IMG/VR virus record: IMGVR_UViG_3300005613_000009
Span: 55,982 to 119,981 of that record
Source: a virus
DNA: 64,000 bases
Reading direction: 5' to 3' (one strand)
In this document: positions 1 through 64,000 of the stretch, one piece after another
Layout of the letters: every line of letters starts with the position of its first letter
How positions within the stretch are numbered: the stretch's first letter is position 1
Translations under genes and position numbers: made by a program
Notes under the pieces: model-generated
Database searches by the model: none
Told to the model about the DNA's origin: nothing
What the model saw: only the letters and a program-made list of their open reading frames with translations

Positions 1-94
1 GAATTTGATGCTTTTCGTCTTGCCAGACAAAATTCTTAGCACGATAACTGGCTTTATACCATCCAGGTTGACATATAAACCATTTTGCTGGCAT
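1..94 (-). CDS. 5' part of a hypothetical gene running off the left edge (MPAKWFICQPGWYKAS...)
   Basis: ATG at 94 with GGAG RBS; frame open to the window edge. Confidence 0.5.
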   Translation of the reverse strand, partial: MPAKWFICQPGWYKASYRAKNFVWQDEKHQI

Positions 95-181
95 GTTAAT
101 TCTCCACTAAAGATATTTACAATTTCTATTGTTAATAATAAATTCATAAAAAAACAGATGAAAAAATGAACAGACAAACTT

Positions 182-343
182 TTATTCATTTTTGTTTGGT
201 TTATCACATTCAACAACTTCATAATGATTTTCAGGATGCATCTCGCACATTTGATCGTATTCAATATTTGCTTCATGTAGATTTTTGAAAATATCAGGTT
301 CATCAGGTTCAACAGGAATATAGCAATCTAATCGATAAAACAT
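182..343 (-). CDS. 53-aa acidic hypothetical protein (MFYRLDCYIPVEPDEPD...)
   Basis: Read manually; GAGG RBS; below the ORF-track cutoff. Confidence 0.55.
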   Translation of the reverse strand: MFYRLDCYIPVEPDEPDIFKNLHEANIEYDQMCEMHPENHYEVVECDKPNKNE

Positions 344-422
344 TTTTTATACCTCTTTTATATTATAAATATATCAACAACACTGGGCCGAATACCTGTC
401 AAAATAATTACTTTATTTAGCT

Positions 423-860
423 CTAAGCTGGCATATTGATTGTTATTTTTTTCCATCCAGGCTTACTTTTCAACGTTTCTTTTGTCCATGTTCGGTTTTT
501 GGATTTACATGTTAATTCTGTTTTTGCAATTCCATATGCCTGTTTCAAGAGACCACCGCTCTCACCAACCTTTTCGTTCAATCGACCACCTTTCCAGAAA
601 TCGTATAACAATTTCCATTTATTGTTCTTTTTAACAACACCTATTTCATAACTATATCCGGGAATATGGATTGCGTGGGAACAATGACCCATATCCTCCT
701 CTGTAAATCCTTCGGGTAATGGGTAATCACCAACATAACTACCAAACCATCCGAAATGTTTTTGTCCTTGTCGAAACTCCCATTTTTGATTTTTGCACAT
801 ATGTTTGAGAGCATCGATATCGTAATTTTCATTTGGATCTATTGTCATCACATGGCTCAT
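423..860 (-). CDS. DUF1257-like protein
   Basis: SH..(T)I start, YEIGV and L.YDFW motifs, LKQAY; next to its usual partner DUF2997. Confidence 0.7.
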   Translation of the reverse strand: MSHVMTIDPNENYDIDALKHMCKNQKWEFRQGQKHFGWFGSYVGDYPLPEGFTEEDMGHCSHAIHIPGYSYEIGVVKKNNKWKLLYDFWKGGRLNEKVGESGGLLKQAYGIAKTELTCKSKNRTWTKETLKSKPGWKKITINMPA

Positions 861-930
861 CGGGCTCCTCCATTTTGTATTATTAATATTTTATGGTTTA
901 TCTGCGTTAGATGATTTTGCCCTATTTTTT

Positions 931-1149
931 TTATCCACATAGCATAGAAGCATTAACTCCGAATTTAGCTGCTTTTTGATTGGCTTCAGCGTTTCTCATG
1001 AACCATTCAATTTTATGTTTTGTATCTTTTTCAGTTCCAAGAGCCTCAGCTAAAAACTTTGTTGCATCCTCGCAACTCTTCCCTTTATATCCATGAGCTT
1101 CTATCTGAATTTGGCCTTCTGGACCAAACATTACAGTAATTTTTTTCAT
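931..1149 (-). CDS. DUF2997-like small protein
   Basis: I.V.FGPEG.I.IEA.GYKGKSC..AT..L..ALG pattern. Confidence 0.75.
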   Translation of the reverse strand: MKKITVMFGPEGQIQIEAHGYKGKSCEDATKFLAEALGTEKDTKHKIEWFMRNAEANQKAAKFGVNASMLCG

Positions 1150-1190
1150 ATTCCCTCCCGTTATAATATTTGATTATAGTTAAAGCATAA

Positions 1191-1400
1191 TTATTTACCT
1201 TTCTTCTCAGATTCATTTTTAATCTGTGGATAACGATGAATCTGTGTTTTATGCAGACGTTTAATTTTGCCATTGGCAATTTGGATTTTGATGTAATTTT
1301 TGTATTTACCTTTTGGAATGATGGTATACTTGACAAAATATATCCACCTGTCTCCATCCCAAGCAAACCCTGGTTCTATTTTTTGCTTTTTTTTTCTCAT
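1191..1400 (-). CDS. hypothetical protein
   Basis: GAGGG RBS; directly downstream of a repeat-promoter copy. Confidence 0.55.
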   Translation of the reverse strand: MRKKKQKIEPGFAWDGDRWIYFVKYTIIPKGKYKNYIKIQIANGKIKRLHKTQIHRYPQIKNESEKKGK

Positions 1401-1465
1401 CCCTCTCCCTTGTTAATAAATAAACAGTTGAAGAATCACAGAAAAACAAATAAAAAAATCAAAAA

Positions 1466-3742
1466 TCAGAAAAGCGAAAGTTGAGCAACAACTGGTCTTT
1501 TTGCCTCCGTTATCATTTTGTCCAACTCGTCTTGCGTAACTTCGACATGTGTAACTTTCTTTTTTCGTTTACCTACATACTCAGTAAATCTGACCTTGAC
1601 GATACAATTTCCAATCTGTTCCATGCTAGATTCCATTTTAAGGACTTTATCTTCATTTGGAATCTCACAATTTTCAATATTTAGAGTGTTTCCTGTTTGA
1701 CATACCGGTTTTCCATTTATTTCACCATTGCTCAACAATTGCTCTGACTTAACTTCGCTTTTTCGATAACTAATCCATAAATCTTTTAGTGATCCATCTT
1801 TATATTTAACGTTTTCAATAAGCATTTTTGCAAGTTCTTTAGCGAGGTTATTCCCTCCGATATTTGCCATAGCATTTAAACCTTGATCGCTAAGATCTCC
1901 CTCAACGCTCATACTTGACATTAATTTATTTGCCATGAGTTGCAATAATTTTGACTGCATAGTCCCAGTATAAACAAAAAAGTATACGTGGACCGGATTT
2001 TTCTGTGGAATACGCCAAGACCTTCTTGATGCTTGTCGTAAAGTATAAGTACTTAGTGGAATTTGGTAAAAAATAATGGTAGGGAAATCCATAAGATCCA
2101 TGCCGACTTCAACCTTGCGAGGATTAGTTAAAACTACATCAACACCTTGATTCACCCACCCTTGAATGATTTCAGCTCGTTTTTCTGTGTTACCACTTTT
2201 CAAAACCTTAATTCTAACCCCTTTTTCTTCGAGGATTTCAATTAATCGATCACTAATATCGGTTTCGCCCGAACTTTCATAATAAAGAAGAACCCTGCGA
2301 CCGATTTGTTTTTCATTTAAAACAATTTCTGCAAGTTGTTCTTCTTTTGGCATAATACCATCCACTGGTTTCCCGGTTGCAACCACCTCATTAGTATATG
2401 GATGAGTAACAATAATACCATTTTGGATACGTTCTGTATATGTAAGAAGAGAATTTATATAGCTCCCTAATAAAGAATTGTCTCCTGTCGCCAAAGCATT
2501 AAGTAACGCTTTTTTAAGTTCATCCTCAAAATTTTTGTATGCTTTTGCCATCATCGGATCCATTTCTAATTCGATGATTTTTTCGTCATACGTTTGAAGA
2601 CTGTTTATACAATCTGAAAGCTGCATAAATACGCAGTGCGGTAACAGCATATTGGTGATCATTACAGGATTAATACCGGGTTTTTCTTTAATATACGTTC
2701 TTTTCTTTGACTGAACAACAAGGCCATCTTCCTGCTCTGCAAGTTTGATTTTCTCCAATGTACCGTAACGCTCAATGAATTTTCTTGGGGAACCCCATTT
2801 GTTGCCGTCCTGATTCATTACCTTTGGATGTGTTCTGTATAGTAAATTGTAGACATCTGATGCATAACCACCAACAAGTGTTCCTGTAAGACAAAGAGTA
2901 TATTTACAGGCCGATGCCAAAGCACCAAATGCGTATCCTTGCCCTGAATGATTTTTGAATTGATGAACTTCATCTGCGATTAGTAAGTCAAAAAATCCAT
3001 TCATACGATTATTGATAAATTTTGCAGGAATAACACGCCTAAAGCCTGGCTTGGAATTATCAGGTTGCCACAGTTGCTCACCACATCTGACACATCTGTA
3101 TTTTCGTTTAAATCGTTTTTGTTTATTACGCTGCCATATGTCAACAGGTACATCATCTTGGTCCAAAACAATTTTGTTGCATCTCGGACAATGCCATGTT
3201 TGAAAACCATGCTTATTTACCTTAATGACTGCAGCAGGCCGCCATGGGGCACCTATCTTAGCCCTTTCCCGACCAATGACATAAAACTCAAGGGTCGTGG
3301 GTTGCTTTGTTTTTGATATCCGAATCAATTCTTTTGTGACATTTTTGGTGTTTAAATTGACAACTTTTACATTCGAGATAGTCTCACGGATTTCTGTAAT
3401 CCACTTTTTTACAATTGTTGGCGGACATAAAACCAATACCCTTTTTACACCCATAGTACGATTCATTAACTTTGCAACACCGATAGACATTATAGTTTTA
3501 CCGGTTCCACATTCTGCAACCATATACAAACCATGATTGTTTATTGAAAATGACTTGTAACATGCTTTTATGATTTCAGCCTGTGGAGGAAAAGGTCGTT
3601 TTTTCATCTGACTGATTTGGATGTCGAGTTCCGGATCATTATCTTTCAATGGATCATGAACAACTTTAAGCGTTTTTACAACTTTGTTAGCCAAACTTTC
3701 GCCATAATCAACCAAAAACTCTTTGAGTGCCAATTCCGGCAT
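1466..3742 (-). CDS. SF2 (SNF2/DEAD-like) helicase of the methylase-associated type, with zinc ribbons
   Basis: Walker A AECGTGKT, DEVH, TGT motif III, C-terminal QASRRSWRI, CxxC pairs. Confidence 0.85.
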   Translation of the reverse strand: MPELALKEFLVDYGESLANKVVKTLKVVHDPLKDNDPELDIQISQMKKRPFPPQAEIIKACYKSFSINNHGLYMVAECGTGKTIMSIGVAKLMNRTMGVKRVLVLCPPTIVKKWITEIRETISNVKVVNLNTKNVTKELIRISKTKQPTTLEFYVIGRERAKIGAPWRPAAVIKVNKHGFQTWHCPRCNKIVLDQDDVPVDIWQRNKQKRFKRKYRCVRCGEQLWQPDNSKPGFRRVIPAKFINNRMNGFFDLLIADEVHQFKNHSGQGYAFGALASACKYTLCLTGTLVGGYASDVYNLLYRTHPKVMNQDGNKWGSPRKFIERYGTLEKIKLAEQEDGLVVQSKKRTYIKEKPGINPVMITNMLLPHCVFMQLSDCINSLQTYDEKIIELEMDPMMAKAYKNFEDELKKALLNALATGDNSLLGSYINSLLTYTERIQNGIIVTHPYTNEVVATGKPVDGIMPKEEQLAEIVLNEKQIGRRVLLYYESSGETDISDRLIEILEEKGVRIKVLKSGNTEKRAEIIQGWVNQGVDVVLTNPRKVEVGMDLMDFPTIIFYQIPLSTYTLRQASRRSWRIPQKNPVHVYFFVYTGTMQSKLLQLMANKLMSSMSVEGDLSDQGLNAMANIGGNNLAKELAKMLIENVKYKDGSLKDLWISYRKSEVKSEQLLSNGEINGKPVCQTGNTLNIENCEIPNEDKVLKMESSMEQIGNCIVKVRFTEYVGKRKKKVTHVEVTQDELDKMITEAKRPVVAQLSLF

Positions 3743-3753
3743 AACAATAACTC

Positions 3754-4245
3754 CTAATGGAAATAAATTTCACCTTCAAAATTGTCCGTTTTAATCATTT
3801 CTGTCAACGTGGAGATAAATTGTTTGAAATTCAAATATTCTTCAGGAATAGATGTTTCATTCAATTTAATAAAATCATCGGAATAGATAACGAATGAAGA
3901 ATCATGTGGATTTACGTCTATATCAATCTCTTTTGAATCAAGAAATTTTCTAAGTTTTTCTGTGATAACATAATGAGGTAAATAAACATCTAAAGTTGTT
4001 TTATATGATGTTTTAAAATCTATTTTGGTACAAAGATGAATTTCGGCGATATGTTTATGCATTAGATTTAGATCTTCTTGTGTAGCTGTTACTTTAAGCC
4101 ATTTTTCAAATTTTGAAGATGTAAAAATATCATATTCACCGGTGTGAGGAAGACAATCACGCCACATTCCAAGCAAAACACCTTTTTGGGATTCAGATAA
4201 TGTTTCTATACCATTTTTTATTAACAGATAAGATATGTTATACAT
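3754..4245 (-). CDS. hypothetical protein
   Basis: 163-aa ORF in the operon, with RBS. Confidence 0.6.
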   Translation of the reverse strand: MYNISYLLIKNGIETLSESQKGVLLGMWRDCLPHTGEYDIFTSSKFEKWLKVTATQEDLNLMHKHIAEIHLCTKIDFKTSYKTTLDVYLPHYVITEKLRKFLDSKEIDIDVNPHDSSFVIYSDDFIKLNETSIPEEYLNFKQFISTLTEMIKTDNFEGEIYFH

Positions 4246-4270
4246 AGTAATTCTCCTCCTTTATTTATTT

Positions 4271-4726
4271 TCATTCAATATAGTTTTTTGCTTTAGTTCT
4301 TTGTGCAATACTAATTTTTATATCCGGATCAAGATCAGCAAAATTATATTCAATGCCGTCCTTATAAACCCGAGCCTTAATACAACATCCGACATTAAAC
4401 CCCATTACCTCTTCAACAACTTTTTTATCTATTCGGGCCTGTTCGATAAAATATTTCGATAAACCACAAATAGCCTTGTTTCCTTCGAAGTAAAGACCTG
4501 GGCATAACTTATATTTGTCAATATCGTAAATTTTCATCCCAACTGGACAAGTTTCGACTAAGCAACACATCCCACATCGACAACATTTTTGTGGATATTT
4601 CTGGTTATGTGATGTTGGTTTTTCTTTTGAAACATTGTATGAATTCGGTGCTATTTGCATGAATCTTATCTGTGATAATTTCATTGAGTCTTCCATCGTT
4701 AAATCTAACAATGTATCCATGGACAT
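4271..4726 (-). CDS. Cys-rich CxxCxxCC (YkgJ-like) metal-binding protein; start uncertain
   Basis: CCRCGMCCLVETCP...CPGL...C motif; the 5' part overlaps the upstream gene. Confidence 0.55.
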   Translation of the reverse strand: MSMDTLLDLTMEDSMKLSQIRFMQIAPNSYNVSKEKPTSHNQKYPQKCCRCGMCCLVETCPVGMKIYDIDKYKLCPGLYFEGNKAICGLSKYFIEQARIDKKVVEEVMGFNVGCCIKARVYKDGIEYNFADLDPDIKISIAQRTKAKNYIE

Positions 4727-5231
4727 CTCCTATTATAGTATCTAAAGGTGATAAAAAATCATCGTCATGCTTAAATATATTCCATAATGGAACAGCCCAA
4801 CTGGAATCAAGTGGGAGTTCGGTGTTTTGCATATAATAAGATAAAAATAGATTTGCTACGTCCGATTCTTCTGTTATTTCATTTGATATTTTGATAAAAA
4901 AACACGATTTATCACTTATTTCATCTTTATTCTGTTGTTCAACAATATATTTAGGATAAATAATAGACTGAAACAATCCTGAAGGAAGTTTTTTATGCTG
5001 GAAAGTGTAATTAAAATACCCTTTGTAAAGTTCATAAGTTTTGTTATCGTTTTTTTTGATCCAGACCATAGATCTTTGTATGAATTTGGCAACTATTGCT
5101 TTCACAGCAACCTGGAACCCGGCAATAGCAATAAAATACACAATTCCATCGTATGGGTTTAAAACACAATGTGTGCAATATGCATTTATATCAGATGAAA
5201 TCACTTTGCATATTTCATTATTTTCCATCAT
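4605..5231 (-). CDS. hypothetical protein between RadC/methylase and helicase
   Basis: 208-aa ORF; such a gene commonly sits between the MTase and helicase in this module. Confidence 0.6.
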   Translation of the reverse strand: MMENNEICKVISSDINAYCTHCVLNPYDGIVYFIAIAGFQVAVKAIVAKFIQRSMVWIKKNDNKTYELYKGYFNYTFQHKKLPSGLFQSIIYPKYIVEQQNKDEISDKSCFFIKISNEITEESDVANLFLSYYMQNTELPLDSSWAVPLWNIFKHDDDFLSPLDTIIGDVHGYIVRFNDGRLNEIITDKIHANSTEFIQCFKRKTNIT

Positions 5232-5241
5232 AAGACACCTT

Positions 5242-5766
5242 TTAAATATTGTTTACTAAAAAATGTTTAAAAATATTTGCAGTATCTTTTTTTATCTTAC
5301 TTAAATCACCATTGTCTGAGAAGCTATAATATTTATCATTACCTATAATAATATGATCAAATAACTGAGCATCTACAATTTTTCCTGCTACAAAAATTGT
5401 TCTTGTAGTTTCGATATCTTCATGTGATGGTTCTACATCGCCTGAAGGATGGTTATGTGTGAGAACAAATGCAGCTGCTTTAGCAGCTAATATCTTTTTT
5501 ATGATTTCTCTCATGTGGATAATACTCCTCATGAGTGTTCCAGATGACAAAATTTCTATTGCAAGTATTTGATTCGCTGAATTTAGAAAAATCGCATACA
5601 TTTTTTCCACATCATCCTCTTGTGCAAAAATTGGTTTCATAATTGAAAAAACCATTTTAGAGCATGAGATTTTTTTCCCAGGAACAGATTCTTTAATCAT
5701 TTCTGCAATTTCCCCAGATCGCAATTTTTTCCAAAAACTTGTTTGGTCGTATGTTATTGAATCCAT
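5242..5766 (-). CDS. radC: RadC-like JAB domain protein
   Basis: E..YAIFLN, HNHPSGDVEPSHED, LFDHIIIG motifs. Confidence 0.9.
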   Translation of the reverse strand: MDSITYDQTSFWKKLRSGEIAEMIKESVPGKKISCSKMVFSIMKPIFAQEDDVEKMYAIFLNSANQILAIEILSSGTLMRSIIHMREIIKKILAAKAAAFVLTHNHPSGDVEPSHEDIETTRTIFVAGKIVDAQLFDHIIIGNDKYYSFSDNGDLSKIKKDTANIFKHFLVNNI

Positions 5767-5793
5767 TCTAATACTCCTGTGTAAATATATTCT

Positions 5794-6885
5794 TTATTCG
5801 ATTGTCAATAATTCACCTTCTTGGTTGTAAGCATTTACTCGAATTTTGACTCTATGAGTTTCAACTGTTTTAGCATTTTCACCTATGCCAGTTGTTTGAG
5901 TATCTATAACTTTTCGAGTAGAGCCCCTAACAAGTAATGGATTTTCGCCGTTTTTGTCTGTAACAACTCCATTCATCAAACCACTAGCCAGTGCTTGAGC
6001 TAAATGTCCATATTTCATGGGCATAATTGGTCTTGTATTTACCTTATCAATTGTTTTCATGTTAAATTTGTTAACAAAATCTTCAATTAATCCATATTGT
6101 TTTATTTCATTAACAAGTTCGTTTGGATTAATTACGGTTGTGGAAAATAATATTTTTAATTTTCTTTGTTTATTTGATAAAATAGGAATATCATAATTGT
6201 TGTTTAACCACGATGTAATGATATTTGGTGTAACCACTTCGTTTCGGCCACACTTAATTAAATATTGTTCAGATGATAAATTTCTTTCGATTTTTTGTTT
6301 AAGCTTTGCAAAAATTACAACCTGTTTAAAACGATCATACAAGTCTGATGGAAACTGAAAAATTTTAATATTTTTGAAATTGTGAGAAAGAATACGTGCA
6401 ATTCTTACAGAAATACGTACCCGTGGAATAATATAGACCAATATTCCATCTGGTTTCAAATATCGGATTGAATCCTTAAGAAACGAAAGTTCGTAACGTT
6501 TAGATTGTTGGATATCCATGTCTAAAGACATTGTTTGATCATCGTAAGGCGGATTTAGATACAAAAGATTAAATACACGATTGCTAATTCGAGTTTTCTT
6601 GTAATCCGTAATTAAACAATGATCAATTATCTTTTTGGCGAGTTTACCGCGTTCAGGGCTAATTTCAATACCATAAGTCTCAATTTTCGCTATTGTTTTA
6701 TCACGCAATAATTTTGCTATATATGCTAATGGCTCACCATCTCCTACACATGGGTCTATTACCCGAATTAATCCATTAGAATCATTGAATTGACACTTAA
6801 GATATTTAGATATGGCTTCATATATCGGTTTTGGTGTAGGATAAAAACCAGCTTTTGCTTGTGCTGCAAGCCTCATTATATGCAC
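5794..6885 (-). CDS. class I SAM-dependent (N6-adenine type) DNA methyltransferase, DUF6094-like
   Basis: GFYPTP, DPCVGDG motif I, NPPY motif IV. Confidence 0.85.
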   Translation of the reverse strand: MHIMRLAAQAKAGFYPTPKPIYEAISKYLKCQFNDSNGLIRVIDPCVGDGEPLAYIAKLLRDKTIAKIETYGIEISPERGKLAKKIIDHCLITDYKKTRISNRVFNLLYLNPPYDDQTMSLDMDIQQSKRYELSFLKDSIRYLKPDGILVYIIPRVRISVRIARILSHNFKNIKIFQFPSDLYDRFKQVVIFAKLKQKIERNLSSEQYLIKCGRNEVVTPNIITSWLNNNYDIPILSNKQRKLKILFSTTVINPNELVNEIKQYGLIEDFVNKFNMKTIDKVNTRPIMPMKYGHLAQALASGLMNGVVTDKNGENPLLVRGSTRKVIDTQTTGIGENAKTVETHRVKIRVNAYNQEGELLTIE

Positions 6886-7094
6886 CTATTTTAATGACTA
6901 TTTTTTTTATTGGGATCACCTACTTTTCAGTAGGCAATCCCTATTGAAGGAGGATTTCACAAAAAAAACAGATAAAAAAAAGAAAAAATACCATTTTACT
7001 GCTTGACTTTAGCGATTGCATTATACATAATAAATCATCCTTTTTTTTGTTGTGTTTTTCATCGTCAATGTTCTTTTTCAACCTTCTTCTACAT

Positions 7095-7137
7095 GAAAAA
7101 ACCTCTTTGGCATTAACTTGTCAAAGAGGTTCTTTTA
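7095..7137. terminator. probably bidirectional intrinsic terminator
   Basis: ACCTCTTTG/CAAAGAGGT stem with A/T tracts on both sides. Confidence 0.7.
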
Positions 7138-7138
7138 T

Positions 7139-7537
7139 TCAACTTATCGTTTTATTTGTAAATATTTTTTTTTCATATGGCATAAGTTCTGGTAGAAATG
7201 TTGATTTTGTGATATCTACTTTGTAAAACCAATGAGTTACAAATAGTGTTTGGTTCAGGATTTCCCATGCTTTTAAAGTTTTTATTGCATTTGTATTTTC
7301 TCCTGTTTTTAATGCCTGAATGGCCCTACCCTTGGCAATCTGACGTCCTTTACGTTTACATGGCTGATCCATATTGCTGCAAACAGCAATACCACGACTG
7401 TATGCTTGTCCGGATGACAATAAACAAACTGTTACAATCGGACGATTTTTATTGTCTTTTAGATAATAGTAGATCTCATCGTCTATCTTAATATTATGAT
7501 TATTGCCATTGTCTTTATACCCTACGCCTTTTGCCAT
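7139..7537 (-). CDS. hypothetical phage protein
   Basis: 132-aa ORF with GGAG RBS; SRGIAVCS..DQ..K.KGR.IA.GRA motif. Confidence 0.65.
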   Translation of the reverse strand: MAKGVGYKDNGNNHNIKIDDEIYYYLKDNKNRPIVTVCLLSSGQAYSRGIAVCSNMDQPCKRKGRQIAKGRAIQALKTGENTNAIKTLKAWEILNQTLFVTHWFYKVDITKSTFLPELMPYEKKIFTNKTIS

Positions 7538-7555
7538 TGTTTGTTCTCCTTTTTT

Positions 7556-7861
7556 TTAAGTATGTAACGACCAATGTGGAAAAGCAGGTGCATTTAATTC
7601 TACCGAAAAAGTTTCTTCGAACCCATGCAATATCATTCCACCGCTCAACACCAAGCTTTCACCGTTTCTGATAGTAAAGACAAAACTATTTTGTACGAAA
7701 TCTTTTCCAAGAAACAATGTGCCATTGAGGTTCCTTCTGATATTGTTTAGACTTTTTAAACAATGAAAAAATGATTCCTTTGTGTCTCCACCAATTTTCC
7801 TTGCTAAATTCAAAGCTTCTTTAAAATGTTTCATGTCATGTATTACTGTTTTTTCATGCAT
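7556..7861 (-). CDS. DUF4120-like protein
   Basis: DF...SF.F...GGMILHG...W.LHT C-terminus. Confidence 0.65.
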   Translation of the reverse strand: MHEKTVIHDMKHFKEALNLARKIGGDTKESFFHCLKSLNNIRRNLNGTLFLGKDFVQNSFVFTIRNGESLVLSGGMILHGFEETFSVELNAPAFPHWSLHT

Positions 7862-7905
7862 TTTTTAGACCCCTTTTTTTTGGAATAATAATGTTTATAG
7901 ATTTA

Positions 7906-8253
7906 CTACCAATTAATTTGACGCATAACACTTTCAACTCGTTCTGGATTGATTTCGTTCGGGAATTTGGAAATAACATAATATAGTTTTTTACCTTCTG
8001 ATGGAAATAACTCGATCAATTCAAAATCAGAAATATCCATAGCCCCGCGGTCCTCTTCTAAGATACAAACTTTTAACGGTCGGTCTGATATAGTATGTTG
8101 AATTAAGCCTCCTTCAATGTGGATAATAATATTTGTTGGATCCCGTTCTGATCCATTAACTGTTTGGCCTTTGATCTTTTTCCATGTATCTATAATCGAC
8201 ATTTTATATACCTTTTTTCCCTTAACAACTGGCCTGTTGTTTGCATATTTCAT
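7906..8253 (-). CDS. hypothetical protein
   Basis: ORF in a tight operon; IIIHIEGGLIQ motif. Confidence 0.55.
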   Translation of the reverse strand: MKYANNRPVVKGKKVYKMSIIDTWKKIKGQTVNGSERDPTNIIIHIEGGLIQHTISDRPLKVCILEEDRGAMDISDFELIELFPSEGKKLYYVISKFPNEINPERVESVMRQINW

Positions 8254-8443
8254 CTTCTGTCATTTGAAGACCATCCTCAATAAGACAATCCAAGGCATCG
8301 TCTAGAGAATCAAAACTTCCAAACTGTTCCCAATCATCGATTTGTTCACCATTACGCCGGAAGATATCAACCCAACGCTTATTCTCTTTGGTATGCGCAG
8401 TATCAATTATCCAATTATCAAAACCATTTATAATAAGTTCCAT
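8222..8443 (-). CDS. hypothetical acidic protein
   Basis: First gene after the promoter at ~8500; GGAGG RBS. Confidence 0.6.
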   Translation of the reverse strand: MELIINGFDNWIIDTAHTKENKRWVDIFRRNGEQIDDWEQFGSFDSLDDALDCLIEDGLQMTEDEICKQQASC

Positions 8444-8495
8444 AATTGCCTCCTGAATTATTATCTTATTACAGTCAGTGATTAAATTCGTATGT

Positions 8496-8525
8496 ACTAT
8501 ACGCTATAAGCGCATATATTGTCAA
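8496..8525 (-). promoter_or_regulatory. sigma70-type promoter with a palindromic operator in the spacer
   Basis: TTGACA-N18-TATAGT; TACGCT-ATA-AGCGCA at 8500-8514. Confidence 0.75.
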
Positions 8526-8661
8526 TAAAAAAATAAAAAATTTTACAAGAAAACAAATAAAAAAATAAAATATAATGAAATTTCAGCAGAATACGTGGTT
8601 TGATGTTGTGAAGAGTTTATTTAGATTTTGTTTTTTCTATATCGGTTGTGTCTTTCTCAAT

Positions 8662-8790
8662 TTAGATAAGCCCACTGCCACCACATTTTGTACATGTATC
8701 AACACCGATTGGATCTTTGAGCGACGATCCATAGCCGTTGCAATGATCACATTGTTTGTATCCGTATTCTTCCGGATTTATCATTTCCAT
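8662..8790 (-). CDS. 42-aa DnaJ-type zinc-finger microprotein
   Basis: Read manually: CDHCNGYG...CTKCGGSG (two CxxCxGxG motifs). Confidence 0.65.
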   Translation of the reverse strand: MEMINPEEYGYKQCDHCNGYGSSLKDPIGVDTCTKCGGSGLI

Positions 8791-8794
8791 ATAC

Positions 8795-9043
8795 CTATAT
8801 AGTTTCTTTTTCATGTGTTAACCACTCCATATCATTGACTTTTACTTTGTAAAAATCTTGTTTACAAAACAATACCTCTAATCTGTGTATTTTAACAACT
8901 TTTTGAGTATATTGCGTATCGTGGTCCCATGCACTGAAATAAATATATTGACCTTGATGCCTATGTAATATGTCCAAACCATTTACCTTTGGATATGGAT
9001 GTAGATAACCTTCAATTTTTTTAAGTGATGCACTTTTCCCCAT
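8795..9043 (-). CDS. hypothetical protein
   Basis: ORF with RBS in the operon. Confidence 0.55.
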   Translation of the reverse strand: MGKSASLKKIEGYLHPYPKVNGLDILHRHQGQYIYFSAWDHDTQYTQKVVKIHRLEVLFCKQDFYKVKVNDMEWLTHEKETI

Positions 9044-9076
9044 AGCCTTATCCCTTTAAATTTTAAAAATTATATC

Positions 9077-9331
9077 TTATTTAACATCTCTAATGTACTT
9101 ATCTAAATATGGTATTTTCGTGACAATTTTTCTTGCGTGAGGATAATCAGGAAGATCTTCTATCCATAATATCCTATCGCTGTTGTCTTTAATTGTTGCA
9201 TGCCTAATTTCCGGCTGAAAATTTATGAGAATAGCGTTATATTCCGAACAAATACGATTAACATTTCTTCGGTTAAATACCCATTCACGACTGTCTATCG
9301 TTACATCAAATTTATTTATTATTCGTAACAT
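9077..9331 (-). CDS. hypothetical protein
   Basis: ORF with GAGG RBS. Confidence 0.55.
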   Translation of the reverse strand: MLRIINKFDVTIDSREWVFNRRNVNRICSEYNAILINFQPEIRHATIKDNSDRILWIEDLPDYPHARKIVTKIPYLDKYIRDVK

Positions 9332-9410
9332 TTATCATGTCCTCTATCCATAACATAATTATTTTTTTCACTGTTATTTTTTTTTATTTTTTGGAGTGAA
9401 ACAGTTGTAA

Positions 9411-9704
9411 TTAATACGGCAAACCTCTTCTTACCGCATTTGCCCATGCCAACCTGGTCTTGTCGTAAGTCTCAGGGAAGCCTTTAATATATCGTTCGAA
9501 ATCTCCTCCTCTGGGAACCAATTCGTTGATTACAAAAATTGACATTGGTTTGTCAGGATTCCCTGGGCATGGTTTCGTTTGTGCTCTTATTGCTTTTACG
9601 CCAGAACGACCGATAAATTGTCGATAAAATTTTAGCTGGCTATTCTGGATTGTCATGGCTTCATTGTACGTTAGTGTTATCATATTTTTTTCCTTCTTCT
9701 GCAT
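9411..9704 (-). CDS. hypothetical protein (start probably at the second Met)
   Basis: ORF in a tight operon. Confidence 0.55.
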   Translation of the reverse strand: MQKKEKNMITLTYNEAMTIQNSQLKFYRQFIGRSGVKAIRAQTKPCPGNPDKPMSIFVINELVPRGGDFERYIKGFPETYDKTRLAWANAVRRGLPY

Positions 9705-9870
9705 GATGTCTTACTGCTTTTATGAAATTTCTAATTCCAGCTCTCCAGCAATCCCACCATGGGGCATAATCCTCGTGATTTGCCAAGCTAATCCCTTGTT
9801 GTTCAGCATATTCACAAAATTCTTCCCAACCAAAAGACTTTTTTTCAGATTCTTCCGACAAATTCATCAC
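9661..9870 (-). CDS. hypothetical protein
   Basis: GGAGG RBS. Confidence 0.55.
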   Translation of the reverse strand: MMNLSEESEKKSFGWEEFCEYAEQQGISLANHEDYAPWWDCWRAGIRNFIKAVRHHAEEGKKYDNTNVQ

Positions 9871-9876
9871 CTCCTA

Positions 9877-10590
9877 TTATAGATTTTCCTTTAGTATTTT
9901 GAGATTTGCATTGATTAACTTCATTTTAACTTTATATTTTTCAAATTCAGTTTGATATGTTTTAAATTCATCACGATATTTTTCAGCAGCTTTTTTATCT
10001 GCTTTTTGGATTCTTCCGTAGTCATGATAAGAAGTCGTGAAGAAATAGTCTCCGATCTCGTCTTGATAAAGTGTCAATGACTTGTTCTTAAGGATAATTT
10101 CAGTTTTGCCATTAGGTTTATTTAATTGTTCACGTTGCTTGTCATATACCTTTTTCCACTCCTGTGGCCAACAGTGATAATTATTAATTCGATCTTTTAT
10201 CCAGGATTCTTCCGTTTCGTTTTCGTCAATCAAACCTTCCTGCTTCCATTCTTTAAATTGCGCTTCTGCCCAAGCTGGATCCAAGTCTTTTTTCCATGAA
10301 TCTAATTCATTGTCGCTCCAATGATATCCTTTAATCGGGCAAATTCCAGAATGAGGCGCACGAGGTTTATTAAGACTTTGGATTAGTGCAATTGTATCAT
10401 CTACCAAGGCTCCTATGGCGTAGTCATATTTTACGATTGAAAACCAACCACTGTCGCCAGGATAACCTAACGATCGACCGTCTTCTTCTATATATTCATG
10501 TTTGATTTCTACCGGGAAAAATATTTGAAACTTATGTATTTCGGGTTTTATGTCGTACAGCTCATATTTTCCATCGATTATTTTTTCCAT
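9877..10590 (-). CDS. hypothetical protein
   Basis: 237-aa ORF. Confidence 0.65.
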   Translation of the reverse strand: MEKIIDGKYELYDIKPEIHKFQIFFPVEIKHEYIEEDGRSLGYPGDSGWFSIVKYDYAIGALVDDTIALIQSLNKPRAPHSGICPIKGYHWSDNELDSWKKDLDPAWAEAQFKEWKQEGLIDENETEESWIKDRINNYHCWPQEWKKVYDKQREQLNKPNGKTEIILKNKSLTLYQDEIGDYFFTTSYHDYGRIQKADKKAAEKYRDEFKTYQTEFEKYKVKMKLINANLKILKENL

Positions 10591-10621
10591 TGTTATCCCT
10601 TTTTTCTTATATTATTTCACA

Positions 10622-11068
10622 TTAGTTATACTCTTTATCCATGAAATTGTTTATGGCCATCAGCACTTCGGACTCAAGATAAATTCTATCTGTAGGATTT
10701 TCGTAGTCATTGGCTCGAAGTTCAAGTCCATATCCATCAAATGCCCCATAAACTCCGTCCCCAAAATATTCGTACTCTTTTTCGTGGTCCATATTTTCAC
10801 ATCCCTTCGGCTTTTGTAATACCGGTGCGGCAGCGACCAGACTATCATTAGCCGTATGTTCTTTGTTTGAAATTCTTGTATCAATTTTATAAGCATGTGT
10901 TATATTATTGATATTTCTTTGTAATTCAACCGTTTTCTTAATAAGCGGTAGTACTATTAAGCTATCAATAGGAGTTCCTGCATCATTTATTTGCCTCAAA
11001 TCTTTTAATACAAAGTCCAATTTGTTGGTTACTTCTTGCAACAACTTGTCCATTATTTTAACCTCCAT
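10622..11068 (-). CDS. hypothetical protein
   Basis: 148-aa ORF; C-terminal YFGDGVY..FDGY..L module. Confidence 0.55.
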   Translation of the reverse strand: MEVKIMDKLLQEVTNKLDFVLKDLRQINDAGTPIDSLIVLPLIKKTVELQRNINNITHAYKIDTRISNKEHTANDSLVAAAPVLQKPKGCENMDHEKEYEYFGDGVYGAFDGYGLELRANDYENPTDRIYLESEVLMAINNFMDKEYN

Positions 11069-12115
11069 TCATTCATTTACTAAGTTGTCCAACCCATATT
11101 CCCTTGAAAATTCAAACGCCCCGACTTTTATCCGGACCATATAACCGGTTCGGACTACTGTATTCTCGCATTTTTCCGATGTCCCTTCATGCTCTCGTAA
11201 TTCAATAGTTGCTTGAGGCATAAGCTTCCTAATTTTCTGAAGCTGTTCATACTCTTCGGAAGTCGCAGATTTTTTGGTGTATACATCATATTCACAATTA
11301 CAATAACCATAATCATACGAATAGTCACAATCCTGATCACATGTACAAATATCGGATGCCTTGAGTTTCTCATACCGTGAAATGTCTTTAAGCTCAGCAT
11401 ACGACTCATCTCTGATAATGTTCACAATTTCGTCTTTTGGCAACAGGTTCTCTGCCAAACGATTCTTTTGGGATTTAGTTCCTTTTTTTCTTACCCATTC
11501 AACGATTTGATCATCTTGCGCTTTGAGCTTTGCGGCTTGTGCTTCGAGTTTTGCGGTTCTTTGTTTTTCTTTTTCGGCCTTTGCTTTTTCACGATTAGCA
11601 TCCTCGGCCTCTTTTTTTGCCTTATATCCAGCTTCGGCTTTTTCAAGCGCTGCTTCGGCTACAGATCCGATGCGTTTGATCTTGGTGAGGGCCTCTTTAT
11701 GGTTAAGATCTTTTGCGTATGTTTCCAAATAATTTTGGTAGGTGTACGATTTCCAATCCCATTGTCTAGGCCGTCCTCCTATAAATGTTACAATTTCCCA
11801 ACATTCTTCGTCTTTTTTTGCCATAAATTCAGTGATGAGATCCAGCTTTTTTTGTTTTTCCTTTTCATTTCGTTCTTTTCTCAACGTAATACTTTTGTTG
11901 AGAAGATCTTTCATGGTTTCCATATCAGCAGTACCAGCAGTGCCCGGTACTTGGAAGACCTTTTGACCATTTCCATCATAATCGCTGTCCATTGCAAGTT
12001 CATCTCGTTGTTCTTGTGTGAGGGCTGCTGGATCAAAAACAATATCTATGTTACCGCTTTGATCGTTCCCAATTTTCAGGGCTTTTTTTGCATCAACACG
12101 AATTCTTGCTTTCAT
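11069..12115 (-). CDS. hypothetical protein with a charged coiled coil and Cys-rich C-terminus
   Basis: 348-aa ORF with GGAG RBS. Confidence 0.7.
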   Translation of the reverse strand: MKARIRVDAKKALKIGNDQSGNIDIVFDPAALTQEQRDELAMDSDYDGNGQKVFQVPGTAGTADMETMKDLLNKSITLRKERNEKEKQKKLDLITEFMAKKDEECWEIVTFIGGRPRQWDWKSYTYQNYLETYAKDLNHKEALTKIKRIGSVAEAALEKAEAGYKAKKEAEDANREKAKAEKEKQRTAKLEAQAAKLKAQDDQIVEWVRKKGTKSQKNRLAENLLPKDEIVNIIRDESYAELKDISRYEKLKASDICTCDQDCDYSYDYGYCNCEYDVYTKKSATSEEYEQLQKIRKLMPQATIELREHEGTSEKCENTVVRTGYMVRIKVGAFEFSREYGLDNLVNE

Positions 12116-12202
12116 CGTATTCTCCTTTTCCGAGCCATGCCCGGTTGATTAGAATGTTTACGGTTTATCCACAACCATGTTGTGGCACTTTATTTTTATC
12201 TT

Positions 12203-12775
12203 TTATCTCCAACATTCTATTCTATTGCTTGGATCTTTGAACAAGTTCCAAAATGATTCTTGGTCTATTCCCTTATATTTTTCCCATGCTGGATGCTGCA
12301 TTTCCTTATACTTTTCCCATGCTAACGCTGCTATTCTTTTATGATCTCCAAGCGTTTGACATTTTCCTTCATAACACTTTTTCTTTTCTGAATGTATTAT
12401 CTTCCAATACTCTTCCCATGCTATTTTTTGCTCTATTTCTTCATACTCTTCCCATGCTGGCTTTGTTGTTTTCAAGTATTGTTTCGATGCTTCTGGAGTT
12501 AATATTGCTGTTGGAGTGCCCATTCCATAGAACAAACCCTTCTTCAACGCAGAAACTATTTCGGTCGGAAAATTGTCTGGGGTGCTGAAATTAATGCATT
12601 CTCTGTTAAATCCTGCAGAAAATCCATAATACTTTCTTATAGCCCCATGGCCGACCAAGTCTTTAGGGCTGCCACAGTATTCAGCCAACTCTTTTCCTTT
12701 CTCAGAATCAAGCTGTTTCTTGGTTAAGTAATACAGTCTCCCATCGTGTTCTATCCAGCTGATAAATTGGCACAT
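12203..12775 (-). CDS. hypothetical phage protein (MCQFISW...GHGAIR family)
   Basis: 190-aa ORF with internal AWEEY repeats. Confidence 0.65.
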   Translation of the reverse strand: MCQFISWIEHDGRLYYLTKKQLDSEKGKELAEYCGSPKDLVGHGAIRKYYGFSAGFNRECINFSTPDNFPTEIVSALKKGLFYGMGTPTAILTPEASKQYLKTTKPAWEEYEEIEQKIAWEEYWKIIHSEKKKCYEGKCQTLGDHKRIAALAWEKYKEMQHPAWEKYKGIDQESFWNLFKDPSNRIECWR

Positions 12776-12799
12776 ATTTTATTTCTCCTTGCAACTTTT

Positions 12800-14164
12800 T
12801 TAACACTCGAAAACAGTAAACATCTCCAAAATATTATAACCATTAAACTTCCATGGACCGTCAGAATTACATTCAATCTCATTGTGATGTTTATCACAAT
12901 AATCACCCCACAATTCTTGTACTTCTTCCGTATCATATTCGCATTCATTGTTAAAACATTCTAACAACTTATCACATTCGGGTGACTTTGGCACAAAATA
13001 TATGTCTACACTATCAACATCATGTACTAAAACAAGATAACCTTCTTTTGTTGTCCCTTTTTGGTTAAGTTCTTTGGTGTTATTCGGTAACTTTTTTGGT
13101 TTGCTTATTGCTGTGACACAATCTTTTGTTTCATCCATATGCCATGTTGACATTTTTGCCCTCCTTATATTATGCCGAACAAAATCTAAAAAACTTGTGT
13201 CAAAACGTGCGTCTTGGATTAATTCGACAACTCGTTTTGTGGTTTTTTTGTCAAGCATTTCTTTTGATATTTTAGAATCAATAAAATCTTTCTTAGACTT
13301 TCCAGAATAATGACCATCCGAGTCCCAATAACCGGACAATTTTTCGCCGTATACTTTCTCCTGTAATTTCGGAGTAATTGCCAATGTCCACAATAACTGC
13401 GTTAATGCGGCTGAACCTATATCCGTAATATACATTGTTACCGGCCGATCAGGATTATAACCTATGTCGTCACCATGATAATCAACAAATATAACCGCAT
13501 TAAGCACACACGTTCTAAAATGGATTTGTGCCCATGTTCGAGATGATTGATTCATCCCATAATCTGTAAAGACACCGGCGTCTTCATCATAAACTGATTG
13601 GTGAAATGGATACAAATGTTGAGCAACAGGTATCGTCGCATAATAAACCGCATCTTGTATTTTATCAGCAATTTGCTGTGTCGTTTCAATCGTTGCGATT
13701 GATTGACGACAATTCAAATCCACAAACGGGTCAAAATTTTCTTTTTTTGGAATTTCCATTTTTTCTAAGTATGGAATCCTCGGCACATGCCGATACTTGA
13801 GCGGCATTTCGAGCATTTTTCCTTCTTTAGCCCATATCGCCAATACCCAATCTTTTTTGCCGTCCGGTAACATATCGCACTGTTCTGTAGTCATATGCAG
13901 CACGTATGGCGAATCACTGAAATCTTCGAATAATAATTCTATTGCATCATCTAATTTCTGCGCTGGCCATGGACCACGTGATAAAATTGCATATTGCGCT
14001 GTACGAAATTCTCGGATGGCATGTTGTTGATTGTCTGGGACAAGAAGCCTGACACACCCTGCATTAGTGGAAACATAAAATTTTCCGTTGATAGCATATT
14101 CAGAATTAAAATAGTTCGTCGCTGCAATATTTTGGCCCATATTTCCAATCACTAAATGCTCCAT
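12800..14164 (-). CDS. hypothetical protein
   Basis: 454-aa ORF with GGAGG RBS. Confidence 0.7.
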   Translation of the reverse strand: MEHLVIGNMGQNIAATNYFNSEYAINGKFYVSTNAGCVRLLVPDNQQHAIREFRTAQYAILSRGPWPAQKLDDAIELLFEDFSDSPYVLHMTTEQCDMLPDGKKDWVLAIWAKEGKMLEMPLKYRHVPRIPYLEKMEIPKKENFDPFVDLNCRQSIATIETTQQIADKIQDAVYYATIPVAQHLYPFHQSVYDEDAGVFTDYGMNQSSRTWAQIHFRTCVLNAVIFVDYHGDDIGYNPDRPVTMYITDIGSAALTQLLWTLAITPKLQEKVYGEKLSGYWDSDGHYSGKSKKDFIDSKISKEMLDKKTTKRVVELIQDARFDTSFLDFVRHNIRRAKMSTWHMDETKDCVTAISKPKKLPNNTKELNQKGTTKEGYLVLVHDVDSVDIYFVPKSPECDKLLECFNNECEYDTEEVQELWGDYCDKHHNEIECNSDGPWKFNGYNILEMFTVFEC

Positions 14165-14175
14165 TTAAGACCTCC

Positions 14176-14421
14176 TTAGCATTTGTTGGTGTATTTATTT
14201 GACTGTAATATGTGGGCTTTAACCGAGAACTCTTTCAAATTGCTAATTATACCATTTAAAAAAACTTGAAGATTCCATTGTTCTGGTGGTGATTTCCGTG
14301 AAAATATAATGCTATCAACACCATCTTGTAGTTCACATTCAATTTGTTCTGATAGTTCCATAAATTGGCGTTGTTTTTCTTCATTTAAATAGGAATAAGC
14401 CATCATTTCTCCTTTTTTCAT
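14176..14421 (-). CDS. hypothetical protein
   Basis: ORF in the operon. Confidence 0.5.
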   Translation of the reverse strand: MKKGEMMAYSYLNEEKQRQFMELSEQIECELQDGVDSIIFSRKSPPEQWNLQVFLNGIISNLKEFSVKAHILQSNKYTNKC

Positions 14422-14870
14422 TTCTTTAATAACAAAGCAACGATTTCCCTGTCAACTTCAATGTATTTAAGTGAAATTTCTTCAGAACTAATAACAGTAA
14501 GTGGCACATTTTTCAAAATAAAATCAAGCGCATCTTTGATTTTAAATAATTTATTAAGATATTTATCCCTATGCTCTCCCTCTTTGGCTTTATCATACTC
14601 TTCTTGAGTTATTACCCCTTCTTTTAGCCAACGATCATATGATTCCCAGAAAGATTCTTGCGGGTAATCAATCTGCGGCCATCTTGTGTTCAATCGCGCA
14701 TAAGCACGTCGTTCAATATCACCAGAACAACACCACGGATTTTTACCAACCCTCTTTCCCTCTTCTACTTTCAACTGAATAGTTGATTCGAAATCGTCGG
14801 GCTCCATTTTTCCTCCTAAATATCGGATAATGCAATTTTTTCCATAAATTGGGCCTATCGTATATCCCAT
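14418..14870 (-). CDS. hypothetical protein (start probably MEPDD)
   Basis: Internal GGAGG RBS before MEPDDF. Confidence 0.55.
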   Translation of the reverse strand: MGYTIGPIYGKNCIIRYLGGKMEPDDFESTIQLKVEEGKRVGKNPWCCSGDIERRAYARLNTRWPQIDYPQESFWESYDRWLKEGVITQEEYDKAKEGEHRDKYLNKLFKIKDALDFILKNVPLTVISSEEISLKYIEVDREIVALLLKK

Positions 14871-15528
14871 AAAAAGACTTAAATTCTAAATCGATTTCCG
14901 TTTCACGCCCTTGTTTCCGAACAAGCTTAAAAAAATCATTGTTCGCCGTACAGCCACCACTCCCCTCCCCAATGTATAAAAGATATTGATCAGGCCGCAT
15001 TTTTCTCCAAACTTTGGCGGCGAGCGAATCCATGTAAGGCCACGATAGCAAAAACATCTCTATTTTCGGGTGCGATTTGACATATTCAATAGCACACTCT
15101 TCCCTTACCAAATCAAGCACTTCCCATGACCGTTCTTTTCCCCAGCTATTGTCGTCGATAGCCTCAATGGCTTCGAACCCATATTTCCGGATCCAAAAAG
15201 TCAACCACCCACATCCGGCCGCAAGTTCCGTTATCGATTCGATACCAAGCCTGTTAATTAATCTAACAATTCCACTTATAAGCTCATGAGACAGTATGCA
15301 AAAAGAGTGCTCAGCGTATTCACTCCTGATCTCATATGTTTTTAAATGTTTTTCCGTATCAAAACACGATGAAGAAAAATCATCATCTAATAAAATCTCC
15401 GCGCTGATTTCGTCAGTCGTCGGCAGCCGTTCCATGTCAAATGAAAAAGTGCTCTTAATAAGATCCATTGGCGTTGGCCCCTCGTTTGCGATCATCTGAT
15501 TATTTCTTATTCCTCTCTCATTGTCCAT
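14743..15528 (-). CDS. SAM-dependent methyltransferase-like protein
   Basis: ITELAAGCGW motif I; LLSWP and YIGE..GGCT motifs. Confidence 0.65.
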   Translation of the reverse strand: MDNERGIRNNQMIANEGPTPMDLIKSTFSFDMERLPTTDEISAEILLDDDFSSSCFDTEKHLKTYEIRSEYAEHSFCILSHELISGIVRLINRLGIESITELAAGCGWLTFWIRKYGFEAIEAIDDNSWGKERSWEVLDLVREECAIEYVKSHPKIEMFLLSWPYMDSLAAKVWRKMRPDQYLLYIGEGSGGCTANNDFFKLVRKQGRETEIDLEFKSFYGIYDRPNLWKKLHYPIFRRKNGARRFRINYSVESRRGKEGW

Positions 15529-15692
15529 AAGTATCGGCCGGCATTGTTTCTATCGTGGCCCGATGTGAAATCATGCTCAATTTGTCGAATGATTATTTCT
15601 AAAGCAACCTCTAAGTCAAACCGTTTTTCGCCTTGTACCTGGATATCAAGCGTTAACATCCCATGCCTCCTCTGTTGGCGTTGGCCCCTGTG

Positions 15693-15893
15693 CTATTCTT
15701 CAATTAACTGTATGCGACGATTGTCAAACCATTCTGGATCAACCTCGCAATCATCTTCTCGTATACCACTTGCAGCTTCAATATAATGTTGCCCGTTAAA
15801 ATATCCCCGATAGATATATTCGTTAGGCTTCTTTTGAATTTTCGATTTTGACTTGAACCGTTGGCCGTATTTCATTGTTATCATCACTGTCAC
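15693..15893 (-). CDS. hypothetical protein
   Basis: GAGGTG RBS. Confidence 0.5.
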   Translation of the reverse strand: MTVMITMKYGQRFKSKSKIQKKPNEYIYRGYFNGQHYIEAASGIREDDCEVDPEWFDNRRIQLIEE

Positions 15894-16018
15894 CTCACAA
15901 CTTTAAATTCTTTCGCTATTGTTAGCCTCTTTTTTACGTCCGTTCCTATGTCTACCCCCCAACAATTTACAACTCACTCAGCCTTCAAGAAACCAACCCC
16001 CCCTCAGAACAGCCCTCA

Positions 16019-16531
16019 TCAGAACAGCCCCCGGCAGGGAAGCCCCCGGCAGGGCCATACCCCGTATCGCTTCGCCGTCTCTTTCGCCACTAATGCACTC
16101 GACCCAAAAAATTGCGGCTGCGTCGGATCAAATGGCAACATCTGCATCTTCATCTTCTGTGCGCCATCGCTGCCACGCAACTTCTCGATAAGAATGCCAC
16201 CCGCTGCAGGCGGTAGCCACCAGCCACGCCTGAATACGCTGTTTTGGCCATCTGTTCCACGTGGAACCCAGGCGGGTCGTTTGGTATGGTACTCAAACCC
16301 CGCGGCCTGTAGCTGCCTCCTGGTGATTATGTGGTTGTCTACCTGTCTTTGGTGGCGGATACCGTCCAACCGCTTGACTTCCGACTCGTGGATAGCCGGT
16401 GCCCTGCTGAAATGCTCGACTTCGATCTGCTCCGCCTTGAGAATCGCGTGGATCCTTAGTGGTTGTACGCCGTAGCGCCTCGACAACTCTTCGATCGTGT
16501 AATACTCCCCTAATTTCATCGGCATAGACAT
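16019..16531 (-). CDS. protein with an N-terminal excisionase-like helix-turn-helix
   Basis: YYTIEELSRRYGV motif; AAGGAGG RBS downstream of a repeat promoter. Confidence 0.6.
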   Translation of the reverse strand: MSMPMKLGEYYTIEELSRRYGVQPLRIHAILKAEQIEVEHFSRAPAIHESEVKRLDGIRHQRQVDNHIITRRQLQAAGFEYHTKRPAWVPRGTDGQNSVFRRGWWLPPAAGGILIEKLRGSDGAQKMKMQMLPFDPTQPQFFGSSALVAKETAKRYGVWPCRGLPCRGLF

Positions 16532-16926
16532 CCTCCTTCTTCGATATAAGTGTGATAGAACTGTTTTTCTTATTAGGAGATTTTAATAGAAAATTCACAA
16601 AAAAACAAATAAAAAAAAAGAAAGATTGACAGGTTAATAGGTCTTATTATTTGGTCTTTTTTGTTTTTTCGAAATTTTTTTTGTGGGATAGTTGTTAAAA
16701 CATTTTTCGGTTCTGGATTTTCTGTTTTTTTAGGTTTTTTCATAAAATACGCTTTTTTATTTTGCTAAAATTTAGGGGCCAGCATAATATCTACCCCAGG
16801 TAGTTTTTTTCCAAGGATAGTATTAATACTACATCGTACGTCACGACTTTAGCTTAGCAAAAAAAACAACTATGATATAGCTTACAAAAATGAAATCTAA
16901 AAAACAATATACAATCACGAATATTC

Positions 16927-17004
16927 CAGACACGTATGCGGGGTTGTCCTGGCAAAAAATCGCGTTGGTACAAGACACGTATGCGGGGTTATCCTGGCAA
17001 AAAA
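16927..17004. repeat. direct repeat AGACACGTATGCGGGGTT(G/A)TCCTGGCAAAAAA x2
   Basis: Seen directly in the sequence. Confidence 0.8.
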
Positions 17005-17044
17005 AATCCTGCCAAACGATAATCTGTTCGGCAGGATTGTGGTT

Positions 17045-18469
17045 TTAAGTTGAAAGGATTTTCTCTTTAGTCTCGAAGAAAGTTTGCTTTAAGATTCTTC
17101 GGGTCGTCGGGGAGGGATTGAAGCCGTTTAATCTCTTTTTCCCCTTGTCTAAAGCTATACAGTAGGATATAGCTTTGTTCAAGTCCTTTATGTTTTTCTG
17201 TGCTTTTAATCTTTTTGTTAGTTCGCCAAGTCGGTTACTTTTCAAAACTCTCTCAAGTTTATCGTTTTTCACCCGGCTATACTCTTTAAAAAATAACGCT
17301 TTTTCGTAGTTAGGCAGGGCAAAAACTTTCTTTGTCAAGCTATGAAGTTCATCATAGCTTGAATCTCTAAGCTGTTTTATTACACTAAAATATTTTTCTG
17401 AAAATTCCGGTAGTTCTACTTTTGAACTATCCCCTATTGGAACATATGAATATCCCGTTTTTGTCGATTCAACCTCTTTCTCTATTTCGATAAATATTCT
17501 CTCAAGGTCTTGATCGGAGGCGGTTTCTATTTCACCTTGCCTCTCTCTTATTAATTGTTCTTCTTTGCTTTGTTCCGTTACTTCTTTCAAGTTCAAATCT
17601 ATCATTGATAGTTCAAGTAACATCGAGGCGGCTTTTTCACTGTCTTTTCTAATTTCTTCTATACATTGTTCCCTCATTTTTGCAGTAAAATTGAGTGACA
17701 AAAAATACTCTGTCAATTTCTCTGCTGTGTAGATGTCAATGCCGCACTTTTTCATAATATATTCCGGTTTAGTTGTTAAGGTTCTCCCGTCATTCTCCAC
17801 AATCCTTGGGTCTAACAATCTGTTACCGTTGTAGTAACAGTGTTCTGAGATGTTTCTCTCAAGCTGTGTCATATTTGAGGTATGCCGGGCCATGCCATCG
17901 AAGCCCTCTCCAAAATGATTATCGTTGAATAAATCCCTATCGTCATTAAATTTGACGTCAATCATGTCGTCGCTATCGACGACACATGCCACATGATACC
18001 TATTTATGTCATTTCTAATTCTTCTATCCAGCATTGATTTTCTGATGAACACTTCACCAGAAAAGATCAAGTGAAAAATTGCTTTGGCGATTACCTCTCC
18101 ATGGCAGGGTTTCGGGGCACAAAAACATTCAAGATATAGTCTGCCATGTCTCAACAATAGACTGGCAAGTCTTTTCAGTTCGTTTCTGATGTCATTATCC
18201 AGGTTCTGCACATATCCCCCAGACCTTGGAGAATATGAGTCTTTAGTCCAGCCTAAAAAGCTGGCGGCCAGCCACATACGATACAATCGAATGCTTTCAG
18301 CCCTACTGTATGAACTCAAGGGATATGGGTTGCCCAGTATACTGGGCCGCCCGACAAATACGTAATTGTCCTTACCTTCTTGTGGCTTGTACTTCTTGCT
18401 CCAGTTTTTGTTTACAATTTTGATCTTGAAATTTTCTTGATACTCTTTCTTTGTCAATTTTCGATCCAT
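17045..18469 (-). CDS. DUF4326-domain protein with a long C-terminal extension
   Basis: VFVGRPSILGNPY and L.CFCAPKPCHGEVI motifs. Confidence 0.75.
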   Translation of the reverse strand: MDRKLTKKEYQENFKIKIVNKNWSKKYKPQEGKDNYVFVGRPSILGNPYPLSSYSRAESIRLYRMWLAASFLGWTKDSYSPRSGGYVQNLDNDIRNELKRLASLLLRHGRLYLECFCAPKPCHGEVIAKAIFHLIFSGEVFIRKSMLDRRIRNDINRYHVACVVDSDDMIDVKFNDDRDLFNDNHFGEGFDGMARHTSNMTQLERNISEHCYYNGNRLLDPRIVENDGRTLTTKPEYIMKKCGIDIYTAEKLTEYFLSLNFTAKMREQCIEEIRKDSEKAASMLLELSMIDLNLKEVTEQSKEEQLIRERQGEIETASDQDLERIFIEIEKEVESTKTGYSYVPIGDSSKVELPEFSEKYFSVIKQLRDSSYDELHSLTKKVFALPNYEKALFFKEYSRVKNDKLERVLKSNRLGELTKRLKAQKNIKDLNKAISYCIALDKGKKRLNGFNPSPTTRRILKQTFFETKEKILST

Positions 18470-18486
18470 GATAATCCCCCATTCTC

Positions 18487-18547
18487 AATTAGACTCAATT
18501 CAGCTTAATTAGACTCAATTCAGCTTAATTAGACTCAATTAAGCTTA
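18487..18547. repeat. 20-bp tandem repeat AATTAGACTCAATTCAGCTT x3
   Basis: Seen directly, just upstream of the DUF4326 gene. Confidence 0.85.
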
Positions 18548-19514
18548 CTTTTAATAATATAGATCAATCCTTCCCCATCTGGATCAATCTTTTGGCTTTT
18601 TGTCGTGTTTTCTCCAGTCTTTTAGGCGTGTTAAGATTCCGAATGTCTCTGACCGGGTTTCTTTGCATTGCGCTCAGTCTTGAAAAATGTCGATCTTTTC
18701 AAGCGTCTGCCAGGGGGGCACTGTCGATCTTTAACGGGTCTTGAAGACTCTCAAAAACTGTGGTCGTCCTACCTCAAAGAACTACTTCGATTTATCCCAT
18801 CTGGCCTCATGCCGTCAAGGTCCCAGGCTTGCATCATGTCAGCCTGGGCGCTTCGTGCCATACTCACTATGATATGTTGCATATTTGGTGCCACAATAAT
18901 CAAGCCCATTTGGTATCAATCCAGCACAATTAAGCGTATTTACATGAAAGAGGTGGTGTGTATTTTTTGCAAGGGTGTGGCTTTTTCGATACGCTGTTTT
19001 ATTGTGCAATATCAATCGCTTACGGTGCTGTGGCGATAAAGCCACAATGTGGGATAGTCAGTTTTCAGCTGTCTTTTTTTTGACTTTTTTTTAACTGGAA
19101 ATTCCTTCGCTGCGCCCTTTGCAGCGCCCTCGCCTTGCAAAGCGGGCGAAATGGCAACGCCTGAAATTGATCTTAGTATTTCATTCTCCCCTGGCGTAAA
19201 TAACAAGGCTGAGGGTAAAACGAAACAAACGGACTGAAATAATGACAGAGGGGATAGGCAGACACGAGCTAAGACAAGGCAGTCGAAAATGAGAAAAAAA
19301 TCGTCGTCTGTCTTTGAAAACAGAGATTGTTCCGGCTCTGCGCTAGCGTAACGCAGAGCCTAAATAAGAAAACCCCGCTAAGCGTTTGTCTGCCTAACAG
19401 GGTCTGGGGGATTACTTTTTTATTAAAAAAAAGCGCAAGAACTCCAGCAGCTCTACTCTGCGTCATAACCCCAGTTAGAGTTCCAGGGTTATCAAGGAGT
19501 TCCTGCGCGAAAGA

Positions 19515-19703
19515 TTATGCCTCGCCAGCCAACACATCCGCTACTTCACAGATTATGTCGGCCACTCTCCCGTTGCAGGGGAAATCCTTCCCAGCTATCT
19601 GCAACGGGAATTTCTTTTGGTCCCAAGTCTGAGGACCGAATTCAACCGGCCCTCCAGTTTCCAAGAGAAGCTCTATCGCTTCCCTAAACTTTTCTTTATT
19701 CAT
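19515..19703 (-). CDS. 62-aa hypothetical cassette protein
   Basis: GAGGGGG RBS after a repeat promoter. Confidence 0.7.
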   Translation of the reverse strand: MNKEKFREAIELLLETGGPVEFGPQTWDQKKFPLQIAGKDFPCNGRVADIICEVADVLAGEA

Positions 19704-19802
19704 CTCAATTCCCCCTCGTGTTAAGAGTTAATGTTTTATTTTCACAAAAAAACAAATAAAGAAAACAAAAAGCCCGGTTCACGCTGCCAAGTTTTCCCTG
19801 GC

Positions 19803-19849
19803 AAAAAAAAAGACCACCTGCCATAAGGTTCTAAACAGGCAGATGGTCT
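19803..19849 (-). terminator. intrinsic terminator
   Basis: GACCATCTGCC/GGCAGGTGGTC stem followed by a 9-U tract. Confidence 0.85.
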
Positions 19850-20255
19850 TAAAATTTCCGGGCTCTGTACCCCTCTAATCGGGAGACGCTGTCCACACAC
19901 CCGGCGATGTGGGAGCCATGCTCGAACCGGTTACCCTACATCCGGAAGGTATTCCATTCCCATACAGGTTATTCGAGCTTTCCCTGTATAGTCCCGTGGA
20001 AGGATGTACTGGCAGGTCCACGGATTTTCGATGGGTGATTTCTCGGTAACGGGGCCGCCATCGACCGGATATCCTCCCGTCTTGCTACCAGTTGCGATTT
20101 TTCACGCAACTCCCGACTTTTCTTTCGACGCCGGGCATCCCCGATTAATCGCTGGGTTGCGCATGAACAGGTACTGCGGGGCCTTTCCCTGTTCCCCTTG
20201 ATCTCCAGCTGCCACTGGAGAGATCTTTGAGAGACGATCTTTTCATCGCCCCTCA
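19803..20255 (-). ncRNA. candidate large structured ncRNA (~430 nt) with its own promoter and terminator
   Basis: At least 6 local hairpins, a 13-bp long-range helix and a 7-bp pseudoknot; GC-richer than the flanks; no credible ORF. Confidence 0.6.
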
Positions 20256-20299
20256 AATCTTATATACTATTTATTTCACAAAAAAACAAATAAAAAAAT

Positions 20300-20339
20300 A
20301 AAAAAAGCCCGGTGAACGTGTGCCGGGTTCACCGGGCCT
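20300..20339 (-). terminator. terminator, near-identical to the copy at 20577-20616
   Basis: GCCCGGTGAA/TTCACCGGGC stem plus U tract, abutting a repeat promoter. Confidence 0.85.
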
Positions 20340-20345
20340 AGTTAA

Positions 20346-20519
20346 CTAAAATGGAATTTTATCTTCGAACATTGATGTTTCGACAACTGCATTGTCAAGA
20401 AACTGAACAATGCAATTATCTAAATTCAATCCGACAAGCTCCAGTTCTTCAAGCTCGTCGGCATAGAATATATCCGCATTTCCTATTGAGTCGATGACTA
20501 TAATCTGTTTATCAACCAT
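20346..20519 (-). CDS. 57-aa acidic protein ending ...EDKIPF; paralog of 21238..21438
   Basis: Read manually; GAGGGGG RBS; IVIDSIGNADIFY vs MIVDSVGSADVFY. Confidence 0.75.
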   Translation of the reverse strand: MVDKQIIVIDSIGNADIFYADELEELELVGLNLDNCIVQFLDNAVVETSMFEDKIPF

Positions 20520-20576
20520 TTCATCCCCCTCATGTTGAAAGTTAATGTTTTGATTTCGCTAATAAACAAATAAAGA

Positions 20577-20616
20577 AAAAAAAGCCCGGTGAACGTGTGC
20601 CGTATTCACCGGGCCT
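20577..20616 (-). terminator. terminator, near-identical to the copy at 20300-20339
   Basis: GCCCGGTGAA/TTCACCGGGC stem plus U tract. Confidence 0.85.
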
Positions 20617-20901
20617 GGGGGGAAGATTGATAGATAAAACTCATAAGATACATTTTCCTGATTCGATATGCAGGAAGAGAAATTCTTGCAAATGGCCAAT
20701 GAAAATCATGACTTTTCATTTTCTCGGCCTTTTCCCTCGAAAAACGCATCTTGTGGGCTTTACCCCTCCGGATGCAATTCCATCACCCCCTCTCTTAGTT
20801 TAAGGTTATTAAATTATTTTGTTTAATTTCACTAAAAAACAAATAAAAAAATAAAAGCCTGGTTTACGCTGCCGGGTTTCCCCTGGCGAAAATGCAACCT
20901 A

Positions 20902-21204
20902 TTATCGTTTCATATCTTCACAAGTGAAGACATAAGTTTCAAACAAAGCCCTGTCGTTGAGGGTTTCAAGCCACTGCCTTATTTGTGGCAGTCTTGGCTT
21001 TATAAATTTGATACGATCTTCTTGCCTAAGATAAAATTCCTCGTCAGCATAACGGATTAAGGCAACAAGTTCTTCTGCGGCATGAGAAAGGGTAGGAGCT
21101 CCCTCATTCTCACTTGTTAGACCATGATAATAGAGACCAATCGTGTCTAACAAAAACCCTTTTTCAAGTATTTCAATCAATAAGTTTATCACCAGTTTTC
21201 TCAT
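20902..21204 (-). CDS. hypothetical cassette protein
   Basis: AAGGGGGTG RBS; 100 aa. Confidence 0.7.
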   Translation of the reverse strand: MRKLVINLLIEILEKGFLLDTIGLYYHGLTSENEGAPTLSHAAEELVALIRYADEEFYLRQEDRIKFIKPRLPQIRQWLETLNDRALFETYVFTCEDMKR

Positions 21205-21237
21205 GTTTCACCCCCTTATATATTAAACGTAACCGGC

Positions 21238-21438
21238 TTAGAACGGAATGATATCTTGATGAAACGGGCTATTGGATCCTATTTCATACTCAGAAGAAAT
21301 ACGTTGGAACTCTTCTTCGTCATAGACATCTATGACGTCATCGTTAAACATGTCGAAAAGTTCCAGATCCTTCAACTCTTCCTCGTAAAAGACATCAGCG
21401 CTCCCAACCGAATCCACGATCATCAACCTATCTTCCAT
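21238..21438 (-). CDS. 66-aa acidic protein ending ...QDIIPF
   Basis: GGGGG RBS; paralog of 20346..20519. Confidence 0.75.
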   Translation of the reverse strand: MEDRLMIVDSVGSADVFYEEELKDLELFDMFNDDVIDVYDEEEFQRISSEYEIGSNSPFHQDIIPF

Positions 21439-21565
21439 GATACCCCCCTGGTTTAAATGTTAATATTTTAAATTCACTTTAGAACAAATTAAAAACAAAA
21501 AAAAACCCGGTGAGCATGTCTGCTACCGGGTTAATTCAGTGATCATGATAAAACACCTTTTCTTC

Positions 21566-21787
21566 TTACTTTTTGGCATTGGCCTTCGCAAGCCTTAGCT
21601 TAACGGCGTCCGGTGTAGGAAGTTGTTCCTTGATCAAGGTCCTCAACTCCATGTCCGTCTCTTGGAGGACGTTTTTGAACTCTTCACCTTCCTCAAGCTG
21701 GCCAGTGACGCCATAACTAACGGACCATGAATTGAAATTCTGGCCCAATTTTTTCGAAACCAATACTGAAATTGTGTCTGTTTTCAT
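21566..21787 (-). CDS. hypothetical protein
   Basis: GGAGG RBS. Confidence 0.7.
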   Translation of the reverse strand: MKTDTISVLVSKKLGQNFNSWSVSYGVTGQLEEGEEFKNVLQETDMELRTLIKEQLPTPDAVKLRLAKANAKK

Positions 21788-21877
21788 CTAAATACCTCCA
21801 AAAATCATGAGAAAAACGGCAATCGCCGCCGATGTTAATATTATAAAATCCTGGCATTCCATAAAAAACTTTTCCAT
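21788..21877 (-). CDS. 29-aa hydrophobic peptide (MEKFFMECQDFIILTSAAIAVFLMIFGGI)
   Basis: GGAGG RBS; stop abuts the next start. Confidence 0.55.
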   Translation of the reverse strand: MEKFFMECQDFIILTSAAIAVFLMIFGGI

Positions 21878-21936
21878 AGCAATACCTCCATTAAAAAAAA
21901 GGCAAGCACCAAACCGGCACTTGCCTTAATTCCCGG

Positions 21937-22374
21937 CTAAAAAGGGATGTCGTCGTCCGCGATTTCGGGAACTGGTGGTAACTCATTCTCCTGCGGCTTA
22001 TTCCCGCCATTGCCGTTCCCGTTCACGCTGGTGTTTCCGTTTTTGGGCGTCAGGAACTTGATCGAATCGGCCTCAATGTTTGTAGAATAACGATCGTTTC
22101 CGTTGTTATCCTTCCAAACCTGATTCCGCATGCGCCCCTGCAGGCTGATCATGTCGCCTTTGCCGCAGAATTTCCCGACGATTTCGCCCAGCTTCCTCCA
22201 AGCGACTCCGTTTACCCACGTGGTGATTTCCTTCGGGCTGCCGTCGTCATTGAACCCAAACCTTTCGTTGACGGCAATCCTGAAATTTGCCACGCTGTCC
22301 CCGGTTTTTGTAAACCTTACTACCGGGTCCCCACCAAGCCTACCTATAAATGTACAACTGTTCTCGCAACTCAT
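21937..22374 (-). CDS. ssb: single-stranded DNA-binding protein
   Basis: GRLGGDP, VANFRIAVN, G.LR...W motifs and a DDDIPF tail. Confidence 0.95.
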   Translation of the reverse strand: MSCENSCTFIGRLGGDPVVRFTKTGDSVANFRIAVNERFGFNDDGSPKEITTWVNGVAWRKLGEIVGKFCGKGDMISLQGRMRNQVWKDNNGNDRYSTNIEADSIKFLTPKNGNTSVNGNGNGGNKPQENELPPVPEIADDDIPF

Positions 22375-22458
22375 GGTGAATCCTCCTGTTTTAAGATTAT
22401 TAAGATTAACTATTTGTAATTCAACCTAAAACAAATAAAAAAAGAGAAAAAAATACTT

Positions 22459-22971
22459 TTACGGAGTTTCCATATGAACCGTGAGTATGTTTTGGTGCTG
22501 TTCGAGTACCCCTTGGACCAAGATGGTTTTCCCGGTGGGCATTTTGTTGACGATGACATGGATTGTACCGTTAATTAGTTCAATATGATCTGAATTATGT
22601 TTAATAGTTTTGGGCGTAAACATGAACCGGACTTTTCGACCGACGAATACGCTAGGGTTGTTGGCGAATGCACGGGACTTAAGTGCTTTAATGTAGTAGT
22701 CTGATGCAATTTGATATGATCGATAACTAAGAAATGATAAAGGATTTATCCATCCAAGAGAATAATTGACCCACTTAGATGAAATATTAATTCCTGACAT
22801 AATATCTGCACCATCAAGTACTAATTCCCAATTTCCGGCTGAAATTGCTTGCCAGGTTCCAAACTGTGCGGTTTGAAAACTTTCTTCTTGTATAAATAAA
22901 CAAAAACCGATTAATCCAAAAGCTGTAATATAGATGAATATAATTCTTAAGGTTATCTTAATCCTATCCAT
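22459..22971 (-). CDS. membrane protein, hypothetical
   Basis: N-terminal hydrophobic segment; 170 aa. Confidence 0.6.
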   Translation of the reverse strand: MDRIKITLRIIFIYITAFGLIGFCLFIQEESFQTAQFGTWQAISAGNWELVLDGADIMSGINISSKWVNYSLGWINPLSFLSYRSYQIASDYYIKALKSRAFANNPSVFVGRKVRFMFTPKTIKHNSDHIELINGTIHVIVNKMPTGKTILVQGVLEQHQNILTVHMETP

Positions 22972-23033
22972 GTTTTTTCTCTTTTTTAGCTTTAAATCTT
23001 GACTTTAACCCGTTGATATAGTAGAATATTCGT

Positions 23034-23999
23034 ATGGAACAAACAAAAAAACAAAAAGTAGAAAAGCCTGGTCTTCATCAAAGAATTATTCTAAATAAAT
23101 TTAAACAATGTCATAGATGTGGTCGGTATAAAATCAAAACTGCTTTTCATAAAAATAAAGCAGCTCCAGACGGACTGTATTTCCGATGTAAACAATGTCA
23201 TGCTAAAAATGCTAAAACAAAGGAAATTAAGTTTGAACCACAACCATATTTAAGAAACTTCAAAAAATGTGTTCGATGTAAAAACTTTTTTACTACCAAA
23301 TCTTTTTATGCAAATAAAAAGAACATAGATGGATTAGATTCGTATTGTAAAAATTGCAAAGATTCTATGGTTGAAAAATATGCGAAATCTGATAAAGGTA
23401 AAGAAGTACATCGTAAATCTGCAGCTAAATTACAAAAAACATCGAAACGCATAAACTGGAGGATAGAATATAGAAAACAGCCTTATGTGAAAGAAAAAGA
23501 AAAAGAAGAAAGTAGAAAAAGACGGAAAACTCAAAAGTATAAAGATTGGGTTGCAAAACGAAAGCAAGATCCCAAAGTTAAATTAGCTATTAGAGTCTGC
23601 CAACAAAATAGACGGATAAATAATCCAAATATTAGACTAAATGACGGCATAAGTGGTGGAATTTATAGATCTATAAAACTTAAAAAAAATAATTGTCATT
23701 GGGAAACATTAGTAGATTTTACATTTGATCAATTAAAAAAACATCTTCAAAAACAATTTAAACCCGGTATGACATGGGATAATTATGGCAAATGGCACAT
23801 AGACCATATTCGACCAAAAGCATCTTTTAATTTTAAAACCCCTGAAAACCCAGATTTTAAAAAATGTTGGTGTCTGAAAAATTTGCAACCATTATGGGCC
23901 TCTGAAAACTGCAGTAAGCGTGATCAGATCAATACACCAGTTCAAATGAGTTTATTATTAACCTTAAAAAAAAGGGGCAAGGTATTGTCCGATGTCTAA
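23034..23999 (+). CDS. free-standing HNH homing endonuclease with repeated CxxC zinc modules
   Basis: WHIDHIRP...NLQPLWASEN..K; three CxxC...CxxC modules; own promoter TTGACT-N17-TAGAAT at ~22998-23026. Confidence 0.85.
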   Translation: MEQTKKQKVEKPGLHQRIILNKFKQCHRCGRYKIKTAFHKNKAAPDGLYFRCKQCHAKNAKTKEIKFEPQPYLRNFKKCVRCKNFFTTKSFYANKKNIDGLDSYCKNCKDSMVEKYAKSDKGKEVHRKSAAKLQKTSKRINWRIEYRKQPYVKEKEKEESRKRRKTQKYKDWVAKRKQDPKVKLAIRVCQQNRRINNPNIRLNDGISGGIYRSIKLKKNNCHWETLVDFTFDQLKKHLQKQFKPGMTWDNYGKWHIDHIRPKASFNFKTPENPDFKKCWCLKNLQPLWASENCSKRDQINTPVQMSLLLTLKKRGKVLSDV

Positions 24000-24050
24000 T
24001 CTTGGAGTTATACCCTTGCCCCTTGGTTTATTCATTCACAGTGATTTTAT

Positions 24051-24371
24051 TTACTTCAGGAAAGCGCGTACAGTGTAGCTCGTGTTGCCCTTGTATTCCC
24101 TGCTGGCCACGACGGCCTTGACTTTGTCACCTGCCTTGAGGGCTTTTGCTTTCTGTGCAAGTGAACCAAAACACATAACTGGTACACCTACGGTATACTC
24201 GACACCCTGGAGTTTCCGGGTTTCGTTGACAATCAGACGAACATACTGGTTGCCATTCTTGTCGATGGCGACCGTTGCGCTATCGATCTTGTCATTGAGA
24301 ATTTTGTCTACGGCAAATGCCGGGACTGTCAGAAAACAAACAAGTGCTAATGCTGCTAAAAATCTTTTCAT
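24051..24371 (-). CDS. secreted OB-fold-like protein
   Basis: Signal peptide MKRFLAALALVCFLTVPAFA. Confidence 0.6.
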   Translation of the reverse strand: MKRFLAALALVCFLTVPAFAVDKILNDKIDSATVAIDKNGNQYVRLIVNETRKLQGVEYTVGVPVMCFGSLAQKAKALKAGDKVKAVVASREYKGNTSYTVRAFLK

Positions 24372-24548
24372 ACTAAATCCTCCTCAGAATTTGTCTTAAA
24401 ATGTTAATATTGTGTTGAGATTGAAACTGTTGGTTGGCTGGCCGGGCCGGATCGAGGGTGCTTCCAAGTGCCAAAATCAACTCCTTTCTTATAAATTTTA
24501 TTGATTTCACGAAAAAACAGATAAAAAAAAAGAAAAACGCTTTGTTGG

Positions 24549-25061
24549 TTAGGTGCTCTTGGCACGTATGCGCAAGCGCCCCTGGTATAATTTTTCCAGC
24601 AAATATGCTGTCCAGTGGCGGTCCATAGGATTCATTTGGGATGGTACCCATTCCCCCTGGACTTTTAGGATAAGACCAAGGGATGTTAGTGAATGGAAAC
24701 ACTGGGCAGCCTTGATACACGCTGTATCCGTGCCCTTTGTCATCCATCCACTGATTTCTATTGTCAAAAACCGTCTTTTGTGGTCAAGATCGACGATTTT
24801 TGCCGGATATTTGTCTAAAATCCGGTCAATTTTCCTCTCCAGCTCTATCTCAGCTGGAGTTTGGTCCATATCCTTTAGGTTTCTGAAGAAAGATTCGTAA
24901 TCAAGTTCGGTATCATCGTCCGTAATGACATTGGCCGGTGCAACAATAGATCCGATGAGAGCTAAATCATCAAATCCGTCAGCCCCAGCAATGTACTGTA
25001 CACCGAAGTATAAAAAATTCAGACATCCAAGCAATACTACAACAAACACCATTTTCTTCAT
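24549..25061 (-). CDS. hypothetical protein with an N-terminal membrane anchor
   Basis: AAGGAGG RBS after a repeat promoter. Confidence 0.7.
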   Translation of the reverse strand: MKKMVFVVVLLGCLNFLYFGVQYIAGADGFDDLALIGSIVAPANVITDDDTELDYESFFRNLKDMDQTPAEIELERKIDRILDKYPAKIVDLDHKRRFLTIEISGWMTKGTDTACIKAAQCFHSLTSLGLILKVQGEWVPSQMNPMDRHWTAYLLEKLYQGRLRIRAKST

Positions 25062-25109
25062 GACTAGTCCTCCTTGTGAAAGATTTATATTTTTTCACAA
25101 AAAAACAAA

Positions 25110-25619
25110 TCAAGAAAAAGACCTCTGGATGTCGATGAGATTGGTAAGTAGCTTGGCAAAGTTAGGATTAAAACTGAGATTTGGTGGGATGGAACCGGCA
25201 GATATGAACATTTCGGCCATTTCGTTTGGAGAATAGCCATTAAGACCACGACTAAGACCAAAAGCGATCAAAAAACGCCAATCGATATTACGACGAGCGA
25301 CCTTATATAGCGTCGTAATCGATGAAGTTATTTGTGCTTGAGTAAGGCTACGGCGAGCGCCAGGCCTGACAACAGTTGGTAGGGCATAACCCCATCCATG
25401 CGTCCCATGCTGTAGACCCTCGGCTTGGCCTTTGACATTCCAACGGCCTTTCCAGCCATCGGGCTTTGTGTCATAACGAAATTCTCGCCATCGGTTACCG
25501 GAAACGCCGAATGACGCGAATCCTGCCGCCCCTGCGCCGTGAAATCCTTGGAGGTTTGACCCAAAGACAAAGATTTCATGGGGGTTTAGCTCTTCAACGA
25601 TGTTGTGATGGGTTAGCAT
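25110..25619 (-). CDS. A1S_2505-like (SLOG-related) phage protein
   Basis: EIFVFGSNLQGFHGAGAA and YALPT motifs. Confidence 0.8.
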   Translation of the reverse strand: MLTHHNIVEELNPHEIFVFGSNLQGFHGAGAAGFASFGVSGNRWREFRYDTKPDGWKGRWNVKGQAEGLQHGTHGWGYALPTVVRPGARRSLTQAQITSSITTLYKVARRNIDWRFLIAFGLSRGLNGYSPNEMAEMFISAGSIPPNLSFNPNFAKLLTNLIDIQRSFS

Positions 25620-25708
25620 AATGGTTCCTCCCTGTGAAAGATTAATAATTCTGCCCGATAAACAGATAAAGAGAGAAAAAAGCTGTATTCACACTACCTG
25701 GTTTTCAC

Positions 25709-26188
25709 CTATGAAACAAACGCCTTGACTCTACGAATATGGTCAGGTCTGTTAAGATTGAAAACAGGAACATTATAGTGATCAGCAATGGAGATAGCAG
25801 TACCAGTACCGCCCGTTTTTATTGACCGGGTTTTGTGAGAAATACAACCATCCGGCGTCCAGCATATGAGAAAAGAGGACGGTTTGTTCAAGTTACGTCC
25901 CAACACCTGGAATGCGTTTCGTGCGTGGAGCTTTTTCGCATATGAACTACAACGATTCCATGCCGGGTGAAACTTTTCAGCAATTTCCATGGCTTTCGCA
26001 GTAGCATCTTTAGCCAAGTATATCTCACATCTTTTGTTGGCACCAGATTCAAAAGCACTGTCCGCCCCAACTGCCCCACCACTCCGCAGGACCCAGCCGC
26101 TTTTGCTTAATTTGGAAGACACCCTTTTCATGAGCGCTATGATTTCATTTGGTATCTCCCTAGACCCAACACCTGTGTAATATTTCAT
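25709..26188 (-). CDS. SLOG superfamily (DprA/Smf-like) protein; start revised to MKYYTG
   Basis: YTGVGSRE.P, LRSGGA.GAD.AFE.GA, GGTG.AI..A...PVFNL motifs. Confidence 0.8.
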   Translation of the reverse strand: MKYYTGVGSREIPNEIIALMKRVSSKLSKSGWVLRSGGAVGADSAFESGANKRCEIYLAKDATAKAMEIAEKFHPAWNRCSSYAKKLHARNAFQVLGRNLNKPSSFLICWTPDGCISHKTRSIKTGGTGTAISIADHYNVPVFNLNRPDHIRRVKAFVS

Positions 26189-26325
26189 GGTGTATCCCTC
26201 CTTTCTTTTACAAAAAAAACAGATGAAGAAAGAGAAGGCGTGGTGCTTTGCTCCTTTTCGCACGGCCCCTGGGAAAAATGACCGGCTGTTGACATCGTAA
26301 CGGGATCTATCTTTGAAATTTACAC

Positions 26326-27225
26326 TTAGTTGTCGAATTCTCCTATGAGTTTTCCGTCTTTTCCGAATACTTTGACCCTATTTTCTAATGTAGCAACTAT
26401 AATTCCTAATCGTATCAAATCAAAGGCAGGATGATCATACTTAAAACCAAAGAAGTTTTTAATAGTATAATATTTAAACATATCGATATGAAATTGAATT
26501 TGACGCCAAACTCTTTCAACATATTCTGTAGGTCTTTTTGGGACATCGCCCCAGAAGTAAATAGGAAGTTGGTTATTAATTTCGTGCCAAAACCGGTCGT
26601 TGATTTTAGACCAAATTTGATCGCTGATTCTAACCCAACCTCCAGGCCAATTTTCAACAAAATTCTGATGGTTGTCATATTGATCCCTGGTCCAGTTGTA
26701 AACCTTTTCTGTAACTTGGTTTTCAACTCGAAGAGTAGCCATATGCCAGTTATATCCATCTACCCATTCCCTAATTTTCAATAAGATGTTTTCTATTTCT
26801 TCCTTTGGCGGCATGGTATCCGCTTGGATAGGATCTATAATTTCGTAAGCTTCTAACCGTTGTCTTACGGTTTTCAATACCGGGACAAGATCTTCAGGAT
26901 TTCGGATTTCTTTACAGCGCATCTTGTCCACCCTGAACTTTCCGTCAGATTCAATCGGGACAATAATTCTGGCATCTTCAGGGATTGAAAATTCGACAAT
27001 GATAGTATCTCTAAGATCAGTTTGTTTAAGAATCCAATCTATAGTAGCCAAATTCCAGCCCTCGCCGCATTCATGCGTAGGATCGGTATCTAATGATTCA
27101 ATAGTGAACAGGTTATTCTTTCTAAGGTTGTACTTATACCCTTTGTATGGGGATGTTCTGTCTTTATACAGGTATTTGTACCCTTTCCGTTGTGCTACCA
27201 ACTCTGGCAATGTTTCAAGCTTCAT
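26326..27225 (-). CDS. hypothetical protein; N-domain of the type often fused to pentapeptide repeats
   Basis: KGYK...CG.GW.LAT..W...SDGKFRV pattern. Confidence 0.6.
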   Translation of the reverse strand: MKLETLPELVAQRKGYKYLYKDRTSPYKGYKYNLRKNNLFTIESLDTDPTHECGEGWNLATIDWILKQTDLRDTIIVEFSIPEDARIIVPIESDGKFRVDKMRCKEIRNPEDLVPVLKTVRQRLEAYEIIDPIQADTMPPKEEIENILLKIREWVDGYNWHMATLRVENQVTEKVYNWTRDQYDNHQNFVENWPGGWVRISDQIWSKINDRFWHEINNQLPIYFWGDVPKRPTEYVERVWRQIQFHIDMFKYYTIKNFFGFKYDHPAFDLIRLGIIVATLENRVKVFGKDGKLIGEFDN

Positions 27226-27243
27226 CTTTTGGCCTCCCGTATC

Positions 27244-27390
27244 CTACTTTACCGTTCTTTCTATTCCGCATACTGTACAGCGGTACGTCTTACCATCGTT
27301 TTTCCTTGTTTGGTTGTGTAGGCGTTTTCCGGATCCGTATCGTTCATCCTGAAATTTGTGTTTGCACGAACATTTTGCTATTTTTGTCAT
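27244..27390 (-). CDS. 48-aa zinc-ribbon microprotein
   Basis: Read manually: CSCKH...RCTVCG; GGAG RBS. Confidence 0.65.
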   Translation of the reverse strand: MTKIAKCSCKHKFQDERYGSGKRLHNQTRKNDGKTYRCTVCGIERTVK

Positions 27391-27416
27391 CTTTTACTCC
27401 TTTTTTTATTTTTTGA

Positions 27417-27550
27417 TAACCTACATAAAATGTAGGAATAGAAAAAATTGTAATTCATCAACCTACATAAAATGTAGGTCGGTGAAAATCAACCTACATA
27501 AAATGTAGGTCGGTGAAAATCAACCTACATAAAATGTAGGTCGGTGGAAA
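27417..27550. repeat. four copies of the palindrome CCTACAT-AAA-ATGTAGG, three in a 31-bp tandem unit
   Basis: Seen directly in the sequence. Confidence 0.9.
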
Positions 27551-27589
27551 ATTGTAATTGAATGGCTATTCATTACTGTGATTTCTATT

Positions 27590-27810
27590 TCCCATTTGTT
27601 TCAGTACCAATAATTTCAGTACAAATAATTTCAATAGAGATAGTTTCAGTAAAAATAGTTTCAGTTGAAAGTATCTCAGTAGAAAACATCTCAGTAGAAA
27701 ACATCTCAGTAGAAAACATCTCAGTAGAAAATATTTCAGTAGAAACAATTTCAACAAAAACATTTTCAACAGAAATGATTTCAATAGAAACATTTTCAAC
27801 TAAAAACAAC
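27590..27810. repeat. degenerate 15-bp tandem array (TCAGTAGAAAACATC)n
   Basis: About 14 units, with near-perfect copies at ~27686-27730. Confidence 0.85.
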
Positions 27811-27822
27811 TAATTTTAGTAA

Positions 27823-27990
27823 TCAAGATTTTTTATCAACCTTTTCAACCCAAGCCTTTGGCGTATATTCATTCTTTCTCCATTTAACTTCATACCCAAG
27901 TTTTTCTACTAACGAGGTTTGAATACAAGAGATATTTCTTACCCACTCTTCTAACTCTTTGACTGTGGCTTCTAAATCTTTCTTTTTCAT
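27823..27990 (-). CDS. 55-aa hypothetical protein
   Basis: Read manually; GGAG RBS. Confidence 0.55.
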   Translation of the reverse strand: MKKKDLEATVKELEEWVRNISCIQTSLVEKLGYEVKWRKNEYTPKAWVEKVDKKS

Positions 27991-28017
27991 ATAATCTCCA
28001 TTAAAAACAATTAACTT

Positions 28018-28758
28018 TTAATAATCGAGCTTCCATCCTTTTTCCTCACAAATAGCTTTGATCAAATCACGGTCTGTCATCTGTGGATCTCCAGGTTTCC
28101 AAAGAAATGCTTTTTCAGAAAAATACCAAAATCGTTCCTCGCCTCGATATGGGCAATTATTTCCTTCAGCAGCCCATTCATCGAACCGTTCGGGATGCGG
28201 ATGTGCGTAAGCGTCTCGTCGCATAAGCTCAAGAGTAAGAAAGTCCGATAACGATCCAAGATTTATAAAGGATAGCGACCTGATTGATGGAAAACCATAA
28301 AACTCGATTTTAGCTCCAGAAAGGTAGGCTGTTCTCAAATCTAAGCCCATAATGCCAATGCCTCTAAGATCAGCACCTCTAAAATTGGTATATTCAAATG
28401 TACAATTTCGTATCTTCGCATATCTTAGATCAGAGTCTGCAAAAGAAGAACTATCAAAATTAGAGTTTTCAATAGAAGCTGCTCTAAGCCGAGTTCTATC
28501 AAAAAAAGAGTTCTCAGCATCAACATTTGACAAATTAGAATTTTTTAAATTAGAGTCTCTGAAATCTGCATATTTAAGGTCAGAACCTCCAAAGTCTGCG
28601 CTTTCAAAGTTAGATCTGTCAAAGTTACTAACAGATAAATCAATACCTCTGAGATCAGCATCCAAGAGAGATTTTTTATTTTTTATAGCCAAGTCTCTCA
28701 TTAGCTCGTCCCCCTCAACGATTACCTCACCGTTATAGCGATTCATTATTTTTGCCAT
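28018..28758 (-). CDS. pentapeptide-repeat protein with a conserved C-terminal domain
   Basis: A(D/N)(L/F)xx repeats; LELMRRDAY.HP.PERFD domain. Confidence 0.85.
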   Translation of the reverse strand: MAKIMNRYNGEVIVEGDELMRDLAIKNKKSLLDADLRGIDLSVSNFDRSNFESADFGGSDLKYADFRDSNLKNSNLSNVDAENSFFDRTRLRAASIENSNFDSSSFADSDLRYAKIRNCTFEYTNFRGADLRGIGIMGLDLRTAYLSGAKIEFYGFPSIRSLSFINLGSLSDFLTLELMRRDAYAHPHPERFDEWAAEGNNCPYRGEERFWYFSEKAFLWKPGDPQMTDRDLIKAICEEKGWKLDY

Positions 28759-28849
28759 GGCTACCTCCTATCTTTGATATTTATGCAACAAATTATTTTC
28801 ATATTCCACAAAAAAACAGATAACAAAAAAGAATAATAAAATCAATTAA

Positions 28850-29413
28850 TTACTCCAACTTTTTAATGTTTTTCATTGTGATTTCCTCTATCCTTTTTTT
28901 CGCGCTAACAATCCGGCGTGTAGTAGATTTTCTTTTATTCTCAAGGAATTTTCTCCAATCCTTTTTCTCTCTTTTCAAATAAGCTTCTTCATTGATCAAC
29001 GCCATCGCATTGTCTTCGACGTCCAAATCGAGCAATCCCATTCTCATGCCGTCCAAGTTTTTCATAAGCACGTGTTTTTCCGAAACGAGATCAGTCAAAA
29101 CAATCCATCCGGGTACAGAGTATGTTTCCGGAAGATCTGGTCCTAAGAACCATGCTTGTTCAAGCCACACAACAAGTAACGGATCCTCATCGTCTTTCAG
29201 ATACTGTATGTAATCGCCAAGGCATTCAGCGTTTAGGGTATCGCAATCGGGTGGCGGCGGATCGGACAAGTCGAGAGTCATGTCGAGTATTTTTAACAGC
29301 ATCGGCCAAGCGCTATGAACGTTGTTCCACCACGACATAATATCGACAGGCGCATTAAGGTATATATTTGTTGATTCGAAAGGGTCATCCGAAAAACCTT
29401 TATTTTTTCTCAT
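28850..29413 (-). CDS. hypothetical protein
   Basis: 187-aa ORF, translationally coupled. Confidence 0.6.
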   Translation of the reverse strand: MRKNKGFSDDPFESTNIYLNAPVDIMSWWNNVHSAWPMLLKILDMTLDLSDPPPPDCDTLNAECLGDYIQYLKDDEDPLLVVWLEQAWFLGPDLPETYSVPGWIVLTDLVSEKHVLMKNLDGMRMGLLDLDVEDNAMALINEEAYLKREKKDWRKFLENKRKSTTRRIVSAKKRIEEITMKNIKKLE

Positions 29414-29984
29414 CTAAACCTCTATAATATTTCCAATAGGAAGGTTTTGGCCAAATAGGGTCGAAATCGTCAAAGTCAACATTTTTGTTGTACTCTGGAA
29501 AGACTTTCCACACTTCTACTTTTTCTCCAGGCTGAATTGTATAATAATCGACATGCTCAAAAAATGGTGTTTCGAGCAGTTCGTTACGGATCAACAAGTT
29601 CATAAGCGTTTCTTTGAAATAGAACATATTATCATCGAGGACGGGAAACTTTTTGATTTCCCTGTGATCATACGACAGGACGAAACGCGGGATGTACCGA
29701 TAGCTCGCGGGGTATTTGATATTTGTAATACCTCTGGTGATCTGCGGCAGGGTCGAGTCGTCGTTTATGAATTTTTTAGCGGCGGCGTGGTCTTTTTCGT
29801 TGGGCGGCTTCAGGGTTTTGACATCTACGAGTTCGATGTCGAGCATTACAGTAAGAATATATCGAAAAGAGGCGGAACAATTATGGACTTTAAAGATGAC
29901 CATTTCGCGGCGGAAGATTTCCGAGTCGTAACTGGCGACCGGGAAGAACTTTACACGCTCCAGTTTATAACGAAATTCGACCAT
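29400..29984 (-). CDS. hypothetical protein
   Basis: 194-aa ORF. Confidence 0.65.
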   Translation of the reverse strand: MVEFRYKLERVKFFPVASYDSEIFRREMVIFKVHNCSASFRYILTVMLDIELVDVKTLKPPNEKDHAAAKKFINDDSTLPQITRGITNIKYPASYRYIPRFVLSYDHREIKKFPVLDDNMFYFKETLMNLLIRNELLETPFFEHVDYYTIQPGEKVEVWKVFPEYNKNVDFDDFDPIWPKPSYWKYYRGLDEKK

Positions 29985-29985
29985 G

Positions 29986-30711
29986 TTATTTTTTCTCCTG
30001 CGGAGGGCTCTCTTGCGGGGGGCTCTCCTGCGGAGTGCTGGGTTGAAAAGTGTTGGGTTGCGGGGAACCGGGTTGCGGGGAACCGGGTTGCGGGGAACCG
30101 GGTTGCGGGGAACCGGGTTGTGAAGAAGTCAAATGTGTTGGGCTGGGTTGTGAAGAAGTCAACTGTGTTGGGCTGGGCTGCTGGGAAAACCACCGACATT
30201 TTTGGCGAATGCATTCAGGGTCGTTCATCTCCTGGTGCCACTGGCACACCTCATCAAGAACGGTACGATTTATCCCCATGTAGGGGCAGGTGTGTCGCGA
30301 AGCAACCTTCATTTTTACGCCGTATGTTGGCAATGGATCCGAAGGCGACGGATTTTCATGCGGCGAGGGGATATGTTTAGGGGGTTTTGCAAAATCCAAA
30401 ACCGATGAAATAGGTCCTTTTTCCATTTTTTGCTGATTCTGTCCAAACTCATTAGCGCCACGAGGATGGCCGCTTCCATTTATCCCTGTACTTTGTGCCT
30501 TATTTTTGTTTTCTTTCGACTCCTGACGACGTCGTTGCTCGGACGACGCAGATTTCGAACAAAGATCGGCCTCTGAATGCAATTTTTTATATTTTTCGAG
30601 TGATGTTAGTTCCATTTGACTAAATATCGGCAAAATCCGGATCGTTTTCGACCGAATCCCTTTCAGGAGTGTTAAGCCCATTATCTGCACCCTGTGTGTC
30701 GGAAGTATCAT
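29986..30711 (-). CDS. hypothetical protein with a Cys cluster and a Pro/Ser/Gln repeat tail (start probably ~30615)
   Basis: CPYMG...CQWH...C..QKCRWF followed by (SPQPG)4. Confidence 0.5.
   Translation of the reverse strand: MILPTHRVQIMGLTLLKGIRSKTIRILPIFSQMELTSLEKYKKLHSEADLCSKSASSEQRRRQESKENKNKAQSTGINGSGHPRGANEFGQNQQKMEKGPISSVLDFAKPPKHIPSPHENPSPSDPLPTYGVKMKVASRHTCPYMGINRTVLDEVCQWHQEMNDPECIRQKCRWFSQQPSPTQLTSSQPSPTHLTSSQPGSPQPGSPQPGSPQPGSPQPNTFQPSTPQESPPQESPPQEKK
30050..30180. repeat. 15-bp (GGTTGCGGGGAACCG) x4 and 30-bp x2 tandem repeats
   Basis: Seen directly in the sequence. Confidence 0.85.
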
Positions 30712-31225
30712 CTGGGAAAAAGCTATCGCCCAACAGTTCCTTGACCTTCAAAAACTCAGTATTTGTCATTGCACGTTCCCAGTCCTCCCATTCAGCCTGT
30801 GTCATCTGAATTTTTTCAAGTTGATCATCTGTAAGTTTTTTTACTTTTCTTTTTGCGGTTGTCGCATCCGGTGTTGGTTTCAGGACCGGTGTTGATTCCG
30901 AGATTTGTTCTTTGTCCATTTCTACTAAGAGTTTTACGGCCTCAACTCTCAGAGATTCCTGTTTGTCCAGAATTACGCCCATCTTTGAAGCAAGAGGCGT
31001 TTTCATTTTTAACTGCTTCGGCTGTTGATTTGTTATTCCTTGTTCGATGCACTGGATCATAAAAGCATTAGCACTCATTTTCGACAGCTTTGCATATTTT
31101 GCAATACTTTCAAAGAGAGATTGCGACATTCGAACGGTTGTCCTTTTGTTCAAACTTTCATTCTCATTTTCCTCGTTTTTTGTATCAGTCATAGGTTTTT
31201 TCTCCTTTTCTTTCGAGTTTAACAA
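30620..31225 (-). CDS. ribbon-helix-helix (Arc/CopG-like) DNA-binding protein with an acidic tail
   Basis: KRTTVRMSQSLFESIAKYAK...SANAFMIQCIE; ends DPDFADI. Confidence 0.7.
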   Translation of the reverse strand: MLNSKEKEKKPMTDTKNEENENESLNKRTTVRMSQSLFESIAKYAKLSKMSANAFMIQCIEQGITNQQPKQLKMKTPLASKMGVILDKQESLRVEAVKLLVEMDKEQISESTPVLKPTPDATTAKRKVKKLTDDQLEKIQMTQAEWEDWERAMTNTEFLKVKELLGDSFFPDDTSDTQGADNGLNTPERDSVENDPDFADI

Positions 31226-31229
31226 AAAT

Positions 31230-32110
31230 TGTTTATGACACCACAGCCCAATTTTTATGGCGAAAATAGGGCCTCACCGGACACGCAAAGTACTTTTTCC
31301 TAATAATTACAACTACTTATTTTTTTATTAAATAAATTATTTTTATTATTAAATTAGTTTAAATTAATATATACTATACTATATATATCTATATATCTTG
31401 TCCGGTATAGCTATATTTATATACATATATATATACGGGATATGAATGAAAAGTAGTGACACCAGACACCACATTTTCAATCTATCATTTATCCATAAAA
31501 TGACACCACTTTTAGTCTTGACACCAAAGATGACACCACAATTCGTATAATTATACATATATAGGTTTATCCCCAAAAGGCGCTATACCGGACATGGCCA
31601 AATAATGAGTGTTTTTGCCTTTTCGATTCAATGATTTCAATTACTTAACCCCTTGAAACACTAGTTTTGCGCCTTAATTTTAACCAAATTAACATTGTCC
31701 AAACTCATCCTTCTTAGTCCCTACCGGACATGAAACGGCCTCTCACCGGACATGGAATTTCCACTACCGGACATGGAAATGGCCTACCGGACATGGAAAT
31801 TGTGGTTTTCTGTATTTTTTTCATGCAATCGCTCCAAAGTGTTGTCGTTTTACACGTTTTTTGGTGTCATCGGCATTTTTGACACTTTTATGGTGTCTGG
31901 TGTCATTTTTGCACTTTTACCCATTTTGCTAAAACATGAGGTGACACCACTTTTTAAGATTTTCATAGGTTTCATTTTTTTTTGAGGTGTTGATTCGCAA
32001 AAAAGGTGTCCATATGTCCGATAGCGTGTCCGATGAAACCCCATTTCGTGTCCGGTAGTGAGAGAAATATTTTGGCAATGACACCACTTTTGACACTTTT
32101 TTACGCAGAT
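31230..32110. other. candidate replication origin: iteron-like repeats around an AT-rich core
   Basis: ACCGGACATGG at ~21-bp spacing (31722-31797) plus inverted copies; many GACACCAC copies in both orientations; near-pure AT tract at 31310-31435. Confidence 0.6.
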
Positions 32111-32151
32111 CATAAGATATGCGGCACTAATTTTGGTCGTAAAAAGCATAA

Positions 32152-32400
32152 TTATCCTCTTAACCTCAAACCTAAACCATGCCGGTTACATCGGATAATC
32201 CGCAACCTGATCATAGGCATAATAATTACCAAGTAAAACACTGGTGGGGACATCGGTAACCGGGCCAATTTTGCCAAAAAACGAATTTCTTCCAATCGTT
32301 CTAGCAAAAACTCTCGTTCATAATCGTCTTTTTTATCGATTTTTCTTTGTAAAGGTCTTGGTCCTGCAATATAAATAGTTTCTGGTGTAATAATATTCAT
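32152..32400 (-). CDS. hypothetical protein
   Basis: 82-aa ORF directly after the pentapeptide gene. Confidence 0.45.
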   Translation of the reverse strand: MNIITPETIYIAGPRPLQRKIDKKDDYEREFLLERLEEIRFLAKLARLPMSPPVFYLVIIMPMIRLRIIRCNRHGLGLRLRG

Positions 32401-32405
32401 CTTAA

Positions 32406-33419
32406 TTAATTTTGGACTTTCAAATGTCCATCAATTCCCCATCCCTTTTCTTTGCAAATAGCGATAATTAAATCACGATCCGTCATAGTAGGATTTCCCG
32501 GTTCCCATAATTCTCTAGATTCGCAAAAAGACCAAGCTCTTTCCTCATCTATGTACGGGCAATGTCCACCACCTGCCCATCCGTCAAATCTTTCAGGACA
32601 AGGATGTGAATATGCATCCCGACGCATGAGTTCGAGAGTAAGGCTATCAGATAATTCTTCCAATAGTATTGATGATAATAACCGAATTGTAGGAAATGTA
32701 TGAAATTGGATTCTGGCATTTGTAAGATTTGTTGCCAAAAAATTTGCATATTTAATCTTTGCATTTATAAGATTGGCATTTGTAAAATTGGTATGCATAA
32801 GATTTGCATATGTAAAGTCAGCTTCTTCAAGATTTGCATCTATAAAACTTACAAATGTAAGATTGGCATCTGTAAAATTTGCATCAATAAGAACAGCATT
32901 CCCAAAATTGGAACCAGTAAGATTTGTATATGTGAGATCAGCCCCTCTAAGATTGGTATTTATAAAAATGGCGTTTTCAATAACGGCACCCGTAAGATTG
33001 GCATACGCAAGATTAGCGCCTGTAAGATTGGCGGATATAAGATTTGAACTCCTGAAATCAGCATTTTTAAGGTTTGCACCTATAAAAATGGCATTTGTAA
33101 AATCTACATCCATAAGGTTTGCATGTGCAAAATCCACACTCATAAGAGTTGCATATGCGAGATTGGCCCCTTTAAGGTTTGCATTTGTGAGATTGGCACC
33201 TGTAAGGTTTGCGTTTGTGAGATTGGCATTTGTAAGGTCTGCATCTGTAAGATTGGCATCCGTAAGGTTCGCATCTGTGAAATTGGCATTTCTGAGATCG
33301 GCACATACAAGATTGGTATCTTTGAGATCGATGTGATTTTTCTTATATAATGTCTTTAATAATTTTTTACTATCAATAACAATTTTTTGTGTAAGAGGAT
33401 TCTTTTTTATTTTAGACAT
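32406..33419 (-). CDS. pentapeptide-repeat protein, paralog of 28018..28758
   Basis: About 40 A(N/D)Lxx repeats plus the same C-terminal domain. Confidence 0.9.
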   Translation of the reverse strand: MSKIKKNPLTQKIVIDSKKLLKTLYKKNHIDLKDTNLVCADLRNANFTDANLTDANLTDADLTNANLTNANLTGANLTNANLKGANLAYATLMSVDFAHANLMDVDFTNAIFIGANLKNADFRSSNLISANLTGANLAYANLTGAVIENAIFINTNLRGADLTYTNLTGSNFGNAVLIDANFTDANLTFVSFIDANLEEADFTYANLMHTNFTNANLINAKIKYANFLATNLTNARIQFHTFPTIRLLSSILLEELSDSLTLELMRRDAYSHPCPERFDGWAGGGHCPYIDEERAWSFCESRELWEPGNPTMTDRDLIIAICKEKGWGIDGHLKVQN

Positions 33420-33439
33420 TTTTCACCCTTTCTATTTGG

Positions 33440-33652
33440 TTAGAATTTATACACATATAATTTATACACATATTTGGATGGATCGCCGCCGAGTTCTTTA
33501 CATGCGCTAACCAATTCTTCTTTAATTTCTTTTTCTGGTGATCCTATGTATCGTTTTCCATCAATGTAAACAGCATAAGTATCTATTGCAGCCAAAAAGC
33601 CTCGTATAAATTGTGGATCCTGATTCCCGTACATCGATTTTATATATCCCAT
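33440..33652 (-). CDS. hypothetical protein
   Basis: GGAGG RBS. Confidence 0.6.
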   Translation of the reverse strand: MGYIKSMYGNQDPQFIRGFLAAIDTYAVYIDGKRYIGSPEKEIKEELVSACKELGGDPSKYVYKLYVYKF

Positions 33653-33679
33653 GATACCTCCAAAAATAGATTTAAATAT

Positions 33680-33910
33680 TTACTTTTCTTGTATTTTCTC
33701 CCACGTCCGATCGATTAGTTTCACCACATCGTCCGGATCAAGGGTTCGTCCGTCTTCAAACGAGGCCCAGGTGCGGATAACTTTCAATGCACTGAGCGAC
33801 TCCTGAAGCTGGTTGCAGGTTGACTCAAAGCCGGGATGGTCAATCCATTTGCGGCCACAGTAGGGACATTTGTCCGTTTTTTTTTTCGGGATGGAACACA
33901 TGCCTTGCAA
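33680..33910 (-). CDS. hypothetical protein; C-terminus paralogous to 60551..60772
   Basis: ALKVI.TWAS...G..LDPD.VVKLIDRT.EKI shared. Confidence 0.55.
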   Translation of the reverse strand: MQGMCSIPKKKTDKCPYCGRKWIDHPGFESTCNQLQESLSALKVIRTWASFEDGRTLDPDDVVKLIDRTWEKIQEK

Positions 33911-34036
33911 ACTTTATAAACAAAAGCCCGAATCTCTGGTGAATCCAGGATGAGCATGGTCAACCCCTCGTCGTGCTCGTAGCGGGTAAATTCTTTATTG
34001 TATGCCTCACGGAAATTCTTTATTGTCCTATTCATT

Positions 34037-34231
34037 TTAATCCTTGTCAATTTCCTGGTTATTTTCATAGTCCTCACAAATAATAAACTCTCCATTGTAT
34101 AAAGAAAGAGGGATTTTTTCTTTTATTACGCAACCATAATCTGGATCATTGTTTCTACATGTAGCACATGCTTCCCAATGTGGTGATGCGATACATCCTT
34201 CCATGTTTGTCTCCTTCCTGTAAGTATACAT
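34037..34231 (-). CDS. Cys-rich hypothetical protein
   Basis: C..CRN...C...C.DY pattern; AAGGAG RBS. Confidence 0.55.
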   Translation of the reverse strand: MYTYRKETNMEGCIASPHWEACATCRNNDPDYGCVIKEKIPLSLYNGEFIICEDYENNQEIDKD

Positions 34232-34236
34232 AATAG

Positions 34237-34521
34237 TTATGATTTGGCATTAAATTCAGCAGCGGCAGTTGAAAAACTTCCACCCTCATAAAGGGTTTTA
34301 TTTCCAAAGGTAACTTTATACCCGCCACCATCAACAAATGCCCAAAATCGTAACAAGGCATTAAATTCACCGCGGGATACACTACAAGACGCATACATAA
34401 CGGGGGTGTCTTTTGCCCAAGCCTCAAATTCGGATTTATCTATTTTAATAGGTTTCATGATCTGTAATTTTAAAGGTTGAAACAGCCCACTCATTACTTT
34501 TGCCGTCTGGGACAGATACAT
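34237..34521 (-). CDS. hypothetical protein
   Basis: ORF in the operon. Confidence 0.5.
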   Translation of the reverse strand: MYLSQTAKVMSGLFQPLKLQIMKPIKIDKSEFEAWAKDTPVMYASCSVSRGEFNALLRFWAFVDGGGYKVTFGNKTLYEGGSFSTAAAEFNAKS

Positions 34522-34777
34522 CTATGTTCATTTTTTTTACACTCCTACATCCAAATTATCAATAATCCGAGAATCGCCCAACCAATTCCTGTATTTCCGT
34601 TTGTCAAATACATACAAAAGGCACCAAGTCCGCACACTGCTATTGAAGCCAAGCTTTTACAAATATTAGTATTCATGTTTACCCTTATTTCGCCAAATGA
34701 CCCCGAATTTTGGCACCGCGTATTATTAAGTCACCTGACACCAGCATATAAACAACTACAAATAATCAAGTGCCATA

Positions 34778-35044
34778 CTAAAAAAAATAGATAGCAGTAA
34801 CAAATTGACCCTCTTTGAAGCTTAGATCTGTGTTATCAACATTAGTACTTAATGGCTTTATAGCGATATTATCCAATTTACTTAAGACCGGGCACCCTCC
34901 ATCTTTGCCATAAAGTATAAAATTTTCGTCTTTCCATAGGATATTGTACGGAGAAAAAGTAAACCCAAAACCATTTTTACAATTTGGTGATATCAGACAG
35001 CACTCACCAACTTTCGGCCTATACGGATACCCATGATGCTTCAT
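34778..35044 (-). CDS. hypothetical protein
   Basis: GAGGAG RBS. Confidence 0.6.
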   Translation of the reverse strand: MKHHGYPYRPKVGECCLISPNCKNGFGFTFSPYNILWKDENFILYGKDGGCPVLSKLDNIAIKPLSTNVDNTDLSFKEGQFVTAIYFF

Positions 35045-35198
35045 TTTGATCTCCTCTTTTTAAAATGCCTGCCACTACCGCCACGGTTTTCGAACTTTCC
35101 TTCGCCGGACCCTGGTACCTGGGGATTGTGGCTACCGTTCTATGAGCATTAAGGATTTATGTGACAGGCATAGTATTTTATGGTAGTAGGTGTTTATT

Positions 35199-35825
35199 TC
35201 AATTTTTAAAATCTTTACATTTCAGCTTTGTAACAATCCGATCTCCATTCCGTGCTTTAAGTTCCACTTTGGGCTTTGCGACCAACCCCTCAGCTATAAA
35301 ATCCCCCCAACATGAAAGAAAACCAGTTTTGCACATTTGGATCATTTCTGAAAGAGGCCCACAACCCATCAATGGTACAATATTAATATCAAGTACATCA
35401 GCGATTTTTTCAATATTCTGTCGCGTTAACCACCATTTGCCAATTTTTACATCAAATAGTACAAAATCCTGGTCTGGTCTGTACTTCCCTCCGCTTTGGA
35501 TCTTAGCCCCATAGCCTTCGCCATAGAGACATACGCCATTGTGAAATTTTTCTCTGAGTAAATCCTGTTTGGGTAAAAATATATCATTCAATTTGTTTTC
35601 GAGTGGAGCTGGTATTTCTGCTTTGTCTGTTTTACCACCAAATGTCAAATTTTCTCCATCAAACATGACACGGATATTTGTTCCATCAACTTTTTCAGTA
35701 AATAACCAATGACAGTCTTTGAGGTATTCAAATTCAGGAAAGGCATATTGGCCCTCAAGCAATGTTTTATATTTTGTCTTGGGATCTCTCAAGAAAACGG
35801 TCTGGATTTTATGGTATTCCTCCAT
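35199..35825 (-). CDS. ATP-dependent RNA ligase (Rnl2-like adenylation domain)
   Basis: TEKVDGTN motif I, YGEGYG, FVLFDV, EGLVAKP, TKLK motifs. Confidence 0.85.
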   Translation of the reverse strand: MEEYHKIQTVFLRDPKTKYKTLLEGQYAFPEFEYLKDCHWLFTEKVDGTNIRVMFDGENLTFGGKTDKAEIPAPLENKLNDIFLPKQDLLREKFHNGVCLYGEGYGAKIQSGGKYRPDQDFVLFDVKIGKWWLTRQNIEKIADVLDINIVPLMGCGPLSEMIQMCKTGFLSCWGDFIAEGLVAKPKVELKARNGDRIVTKLKCKDFKN

Positions 35826-35858
35826 GTTTACATTACTCCTTTATGGCATAATGTTGTA

Positions 35859-36074
35859 TTAAACCGGGATTGAATGTGTTGGCTTTCTTTCAACCCATTT
35901 ATCACGACTCCATATATTGACATCAAATCCATTTAAAATTGTATCGCAGATCTCAACTCTTGAAATCATTTGTCCGGAAGTATCTAAAAGATTGATCCTA
36001 AAGCTATCGCTATCATCATGAATAATTTCAATAAACTTTTTACCTACACGAAGCATATTAATTTCTAAATCCAT
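35859..36074 (-). CDS. hypothetical protein
   Basis: Coupled ORF. Confidence 0.55.
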   Translation of the reverse strand: MDLEINMLRVGKKFIEIIHDDSDSFRINLLDTSGQMISRVEICDTILNGFDVNIWSRDKWVERKPTHSIPV

Positions 36075-36440
36075 TTATCGCGATACCTCCAATATTTTTT
36101 GTTGCATTTCATCAATGTACGATTGGCATTCTTTCAATTTATCAGATTCTTTTTTTTTCAGTATATCTAATATCTTCGGAAAATGCGTATCCCATGTTGA
36201 AACAATATATTCCAAAATGGCTTGACCAAACTCAGTTTCAGTCTCCCAATAGTTTTTACCTCCCATATATAGTTGACCTATCCTTACTAAGATTGGAGGC
36301 ACACAACCGTCAACTGAAATTGAAAAATTATTATTCTCATGTTCATCACGGCTATTGCTATTTGGAAGATTGTTCCATTTTTCTGCTAATTCTCTTGCCC
36401 TTTTTGCTATGTAATAAGATTCGATTCTTCTATCTTCCAT
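36075..36440 (-). CDS. hypothetical protein
   Basis: 121-aa ORF with RBS. Confidence 0.6.
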   Translation of the reverse strand: MEDRRIESYYIAKRARELAEKWNNLPNSNSRDEHENNNFSISVDGCVPPILVRIGQLYMGGKNYWETETEFGQAILEYIVSTWDTHFPKILDILKKKESDKLKECQSYIDEMQQKILEVSR

Positions 36441-36480
36441 TTTTTTCCTTGTATTATTCCTATCTTATTAATTAACAATT

Positions 36481-37314
36481 TTAAAAAACAAAAACTGTAT
36501 TTTCGTTGATTTGGCTTTCATCCGTTATCTCTACTTCTTGATTTTCTAGTGGTGTGATGGAAGCTTTTGAAAATTTTGTCAACCCGAAACTCATTTTACT
36601 GTTTTCTGAATGAAGTTGTTTACCGTCCCATTTCCACAATCCTCCATGAATATCTTTGAATTGTCCAACATTTGGTGTGAGTGTTTGCAAAATAGCCTTA
36701 CGTCCAATGTTTGAAAACTCAGCATAACGCTCACGACATTTTGCGTCTTTGGCAATAACTTCCTTGAAAAGTTTCGGCATCTGTTCGGAAAGATGTTTGA
36801 GCAATTCTGGTGGAACCTTCTTCTGATAATCTCGAATTTCTCCGCCCATTAATGCTTGTGGCTGAAAATGTACAAATTCTATAACTCTATCAGCAGTAAA
36901 CTCTTCTTTGCGTATAAAACCCTTTATTGTCCATTCATAATTTTTTGCCATATCGATAAAAGAATATGGTAAAAATACAAATTCACCCACTATCCCAAGC
37001 ATCTTGGGACTCTTTAAGTAAGGTACACCATTATACTTTTCCTCTTTATCTCGGCACCATTCATTGTATTTACGAGCGCGGCGTGTGAAACCTTGTTCTA
37101 TTTTTAATTTTCCGTAAGGACAAGGGGTTCCAAACAAACTATAGCGACATACACACTCTCCCCTACTATGGTATTGACAGTTTTCAGAATTATTACATGT
37201 TATAATTTGAATTTCTGACCGAGCATTAGCTTGAAAGAATGCCAATCGTACATTTTTGAATATAGCATTTTCAGGACGAAACAAGTGAAAATGAACAACT
37301 TTATCTTCTCCCAT
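36481..37314 (-). CDS. hypothetical protein with an N-terminal Cys cluster
   Basis: 277-aa ORF; C..CQY...G.C.C...CPYG motif. Confidence 0.7.
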   Translation of the reverse strand: MGEDKVVHFHLFRPENAIFKNVRLAFFQANARSEIQIITCNNSENCQYHSRGECVCRYSLFGTPCPYGKLKIEQGFTRRARKYNEWCRDKEEKYNGVPYLKSPKMLGIVGEFVFLPYSFIDMAKNYEWTIKGFIRKEEFTADRVIEFVHFQPQALMGGEIRDYQKKVPPELLKHLSEQMPKLFKEVIAKDAKCRERYAEFSNIGRKAILQTLTPNVGQFKDIHGGLWKWDGKQLHSENSKMSFGLTKFSKASITPLENQEVEITDESQINENTVFVF

Positions 37315-37359
37315 AATTTACCTACCTTCCACATTTTCCGTTTTAACAATTTTTTTTCG

Positions 37360-37534
37360 TGGCAAACCGGGACTCGAACCCGGACGGGGGTCTTACAAAT
37401 CCATCGAAACTTTCCCCCAACCCAAATGAAGCCGGATTTAGCCTCTGTACGTTTTCTATGAATTTTGTTCGGCCGTGTCTACCAATAACAAGTGCTCACA
37501 CCGAGCTACCTCTTGCCAATTCCACCACTTGCCA
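37360..37534 (-). ncRNA. tRNA-like RNA (~175 nt) with expanded D-loop, anticodon and variable regions
   Basis: Acceptor TGGCAAG/TTTGCCA; D-arm GTGGAATTGG...TAGACAC; T-arm CCGGG-TTCGAGT-CCCGG. Confidence 0.6.
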
Positions 37535-37555
37535 CGAAATTTCATTCTAAATAAG

Positions 37556-37627
37556 AGCCGGAGCATGGATTCGAACCATGGCCTTGAAATTACAAGTTTC
37601 ATGCTCTTCCAATTGAGCTACTCCGGC
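37556..37627 (-). tRNA. tRNA-Thr(UGU), CCA not encoded
   Basis: Complete cloverleaf; anticodon loop CTTGTAA. Confidence 0.9.
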
Positions 37628-37870
37628 TACTCTCGTTTTAAAATTCTCTCCTTTCCTGAAATAAATTATATTTCAGATCTTGGTTCGTGTAATACCACTA
37701 TCCTAGTTGTCATTCATATCCGGAAGATGCAATTCGCCGTTTTTCAATTATTCAAGCTGTTAACAAGTCCGTGTTTGAATGACTGTGTTTCCCGATATGT
37801 TTCATTGCGAACCCAATAGTAAATACCGTTGTGGCCGTCGTTGAAACAAACGGAAACTATTGAACATAAC

Positions 37871-38065
37871 CTACCTTATTTCTTTCATCATTCGATGCCG
37901 TTCAATTCCACGGACATGAAACAGGGGGTCATGTTTTTGTGTCCATTCAATTTGAGTAGCTCCAGCTTGCTCAATCGCTAATAGACCTTTTCCCATTTTT
38001 AGTTTACTCTTACCTCTTCTTGGATTAAACTTGTGTTCTGGGCATGTTGATGATTTTCTTGGCAT
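37871..38065 (-). CDS. basic hypothetical protein
   Basis: AAGGAGG RBS after a repeat promoter. Confidence 0.6.
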   Translation of the reverse strand: MPRKSSTCPEHKFNPRRGKSKLKMGKGLLAIEQAGATQIEWTQKHDPLFHVRGIERHRMMKEIR

Positions 38066-38164
38066 TAGAAAGCCTCCTTTTGTGGGTTTTTTTTGGCAGG
38101 TATTTTTTTTAAAAAATTCAATAGAAAAACAGATAAAAAAAATAAAACAAGTTTTTCGTTTGGA

Positions 38165-38896
38165 TTAAATTGTTGAATCTATCGTTTCTCTAAATGTTTC
38201 GATGCTTTTCCCACGAACAATTTCAGCTAATTCCCATACATAATCATATAGGTGTAGACCTTTACTAGATGCAATTGTAACGCCAGGTTCTATACCAATT
38301 TCTGATGCAATAAATTCCTTCATAAGTTGTATAGCGCCCAAATTAGCAGGTAAACCATTCCATAGGTCCCACGATCTAAAATATACGACAAAATGCAGTT
38401 TGTTGTCCTGAATACGAGTATCTATATGCCTAAGACATGGTGGATCCTCAATTAACATATCTGTTGGATGTCCCATTTGAAGAATCATTTGGTTGTTACG
38501 ATAGCCATTTTCTTTATATGTTTTAATTAAATGTTCTATTTGGTTGAAATTATTATATTTATCGTTGTCAATCGGATAATTTGTCAACCGTTGGCCATAA
38601 GTATAACTCTCATTTTTTTTAAGTTTTCCGGTCATCAAATACGATAAATATTGATTTAAATAATCAGATTCTACCGGATCGGGGAGATTATATTGTTCAG
38701 GAATTACTGGAAGTAATGGTCGAATTTCAGGATGTTTAATGTAGAGTGTAATGTAATCAAATTCCAGCCGTTTTCGACCCTTATTGCTGCCTTCATCAAT
38801 CTGAAAGTCACGACCTTTTTCAATACATTTGTAAACTGTTTGGAACCAAATATCCGGCAAAGTTGTTCCTCGAATATTTTCCATAATGTATTCCAT
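38165..38896 (-). CDS. thyA: thymidylate synthase family protein (short, archaeal-like type)
   Basis: YTYGQRL, DPPCL, FRSWD, ANL, GLHLY motifs. Confidence 0.85.
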   Translation of the reverse strand: MEYIMENIRGTTLPDIWFQTVYKCIEKGRDFQIDEGSNKGRKRLEFDYITLYIKHPEIRPLLPVIPEQYNLPDPVESDYLNQYLSYLMTGKLKKNESYTYGQRLTNYPIDNDKYNNFNQIEHLIKTYKENGYRNNQMILQMGHPTDMLIEDPPCLRHIDTRIQDNKLHFVVYFRSWDLWNGLPANLGAIQLMKEFIASEIGIEPGVTIASSKGLHLYDYVWELAEIVRGKSIETFRETIDSTI

Positions 38897-38912
38897 GACA
38901 ATCTCCCTTATT

Positions 38913-39137
38913 TTATCTTTTTTTAATCCCTGATTTTCTTGCTAAATATTCCATACGTTCTAAAAAACATTGTGTCCATTCACGCTGCCATATAAAATTA
39001 TTATCGTATTTAAGTTTGGAATATTTGCCATGGACTTTATCAGCATATCTTTCTGCGATCGGAATTAAACGATTACGATCTTCAATATATTGATGGTCTA
39101 CTTTTTGGATAAACTTTGTTTCGTCTTCTAAAGACAT
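38913..39137 (-). CDS. hypothetical protein
   Basis: ORF in the operon. Confidence 0.55.
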   Translation of the reverse strand: MSLEDETKFIQKVDHQYIEDRNRLIPIAERYADKVHGKYSKLKYDNNFIWQREWTQCFLERMEYLARKSGIKKR

Positions 39138-39502
39138 GTATTCTCCTTATTTTTTTTATTATACTCGCGAAATAAGATAATTGTGATCAGGGCATAAACA
39201 GCTAAATCCTGAAGTGTATCTTCTATAGATTCACCTGTAACAGCAATTTCACTTGGATCTTTATTGATTAAAGATCGTAACCTCGACCATTTATCCGACA
39301 TTCGAATCCAAACACCTTTATAATTTGGGACCCCTATCTGCTCACATTCATCGAAATTTGACAACGGTTTCCCACTGGCATAATCATGATCTTTTGCGTT
39401 GTGAAGTGCGGAAAGATCACATAAAAGATCATTGAAACTTGGATGACCGCCATTCTCAGTTAGTTTTTTAGTTTTTATTCTTATCGAAGATTTTTTTGGC
39501 AT
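39128..39502 (-). CDS. DUF1599 / nucleotide-modification-associated domain (Nmad1-like) protein
   Basis: K.HDY...SNF...RMSDK.SRL..L...ESIEDTL.DLAVYA motif. Confidence 0.75.
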   Translation of the reverse strand: MPKKSSIRIKTKKLTENGGHPSFNDLLCDLSALHNAKDHDYASGKPLSNFDECEQIGVPNYKGVWIRMSDKWSRLRSLINKDPSEIAVTGESIEDTLQDLAVYALITIILFREYNKKNKENTCL

Positions 39503-39839
39503 TTGCTTTCTCCTTTAATAATTTCTTGACTTCAGGGTCGTTCTCATTAATTAATTCCTCGCAATTAATTATTAATTTTGAGAAAAAGATTTGAGTGTGG
39601 CATAAAGATAGTGCCCATCCGTAAATGGTGTTGCCTGATTTACCTGTTATCTCAGCAGGCCTTGGATCGCCCATTAGTGGACATATAATTGAACATTTAT
39701 CATTTTTAAAAGGGCATGTCATCGGGATCCAACCATTTTTATAAACTGTATCTTTTCCGATAAAAACACTGCGCTTGATGGACAGGTATCCATATGAATC
39801 AAAAAAACCTTCAGCATATTTATATTTTTTTTGGGTCAT
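39468..39839 (-). CDS. hypothetical Cys-containing protein
   Basis: GGAG RBS below the promoter at ~39890. Confidence 0.6.
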   Translation of the reverse strand: MTQKKYKYAEGFFDSYGYLSIKRSVFIGKDTVYKNGWIPMTCPFKNDKCSIICPLMGDPRPAEITGKSGNTIYGWALSLCHTQIFFSKLIINCEELINENDPEVKKLLKEKANAKKIFDKNKN

Positions 39840-39883
39840 TTAATATCTCCAATGGGTTAGTTGTTAGCGCTTATTTGAGCCTT

Positions 39884-39911
39884 ATATTACTCTGTTAGCG
39901 TATAAAGTCAA
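39884..39911 (-). promoter_or_regulatory. sigma70-type promoter with an operator copy
   Basis: TTGACT-N16-TAATAT; TACTCT-GTT-AGCGTA at 39888-39902. Confidence 0.65.
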
Positions 39912-39937
39912 GAAAAAAAGGTGCCAAGAGGTAAAAT

Positions 39938-42931
39938 TTATTCTTCTTTGTATAATCGTTCTGATCTTTTTAACTCATGGTCACGATCAAGGATATAATT
40001 AAAAAACGAAATACATTTGACGTATGGTTGATATCCGCGTGAAGACGCAATTAGTTTATTATCAATAAAAAACGACATATCTCTACGTACAGTTCTGCAG
40101 GAACACGATAAATGATCAGCGAATTCTTTCTGGTTAATTCTATGTGAATTACCAGGAACCATATTAGCTACTTCTCGAAGCATATATAAAATACGTTTTT
40201 TAGCGTCTGCAATATCGTTGATTTTCAGATATTCAACAAAACGGGTATAAAGATCTTCTCTTTGGTGTGGGTCAAGGATGTTTCGGTCGGCATATCTTTT
40301 AGAATATTCATCTAATCGACAATTGCCTGCAGAATAAATAGCTTTCAAAAAATTATCCACAATGAAATTAACATGATAATCTTTGACATTAATAGTCTGA
40401 AAATCATCGTCTGATGATAAATCCAAAATCGCAAGGGATGTAGCCATCCTGCAAAGGGTTTTTCTGAAGTCTTGAGGACATACTAGTGGCAGGTCAGTAC
40501 ATTTGCCATATTTTTCTGAAAAGTGAAAAGATGCTTTTCGGATAAGATTTGCAATTTTATTTGATATAATAATACGATCTGCAGGTAGATTCCATGCATA
40601 ATAAATTAAGCGTTGTAAACGTTGTGCCGTAACAAAGATTATTTTATGTGGTTTACTCCATTTATAGATTTCTTGGTTGTTTTCGATATCATACTGTGCA
40701 GCAAAAACAGCAAAGTCAATACGGCGGAGCATCATAGCAGGAAAAATATTTAAGAGGGATTGGCAACCATAACGAAATGAATCCATAGTACGTTGATTGG
40801 CTTGTCGATCATCCATTTTGGGATTGCATAAAAAGAAACACCTTGTCATAGCTTCGAAAGTCCGACTTTGAACTTTTGCTATTCTAATTTCACCAGTGTC
40901 AATAGCATCTGACATAGTTTTTAAATCTTCTTCAGGTAAATCTTGTGCTTCGTCTATAATTAAAGCCTGCCGAGACATTTTAAGGAGGGCACCTGCTTTG
41001 ATCCGCCAACCACGTCTTTCATCCCTATCCATGGCATATGTAATACCGGTTCTGGAGCTGGTCATACCACTGACACGATATCCTATATTTGCATATTTAA
41101 AAATAGAATCGCTCACTGTTGTTTTTCCTGATGCGCTATCACCAATTACAACCGAACTAATCCAACCGCGGATTTTATCGTCACCGGGTAAATTTATCCA
41201 TTGTGGAGACATTAATGTTATCAATACAGCTAAATGTAATTCGTCTCTGTGATAAATCCTTGTAACATTTTCTGACAAATCTTTAATAATATCCATCGGA
41301 TCCATTTTCTGGAGAGATTTAAGATCCTTTTTGGACTCTTCGAGTGAAAATCCCTGCCAATCCTGTTTCTGCTTTTTTATGGTGTCAATCAGCATTGTGG
41401 GTTTTTGATGTTTTGGATGAGTATGGATAAAACCAGTTGCCTGATATTGACCAATAGGTATACGTTTATTGTCGATTACATATACTGCTTTTTCAACTAA
41501 TTCATCGTTCTCATTTGGCATATCTTTTTCAAAAATCTGGTGGGCAAAGATTTCTCTGATTGTGGTTTTATCGGTACTGAATGTTAGATTTGGTCGTTTA
41601 TTACGGTGGCAAATAATATCACAGAACGAATTACGAAGTTTTGAATCACTGGCAGCGATACTCGTCAATTGCATACTTGAACCCTTTGGAATTTTAATAG
41701 GTTCGGTACAAAGCCAATCCCAATCATCACGGCCAGTACATTGACCTTTTTCGAGCAAAGGACAGTAAGAAACGGTTACCTCATTCGGACTGTGATACGC
41801 TTCACTATTTTCGCCATATACAAATATCGGGACCGTAACACGTAATCCAGCATTTTTTCCTTCCTCGATCTGAGTAAAAGATTCAAGAGCCTTTGGTTCC
41901 GGAAAAGATGCATTGTCTTTTTCGCCTTGTTCTAGTTCATATGGTTCGCATAAATCTATTAAGCCGAAAAATGCTTCGGCTGTTCCGTTTGATTTTATAA
42001 ACCAATCAGTAGCATCTTTATTTTCCTTGTCTTCATCTTCGTATAGCCAAAGTATCTTAATCGATAGAATATCGCCAGAAGCTATAGATTTTTTAAACAT
42101 TGGCAAAATAACATTCTCAACGGCGTTGCGGCCTTCTTTATCACAATCGTAAACAATAACCAAATGATGATTATAAAAATAAGGAACCCAATTAGCAAGA
42201 AAGGCGTTGCATCCATTCGTAGGCGATACCGCAACAATGCCGGTTTCTTGGTTCGTTAAAATTGCATCAGATTCACCTTCGTGTATTGTAACGATTGTAC
42301 CTGTAGGTGCCTCTACTAAATTATTGACGCCATAGAGTTGTGCCTCACCATACCCAGGCGTATTGAGCATTTTTGGCTTTTTTTCCCAGCTATAATATCT
42401 GATATTGATAAGTTTATCTTCGGAATCATATACTGGATATGTGATCCGTTTTTGCTTTTTTCGCCAGCCTAGTTTCCATTTTGAAATGGTTTCATCGGTA
42501 AATCCACGTTTATTATGTAGATAATCAATGGCTTCAGATGTCAAATCATTGATATATCCGTTTATAATTTCTTCTGAAATTTCTTGTTTTTTTTGGTTTA
42601 ACGAAACATTGGTTTTATTTGCATAATATTTTAATACCTTGCCAAAATCGCCTTGGTGGCCTGGTAGGAAATCCATGGCAACACTAAATAAGCTAAACGC
42701 TAATTTAGATCCGTTGTTCATGTTAAATACAACTAGGTAGCCACGTGATGAACCGCTGCCGACATTCACACCACCAGAGTGATGTTTTTCCATTTTGTAG
42801 GGATTTAAGCAAGCAATCCAACCTTTGGAATTTATATTGCCTTTAAATTGAACCCCTAATGCTTCATATTCTTCTCTTATATTAAGTCGGGATAAAATCT
42901 CCGCCTTTACTTTGTCTAGTTTGGGCATCAA
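39938..42931 (-). CDS. DnaG/Toprim primase fused to an MCM-like AAA+ helicase
   Basis: IHEGESD and YDCD Toprim motifs; GDSASGKT Walker A, LIIDEAQD Walker B, AMMLRRIDF arginine-finger region. Confidence 0.85.
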   Translation of the reverse strand: MMPKLDKVKAEILSRLNIREEYEALGVQFKGNINSKGWIACLNPYKMEKHHSGGVNVGSGSSRGYLVVFNMNNGSKLAFSLFSVAMDFLPGHQGDFGKVLKYYANKTNVSLNQKKQEISEEIINGYINDLTSEAIDYLHNKRGFTDETISKWKLGWRKKQKRITYPVYDSEDKLINIRYYSWEKKPKMLNTPGYGEAQLYGVNNLVEAPTGTIVTIHEGESDAILTNQETGIVAVSPTNGCNAFLANWVPYFYNHHLVIVYDCDKEGRNAVENVILPMFKKSIASGDILSIKILWLYEDEDKENKDATDWFIKSNGTAEAFFGLIDLCEPYELEQGEKDNASFPEPKALESFTQIEEGKNAGLRVTVPIFVYGENSEAYHSPNEVTVSYCPLLEKGQCTGRDDWDWLCTEPIKIPKGSSMQLTSIAASDSKLRNSFCDIICHRNKRPNLTFSTDKTTIREIFAHQIFEKDMPNENDELVEKAVYVIDNKRIPIGQYQATGFIHTHPKHQKPTMLIDTIKKQKQDWQGFSLEESKKDLKSLQKMDPMDIIKDLSENVTRIYHRDELHLAVLITLMSPQWINLPGDDKIRGWISSVVIGDSASGKTTVSDSIFKYANIGYRVSGMTSSRTGITYAMDRDERRGWRIKAGALLKMSRQALIIDEAQDLPEEDLKTMSDAIDTGEIRIAKVQSRTFEAMTRCFFLCNPKMDDRQANQRTMDSFRYGCQSLLNIFPAMMLRRIDFAVFAAQYDIENNQEIYKWSKPHKIIFVTAQRLQRLIYYAWNLPADRIIISNKIANLIRKASFHFSEKYGKCTDLPLVCPQDFRKTLCRMATSLAILDLSSDDDFQTINVKDYHVNFIVDNFLKAIYSAGNCRLDEYSKRYADRNILDPHQREDLYTRFVEYLKINDIADAKKRILYMLREVANMVPGNSHRINQKEFADHLSCSCRTVRRDMSFFIDNKLIASSRGYQPYVKCISFFNYILDRDHELKRSERLYKEE

Positions 42932-43613
42932 TTACCTTCTCTATATCGTCTGGTAGCGGTTGTTTGTATTTTATACAAAATTCTTTGTAACATTCAGGAT
43001 GGAAACCATATTTGTATGTTTTAAATCTGTATATAGATGTTGGCTCTGGTATACATATAGCTGAATAATATTGGTATGTACCGTATATAATATACTTAGA
43101 ACACCAAATACATGGTTTAGTATTCTTATTTATATTTAAACGTACTCTTTTTTTATTTGTTTTAGTAAAACTATGTAAAACCCTCTCTCGTTCTTCAGGG
43201 CTATATTCTTTGTTGATATGAACTTTTTTTCTTTTATGTTGTGATGGATAGAAAAGGTCTTGATGTTCTTGGGATGTTAATATGATTTTTCGAAATTTTT
43301 CTATAAATTCGGTGTAACAATCATAATGAAATTTGTGCCACTTGAATAGAACACGTTTAGCACCACTGAGGCATTTAACATAAATTGTTTTTGCAAGTAT
43401 TGGTTTTAAACACCAGATACAAATAGAATCTTTATTTGAGTCAAGATAAATGGGTACTGTGTTTGACCTTGCGATAGCTATTAATATGTCGCCACGGTCT
43501 TGATCATTTGTATATTTATCATCTATAAAATTAAACCTTACAGAGTCGAGTTTTTTTCTGCCTTTTTCAATCAGTTCTCTTCTCGATAGAGTTTTTTCTT
43601 TTTTCCTTGTCAT
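42882..43613 (-). CDS. hypothetical basic protein with two C..C...H.DC modules
   Basis: 243-aa ORF. Confidence 0.6.
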   Translation of the reverse strand: MTRKKEKTLSRRELIEKGRKKLDSVRFNFIDDKYTNDQDRGDILIAIARSNTVPIYLDSNKDSICIWCLKPILAKTIYVKCLSGAKRVLFKWHKFHYDCYTEFIEKFRKIILTSQEHQDLFYPSQHKRKKVHINKEYSPEERERVLHSFTKTNKKRVRLNINKNTKPCIWCSKYIIYGTYQYYSAICIPEPTSIYRFKTYKYGFHPECYKEFCIKYKQPLPDDIEKVIDAQTRQSKGGDFIPT

Positions 43614-44067
43614 TCCAATATCTTTCTAATAATCTAAAAGTTGTTTTTTCTGCAAATGCACGGTTTGGACAGGTAAAAAAATGGACATCGTAACGCTGAG
43701 CCCAAGCTATAATTGAAGCATAAACCGCTTTTGGGTTCATCTGAGATTGTTGTGGTGGATTTCTGAGGATAGTAAACCAGTCAGCTTCTATGATGACTGC
43801 AGCGAAATTCATTTCTGTCATACGCTGAAGTTCGTGTTCAAAACGATGTCGGCCTTTTCCGAATGTGCCATATGCATCTGGAAGACTCTTACGTTCAATA
43901 GTAATTTCTGTTTCAAGACCTTTGATTGAATAATCTCCTGTTTTTAATGCTTTATCAAGTACAATAGGCCGAGGATTAATAGTATCAAATTGATATCCGT
44001 ATTGTTCACGGGTATCACGGATAATGATAGGTAAAATATTTTTATTTTTGTTCTTAGTCCTTGGCAT
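43567..44067 (-). CDS. ERCC4 (XPF/Mus81-like) structure-specific nuclease; start revised to MPRTK
   Basis: IRDTREQ, GDYSI, IERKS motifs; the upstream extension overlaps tRNAs. Confidence 0.85.
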   Translation of the reverse strand: MPRTKNKNKNILPIIIRDTREQYGYQFDTINPRPIVLDKALKTGDYSIKGLETEITIERKSLPDAYGTFGKGRHRFEHELQRMTEMNFAAVIIEADWFTILRNPPQQSQMNPKAVYASIIAWAQRYDVHFFTCPNRAFAEKTTFRLLERYWNDKEKRKNSIEKRTD

Positions 44068-44099
44068 TAAACACTTTTTGTATGTTTGTCGTTTTCTTT

Positions 44100-44173
44100 T
44101 GGCGACCGGAAAAGGATTTGAACCTTTATTAGTGGGTCCAAGGCCCACTGTCCTGCCATTGGACGATCCGGCC
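44100..44173 (-). tRNA. tRNA-Gln(UUG) with C33
   Basis: Cloverleaf; loop CCTTGGA; G73 and CCA encoded. Confidence 0.8.
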
Positions 44174-44177
44174 TTGA

Positions 44178-44253
44178 TGGAGACTGCGACTGGACTCGAA
44201 CCAGCATGCGGTTGGTTAACGGCCAACTGCTAAACCAATTTAGCTACGCAGTC
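44178..44253 (-). tRNA. tRNA-Asn(GUU) with C33
   Basis: Cloverleaf; loop CCGTTAA; CCA encoded. Confidence 0.85.
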
Positions 44254-44289
44254 ATACATCATTATAATTTGTATATAGCTCATTTTAAG

Positions 44290-44667
44290 TTAAAGTTCGT
44301 CTACCATTTTTGTTAATTCATCAACGCTGAGGCTTTCTAAACCTTCATCCTGTTTCTTTGAAATAATGGCCAGGATTTTTTGTTTTTTATCAGCCCTGTC
44401 TTTTTTCGCTTCTTCAGCCCTTTTTCTTTCAGCTTGAAATGTAAAAATGTGCTGAACAATCTTTTGCTTTCGTTCCAAAGTTTTGGTTTTATGACTTGTG
44501 TTTTTGATCAGAAGACTTTCTTCGGTATATTGTCTTAGTTGAGAGCTGAGATCCTTATAAATAGAATCCAGTTCTTCCTGCCCAAGATCCCAAAGATCTT
44601 CAACATCGATATATCCTTTGTGCTTGAATCTAAACTTTTCCTTTGTTGCAATTTCAAATAATTCCAT
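44290..44667 (-). CDS. conserved hypothetical phage protein
   Basis: FE.AT..K.RF...G...VEDLWDL motif. Confidence 0.7.
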   Translation of the reverse strand: MELFEIATKEKFRFKHKGYIDVEDLWDLGQEELDSIYKDLSSQLRQYTEESLLIKNTSHKTKTLERKQKIVQHIFTFQAERKRAEEAKKDRADKKQKILAIISKKQDEGLESLSVDELTKMVDEL

Positions 44668-44678
44668 TTTTTTCTCCT

Positions 44679-46721
44679 TTAAAAAACGAGTTTAATTGTT
44701 CTGGCGATATGCCCTTTCACCTTGCAAATAATATTGTTTCGTTTAGACGAACTAAAACCAAGACCAGATAATTGTTGGTCTGAATACGGAACTTTCATCT
44801 TTCCGCCTAGAGCTTCAAAAACTTTTTTATGTTCAAGAAGTTCTTGTTTTAAAAATTCATTGAAAAATCCATTAGGACTATTATTGTTTATACAATCATT
44901 TAACATGAAAAAATAATGTCGATGTCCGATATTTGATTGTTGATCCCAATAGTTGGGAGAATACATAATAATTGAAATAGGATGAAATTGATTTGTTTGA
45001 ACTCCCCAAATCTTTCTCGATGTCTCGGAATGAGAGAGGGAACTTACTATTTCAAATCCATTATTTTTATCAAATTTTACTTTTGCGACTTCTATCTTTG
45101 CATCTTGTCTAAGCTCTTTATCATACTCAAATTTAAAAATACGACCTTCAAATTCTATCTCAGCCTTAAAACCGCTTCTACCACCTCGATGTTTAAAATT
45201 ATGTACAAAAAAAGTATATATACCTTCAGGCATTCTGTTTATATCTGAATGAACGATATTTTCAACAGCTACATGTACTCCGGGTTGAACTATATCAACA
45301 TCTAACATCCCTGAAGATGGATGAAAGATTCGTTTGTTTCGGTAGTAGATATGATCTTTTTCTGGCTCTATGCAATGAGCGTCAAAATCATTTTTATTGT
45401 CTGCATTTTCATTCCATTGAATTGAAAATCGATGAACACCTTCTACGTTTCCACCAGCAGATTTAACCCTTTGTTTTATCATGCTGTCTGTAATATTGCC
45501 ATTATACGCCCAAGAAAAACTATTGTTCCATTTAAATAGCGTTGGGCTATTTCCCACTTTTGGAGCAATTAAAGAAACAAGATTTGGTTCAAACCGATTC
45601 TCCATAAAAAGTTGAATATCTGTTGTCCTTGGTAAAATCTTGGAGACAAATGTTTTGATAGGGACTTCTTCAACTTTTTTAAATTGTTTTGGGTCCATTG
45701 AAACCTCTTGTTCTAATTCATCAAAGACATTTGAAATCCTTTTTATAGTATCTTTGTTTGCAAACAAAACATTATTAGCCGTAACATCGTCTACTATTGC
45801 AAATCTTCTACCCAAAGATTCCATTAACCCAAGTTCTGCAATGGTTTCTTTTGCTTTTTCTACCATTTTTTTCGAAAAAATCGGCTTTGGCCGTTTGTAG
45901 TTTGTAGGTGCTACAATTTTTTCGTACTTTCTGACAGCCTTGTTTAAATCCATACCATTTGTAACATCTGTTAGAAAAACACCTACAGAATGATTTTTGA
46001 TTCGGCTGATTGCAATTCCAATTTTCATAGAATGTTCCCAACAAAATAGATCCATCTTTTCCGGCATCAGTCCGGAATATTTTCTTTTTAGAATAAGAAG
46101 TTTTTCAAGTTGGGACAGCCATTCTTCGCCTTTATAGAATGATTTTTGAGCGATTAGGTCCAATATAATTTCAATACTTTCTGCAGATATTTCGTCCAAG
46201 GATCGTTTAAATACATTTTTGGTATCCCTATAAACAGCCGTTAAAGAATCTATCGTTTTGTTTGTTGAACCAGATACGAACTTATTTGGAATTTCAAGAT
46301 AAAAATGGCTCCATTCTATAGTTTTTGTGGATCCCTTTTTTTTCTCATAATTATGTTCAGTGCCGAATTTATTCTGCTTTGTAACGAATACGTCTTTGAT
46401 TACGCATTTCTTAATCAATTTTGACAATGCATTTATAACAGGTTGATATTGGGAATTTCCTGTATCAAAATCCCAAATTGTTTTAACCTTACCATCTTCC
46501 ACTACAACAACGTTTCCAACATCTTTGATGAAATGGCGACAACAATGGCAATCATGTTCTCTTCTTTCTCTGAATATTTTATTTGTACCATTCGGAAAAC
46601 TGTTTAAATATGTTGACCACATTTTATCTTTATCAACATCTGCGAGAAACAATGTATTTACGTTTTCTAACATTTTCGCTACGTGCTTTTGCATTAAACT
46701 TCTAAATTCAGCGAATTCCAT
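44679..46721 (-). CDS. large conserved phage protein (HDC.CCR.FI motif)
   Basis: 680-aa ORF; function not recognised. Confidence 0.75.
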   Translation of the reverse strand: MEFAEFRSLMQKHVAKMLENVNTLFLADVDKDKMWSTYLNSFPNGTNKIFRERREHDCHCCRHFIKDVGNVVVVEDGKVKTIWDFDTGNSQYQPVINALSKLIKKCVIKDVFVTKQNKFGTEHNYEKKKGSTKTIEWSHFYLEIPNKFVSGSTNKTIDSLTAVYRDTKNVFKRSLDEISAESIEIILDLIAQKSFYKGEEWLSQLEKLLILKRKYSGLMPEKMDLFCWEHSMKIGIAISRIKNHSVGVFLTDVTNGMDLNKAVRKYEKIVAPTNYKRPKPIFSKKMVEKAKETIAELGLMESLGRRFAIVDDVTANNVLFANKDTIKRISNVFDELEQEVSMDPKQFKKVEEVPIKTFVSKILPRTTDIQLFMENRFEPNLVSLIAPKVGNSPTLFKWNNSFSWAYNGNITDSMIKQRVKSAGGNVEGVHRFSIQWNENADNKNDFDAHCIEPEKDHIYYRNKRIFHPSSGMLDVDIVQPGVHVAVENIVHSDINRMPEGIYTFFVHNFKHRGGRSGFKAEIEFEGRIFKFEYDKELRQDAKIEVAKVKFDKNNGFEIVSSLSHSETSRKIWGVQTNQFHPISIIMYSPNYWDQQSNIGHRHYFFMLNDCINNNSPNGFFNEFLKQELLEHKKVFEALGGKMKVPYSDQQLSGLGFSSSKRNNIICKVKGHIARTIKLVF

Positions 46722-46758
46722 TTTTTTCTCCTTTTTTCATTATTGTGCCTATTTCTAA

Positions 46759-46830
46759 TCACCCCTTAATTACAGCTAACGGTTTCAATTCAACAAGAAT
46801 TTTAACCGAATTTTCCTGATTTTTCATCAT
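46759..46830 (-). pseudogene. rtcB: rtcB C-terminal remnant (MMKNQENSVKILVELKPLAVIKG*)
   Basis: Matches the recalled RtcB C-terminal signature M.NQ..LV..L.EL.PL..VKG. Confidence 0.7.
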
Positions 46831-47324
46831 AAATCTTCTATTTTCTTCCAATCCCAATGTAATAATCTATGACAATTAGCACATAATAAATCACATTTTT
46901 CAGCTTCTTCCCATAATAAAATTAACTTAAAAGATATAATAGAATAGTTATTTAAATTAAATTTTTTTTCAGATGGGTTTCGATGATGAAAATCAAATAA
47001 TGATGTACACTCTCCATTAAACGGTAATCCACAAATTCCACATTTACCACCTTTGGATAAAATTAAATCCCTCTTTATTCTATGTACCCTATCCATTTTA
47101 TACTTTTGTCTTTTTGTTCTATTTCTATGATTCCATTCCCTTTTATACTGTATTGGATCTTTATATTTTCGATTATTATGCCCATTTATATATTTCCTAT
47201 CTCTTCCATAATGATCTTTTGCTTTAATTTTTTGACCGCACCCACAAGCGCATTCAATTATAGGAGCTTCATCATAAACACGTTGGTAATAGCGTTCTTT
47301 TATCTGTTTCTTCGTTAATTTCAA
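46827..47324 (-). CDS. HNH endonuclease
   Basis: CGICG...FDFHH.NP..K.F...KC.LLCANCHR..H; N-terminal CACGCG. Confidence 0.85.
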   Translation of the reverse strand: MKLTKKQIKERYYQRVYDEAPIIECACGCGQKIKAKDHYGRDRKYINGHNNRKYKDPIQYKREWNHRNRTKRQKYKMDRVHRIKRDLILSKGGKCGICGLPFNGECTSLFDFHHRNPSEKKFNLNNYSIISFKLILLWEEAEKCDLLCANCHRLLHWDWKKIEDL

Positions 47325-47330
47325 TTAATT

Positions 47331-47462
47331 TCATAGATAAATTAAATGTTTATACAAAAAAGGCAGATTCGCTAAATTTTTTGCTTGTCGTAATGCACCT
47401 TCTTCAACAAAATCTGTCCAAATCTTAATTGGTTTTGCTTCTGTTGATATTACTTGATTCAA
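47331..47462 (-). pseudogene. rtcB: rtcB N-terminal remnant (43 aa, TTG start)
   Basis: PIKIW..FVEEGALRQAKNLANLPF..KH, with AAGGAG RBS. Confidence 0.75.
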
Positions 47463-47482
47463 ATTCTTTCTCCTTTTTTTTA

Positions 47483-47560
47483 TGGTCTGGGCAGGAGGAT
47501 TTGGACCTCCGACTTCCTCGTTCCAAGCGAGGCACTCTAACCAGACTGAGCTACACCCAG
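47483..47560 (-). tRNA. tRNA-Pro(UGG)
   Basis: Cloverleaf; loop CTTGGAA; CCA encoded; T-loop TCCAAAT. Confidence 0.9.
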
Positions 47561-47606
47561 ATATTTGAAACTGGTGGTAGGTAGGAAAACGCTCTACCAA
47601 CCTGTT

Positions 47607-47683
47607 TGGAGGACGGAGGAGTTTCGCTTTCCTGAAGATACGGGCCACAACCGTATGCGTTAACCAACTTCGCCACCGATCCC
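47607..47683 (-). tRNA. degenerate tRNA-His(GUG)-like sequence
   Basis: D-arm, TACGG-TTGTGGC-CCGTA and CCA present; T-loop and acceptor stem aberrant. Confidence 0.5.
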
Positions 47684-48193
47684 AACATTCATCCGATATT
47701 CCTTTGCGTATTCAAATCTTCTTTCAACACATTTATTTAACCGGTCAATAATATCTTCCTGATCATAAACTATCCTACGATTTGGATTACGCCCCATTTT
47801 ATCAAACCTTGCCAAATGAACTAATTCAATAAACCAAGGATGGTGTAATAATTGTTGTGCTTTCAGTAGTTTACGCATTTCACCTAAAACAAAATACCAA
47901 ACCCGCATATGATTCTCAATTAACCACAAAGTTTTAGGGCTACAATGGCAGTCTAACATTTCAACTGCTATTTTTTCGTGCCCGTGACTTCTACCAATTT
48001 TACCAACATCATGTAACATTGCTGCTAAAATCAAATCTGTGTCATATGTTTCTCTAAAGGCACAATATAATGTCTGAAGAGAATGATTAAATACCGTTCC
48101 CTCTGGATGGTAAATGTCCGTTTGGCCAACACCATCTGTTTGTTCTAAAATCCAGAACAACGGTTCCATTATTTCTTTGGTAAATATTTTCAT
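47660..48193 (-). CDS. HD-domain phosphohydrolase
   Basis: YHPEG.VF.HS...AAMLHDVGK. Confidence 0.85.
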   Translation of the reverse strand: MKIFTKEIMEPLFWILEQTDGVGQTDIYHPEGTVFNHSLQTLYCAFRETYDTDLILAAMLHDVGKIGRSHGHEKIAVEMLDCHCSPKTLWLIENHMRVWYFVLGEMRKLLKAQQLLHHPWFIELVHLARFDKMGRNPNRRIVYDQEDIIDRLNKCVERRFEYAKEYRMNVGIGGEVG

Positions 48194-48501
48194 TCCGAAT
48201 TTAACTCTTTCAGTCTTTTTTTATCTCTCTCAACTTTAATTTTTAACATTTCTTCTTCCGTATATTGACCGCCCACAACTACACCACAATTATTACATAT
48301 TTCAGTGTAGCATGCATCATGCGGCACATTATGTTCCCAATCAGTGTAGCACGCATTATGCGGCACATTATATTCCCAAAAGGTACGCTTAAAATGAGTT
48401 GATGAATGTGGGCATTCTAATATTTTAACTCTTTGCTGTAACCATTTAACCATATCTTTCAGTTGTTCTACTTCTTCTTTTAATTTATTATATTTTCTCA
48501 T
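48190..48501 (-). CDS. hypothetical protein with an internal duplication
   Basis: (WEYNVPHNACYT) x2. Confidence 0.55.
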   Translation of the reverse strand: MRKYNKLKEEVEQLKDMVKWLQQRVKILECPHSSTHFKRTFWEYNVPHNACYTDWEHNVPHDACYTEICNNCGVVVGGQYTEEEMLKIKVERDKKRLKELNSE

Positions 48502-49538
48502 CAGTCAAATTCCTTCTCCAAAACATTTATAATAAATCGATCCCAGAACTTCCTATTTGGTTTTGCCGGTAAACTACTGTTTTCAGATAGAATTTCAACT
48601 TCATCCATCAAAGACTCTAATTTTGGAGCAACTTTTGTTAAATAATCCAATTTACCTTGTTTAACTTCTCTTAAAAACGGTGCTTCTTTGAGAGGAAAAG
48701 TGATTGTGTTTTCTATAAGCAATTCTTTCACTTGGTAAGCTGCTCTAAGTGCGTGGGACACAGCTTTCCAATCAATTCCTTCATTCCTCGCTGCCAAATA
48801 GGCCCTATGCCCATAGTTATCAAGATATCGTTGTAAAATATCTTTAGCATAATCTACTTTCATTGTTTCTTGAAGTACTTTACCACAAATTTGGTACTGT
48901 TTTACTCCACTTTCATTTGTTTCTATATATCCACTATGTTCCCCCACAGGTAAATCTTGCCAAAACGGCTTTAATTTCCAACCAGTGAAAGAATACGCCT
49001 TCAAAATATTCACAACTTGCCTCACAACATCTAATCTGCTACCCTTAATCCCATATTTTGCGGCTTGCCTCCGCGAATAACCAACAAAAGCCTTTAGATT
49101 TTTAGTGTAAAACTTCTCTCTGTTTTTAACTATTCTATCCCAAATATCTGATTTTTCAACGATCATATTACCAGGAGCATGAAGCATATCTAATGCAACT
49201 GTCTGACCTTCACAAGCTAATTTGATAAAATAATGAAGAGAATACATTTCAACATCAATATCATCTGATGTATTCTTTTGACCTTCAGCTTTCTTTTTAG
49301 CATTATTATAATTCTTAGGAATTTTACCTAAAAATATTTGTTCTTTTGTAGGAAGAAAAATTCCCTTAAAATCCGTGTCTGAATCTGAAGTATTTGTGCC
49401 ATACAAATGTGATCCAAATAACATTTTAACTATTATTTTTTCATTATTCATCAGATAAACCAATTCCCTTAATTTCAATTTCATATCCAATAAAGAGATT
49501 ACGAATCGATAGCTTTTTCCGCCCACATATATCCGCAT
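48501..49538 (-). CDS. Pol-beta superfamily nucleotidyltransferase (T4 NrdC.11/RlaP-like); start probably MNNEK
   Basis: GSHLYGTNT.DSD.DFKGIFLP; KAVSHALR. Confidence 0.8.
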   Translation of the reverse strand: MRIYVGGKSYRFVISLLDMKLKLRELVYLMNNEKIIVKMLFGSHLYGTNTSDSDTDFKGIFLPTKEQIFLGKIPKNYNNAKKKAEGQKNTSDDIDVEMYSLHYFIKLACEGQTVALDMLHAPGNMIVEKSDIWDRIVKNREKFYTKNLKAFVGYSRRQAAKYGIKGSRLDVVRQVVNILKAYSFTGWKLKPFWQDLPVGEHSGYIETNESGVKQYQICGKVLQETMKVDYAKDILQRYLDNYGHRAYLAARNEGIDWKAVSHALRAAYQVKELLIENTITFPLKEAPFLREVKQGKLDYLTKVAPKLESLMDEVEILSENSSLPAKPNRKFWDRFIINVLEKEFD

Positions 49539-49705
49539 CTTCTACAAGTACGAAGTAAATAATCGTCTGGCGGGGATCCTATTACTGTTGTACTTACACT
49601 TTGTTGTAATTCCTCAGAAAAGATACCTATTTGATAATCAATACTTGCATGATCAAGACAATACCCACATTTAATGCAAGGAGTATTTAAATCAAAATTT
49701 TTCAT
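49499..49705 (-). CDS. zinc-ribbon hypothetical protein
   Basis: CIKCG...CRRCGY. Confidence 0.55.
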   Translation of the reverse strand: MKNFDLNTPCIKCGYCLDHASIDYQIGIFSEELQQSVSTTVIGSPPDDYLLRTCRRCGYMWAEKAIDS

Positions 49706-49722
49706 TTTGCCTCCATATTTAC

Positions 49723-50277
49723 CTATGAATACATGTTAACTTCATTTATGTAACAGTGTTCCAAATCATCAATTCTTATAACTTTACAATGAGTTGGTCT
49801 GTTTTCATTCCATGGTCGGTTAACCAAATAAGTTCTAATTCCGGCCTCACTGGTTTGGTTTGCTGTTCTCAATCTATCTTCGATAAAAATATCAAAATTG
49901 TTTTTTACAAGAAATGACGTTTTTTCACCTGATGATTTGTTTGCCAAAGCAAATGAAAATGGGACGTTGTTTAGCAACCAGTTTCTTGTATCAAAATTAT
50001 ATTTAGCATTACGGGCAGTAATAAATGTAATAGGACCTAAAAGATATAAACCATATAACCAGTATTGATTTTTATGATACGGTCTAAGCTGATCCATTCG
50101 ATTCGTGAATATATCATCAATAATAGTGCCTAATATTTCGCTGTCGTTGTCTGATCCAATAATTTCAGCTTCGTATTTGTTGAAAATTATTTCAGTGTTT
50201 TTTTCTTTTGCAGCAATTTTAGTCACTAGTTCAACAAGGTTGCAAATGACTCCATCGATATCAACCGCTATTTTCAT
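49723..50277 (-). CDS. HAD-family 5'(3')-nucleotidase-like protein
   Basis: IAVDIDGV, FITAR, IFIEDR motifs. Confidence 0.8.
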   Translation of the reverse strand: MKIAVDIDGVICNLVELVTKIAAKEKNTEIIFNKYEAEIIGSDNDSEILGTIIDDIFTNRMDQLRPYHKNQYWLYGLYLLGPITFITARNAKYNFDTRNWLLNNVPFSFALANKSSGEKTSFLVKNNFDIFIEDRLRTANQTSEAGIRTYLVNRPWNENRPTHCKVIRIDDLEHCYINEVNMYS

Positions 50278-50331
50278 TGGATCATTCTCCTTTTTGGTCG
50301 ATTAAGAGAAAAACAAATAAGAAGATTTTAC

Positions 50332-51591
50332 CTATATGGCAAGTTGTGGTTTTAACATTGTAGTACGCATTTGTGATTGAGTGCGTTTAACAGCAGCTTT
50401 AAACGCTGAAAATTGGCCTACCGTTATTAAGATTTGTTGCGCTCTTGAAATCGCTGTATAAATCAGTGGTCGATTCACAAAATATCCAAACGATTTATGG
50501 ATGGGTAATATAACAACTGGGACCTCTGATCCTTGATACCTATGAACAGTACAACTGTACGCCAGAAGTAGATTGTTCTCAATTTTTGACAATTCAACAA
50601 CCCGTTCCGGATAGAAAAATTTGACTGTAAGTTTACCGCCTTGAATATCTAAAATCTGACCAAGATCTCCATTAACAATAAATGTTGCGTCGTCAATCTT
50701 TTCGTTTTTGGTATTTATTACTTTATCAGCAATACGAAATTGGTAATTTTCTATAATGGGATTTGGGTTAATTGCATCCTGCATTACTTTATTGATGTTT
50801 TCACAACTCATAACTGTGCGCTTATTTAATGGTGATAAAATTTGGATGTCCCATAACGGATCGTAACCGCGTTTAATCATTCGACTAACAACTGCCCTAA
50901 TAATGCCTATAATCTTAGTTTGGTTGTTCTCTTCAATATGCCTGAAGTTATCTCCGCTATCAGGATTAAGTGTATCAGGTGGAATAAAGTCTTGGCCGTG
51001 TTTTATGGCGTGACATGCCTTAATAATTGCTCCTGAATTTCGATGAATGATATTGAGAGTTGTAGTCGGAATTTTTTTCGATGCCAGGAAATCACGAAAT
51101 ACAGCACCTGATCCAACAGAAGGAAGTTGATCCTGGTCACCAATAAATAATACCTTTGTTCCGATTTCAACAGCTCGAAGTAATTCAGCCATAAGGTTAG
51201 TATCCACCATAGACGTTTCATCTACAATTAACATATCAGCCTGCAGTGGGTTGTTTTCGTTGTGTTCAAAATAAAAACCGTCATCAATAAATCTGGCTTT
51301 AAGCAACTTATGAATTGTTGTTGCAGGGTGATTTGTCGTTTCTGATATTCGTTTAGCAGCTTTGCCTGATGCGGCCGCCATGGAAACAGACATTTTATGC
51401 TCTTTTGTCCATTTTAAGATAGACTTAATTGTAGTGGTTTTCCCAGTGCCTGGACCTCCTGTAAGAATTGAAACAGAATTTTTCTTAATCATTTCAATAG
51501 CCGCTTTTTGTTCGGCTGTAAGAACTATTGGGTCAGGACTATGTGTTATTGTCATCGTTATCACCAAGATTGATTTGATTACGTTCTTCAT
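50332..51591 (-). CDS. recD2: RecD2-like helicase, catalytic half (start probably MTITH at 51555)
   Basis: GGPGTGKT, VDETSM, GD.DQL.SVG, TVHRYQGSE motifs. Confidence 0.85.
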   Translation of the reverse strand: MKNVIKSILVITMTITHSPDPIVLTAEQKAAIEMIKKNSVSILTGGPGTGKTTTIKSILKWTKEHKMSVSMAAASGKAAKRISETTNHPATTIHKLLKARFIDDGFYFEHNENNPLQADMLIVDETSMVDTNLMAELLRAVEIGTKVLFIGDQDQLPSVGSGAVFRDFLASKKIPTTTLNIIHRNSGAIIKACHAIKHGQDFIPPDTLNPDSGDNFRHIEENNQTKIIGIIRAVVSRMIKRGYDPLWDIQILSPLNKRTVMSCENINKVMQDAINPNPIIENYQFRIADKVINTKNEKIDDATFIVNGDLGQILDIQGGKLTVKFFYPERVVELSKIENNLLLAYSCTVHRYQGSEVPVVILPIHKSFGYFVNRPLIYTAISRAQQILITVGQFSAFKAAVKRTQSQMRTTMLKPQLAI

Positions 51592-51673
51592 TCAACTTTT
51601 TTAAAACTTTTTTGAGTTGAATAATTTTTTTGTTGATTTTATCCAATTTGTTTTGTTGTTCAATAATACCCAT
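51539..51673 (-). CDS. 44-aa coiled-coil peptide between the RecD2 halves
   Basis: Read manually: MGIIEQQNKLDKINKKIIQLKKVLKKLNEERNQ...; GGAG RBS. Confidence 0.55.
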   Translation of the reverse strand: MGIIEQQNKLDKINKKIIQLKKVLKKLNEERNQINLGDNDDNNT

Positions 51674-51674
51674 A

Positions 51675-52565
51675 TTACCACTCCATTAGGTTCTTAATTT
51701 TGTCGGCTATATATTTTTCGTTATAAGCTATTACTTTGTTTGCTATTAAGTTGCTGAGTTTTGTTACATTTTCTTTCAAAATTTCTTCGAATCCTTCAGA
51801 AACATCGCAACCGAGTAGTGTTTCCGCGTCCCTAAAAAGTTGATCAATATAACACCATACATTACCTTCAAGTTCATTCTCCTTTAAGACATGAAGGATT
51901 CCGGCCTTTTGCCTATGAATACTTTTTTTATCTATTTTAAACCGTGCTAAAGCAATTTTGTCAGCAGTTAAAAATCCAATACCTCGAAACTTAGTCAGTC
52001 TATACGGATTTTCTTTCAGGACATCGATGGCATCTCCACCCCATTTTTTTGCAATTTCAATAGGCAAACTTTTCCTGGTACCCATGCCTCCGATGAGTGC
52101 TTCAAGATCAACAACAATGGCCTCAATCGCATCGTTTTCTAAGATAATATTTTGGATTTCTTTGGCTCGTTTAATCGTTAAGCCCTTAATGTCTCTGGCA
52201 ATTTTTTTAGGATCAGTTTTAAGTACGTTAATTGTTTCTTGCCCATATTCTTCGATCAGATTATTTGCAACAATTGGCCCTATCCATTTGGCAGTATGTA
52301 CTAGATAGCGATAAATACCATCTGTTGATTTGGGCTTAATAGTTTCATAAGAATGGAATTTAAACTGTTGACCATAAACATCATTATTCACCCATTTGCC
52401 ACGAAGTTTATAATCAAATCCGACTTTAGGTTTCAATAAATTACCAAGGGCAGCAATGCGAGATTTTCCTTTGTCGAATACACCGATAAGAAATCCTTTT
52501 TCATTTTGAAATCGTATTCTGCTGAGCGTTGCAGTTAATTCATTTGATTGTGTTAATGCGGTCAT
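51675..52565 (-). CDS. RecD2-like N-terminal half (OB fold and helix-hairpin-helix motifs)
   Basis: G.W.....YG.QF, WIGP..A..I...YG, NPY.L....GIGF..AD motifs. Confidence 0.8.
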   Translation of the reverse strand: MTALTQSNELTATLSRIRFQNEKGFLIGVFDKGKSRIAALGNLLKPKVGFDYKLRGKWVNNDVYGQQFKFHSYETIKPKSTDGIYRYLVHTAKWIGPIVANNLIEEYGQETINVLKTDPKKIARDIKGLTIKRAKEIQNIILENDAIEAIVVDLEALIGGMGTRKSLPIEIAKKWGGDAIDVLKENPYRLTKFRGIGFLTADKIALARFKIDKKSIHRQKAGILHVLKENELEGNVWCYIDQLFRDAETLLGCDVSEGFEEILKENVTKLSNLIANKVIAYNEKYIADKIKNLMEW

Positions 52566-52927
52566 GGTTTTTCTTTTTCTACCTCTTCTACCTCAAACCC
52601 GATTTGTCTGTGTTCTGATTCAATAAGATATGCAATATCTTGCATCTGGCTGAGTGTCATAGAATTCCTTTGACAATATTCAGTACATTCAATGACCGGA
52701 TTATGTGCATTGAGTATTATATCTAACTCAAAACATTTAGCGTACAATACCTTGAATTCTGACCTAACTAATTGCAAGTGTTTACAATCGTTACATAAAC
52801 CAAATTCATTTGATATAAACCCTTTTGAACCCGGATTTTCATATTGATCAAGACCAAGCAAACTGGCCTCTGTAAATATTTTCTTTGAAATCTTTTCCTC
52901 TTTTCTTTCTTCATTCGACATAGACAT
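52562..52927 (-). CDS. hypothetical Cys-containing protein
   Basis: Coupled ORF. Confidence 0.6.
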   Translation of the reverse strand: MSMSNEERKEEKISKKIFTEASLLGLDQYENPGSKGFISNEFGLCNDCKHLQLVRSEFKVLYAKCFELDIILNAHNPVIECTEYCQRNSMTLSQMQDIAYLIESEHRQIGFEVEEVEKEKP

Positions 52928-53145
52928 TATATTGCACCTTGAGTGGAATGATATACGGGTTTGTTGTTTGATCTTTGTTCTATGAGTAGTTCCATCATTT
53001 TCTTCATTTTTTCATCTTTAGTGATCGGTTCTATCCAGTTAATCAAGTATGCAAAATACGTACATGCGCATTTTGGACATTGATTCCCGGTATAAACCTC
53101 TTCACAATTTGTATTCAAGCATAACTTAGCATCTTTTAACTTCAT
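52927..53145 (-). CDS. zinc-ribbon hypothetical protein
   Basis: CLNTNC...CPKC; GGAGG RBS. Confidence 0.6.
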   Translation of the reverse strand: MKLKDAKLCLNTNCEEVYTGNQCPKCACTYFAYLINWIEPITKDEKMKKMMELLIEQRSNNKPVYHSTQGAI

Positions 53146-53234
53146 TGAGTTTCCTCCTTGAATATCTAATTATACATATGCAAATTATACAAATTTCATA
53201 AAAAAACAGATAAAAAAATAAAAAAATTTCTGTC

Positions 53235-54632
53235 TTATGAGTTAAACAGTGTCATTTGATTAAGGTTTCTTTCTTTCTTTAATGAAAGTAATTGACCTTT
53301 CTTAAGCCTTTGTTCATCCTGCATAGTTCCATCACAATATTCGAGAAAACGTAAGGCTTCATCGTCTTTAAATGTGCGACCAACACCACGTGGAAACGCA
53401 TTGATAATTGCTGGTGTAATTTCTTTTCCTGATCGTTTTAAACGCATTAGAAGCTTGTATGATTCTTCTTTTTTGCCAAAGTGGCCTTTTGCATTTTTAT
53501 AAGTAAGAGGTTTATCACTTGAAGAAAAACCATATGATTTCAATGCATGAGCCCATGCTTTAAGGAAATAATCTTTTTCTTTAAAATCAACCATGGATTC
53601 ATTTTCAAAAGGTGTTCCAATACATGGTTCAAAATTTGTGATATTGAATTCCAACCGGATATTATGAGTTTTTTTCCTAATAGGACCGAACAAGGTCGAA
53701 ACTATTTTTGTTTGTTCTTTTCGTATAGCCGCCAATTTTTTTAGCCACAAAAACCATTTGGAATAATCTTCATGTGGTAAACCATAAATCATACAACTGT
53801 GTATATTAGAGACATACTGCATTAAGAATATATATGCTTTTTCTAGCCTTTGATCCGAGGAAGGTTTATTTGCATATTTACGAGTGTTTTCAGAGAATGA
53901 CTCAATACCGATTTTGATTGCCTGCTTCGATTTGATAATCGGTCTAATGTGTTCAATATCCTTTAGACAAACATCTGTGTTCAATATTCTGATATTTGAC
54001 TCTTGACAAAGGCGTAATAGTTCTTGAATTTGGCTGTATCCGCCAAGATTTGCACTTAGAAAATTAATATTATTGGTTTTGCTTTTTATGTCATTTATCT
54101 GTTTCTTTACTAATCCGATATCTTTTTCACGATATTCGTTTCCTTGGACCCAACTGTACTCGCAAAAATTGCATTTATATTTACAACCTCTTGTGAGTTC
54201 TATAATTGCTTTGTGCTTTTCAATAATTGGATCGCTGTTAAGCCTTTTTATTGAATGCCATCCATTGCTTTTTTTTTCACCTTCAATCTCACCCTTAAAA
54301 ATTTCATCAGCAATTGTATCTATGCATCCAACAGTGTTACTTACGCCTTGCCCACCACAAATAATGTAAGGACTTACCCTCCGTGTTTTATCTGTACCAA
54401 TTCCATTGTTCCTCAAAAAAGGAACTATATTTAGAATATGTGTTGGGTAAAAAACATTAAATGCAATAACCTCATAATTATATTTTAAACTTTGTCGCCA
54501 ATGGTATCGATCAGCATTTAACCAGTTTTTAGCAATTTCAAGACCAAGATTGATGGATCCTTGACTTCTTGCATTAACAGGAATTGTATCGATAATTGCA
54601 TGGTTTTTATTTAAAGGAGGAGATTTTTTCAT
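53235..54632 (-). CDS. radical SAM protein (class-B-like architecture)
   Basis: ELTRGCKYKCNFC (CxxxCxxC); IGIES; MIYGLP.E. Confidence 0.85.
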   Translation of the reverse strand: MKKSPPLNKNHAIIDTIPVNARSQGSINLGLEIAKNWLNADRYHWRQSLKYNYEVIAFNVFYPTHILNIVPFLRNNGIGTDKTRRVSPYIICGGQGVSNTVGCIDTIADEIFKGEIEGEKKSNGWHSIKRLNSDPIIEKHKAIIELTRGCKYKCNFCEYSWVQGNEYREKDIGLVKKQINDIKSKTNNINFLSANLGGYSQIQELLRLCQESNIRILNTDVCLKDIEHIRPIIKSKQAIKIGIESFSENTRKYANKPSSDQRLEKAYIFLMQYVSNIHSCMIYGLPHEDYSKWFLWLKKLAAIRKEQTKIVSTLFGPIRKKTHNIRLEFNITNFEPCIGTPFENESMVDFKEKDYFLKAWAHALKSYGFSSSDKPLTYKNAKGHFGKKEESYKLLMRLKRSGKEITPAIINAFPRGVGRTFKDDEALRFLEYCDGTMQDEQRLKKGQLLSLKKERNLNQMTLFNS

Positions 54633-54638
54633 TATATA

Positions 54639-55451
54639 TTATATCCAATTTAGCATGTCTTGTATTTCAGTCTCTAGATCATCTACAACAATCCAGTTTA
54701 TTTTCATTTGTTCTAAATGGGCTAATGCCATTTTGTATTCATAGCCTGGGAAATAATTTTCTTTTTTCAGGATATATTTATATAGGTTTAGCTGTAAATA
54801 ATATTTGTTTGCGCTACAATCTTCTAAGTGACAAATTGGTGATAACGCATTTTGCCAAAAATTTGTTTTTTTGATATCGAGATTAGTTTTCCAATCGATA
54901 ATAATTATTCTTCTATTTTTTTCATCTCGCATCAAAAGATCAATTGTTCCTGCGATACTGAGCTTCATTGAAAATACAATTTTTTCTGCTTGAATAAATT
55001 GATATTTTTTTATTAGCAGATCATGTGCCGCAATTGCTGCTTGGCATAAACCATAACGTCGATTTGTAATATCTTTGTCTTCAAATTCGTAATTTGTTTT
55101 TTCAAATAAACTTTGTGCAAATTCATGAACTTCTGTACCGAGATGACTACTTTGAAGACCTTTTTCTTTCCACATTGTACGTACTTTTTCCGGATCCAGG
55201 TTGCGTTTTTTAGCGTATATTTCAGATATTCTTTTTGTTTCGAATTGTGGAAAAAACGATGATACAAATTTCGTATTACTGGTTAGAACTTCACCATCAT
55301 CGTTATAATATTTGTGCAGGACTGGATCAAAATAGATAGTTTCGCCAGCCGGATTTTGTGCGGTAAGTGTTTCCATGTAAGACTTGTCTTTTGAAAAAAA
55401 AATTAAAATGAAAAGGGAGAAGCAAAGCCAAAGGTAAATTGCTTCTCCCAT
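54639..55451 (-). CDS. PD-(D/E)XK exonuclease (start probably METLT)
   Basis: GT.VH, IAGTIDLL, IIDWKT, Y.LQL..Y motifs. Confidence 0.85.
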   Translation of the reverse strand: MGEAIYLWLCFSLFILIFFSKDKSYMETLTAQNPAGETIYFDPVLHKYYNDDGEVLTSNTKFVSSFFPQFETKRISEIYAKKRNLDPEKVRTMWKEKGLQSSHLGTEVHEFAQSLFEKTNYEFEDKDITNRRYGLCQAAIAAHDLLIKKYQFIQAEKIVFSMKLSIAGTIDLLMRDEKNRRIIIIDWKTNLDIKKTNFWQNALSPICHLEDCSANKYYLQLNLYKYILKKENYFPGYEYKMALAHLEQMKINWIVVDDLETEIQDMLNWI

Positions 55452-55494
55452 AATCTTCTGGAAGGAGGTAAGGACCAGAAGATTCTTTTAACTA

Positions 55495-56079
55495 TTAAAT
55501 ATCTGAGAAATCATCAGTTTTTACACCTACAGAATTATTATTGGTGCTTACTTTTTGCACATTAGCAACAGCAACCGCTTCATAGCCGTTAAATTTGACT
55601 CTGGTATTTGATCTAATTGCACCAGTTTTCTCATCTGTCCATTTATTCAGTTCGGTTTCTAAAATAACTTGCCTATTTAGTGTTCCGTTTGCCCACATTT
55701 CATTCGAGACATTGTTTCCACCGTTTCCAATCAAATCAAATCGTTTCGCAATTAATATACGTCTTTTTCGCATACCATCTTTTTCGTCAGGATGATATAG
55801 ATTGACTGAGTCCCAAATGAACCGGCCTTCCAAGTGTTCAAACTCATCAGGTTTTACACTTTGTTCGTTTATCTCAAGAACCTTATCAATACTGAATTTT
55901 AGGTTGGCAGCTATACAGCTATAACTGTTAAAGTTTCTTTGAACTGGAATAGATTCAATACAGGTGCAAAGAAATTTTCCGACCGGAAGTTTCCCCATAG
56001 ATTCTGCATCTGCAACATCAGTGTCGGTTATAGTTTCGATTTGATCTTCCACTTCATCCCAAGACAAATTTTCTTCCAT
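55495..56079 (-). CDS. DUF669-like putative phage ssDNA-binding protein
   Basis: LPVGKF.C; acidic termini (DDFSDI); follows the AAA recombinase. Confidence 0.6.
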   Translation of the reverse strand: MEENLSWDEVEDQIETITDTDVADAESMGKLPVGKFLCTCIESIPVQRNFNSYSCIAANLKFSIDKVLEINEQSVKPDEFEHLEGRFIWDSVNLYHPDEKDGMRKRRILIAKRFDLIGNGGNNVSNEMWANGTLNRQVILETELNKWTDEKTGAIRSNTRVKFNGYEAVAVANVQKVSTNNNSVGVKTDDFSDI

Positions 56080-56215
56080 ATTTATTCCCCCTTTTCTATA
56101 TAACTTTTAATTTTCCGAGTTTCCTTATAATAGGTTATCCATGTCCCAGGATAACCCAATACCTTAATGCCTGCATCGTTGACAACCTCGCGACCATACC
56201 TTATTAATAAGGTGA

Positions 56216-57343
56216 TCAGACCGCGGGGCTCTCGATAGGGCGCATGTCCTCCAAATTTTTAATAAATTGTTGTAACTGAGAATTATCCATTTCCTTTGCC
56301 GAATTAACATTAAATGGCATAATCAAATTCATCCAATCTTTTTTATCAACAATCCTTAGCTCTTTTTTAAGGGCAACAACTTGGCTTAAAAGAGACTTGT
56401 ATTGGTCAACAACAGACTCTGATTCGGATGGTTTAATTTCAGTTGATTCGTTTTCAATTGGTTGTGATTCATTTATTACAGGATCGTTGGTTTCTTTTTC
56501 AATGACTTGTTCTTCCGGAATTTCTTTTTCTGTTTTGTCTTTTTTGGTTCCTGTAGTTTTAACATTGATTACTTGACCTGGCTTTACAACTGCGTCTATT
56601 GACAAATCATGGCCAAATGCATTTGAGATATAGTCAGCAGCATCTTTGTCAGAGTTCCAAGGAATAACTTTTTGGACCTGCAGGGAATGGGTTCGATCTT
56701 TACGTTTTACAACCCCCTGAAATCCACCACCTTTTGCATCTTCTATTTCGACAACGGTATCAAAATAATGTGCCATTTTTTTTGGACCATCAGGGATTTT
56801 TCCTTCAACTTTCATGCCCTCGCCCCATTTATCCTTGGCATGACATGTAGCGATAACGTTGAAATCACAAGCCAAAAGCATACGAACAAAATTATACGCT
56901 TCCCGGTTAATCGCCTGATAGTCTCTCGGCTGAATTACATAGTAATCCTTTTTATTTCCGGAACTGGTAACTTCTCGTTTTAAGAACAAATCAGCATATT
57001 TACTGACCAAACTTTGGTAATAAACGCTGAATGAATCAATAACGAGTGTTTTTATGCCGTTTGGGGACTTGATAAGATCTTTGACAGACTGAAATACTTC
57101 ATCAGGATCAACTGTTTGTTTTCTTCTGAACCGAAATTCGCCGCCATAATGATCAGTGCCGAATTCTGTGTCAATAACAGCCATAGCTGGTTTGTCACTG
57201 TCAGGTACATTACCTAACCGAAGAGCTGTTCGCGTTTTATAACAACCTTCAGGTCCCCAAAAAAATAGTTTATATTTTTTCTTTTTTGGTGTTGCAATTT
57301 CCCAATCCATTTGTGTTTTCTCCTTTATCTTTGTGGTTATCAA
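56216..57343 (-). CDS. AAA_24/Sak4-like recombination ATPase (start probably MDWEI)
   Basis: GPEGCYKT Walker A, IDTE.G, LVIDS Walker B. Confidence 0.8.
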   Translation of the reverse strand: MITTKIKEKTQMDWEIATPKKKKYKLFFWGPEGCYKTRTALRLGNVPDSDKPAMAVIDTEFGTDHYGGEFRFRRKQTVDPDEVFQSVKDLIKSPNGIKTLVIDSFSVYYQSLVSKYADLFLKREVTSSGNKKDYYVIQPRDYQAINREAYNFVRMLLACDFNVIATCHAKDKWGEGMKVEGKIPDGPKKMAHYFDTVVEIEDAKGGGFQGVVKRKDRTHSLQVQKVIPWNSDKDAADYISNAFGHDLSIDAVVKPGQVINVKTTGTKKDKTEKEIPEEQVIEKETNDPVINESQPIENESTEIKPSESESVVDQYKSLLSQVVALKKELRIVDKKDWMNLIMPFNVNSAKEMDNSQLQQFIKNLEDMRPIESPAV

Positions 57344-57557
57344 TGTTCTGCATGTAACTATACTTATGGTTAAGAGTTATAAAAATAAGATCGTTATAAT
57401 ATAATTGAGGCATAAGCCATGCCCTGATATCAATCCCGGTTGCTTTTTCTAATTTCTCTGCTGTTGAAGCACTGGGCCGACGTCTTTCATGTAAAATGTC
57501 GCATATGAACGACTTCGAAACCCCGACTTTGTTAGCAATTTCAGTTTGTTTCAGCAT
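57270..57557 (-). CDS. Cro-like XRE-family HTH regulator
   Basis: KQTEIANKVGVSKSFICDIL..RRRPS. Confidence 0.8.
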   Translation of the reverse strand: MLKQTEIANKVGVSKSFICDILHERRRPSASTAEKLEKATGIDIRAWLMPQLYYNDLIFITLNHKYSYMQNIDNHKDKGENTNGLGNCNTKKEKI

Positions 57558-57601
57558 TTATTTTCTCCATATTTATCCTCCACGGTGAACAAGTGTTTCC
57601 A

Positions 57602-57692
57602 TTTATACTCTTTTAGCGTATAGTTTGTCAAGCATTTTTATTTGTCTGCCTGCATTTTTTTTCTTGACATAAGTTCGCTGATAGCGTATGGT
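57602..57692. promoter_or_regulatory. divergent cro/cI promoters, each with an operator
   Basis: Minus: TTGACA-N18-TATAAA with TACTCT-TTT-AGCGTA. Plus: TTGACA-N17-TATGGT with TTCGCT-GAT-AGCGTA. Confidence 0.8.
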
Positions 57693-57747
57693 TAATATCG
57701 TAAAAAAAGAGAAAGGCAACCAAATTTAAACTGAAGAAAGGAGACCC

Positions 57748-58242
57748 ATGGGAAAACAGAACGATTTCCAACAAGCCTTTGTTGCTGGTGTTAAAAGATT
57801 ATTGTCATCAAAATGGGGATCTCAAACCAGGCTCGCAAAAGATGCCGGCATTAAACCTTCGTATTTATGTGACATCTTAAACAATAGAAAGAAAGGTACA
57901 GAAAAAACCCGCAAGTCAATCGCCAAAGGTCTTGGCAAAACTTATCAGGAAGTATTGAATAATGGTTTTAACTCATTAAGAAATGTAACCCAGCCTTATG
58001 CAGAAGTCTGTAACGGAATTCAGCCTTTTACAGAAGACTATGCCTGTCTTATTTATCAATTTGCTGCCAAAGAAGTAAGCCTCGAAGGTTCCCATTTTTT
58101 TACGCATGATTCATTAAAAAAGATTCGACCGCCAGGTTGGGTTGATTATTTGAACCAGGAAATTTCTGAAGATGCTCTTTATGAAATAGCGAAAAAAGAA
58201 ATGGAACGTATTAGGATAATGATCAAAAAAAAGACAGGATAA
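57748..58242 (+). CDS. CI-like XRE-family repressor
   Basis: SQTRLAKDAGIKPSYLCDILNNRK; divergent from cro; followed by ImmA. Confidence 0.8.
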   Translation: MGKQNDFQQAFVAGVKRLLSSKWGSQTRLAKDAGIKPSYLCDILNNRKKGTEKTRKSIAKGLGKTYQEVLNNGFNSLRNVTQPYAEVCNGIQPFTEDYACLIYQFAAKEVSLEGSHFFTHDSLKKIRPPGWVDYLNQEISEDALYEIAKKEMERIRIMIKKKTG

Positions 58243-58320
58243 TAATAATTTTGTTTTTTTTAGTCTGGGTGCAGAACAATTAAATCGGTTAATCTTATTT
58301 GACCGGAAAGGCGGTAAATA

Positions 58321-59475
58321 GTGCAAACAAACAACTCTGATCCGGGATTATTTCATGTTAATTTTGACCAATACTCATATATGAATTATATAAATGATAA
58401 TTGTTTGAATTATTTGGGTGTAAAAGAAGAAAGCCATTTTAATCGATTTTTTATCGATTATTTCCAAAGATATGCGGATAAATATTATATTCCACAGGAT
58501 GAACAGGAAATAATTGCACAAAAAATAGCCAATTCAAATGTTCCTGATAAACCCTTCTTTATTGCAGATTTTAACATTTTTGTGAATTGTGAGTTGCGTA
58601 GACATCGTTGGGTTGCTGCATTATCTGAAAATTGTTTTAAGTTTCCGAAAAAAAATCTTGAATTTGTTTCATTCGGATGTGATTGTGAACATGATTATAA
58701 CCAGAAATATAGTAATTTTTTGAACTCTTTAAGAACTACTTATCATATATTTACAACAATTAGGTATAAAATACCATGGCTGAAAAAATATATATTGAAT
58801 AAGAAATATGGAACATATGATGTTTTAGAATTAATGAAACGTCTAGATATACTCTGTGTTAAAGATTATACTATTAACTACAGTATGTCATTTATCGACA
58901 AATACCGAACCAATAAAGAACAGAGCATCATTATATATAACCCAAGTCTGCCGAAAATTATTCTGGATAGGATTTTGTTCCATGAGATGGCGCACCATAT
59001 CTTGGGCCATATTAATAAAGAAAATAAAGAACATTGTTTTCCTTTAGGATGGAATTTAACTAATTCATATGTCGAAAAGGAAGCCAATATGTTTGCCGAT
59101 ATGATGTTTTTTAAACCATCGTACTTGATTAATTGTCTTGCAAAAAACAATCTAAATGAAGACTATCTATTGAATGAATTGTTAGATAGAGATCTATTTT
59201 ATTTGTGCAATCTATTTCCAAGGACTACAGGTAAAAAATGTGATAATTTTTTTCTGTCTAATGATATTAGATCATTTTGCAGATTAATGATTAATTCATT
59301 TGTTGAAAGCACCTTAAGCGTGTATTTTCTTTTAGTGAATAATATTTTCAATCTTTTCATGGACAGCCCCAAGAGTATCTTATCGAAATATTATGGAATT
59401 TTATTCAGTACTATTTATAAGCTTAGCAAACTGTATCCAGAAAAATTTGCCTGTTTTTCACCTTTAGTTAGTTAA
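58321..59475 (+). CDS. ImmA/IrrE-family Zn metallopeptidase
   Basis: F.LFHEMAHH (HExxH) and E.EAN.FA motifs. Confidence 0.75.
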   Translation: MQTNNSDPGLFHVNFDQYSYMNYINDNCLNYLGVKEESHFNRFFIDYFQRYADKYYIPQDEQEIIAQKIANSNVPDKPFFIADFNIFVNCELRRHRWVAALSENCFKFPKKNLEFVSFGCDCEHDYNQKYSNFLNSLRTTYHIFTTIRYKIPWLKKYILNKKYGTYDVLELMKRLDILCVKDYTINYSMSFIDKYRTNKEQSIIIYNPSLPKIILDRILFHEMAHHILGHINKENKEHCFPLGWNLTNSYVEKEANMFADMMFFKPSYLINCLAKNNLNEDYLLNELLDRDLFYLCNLFPRTTGKKCDNFFLSNDIRSFCRLMINSFVESTLSVYFLLVNNIFNLFMDSPKSILSKYYGILFSTIYKLSKLYPEKFACFSPLVS

Positions 59476-59479
59476 CCTG

Positions 59480-59522
59480 ATAAAAAAAACACCTATACTG
59501 ATTGGTATGGGTGTTTTTTTTC
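59480..59522. terminator. probably bidirectional terminator
   Basis: ACACCTATAC/GTATGGGTGT stem with A/T tracts. Confidence 0.75.
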
Positions 59523-59577
59523 TTGACATTGTACGCTGTAAGTGTATAATCAATTTTAAAAATTCGCTGTCAACGTA
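59523..59577 (+). promoter_or_regulatory. sigma70 promoter with two operator copies
   Basis: TTGACA-N16-TATAAT; TACGCT-GTA-AGTGTA and TTCGCT-GTC-AACGTA. Confidence 0.75.
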
Positions 59578-59609
59578 ATAAACAACGTAACGGAGGATAT
59601 AAAATATAT

Positions 59610-59990
59610 ATGATTAATTGGGACAATCTTCGAACCGGTTATAATGAAAAAAACGGAACCGATTACAAAACTGTTGAACAAATGGCAATTGAGCTTTATT
59701 CAATGACACTGTCTCTGACGAAATCCGCTAAAATCCTTGGTGTATCACGGCCACAATTTGCAAAAAAAATTGGGAATTTCTCACTTGTTAAAAGTGGAAA
59801 TCGTAGGGGCATTAAATATCAAATGTTTCTGGCGATTACAGCTGAAGACATGGCGGAAATGACTCGGCATGAAATCATGGAGGCATGTAACATCTGCAGC
59901 AGTTATGTTGACAAACTGATTGCTAAATACAATCGTAAATTTAAAAGGATGGGAAACTTCAGAAAAAATGGATCCAAAACAATGCTGTAA
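59610..59990 (+). CDS. putative HTH DNA-binding protein
   Basis: SLTKSAKILGVSR; GGAGG RBS. Confidence 0.6.
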   Translation: MINWDNLRTGYNEKNGTDYKTVEQMAIELYSMTLSLTKSAKILGVSRPQFAKKIGNFSLVKSGNRRGIKYQMFLAITAEDMAEMTRHEIMEACNICSSYVDKLIAKYNRKFKRMGNFRKNGSKTML

Positions 59991-59999
59991 CTGACTTCA

Positions 60000-60227
60000 A
60001 TGTTATTGTATACAATGAAAGCAATACTAAATTTTTGTGGATGGATAAAGAAAGACGATGTTGACGATGTGGCTATACGCAGAGGGTGGGTTCGAATAGC
60101 ATTTTGTCCTCCTATGGAAGTACTAGCACGCAATGGAGATATAAAGTGTAACGAATCCTTTACAACTGTAGATTTATACCATGTTGGCTATTCAAATAAT
60201 TTACCAGTATTTGAATATGAACCATAA
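60000..60227 (+). CDS. hypothetical protein
   Basis: ORF in the plus-strand operon. Confidence 0.45.
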   Translation: MLLYTMKAILNFCGWIKKDDVDDVAIRRGWVRIAFCPPMEVLARNGDIKCNESFTTVDLYHVGYSNNLPVFEYEP

Positions 60228-60245
60228 CAATAGTAGGAGAAAGCT

Positions 60246-60548
60246 TTGAGTAAAAAACATTGGGGACACGAATATTATATAGGTATAGAAACAGGCGAAA
60301 AAATCGGAGATGCAATGGGAAGAATGTTCATAGGAGAACATGTTTGGCACTCAGTATGTGCCGCTATTGAAGCAATTAAAAAAAATAATGATTTGAGAGC
60401 TTTAATGTTGTTGCGTACATTGAAATTTATGCTTGCTGATGTTACCGGTAACGAAAACGAAGATGATACTTTTAATTTTAAACCTGCTATCAAGACCACT
60501 TCAGCCAATGCAGATGAAACACAAGTTAATAATGGGATTATTAAATAA
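60246..60548 (+). CDS. hypothetical protein
   Basis: AGGAG RBS, TTG start. Confidence 0.6.
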   Translation: MSKKHWGHEYYIGIETGEKIGDAMGRMFIGEHVWHSVCAAIEAIKKNNDLRALMLLRTLKFMLADVTGNENEDDTFNFKPAIKTTSANADETQVNNGIIK

Positions 60549-60550
60549 TA

Positions 60551-60772
60551 ATGTATGCAGAAATGAATTCGAAGGATAAACGTATTACAATTCAACAAGT
60601 TGATAACAAAATGAACAAACTTCGTGTTGAAAACGATCAATTACGAGATGCGTTGGATGATGTACTTAAAGCATTAAAAGTTATTCACACCTGGGCATCA
60701 TACGCAGGCGGATGGTCGCTTGATCCTGATCACGTGGTAAAATTAATTGATCGTACATTGGAAAAAATATGA
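60551..60772 (+). CDS. hypothetical protein; paralogous C-terminus to 33680..33910
   Basis: Shared motif. Confidence 0.6.
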   Translation: MYAEMNSKDKRITIQQVDNKMNKLRVENDQLRDALDDVLKALKVIHTWASYAGGWSLDPDHVVKLIDRTLEKI

Positions 60773-61020
60773 CGGATGAAATGACCAAAAAACACCTACT
60801 GGAAATATGCTTGGATTACGCGAAAAACCTTGAATCTTACATTACCTTTTCACGTGACGATATGATTCGTGGTCTTAATATCGGTATGGATGCCGTGAAA
60901 GAGGCGGAATCCCGAAACGTAGCCGACAAAGAACTATGCGCTTTTTGTTCAGCGCCGTTTACCCCCAGTCCAAACTTTTGTTTCAATTGTGGCCGGAGAA
61001 TAAGTGACCGTGACAAGTGA
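60769..61020 (+). CDS. hypothetical protein with a C-terminal zinc ribbon
   Basis: CAFC...FCFNCG. Confidence 0.6.
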   Translation: MTDEMTKKHLLEICLDYAKNLESYITFSRDDMIRGLNIGMDAVKEAESRNVADKELCAFCSAPFTPSPNFCFNCGRRISDRDK

Positions 61021-61126
61021 TGGAGAAAATATCTTGACACCCGCCGCACAAATATATGATGCTGACCCCCGGGGAAGGGGTGGTGTTTGTATGAACGAAT
61101 CAAGGGGTCCGAAACGGGTCCGAAAT

Positions 61127-61193
61127 GGGGCTGGGTCATAGACCTGGTGGACTTATGCGCGCAAGGAGTTCGATTCTCCGCCCGGCCCCGCCA
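61127..61193 (+). ncRNA. 67-nt tRNA-like RNA lacking one arm, ending GCCA
   Basis: GGGGCTGG(GT)/(GC)CCGGCCCC acceptor; GGAG-TTCGATT-CTCC T-arm; one other hairpin. Confidence 0.55.
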
Positions 61194-61208
61194 AGAAAGG
61201 ATTAAATC

Positions 61209-61508
61209 ATGGAATGGATATCAGTTAAAGACAGACTGCCAGAAATACCCGAAGGAAGATTTGGAATATCAGTTTTGACGGCAGAGTTTGACCATATCTA
61301 CGATGAAATCTGCCCTGGAAAGGGATACTCGGTCCAGGAGGGTGACTATATGGTAGTAACTGACGTGGACCGTAAAAAGTGGAAATGGCCCGATGACATA
61401 AAAGCTGATTTTATGGCGCGATATTCTGGATCTGGCGAGACCATTTTCGGACCAACCGCGAATAAGGTGACCCATTGGATGCCGATGCCAGATTCGCCTC
61501 AGTTGTGA
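61209..61508 (+). CDS. DUF551-family protein
   Basis: MEWISVKDRLPE...VTHWMPMP. Confidence 0.85.
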   Translation: MEWISVKDRLPEIPEGRFGISVLTAEFDHIYDEICPGKGYSVQEGDYMVVTDVDRKKWKWPDDIKADFMARYSGSGETIFGPTANKVTHWMPMPDSPQL

Positions 61509-61633
61509 GTTATGACCAAAGCCAAGAGCCGTCTTGAGCAAGACCCAAAATGCCCTGGCGGTTTGCCTGCAAAATATCACGCTGTATTGATGGAGATAGG
61601 AATGTTGGTCGGGGAGAAGATGAGAAGAACGGC

Positions 61634-61891
61634 TTAAATCGTATCCCCACCACGACAATACCGTTTAACTTCGAGGTCTGTCTCTGCTAATTTTTCAATA
61701 ACTTTTGGACTGATCGCCCCTCTCAAATTCTTGGTGAAGTTCCTTGGGGTTTTGCCGCGATAAATATCCCACAATCCCGCTAATAATGTGACAGCTTTAT
61801 CGTCCCACACCCAATCCGTTTTTTTTGCTGCGAATTTGAGCCCACCAAGGAGCAAAGGTGCCCCGATACTCGTTATAATCCAGGATAACAT
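61634..61891 (-). CDS. small membrane-associated (holin-like?) protein; start revised to MLSWI
   Basis: AGGAG RBS; AKKT....DDK.V..L motif; hydrophobic N-terminus. Confidence 0.5.
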   Translation of the reverse strand: MLSWIITSIGAPLLLGGLKFAAKKTDWVWDDKAVTLLAGLWDIYRGKTPRNFTKNLRGAISPKVIEKLAETDLEVKRYCRGGDTI

Positions 61892-61940
61892 TTTATTTCT
61901 CCTGAATAGTAGCCACCAAAAAAGGCGGCTACTACTTAAG

Positions 61941-62123
61941 TTACTGTTGGTAATTAAACAGTCCATCCATCATAGCGAGGACGCGGTCATCATAAATATG
62001 CTCTGGGTCATCTACAGCATTGATGATCAGATCCCGGATAAAGAGTGGGTAAACAGTGTCCGCTACAGAAAACGCGGTTGCCTCAGTCGATGAAATTACA
62101 GTGTTAGGGGTTAGATTTGTCAT
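61941..62123 (-). CDS. hypothetical protein
   Basis: AGGAG RBS; DDP....DD.VL motif. Confidence 0.5.
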   Translation of the reverse strand: MTNLTPNTVISSTEATAFSVADTVYPLFIRDLIINAVDDPEHIYDDRVLAMMDGLFNYQQ

Positions 62124-62146
62124 TGTTTTTTCTCCTATTTTTAGAT

Positions 62147-62737
62147 TTACGGTTTGATTTCCAGTTTCTCCCTGACCTGCTTGCTATGCCGAATCCCATC
62201 CGGCGTTAGAATATAATGTCCGGCTATTTTTTCGTAGTCAGCATAAAAAATACCGTTGTAAACCCTGTCAACCAATTCAGTGCAGTAATACGTTTTATTG
62301 TCAGACGAGAAATCGAAATCATACGGAACATTTTTGTCTGCCAGAATTAAAGCCTCTTTTACCGCTGTCTCCCTTGTCATTGCAGCGTAGGGCATAAATT
62401 TGTTTTGTGGCGATATGTTAAGAACGCAAATCGCATCGCATCGGCAGAAGTTCAGGATATCCTCTTGGATAACTCCCTGGCCGACTGCATGAACGATTTG
62501 ATTATTGCCAACGTACAGACCCGCATGCCCGAAAAAACCTGGACAAAAAACTGTATTAAGATAGGCGCTAAACCGCCTAAGTAAGATGTCGCCACCCCTT
62601 ACAGTAGCCAAAATCTCCCGCACTTGTGGACCTTTTACAGAATGCAATTGTGGTTTATATTGAATCCACAATGGGTATTTAGAGAATTTGATATCTCCTG
62701 TTGCTTTTATAAGAAATTTAGGGAATTTAACCTTCAT
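62147..62737 (-). CDS. YiiX/YebB-like permuted papain-fold (NlpC/P60) amidase
   Basis: GDILL, GHAGLYVG, IVHAV, PYDFDF, YCTELV motifs. Confidence 0.85.
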   Translation of the reverse strand: MKVKFPKFLIKATGDIKFSKYPLWIQYKPQLHSVKGPQVREILATVRGGDILLRRFSAYLNTVFCPGFFGHAGLYVGNNQIVHAVGQGVIQEDILNFCRCDAICVLNISPQNKFMPYAAMTRETAVKEALILADKNVPYDFDFSSDNKTYYCTELVDRVYNGIFYADYEKIAGHYILTPDGIRHSKQVREKLEIKP

Positions 62738-63797
62738 TTAATAACCCCTCATAAAAAGAATTCCAAACCTTAACACTATCTCTTCCACTCGGAAGCATAA
62801 TATTCATAGAATTCTGTTTTATTAATTCTTTACATTTATTCATGATACTCTTTTTCTTTTTCATAGTTTCATGAAATGCTTTGACTGTGCGAATCTTAAT
62901 ACTTGGATCATTTTTTAATGTTTGTTTATATTTTTTAATTGCATTTTGCATTATTTCTGGATTATCATTATATGTTTTTCTTCTATTCTTTTGAGAATCG
63001 ATCAAGATATTTGGATTGCTTTCAATCGTCTTTCTATATTTCTCTGTTGCTTTTTTTACAATTTGAGGATTGTTCTTTAAAGTTTCTATTCTTTTTTCAT
63101 GGATATTCTTCATTATTCTGGGATTTTCTTTCAATGTTTTCTTTCTTTTTGTATGGATTGTCTTCATTATTTCAGGATTATCTTTAAATACTTTCCTAAT
63201 TTTCTTACTTGTATTTTTCAAAATTTCAGGATTTTCTTTGTATGTTTGCTTAAGTGTTTTACTTATTTGCTCCATTATTTCAGGATTATCTTGATAGGTT
63301 TTTTTTAATGTTTCTGTTGCTTTCAATTTAAGTTCAGGATTATCTTTCAATGTTTTTAATCGTTTTCTTGAAGCTTCTTTCATTATTTCTGGATTGTCTT
63401 TCAATGTTTGTTTATGTTTTTCTTTAGTCCAATTAGATGGAGCATATCCTTCTCCCCCACATGATAAATTACATAATTGACCACCTTCCCAAACAAAACC
63501 ATATCTATCAATATATTTTTTCTCTAACTCAAATGCTTTACTTTCTTCATTTGTAAATATAAATATAAAGTATCCTAATTTATTTTCTTCAATTGCTTTA
63601 TTTACCTGCTTTTCTTTAAAATCATTAAACCGTGCTCTACTAAAACGCTCATGGCTAAAGATTCTGGCACCACAGCCTTTGCCTATATAAAATGGGAATT
63701 TATTGTAGCATAAAGCATACACATAATACTTCTTACTGGATTTTCGTAAAAGTGCATTTACAGATCTTTTAGAAATTGTATTCTTTATTCGAATCAT
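62727..63797 (-). CDS. GIY-YIG (LEM-3-like) endonuclease with ten 18-aa tandem repeats
   Basis: YYVYAL...FYIGKG...R...H, E..A..LE..I; repeats of KT(L/Y)KDNPEI. Confidence 0.85.
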   Translation of the reverse strand: MIRIKNTISKRSVNALLRKSSKKYYVYALCYNKFPFYIGKGCGARIFSHERFSRARFNDFKEKQVNKAIEENKLGYFIFIFTNEESKAFELEKKYIDRYGFVWEGGQLCNLSCGGEGYAPSNWTKEKHKQTLKDNPEIMKEASRKRLKTLKDNPELKLKATETLKKTYQDNPEIMEQISKTLKQTYKENPEILKNTSKKIRKVFKDNPEIMKTIHTKRKKTLKENPRIMKNIHEKRIETLKNNPQIVKKATEKYRKTIESNPNILIDSQKNRRKTYNDNPEIMQNAIKKYKQTLKNDPSIKIRTVKAFHETMKKKKSIMNKCKELIKQNSMNIMLPSGRDSVKVWNSFYEGLLNEG

Positions 63798-63994
63798 GAT
63801 ATAATTATCCTATTAAGATACCCATCAAACCGTCTTAACAAAATATCCCCAGCTTCAACCTCGTTAAGTACTTGCCGGACGTGCTCACCTCGGACTTTGT
63901 GGATGTCGGGTTTGTATACGAACCACGGGAATCTGTTGTGAATCATTGTATGCCCGGTAAATTCAATAATCCATTTCGGCAGTTTCATTTTCAC
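63794..63994 (-). pseudogene. truncated 5' copy of the YiiX-like amidase gene
   Basis: Aligns with residues 1-61 of 62147..62737 up to GDILLRRF..YLN, then stops. Confidence 0.75.
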
Positions 63995-64000
63995 GTTCTC

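Follow-up and report, generated by a model that had tools for sequence, protein, structure and literature searches.

To our knowledge, no function is known for any of the large structured phage RNAs, which include ROOL, GOLLD and an increasing number of unnamed ones. ROOL has a length of approximately 580 nt. Both ROOL and GOLLD are large ornate RNAs of phages and prophages that form nanocages in cryo-EM, and GOLLD often exceeds 800 nt (PMC12286853). They are often encoded close to tRNA islands (PMC12286853). The candidate non-coding RNA analyzed here (positions 19803-20266, minus strand) is comparable to them in several respects, as predicted from its sequence. It is large, GC-enriched and heavily folded, and it would represent a stand-alone phage gene with no known protein partner. 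With approximately 450-460 nt including the terminator, it is shorter than both GOLLD and ROOL. Unlike these RNAs, it lies approximately 17 kb from the nearest tRNA gene and is without any family of relatives in the databases searched.

Two further points of comparison concern the arrangement and the base composition of the locus. Large virulent Bacillus phages such as SPO1 carry host-takeover modules with many small genes, each having a strong promoter and a terminator. Around the candidate RNA, short cassettes likewise follow one another, each having a promoter, a strong ribosome binding site (RBS) and a terminator. This region differs from the SPO1 modules in its promoter, which is not a clear sigma-70 consensus, and in one slot that would hold an RNA instead of a protein. 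In the GC-IGR approach of the Breaker laboratory, ncRNA candidates are reportedly detected as extended intergenic stretches of high GC content within AT-rich genomes, and we know of no published candidate of this kind that was accepted without covariation across homologues. The present locus has this signature, namely a long ORF-free interval of 53% GC within a genome of 36% GC. The signature is a discovery criterion rather than a family, and the three copies of the candidate RNA are 98-100% identical and contain no covarying pairs.

Genomic setting of the locus

The analyzed window, i.e., the whole stretch of 64,000 nucleotides, makes up the rightmost 64 kb of a 119,981-bp IMG/VR virus record with a CheckV completeness of 81% and a GC content of 36% (0.363). 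Genes for the terminase, the portal and the major head protein are present in the record, which is that of a tailed phage. Other genes encode helicases, a primase, a single-stranded DNA-binding protein (SSB), four tRNAs and a radical-SAM enzyme. In a search based on the large terminase (TerL), the best relative in IMG/VR was only about 40% identical, and for the 474-aa DUF4326 protein adjoining the locus zero relatives were found among 5.8 billion protein clusters. The lineage is regarded as an orphan because no IMG/VR protein exceeds approximately 40% identity to TerL and because the 474-aa protein is without relatives. The phage is uncultured, has a size of about 120-150 kb and is without close relatives.

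A 680-aa protein (44679-46721, minus strand) was assigned to PHROG 1735 and has no Pfam match. Proteins with 50-56% identity to it are encoded in many IMG/VR records as well as in genomes of Bacillota, Treponema and others. Being widespread and widely exchanged, it is therefore a poor marker of phage kinship. A GC-rich island (0.52-0.59) was observed at 15861-16531, where long ORFs of 170 aa (minus strand) and 204 aa (plus strand) overlap. The 170-aa ORF has no family match, and a different frame gives a higher codon score than its own.

Between 19.3 and 22.4 kb, very short genes are framed by alternating promoters and terminators. Two of the small proteins encoded here, of 57 aa (20346-20519, minus strand) and 66 aa (21238-21438, minus strand), are paralogous with an identity of 36%, and no homologues were found beyond the strains of the phage under study. 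Their ends (...DKIPF and ...DIIPF) are similar to the DDDIPF tail of the phage SSB (21937-22374, minus strand). From this similarity, the paralogs may mimic the C-terminal tip of SSB that recruits host replication and repair proteins.

The neighboring cassette at 20585-20856 (minus strand) is also without a convincing gene and has a fold z-score of -3.5. It consists of a promoter copy, a strong RBS and a 6-codon ORF, followed by a 47-aa ORF without RBS, and may be a second RNA or micro-peptide cassette. On the other side, the 62-aa gene is separated from the 474-aa DUF4326 gene by approximately 1 kb (18470-19514, minus strand) without a long minus-strand ORF. Strong hairpins and terminators are clustered in this interval, and z-scores as low as -7 were obtained for 19321-19560. 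At 18484-18550, immediately upstream of the 474-aa gene, there are 5-6 tandem repeats of 10/20 nt (CTCAATTAGA/CTCAATTCAG type); they could be iterons, origin or operator sites.

Promoter and terminator of the cassette

The candidate RNA is preceded by a shared promoter block (20267-20303, minus strand) that consists of a T-tract and the core ATTTGTTTTTTTGTGAAA at 20291-20274. The core is without mismatches and thus a perfect copy of the repeat promoter that had been reported in a preliminary description of this DNA. The corresponding repeat family (D1) has 10 copies within 14-27 kb. The motif, a T-tract followed by AT(T/C)TGTTTTTTTGTGAAA, was identified in approximately 18 minus-strand copies genome-wide. 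Each copy lies before a gene, approximately 7-50 nt upstream of the RBS (e.g., at the window positions 159, 1451, 8558, 16610, 19757, 20291, 20571, 20844, 24522, 25110, 26224, 28821 and 53211, minus strand). The motif is not an obvious sigma-70 consensus and may be recognized by a phage-specific factor. At position 26224 the RBS follows after about 7 nt, which suggests that the motif itself probably extends to the transcript start.

The cargo begins with the specific sequence TATATAAG (20259-20266, minus strand), and directly upstream of it the homology with the sister-strain contig L233 breaks off. The element could be a -10 element or the transcript start, so that a start of transcription at 20259-20266 is possible.

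At the 3′-end, the strong terminator of the preliminary description was found again as the cargo's own intrinsic terminator (19803-19849, minus strand). It comprises a 12-bp stem (19849-19811), a 15-nt loop and a run of U, with a pair probability of 1.00. A second, weaker terminator-like hairpin of repeat family D5 follows at 19770-19802 (minus strand). This hairpin is part of the shared cassette frame, and the similarity to the sister strains resumes here.

Coding potential

As noted earlier, no convincing ORF is present in the stretch. Stops interrupt each of the minus-strand frames, all three of which are thus broken, and the ATG-led frame starting at 20246 ends after 33 codons. The longest ORF (19969-20256) is TTG-started and encodes a basic protein of 95 aa. 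For this protein no relative was detected by word search, nor by HMMER against 1.84 billion representative proteins. The six read-through frames gave no Pfam match and one PHROGs match at chance level, and a pseudogene of a known family was therefore rejected. In addition, no gene was called on the RNA stretch in the annotation of the ENA contig L234.

The codon scores of the ORFs in the stretch were at noise (0.05 or lower) and showed no frame preference, compared to 0.17-0.33 in frame for the neighboring genes of 57-100 aa; this test is weak for GC-rich DNA, since the genuine SSB gene scores only 0.07. The SD-like sequence GAGGGG is located 2 nt from the ATG at 20246. The spacer length in the other cassettes is 4-7 nt.

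Predicted secondary structure

The candidate RNA has a GC content of approximately 0.53, compared to 0.36-0.45 in the adjacent sequence, in line with the GC enrichment already described. All structural elements listed in the preliminary description were recovered, either in place or displaced by a few bases. The minimum free energy (MFE) structure of the RNA has a predicted energy of -180.7 kcal/mol. The claim of dense local pairing holds for five hairpins (20221-20202, 20194-20165, 20134-20113, 20111-20090 and 19991-19960), which are part of the MFE structure with probabilities of 0.91-0.99. For the sixth proposed helix, CCGTGGA/TCCACGG, the arms are present, but they are paired otherwise in the MFE structure.

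At the 5′-end, a hairpin of 10 bp (GAGGGGCGAU/AUCGUCUCUC; 20229-20254, minus strand) was predicted with a pair probability of 1.00 and -14.1 kcal/mol. Both the ATG that opens the 33-codon frame and the SD-like GAGGGG are buried in it. Further downstream, repeat hairpin A (20165-20194, minus strand) has an ACAGG/CCUGU stem and a loop beginning with GAAAG (probability 0.94). The underlying motif ACAGGGAAAG..CCTGT occurs twice in the 64 kb (0.01 expected), and both occurrences are located in the candidate RNA. The second one, repeat hairpin B (19960-19991), is included in a closed multi-branch domain at 19924-20019 (minus strand) with helix probabilities of 0.91-0.97.

The stability of the fold was compared with dinucleotide shuffles. 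For the core (19851-20254) a z-score of -3.07 was obtained, and none of 100 shuffles was as stable. The reverse complement of the core reached a z-score of -1.30, and the signal is therefore strand-specific. The whole RNA including the terminator has a z-score of -4.37, again with 0 of 100 shuffles as stable. GC-rich coding controls of the same phage (SSB and the 16-kb region) ranged from +1.3 to -2.1. The number of perfect Watson-Crick helices of at least 7 bp was 12, compared to 3.9 +/- 1.8 in shuffled sequences, and none of 60 shuffles reached 12. Thus, the folding of the candidate RNA as a whole is above chance. In 240-nt windows within the RNA body the z-scores are only -1.5 to -2.4, and the extreme values of the region belong to windows that hold a terminator. 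The tetranucleotide GAAA is enriched as well (9 occurrences, 3.8 expected).

The long-range fold is a prediction. The proposed 13-bp helix between 20135-20147 and 19876-19889 (minus strand) is part of the predicted fold, with one bulge, one G-U pair and probabilities of 0.87-0.98. Its arms are thus present, but the helix lies within chance, as a helix of 13-14 bp spanning more than 150 nt was found in 15% of the shuffles. A 7-bp pseudoknot had also been proposed. Its 3′ arm CAUCGCC (19903-19909, minus strand) is complementary to GGCGAUG at 20244-20250 (duplex -13.3 kcal/mol) and invariant in all three copies of the RNA, but complementarity of this length is expected several times by chance. 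Moreover, the 5′ arm of the pseudoknot is shared with the local 10-bp hairpin at the 5′-end, which is similarly stable (-14.1 vs. -13.3 kcal/mol) and has a probability of 1.00. The pseudoknot competes with this hairpin.

Comparison with known RNA families

For the identification of known RNA families, cmscan was used with Rfam 15. No family matched the candidate RNA at the gathering score or at E<=10, an outcome that the preliminary description had named as support for novelty. At the gathering score, the whole window yielded the 4 tRNAs located elsewhere and no other match. Using permissive filters and E<=10, five chance-level matches of 15-20 bits to miRNA, snoRNA and sRNA models were obtained for the region 19650-20400. 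GOLLD, ROOL, OLE, HEARO, raiA and every other Rfam 15 family gave no match near the gathering threshold. A divergent member of the GOLLD or ROOL family, which had been considered, is unsupported, since neither of the two Rfam models matches even at E<=10.

Several resemblances to other RNAs were followed up individually. For tmRNA, ARAGORN reported none in the window (and neither a tRNA nor a tmRNA in the candidate RNA), no tmRNA model matched at E<=10, and no T arm of 5 bp with a 7-nt loop adjoining CAUCGCC could be recognized by eye. In bacterial RNase P RNA, the conserved P4 strands, one beginning with GAGGAAAGUCC and the other being ACAGAANCCGGCUUA, pair with each other. The look-alikes in the candidate RNA, AGGGAAAGGCC and ACAGAGCCCGG, cannot pair mutually as judged by eye, and no RNase P model matched at E<=10. 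The sequence GAUUAGAGGGGUAC bears a loose resemblance to a T-box motif; this likeness was seen by eye only, and neither a T-box nor a riboswitch model matched at E<=10. The resemblances to a tmRNA end, to RNase P P4 and to a T-box were rejected because of the lack of model support.

An anticodon-less tRNA-shaped scaffold was discarded as well, given that the 7-bp acceptor-like pairing GGCGAUG/CAUCGCC has no adjoining T or D arm. A CsrA-type GGA sponge was rejected, since the GGA motif is not enriched (15 vs. 12.8) and AGGA shows a depletion. The same applies to a guide or template RNA of a retron, DGR or TnpB/IscB system, as neither RVT_1 (PF00078) nor the TnpB-type zinc ribbon PF07282 was found in the 120-kb record (about 81% complete).

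Search for relatives

The candidate RNA had no blastn match in phage GenBank records and plasmids, and nothing beyond the promoter repeat recurs in the phage's own genome. The 30 IMG/VR records that share the 680-aa protein gave chance matches only. Three of these 30 were searched as a whole using nhmmer and blastn with a word size of 7; no match to the RNA was detected and the promoter motif was absent, too. Two 20-mer scans of IMG/VR were blank, and 5 + 401 Bacillota genomes gave only short matches at chance level. A scan of JGI metagenomes for the double-hairpin pattern resulted in one true match, contig L241; the five remaining matches came from CRISPR arrays and repeat proteins. Furthermore, four short contigs from a single ENA assembly (ERZ27256772) were identified through a lookup of the small proteins encoded in the flanks.

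Strain variants and exchange of cargo

The strain variants and the exchange of cargo between strains are the new evidence presented here. The JGI contig L241 was found to originate from the same phage (99.5% identical), and its RNA differs at one base near the contig end. In contig L234 the RNA is 98% identical and the downstream 62-aa gene is kept, with a different gene upstream. Nine differences were found between the RNA of L234 and that of the window, comprising six transitions together with a 2-nt and a 3-nt deletion. All of them are located in a variable patch at 20070-20117 (minus strand) that spans three adjacent hairpins. Over the first 145 nt, which include the 33-codon frame, the three copies show no difference.

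The preliminary description would not stand if homologues conserved a reading frame. In the one diverged copy, L234, the 2-nt deletion moves the 95-aa ORF into another frame; therefore no reading frame is conserved. The predicted fold of L234 is the same helix for helix, with -178.1 kcal/mol compared to -180.7 kcal/mol. In the stems, one G-U pair is changed to G-C, one U-A pair is changed to U-G and one loop-closing pair is lost. Over the three copies, which are 98-100% identical, no two-sided and two one-sided compatible base-pair changes were counted. Simulated sets of mutations of the same kind in the same patch changed the predicted energy by +7.7 +/- 3.8 kcal/mol on average, compared to the observed +2.6 kcal/mol; 10.5% of them were equally mild, which is not significant. 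As support for the modeled fold, the mildness of the L234 changes is thus suggestive only.

In contig L233 (ENA ERZ27256772, k141_1048508), the flanks are approximately 7% diverged. The 57-aa gene, the terminator and the promoter block are kept on one side, and a terminator, a promoter and the 62-aa gene on the other. Between them, an unrelated sequence of about 140 nt takes the place of approximately 470-480 nt. The match of L233 to the window extends down to 20267 and that of a second contig, L235 (ENA k141_1097651), down to 20270; the alignment of L233 resumes from 19785, with a short further match to about 19796. Hence, the similarity between the strains breaks just after GTGAAAT(N)AAATAG, i.e., at about the expected transcription start, and resumes in the shared terminator. 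It follows that the two blocks frame exchangeable cargo and that the candidate RNA is one such cargo. The cassette slot postulated earlier is strongly supported by these sister strains, which carry other cargo between the same promoter and terminator blocks. Since the RNA is absent from L233 with the same flanks, it is dispensable. Both L233 and L234 end at 19354, which suggests that strain variation starts there.

The cargo of L233 (L233:189-328, 140 nt) occupies the slot of window positions 20266-19786. By eye, its 3′ half corresponds to the top half of a tRNA without the anticodon arm. It comprises an acceptor TTGACCAG/CTGGCCAA with one mismatch, a D arm of 3 bp (GCT-AATGGT-AGC) and a T arm (GCAAG-TTCGATT-CTTGC). 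The 140-nt cargo was called by neither ARAGORN nor the Rfam tRNA model. In L235, the 57-aa gene is followed by an ORF of approximately 53 aa (2586-2750) that is Cys-rich with CxxC motifs, and another promoter copy drives a GC-rich cargo that is not found in the window (L235:2800-3001).

Discussion

The locus is best explained by a functional, separately transcribed gene for a structured ncRNA of approximately 450 nt, carried as accessory cargo in a phage slot. The probability of this reading is estimated to be slightly above one half (roughly 0.55). The stretch has its own promoter and terminator and contains no conserved reading frame, which is the generic criterion for an ncRNA gene. The interpretation as an ncRNA gene given in the preliminary description is therefore retained as far as it relies on the lack of an Rfam match, of a conserved frame and of a protein homologue. 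The pseudoknot and the long-range helix lack statistical support, and these two features and the membership in GOLLD/ROOL are not carried over. Overall, the candidate is a plausible orphan phage ncRNA.

Alternatively, the stretch could be inert filler, i.e., GC-rich foreign or decayed DNA that was trapped between the promoter block and the terminators by cassette-shuffling recombination and that is maybe transcribed without a selected function. Such an origin would agree with an orphan sequence of foreign GC content that is missing from a sister strain with the same flanks, with long-range features within chance and with the lack of covariation among near-identical copies. It would not explain why helix density and strand-specific stability exceed those of dinucleotide shuffles, why the cargo has its own strong terminator on top of the shared one, or why it contains a duplicated hairpin motif that is found nowhere else in the 64 kb. 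Moreover, no remnant of a protein family was present in the six frames, and two strain backgrounds that differ in the upstream gene have both retained this cargo. We therefore consider inert filler unlikely.

A small protein, either the 33-aa peptide from the ATG at 20246 or the basic 95-aa protein, with an RNA structure that is incidental or regulatory, is clearly more improbable. For the shorter frame, the SD-like sequence just before the ATG and the identity of the first 145 nt in the three copies can be put forward, and homologues of very small phage proteins are often missing. However, the spacing of only 2 nt is shorter than in the other cassettes, the SD-like sequence and the ATG are both enclosed in the 5′ hairpin, and a 33-codon ORF would leave approximately 350 nt of structured 3′ RNA before the terminator unexplained. 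The longer frame is shifted in L234. Neither the protein search (0 matches) nor the codon scores, which are without frame preference, point to a protein. The location of a terminator-ended stretch upstream of a gene on the same strand, together with the loosely T-box-like GAUUAGAGGGGUAC, would also fit a cis-acting leader, i.e., a riboswitch or attenuator by which read-through into the 62-aa gene downstream is controlled. The RNA is separated from this gene by two terminators and a full promoter copy with its own RBS, though, no model of such an element matched, and in L233 the same downstream gene is served without the candidate RNA, so that a leader is extremely unlikely.

The shared promoter block ends at about the position where a start of transcription would be expected, and the cargo would contribute the transcript along with a terminator of its own. 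Cargo would be exchanged between strains by recombination at these repeated blocks of promoter and terminator. The RNA might work in trans during host takeover, binding protein in its folded state as a decoy or scaffold, with the two identical ACAGG-GAAAG hairpins as candidate binding sites. Such a role is favored here because the promoter type and the neighborhood are common to very small genes next to SSB, because the duplicated hairpin with its ACAGG stem and GAAAG-led loop is absent elsewhere in the window, and because the alternative cargo of L233 resembles the top half of a tRNA. This mechanism is an inference and rather doubtful. Early expression as an RNA effector, as proposed in the preliminary description, could be no more than conjectured, and transcription of the locus as such would be expected from its promoter and terminator.

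A further-reaching proposal, which we regard as quite doubtful, is that the candidate would be the first representative of a novel class of large RNA effectors in phages, transcribed from the phage's own promoter type and interchangeable with the tRNA-like RNA of L233. Both RNAs might then engage the same host target, e.g., an RNA-binding defense or tRNA-handling protein, and the promoter-terminator slots would serve in general to exchange counter-measures consisting of RNA or protein.

If the stretch is filler, the locus calls for caution, since GC-rich, ORF-free and well-folding cassettes in AT-rich phages would be insufficient alone to call a functional RNA. The main value of the locus is the natural swap of cargo between strains. 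In near-identical strains, the same expression slot holds a 450-nt RNA, a 140-nt tRNA-like RNA or a small protein, which amounts to a natural experiment. With such natural cargo variants in one slot, isogenic comparisons could therefore reveal the roles of large structured phage RNAs. If the RNA is real, it would represent a new class and would show that RNA genes are exchanged as accessory cargo, just as protein-coding morons and anti-defense genes are.
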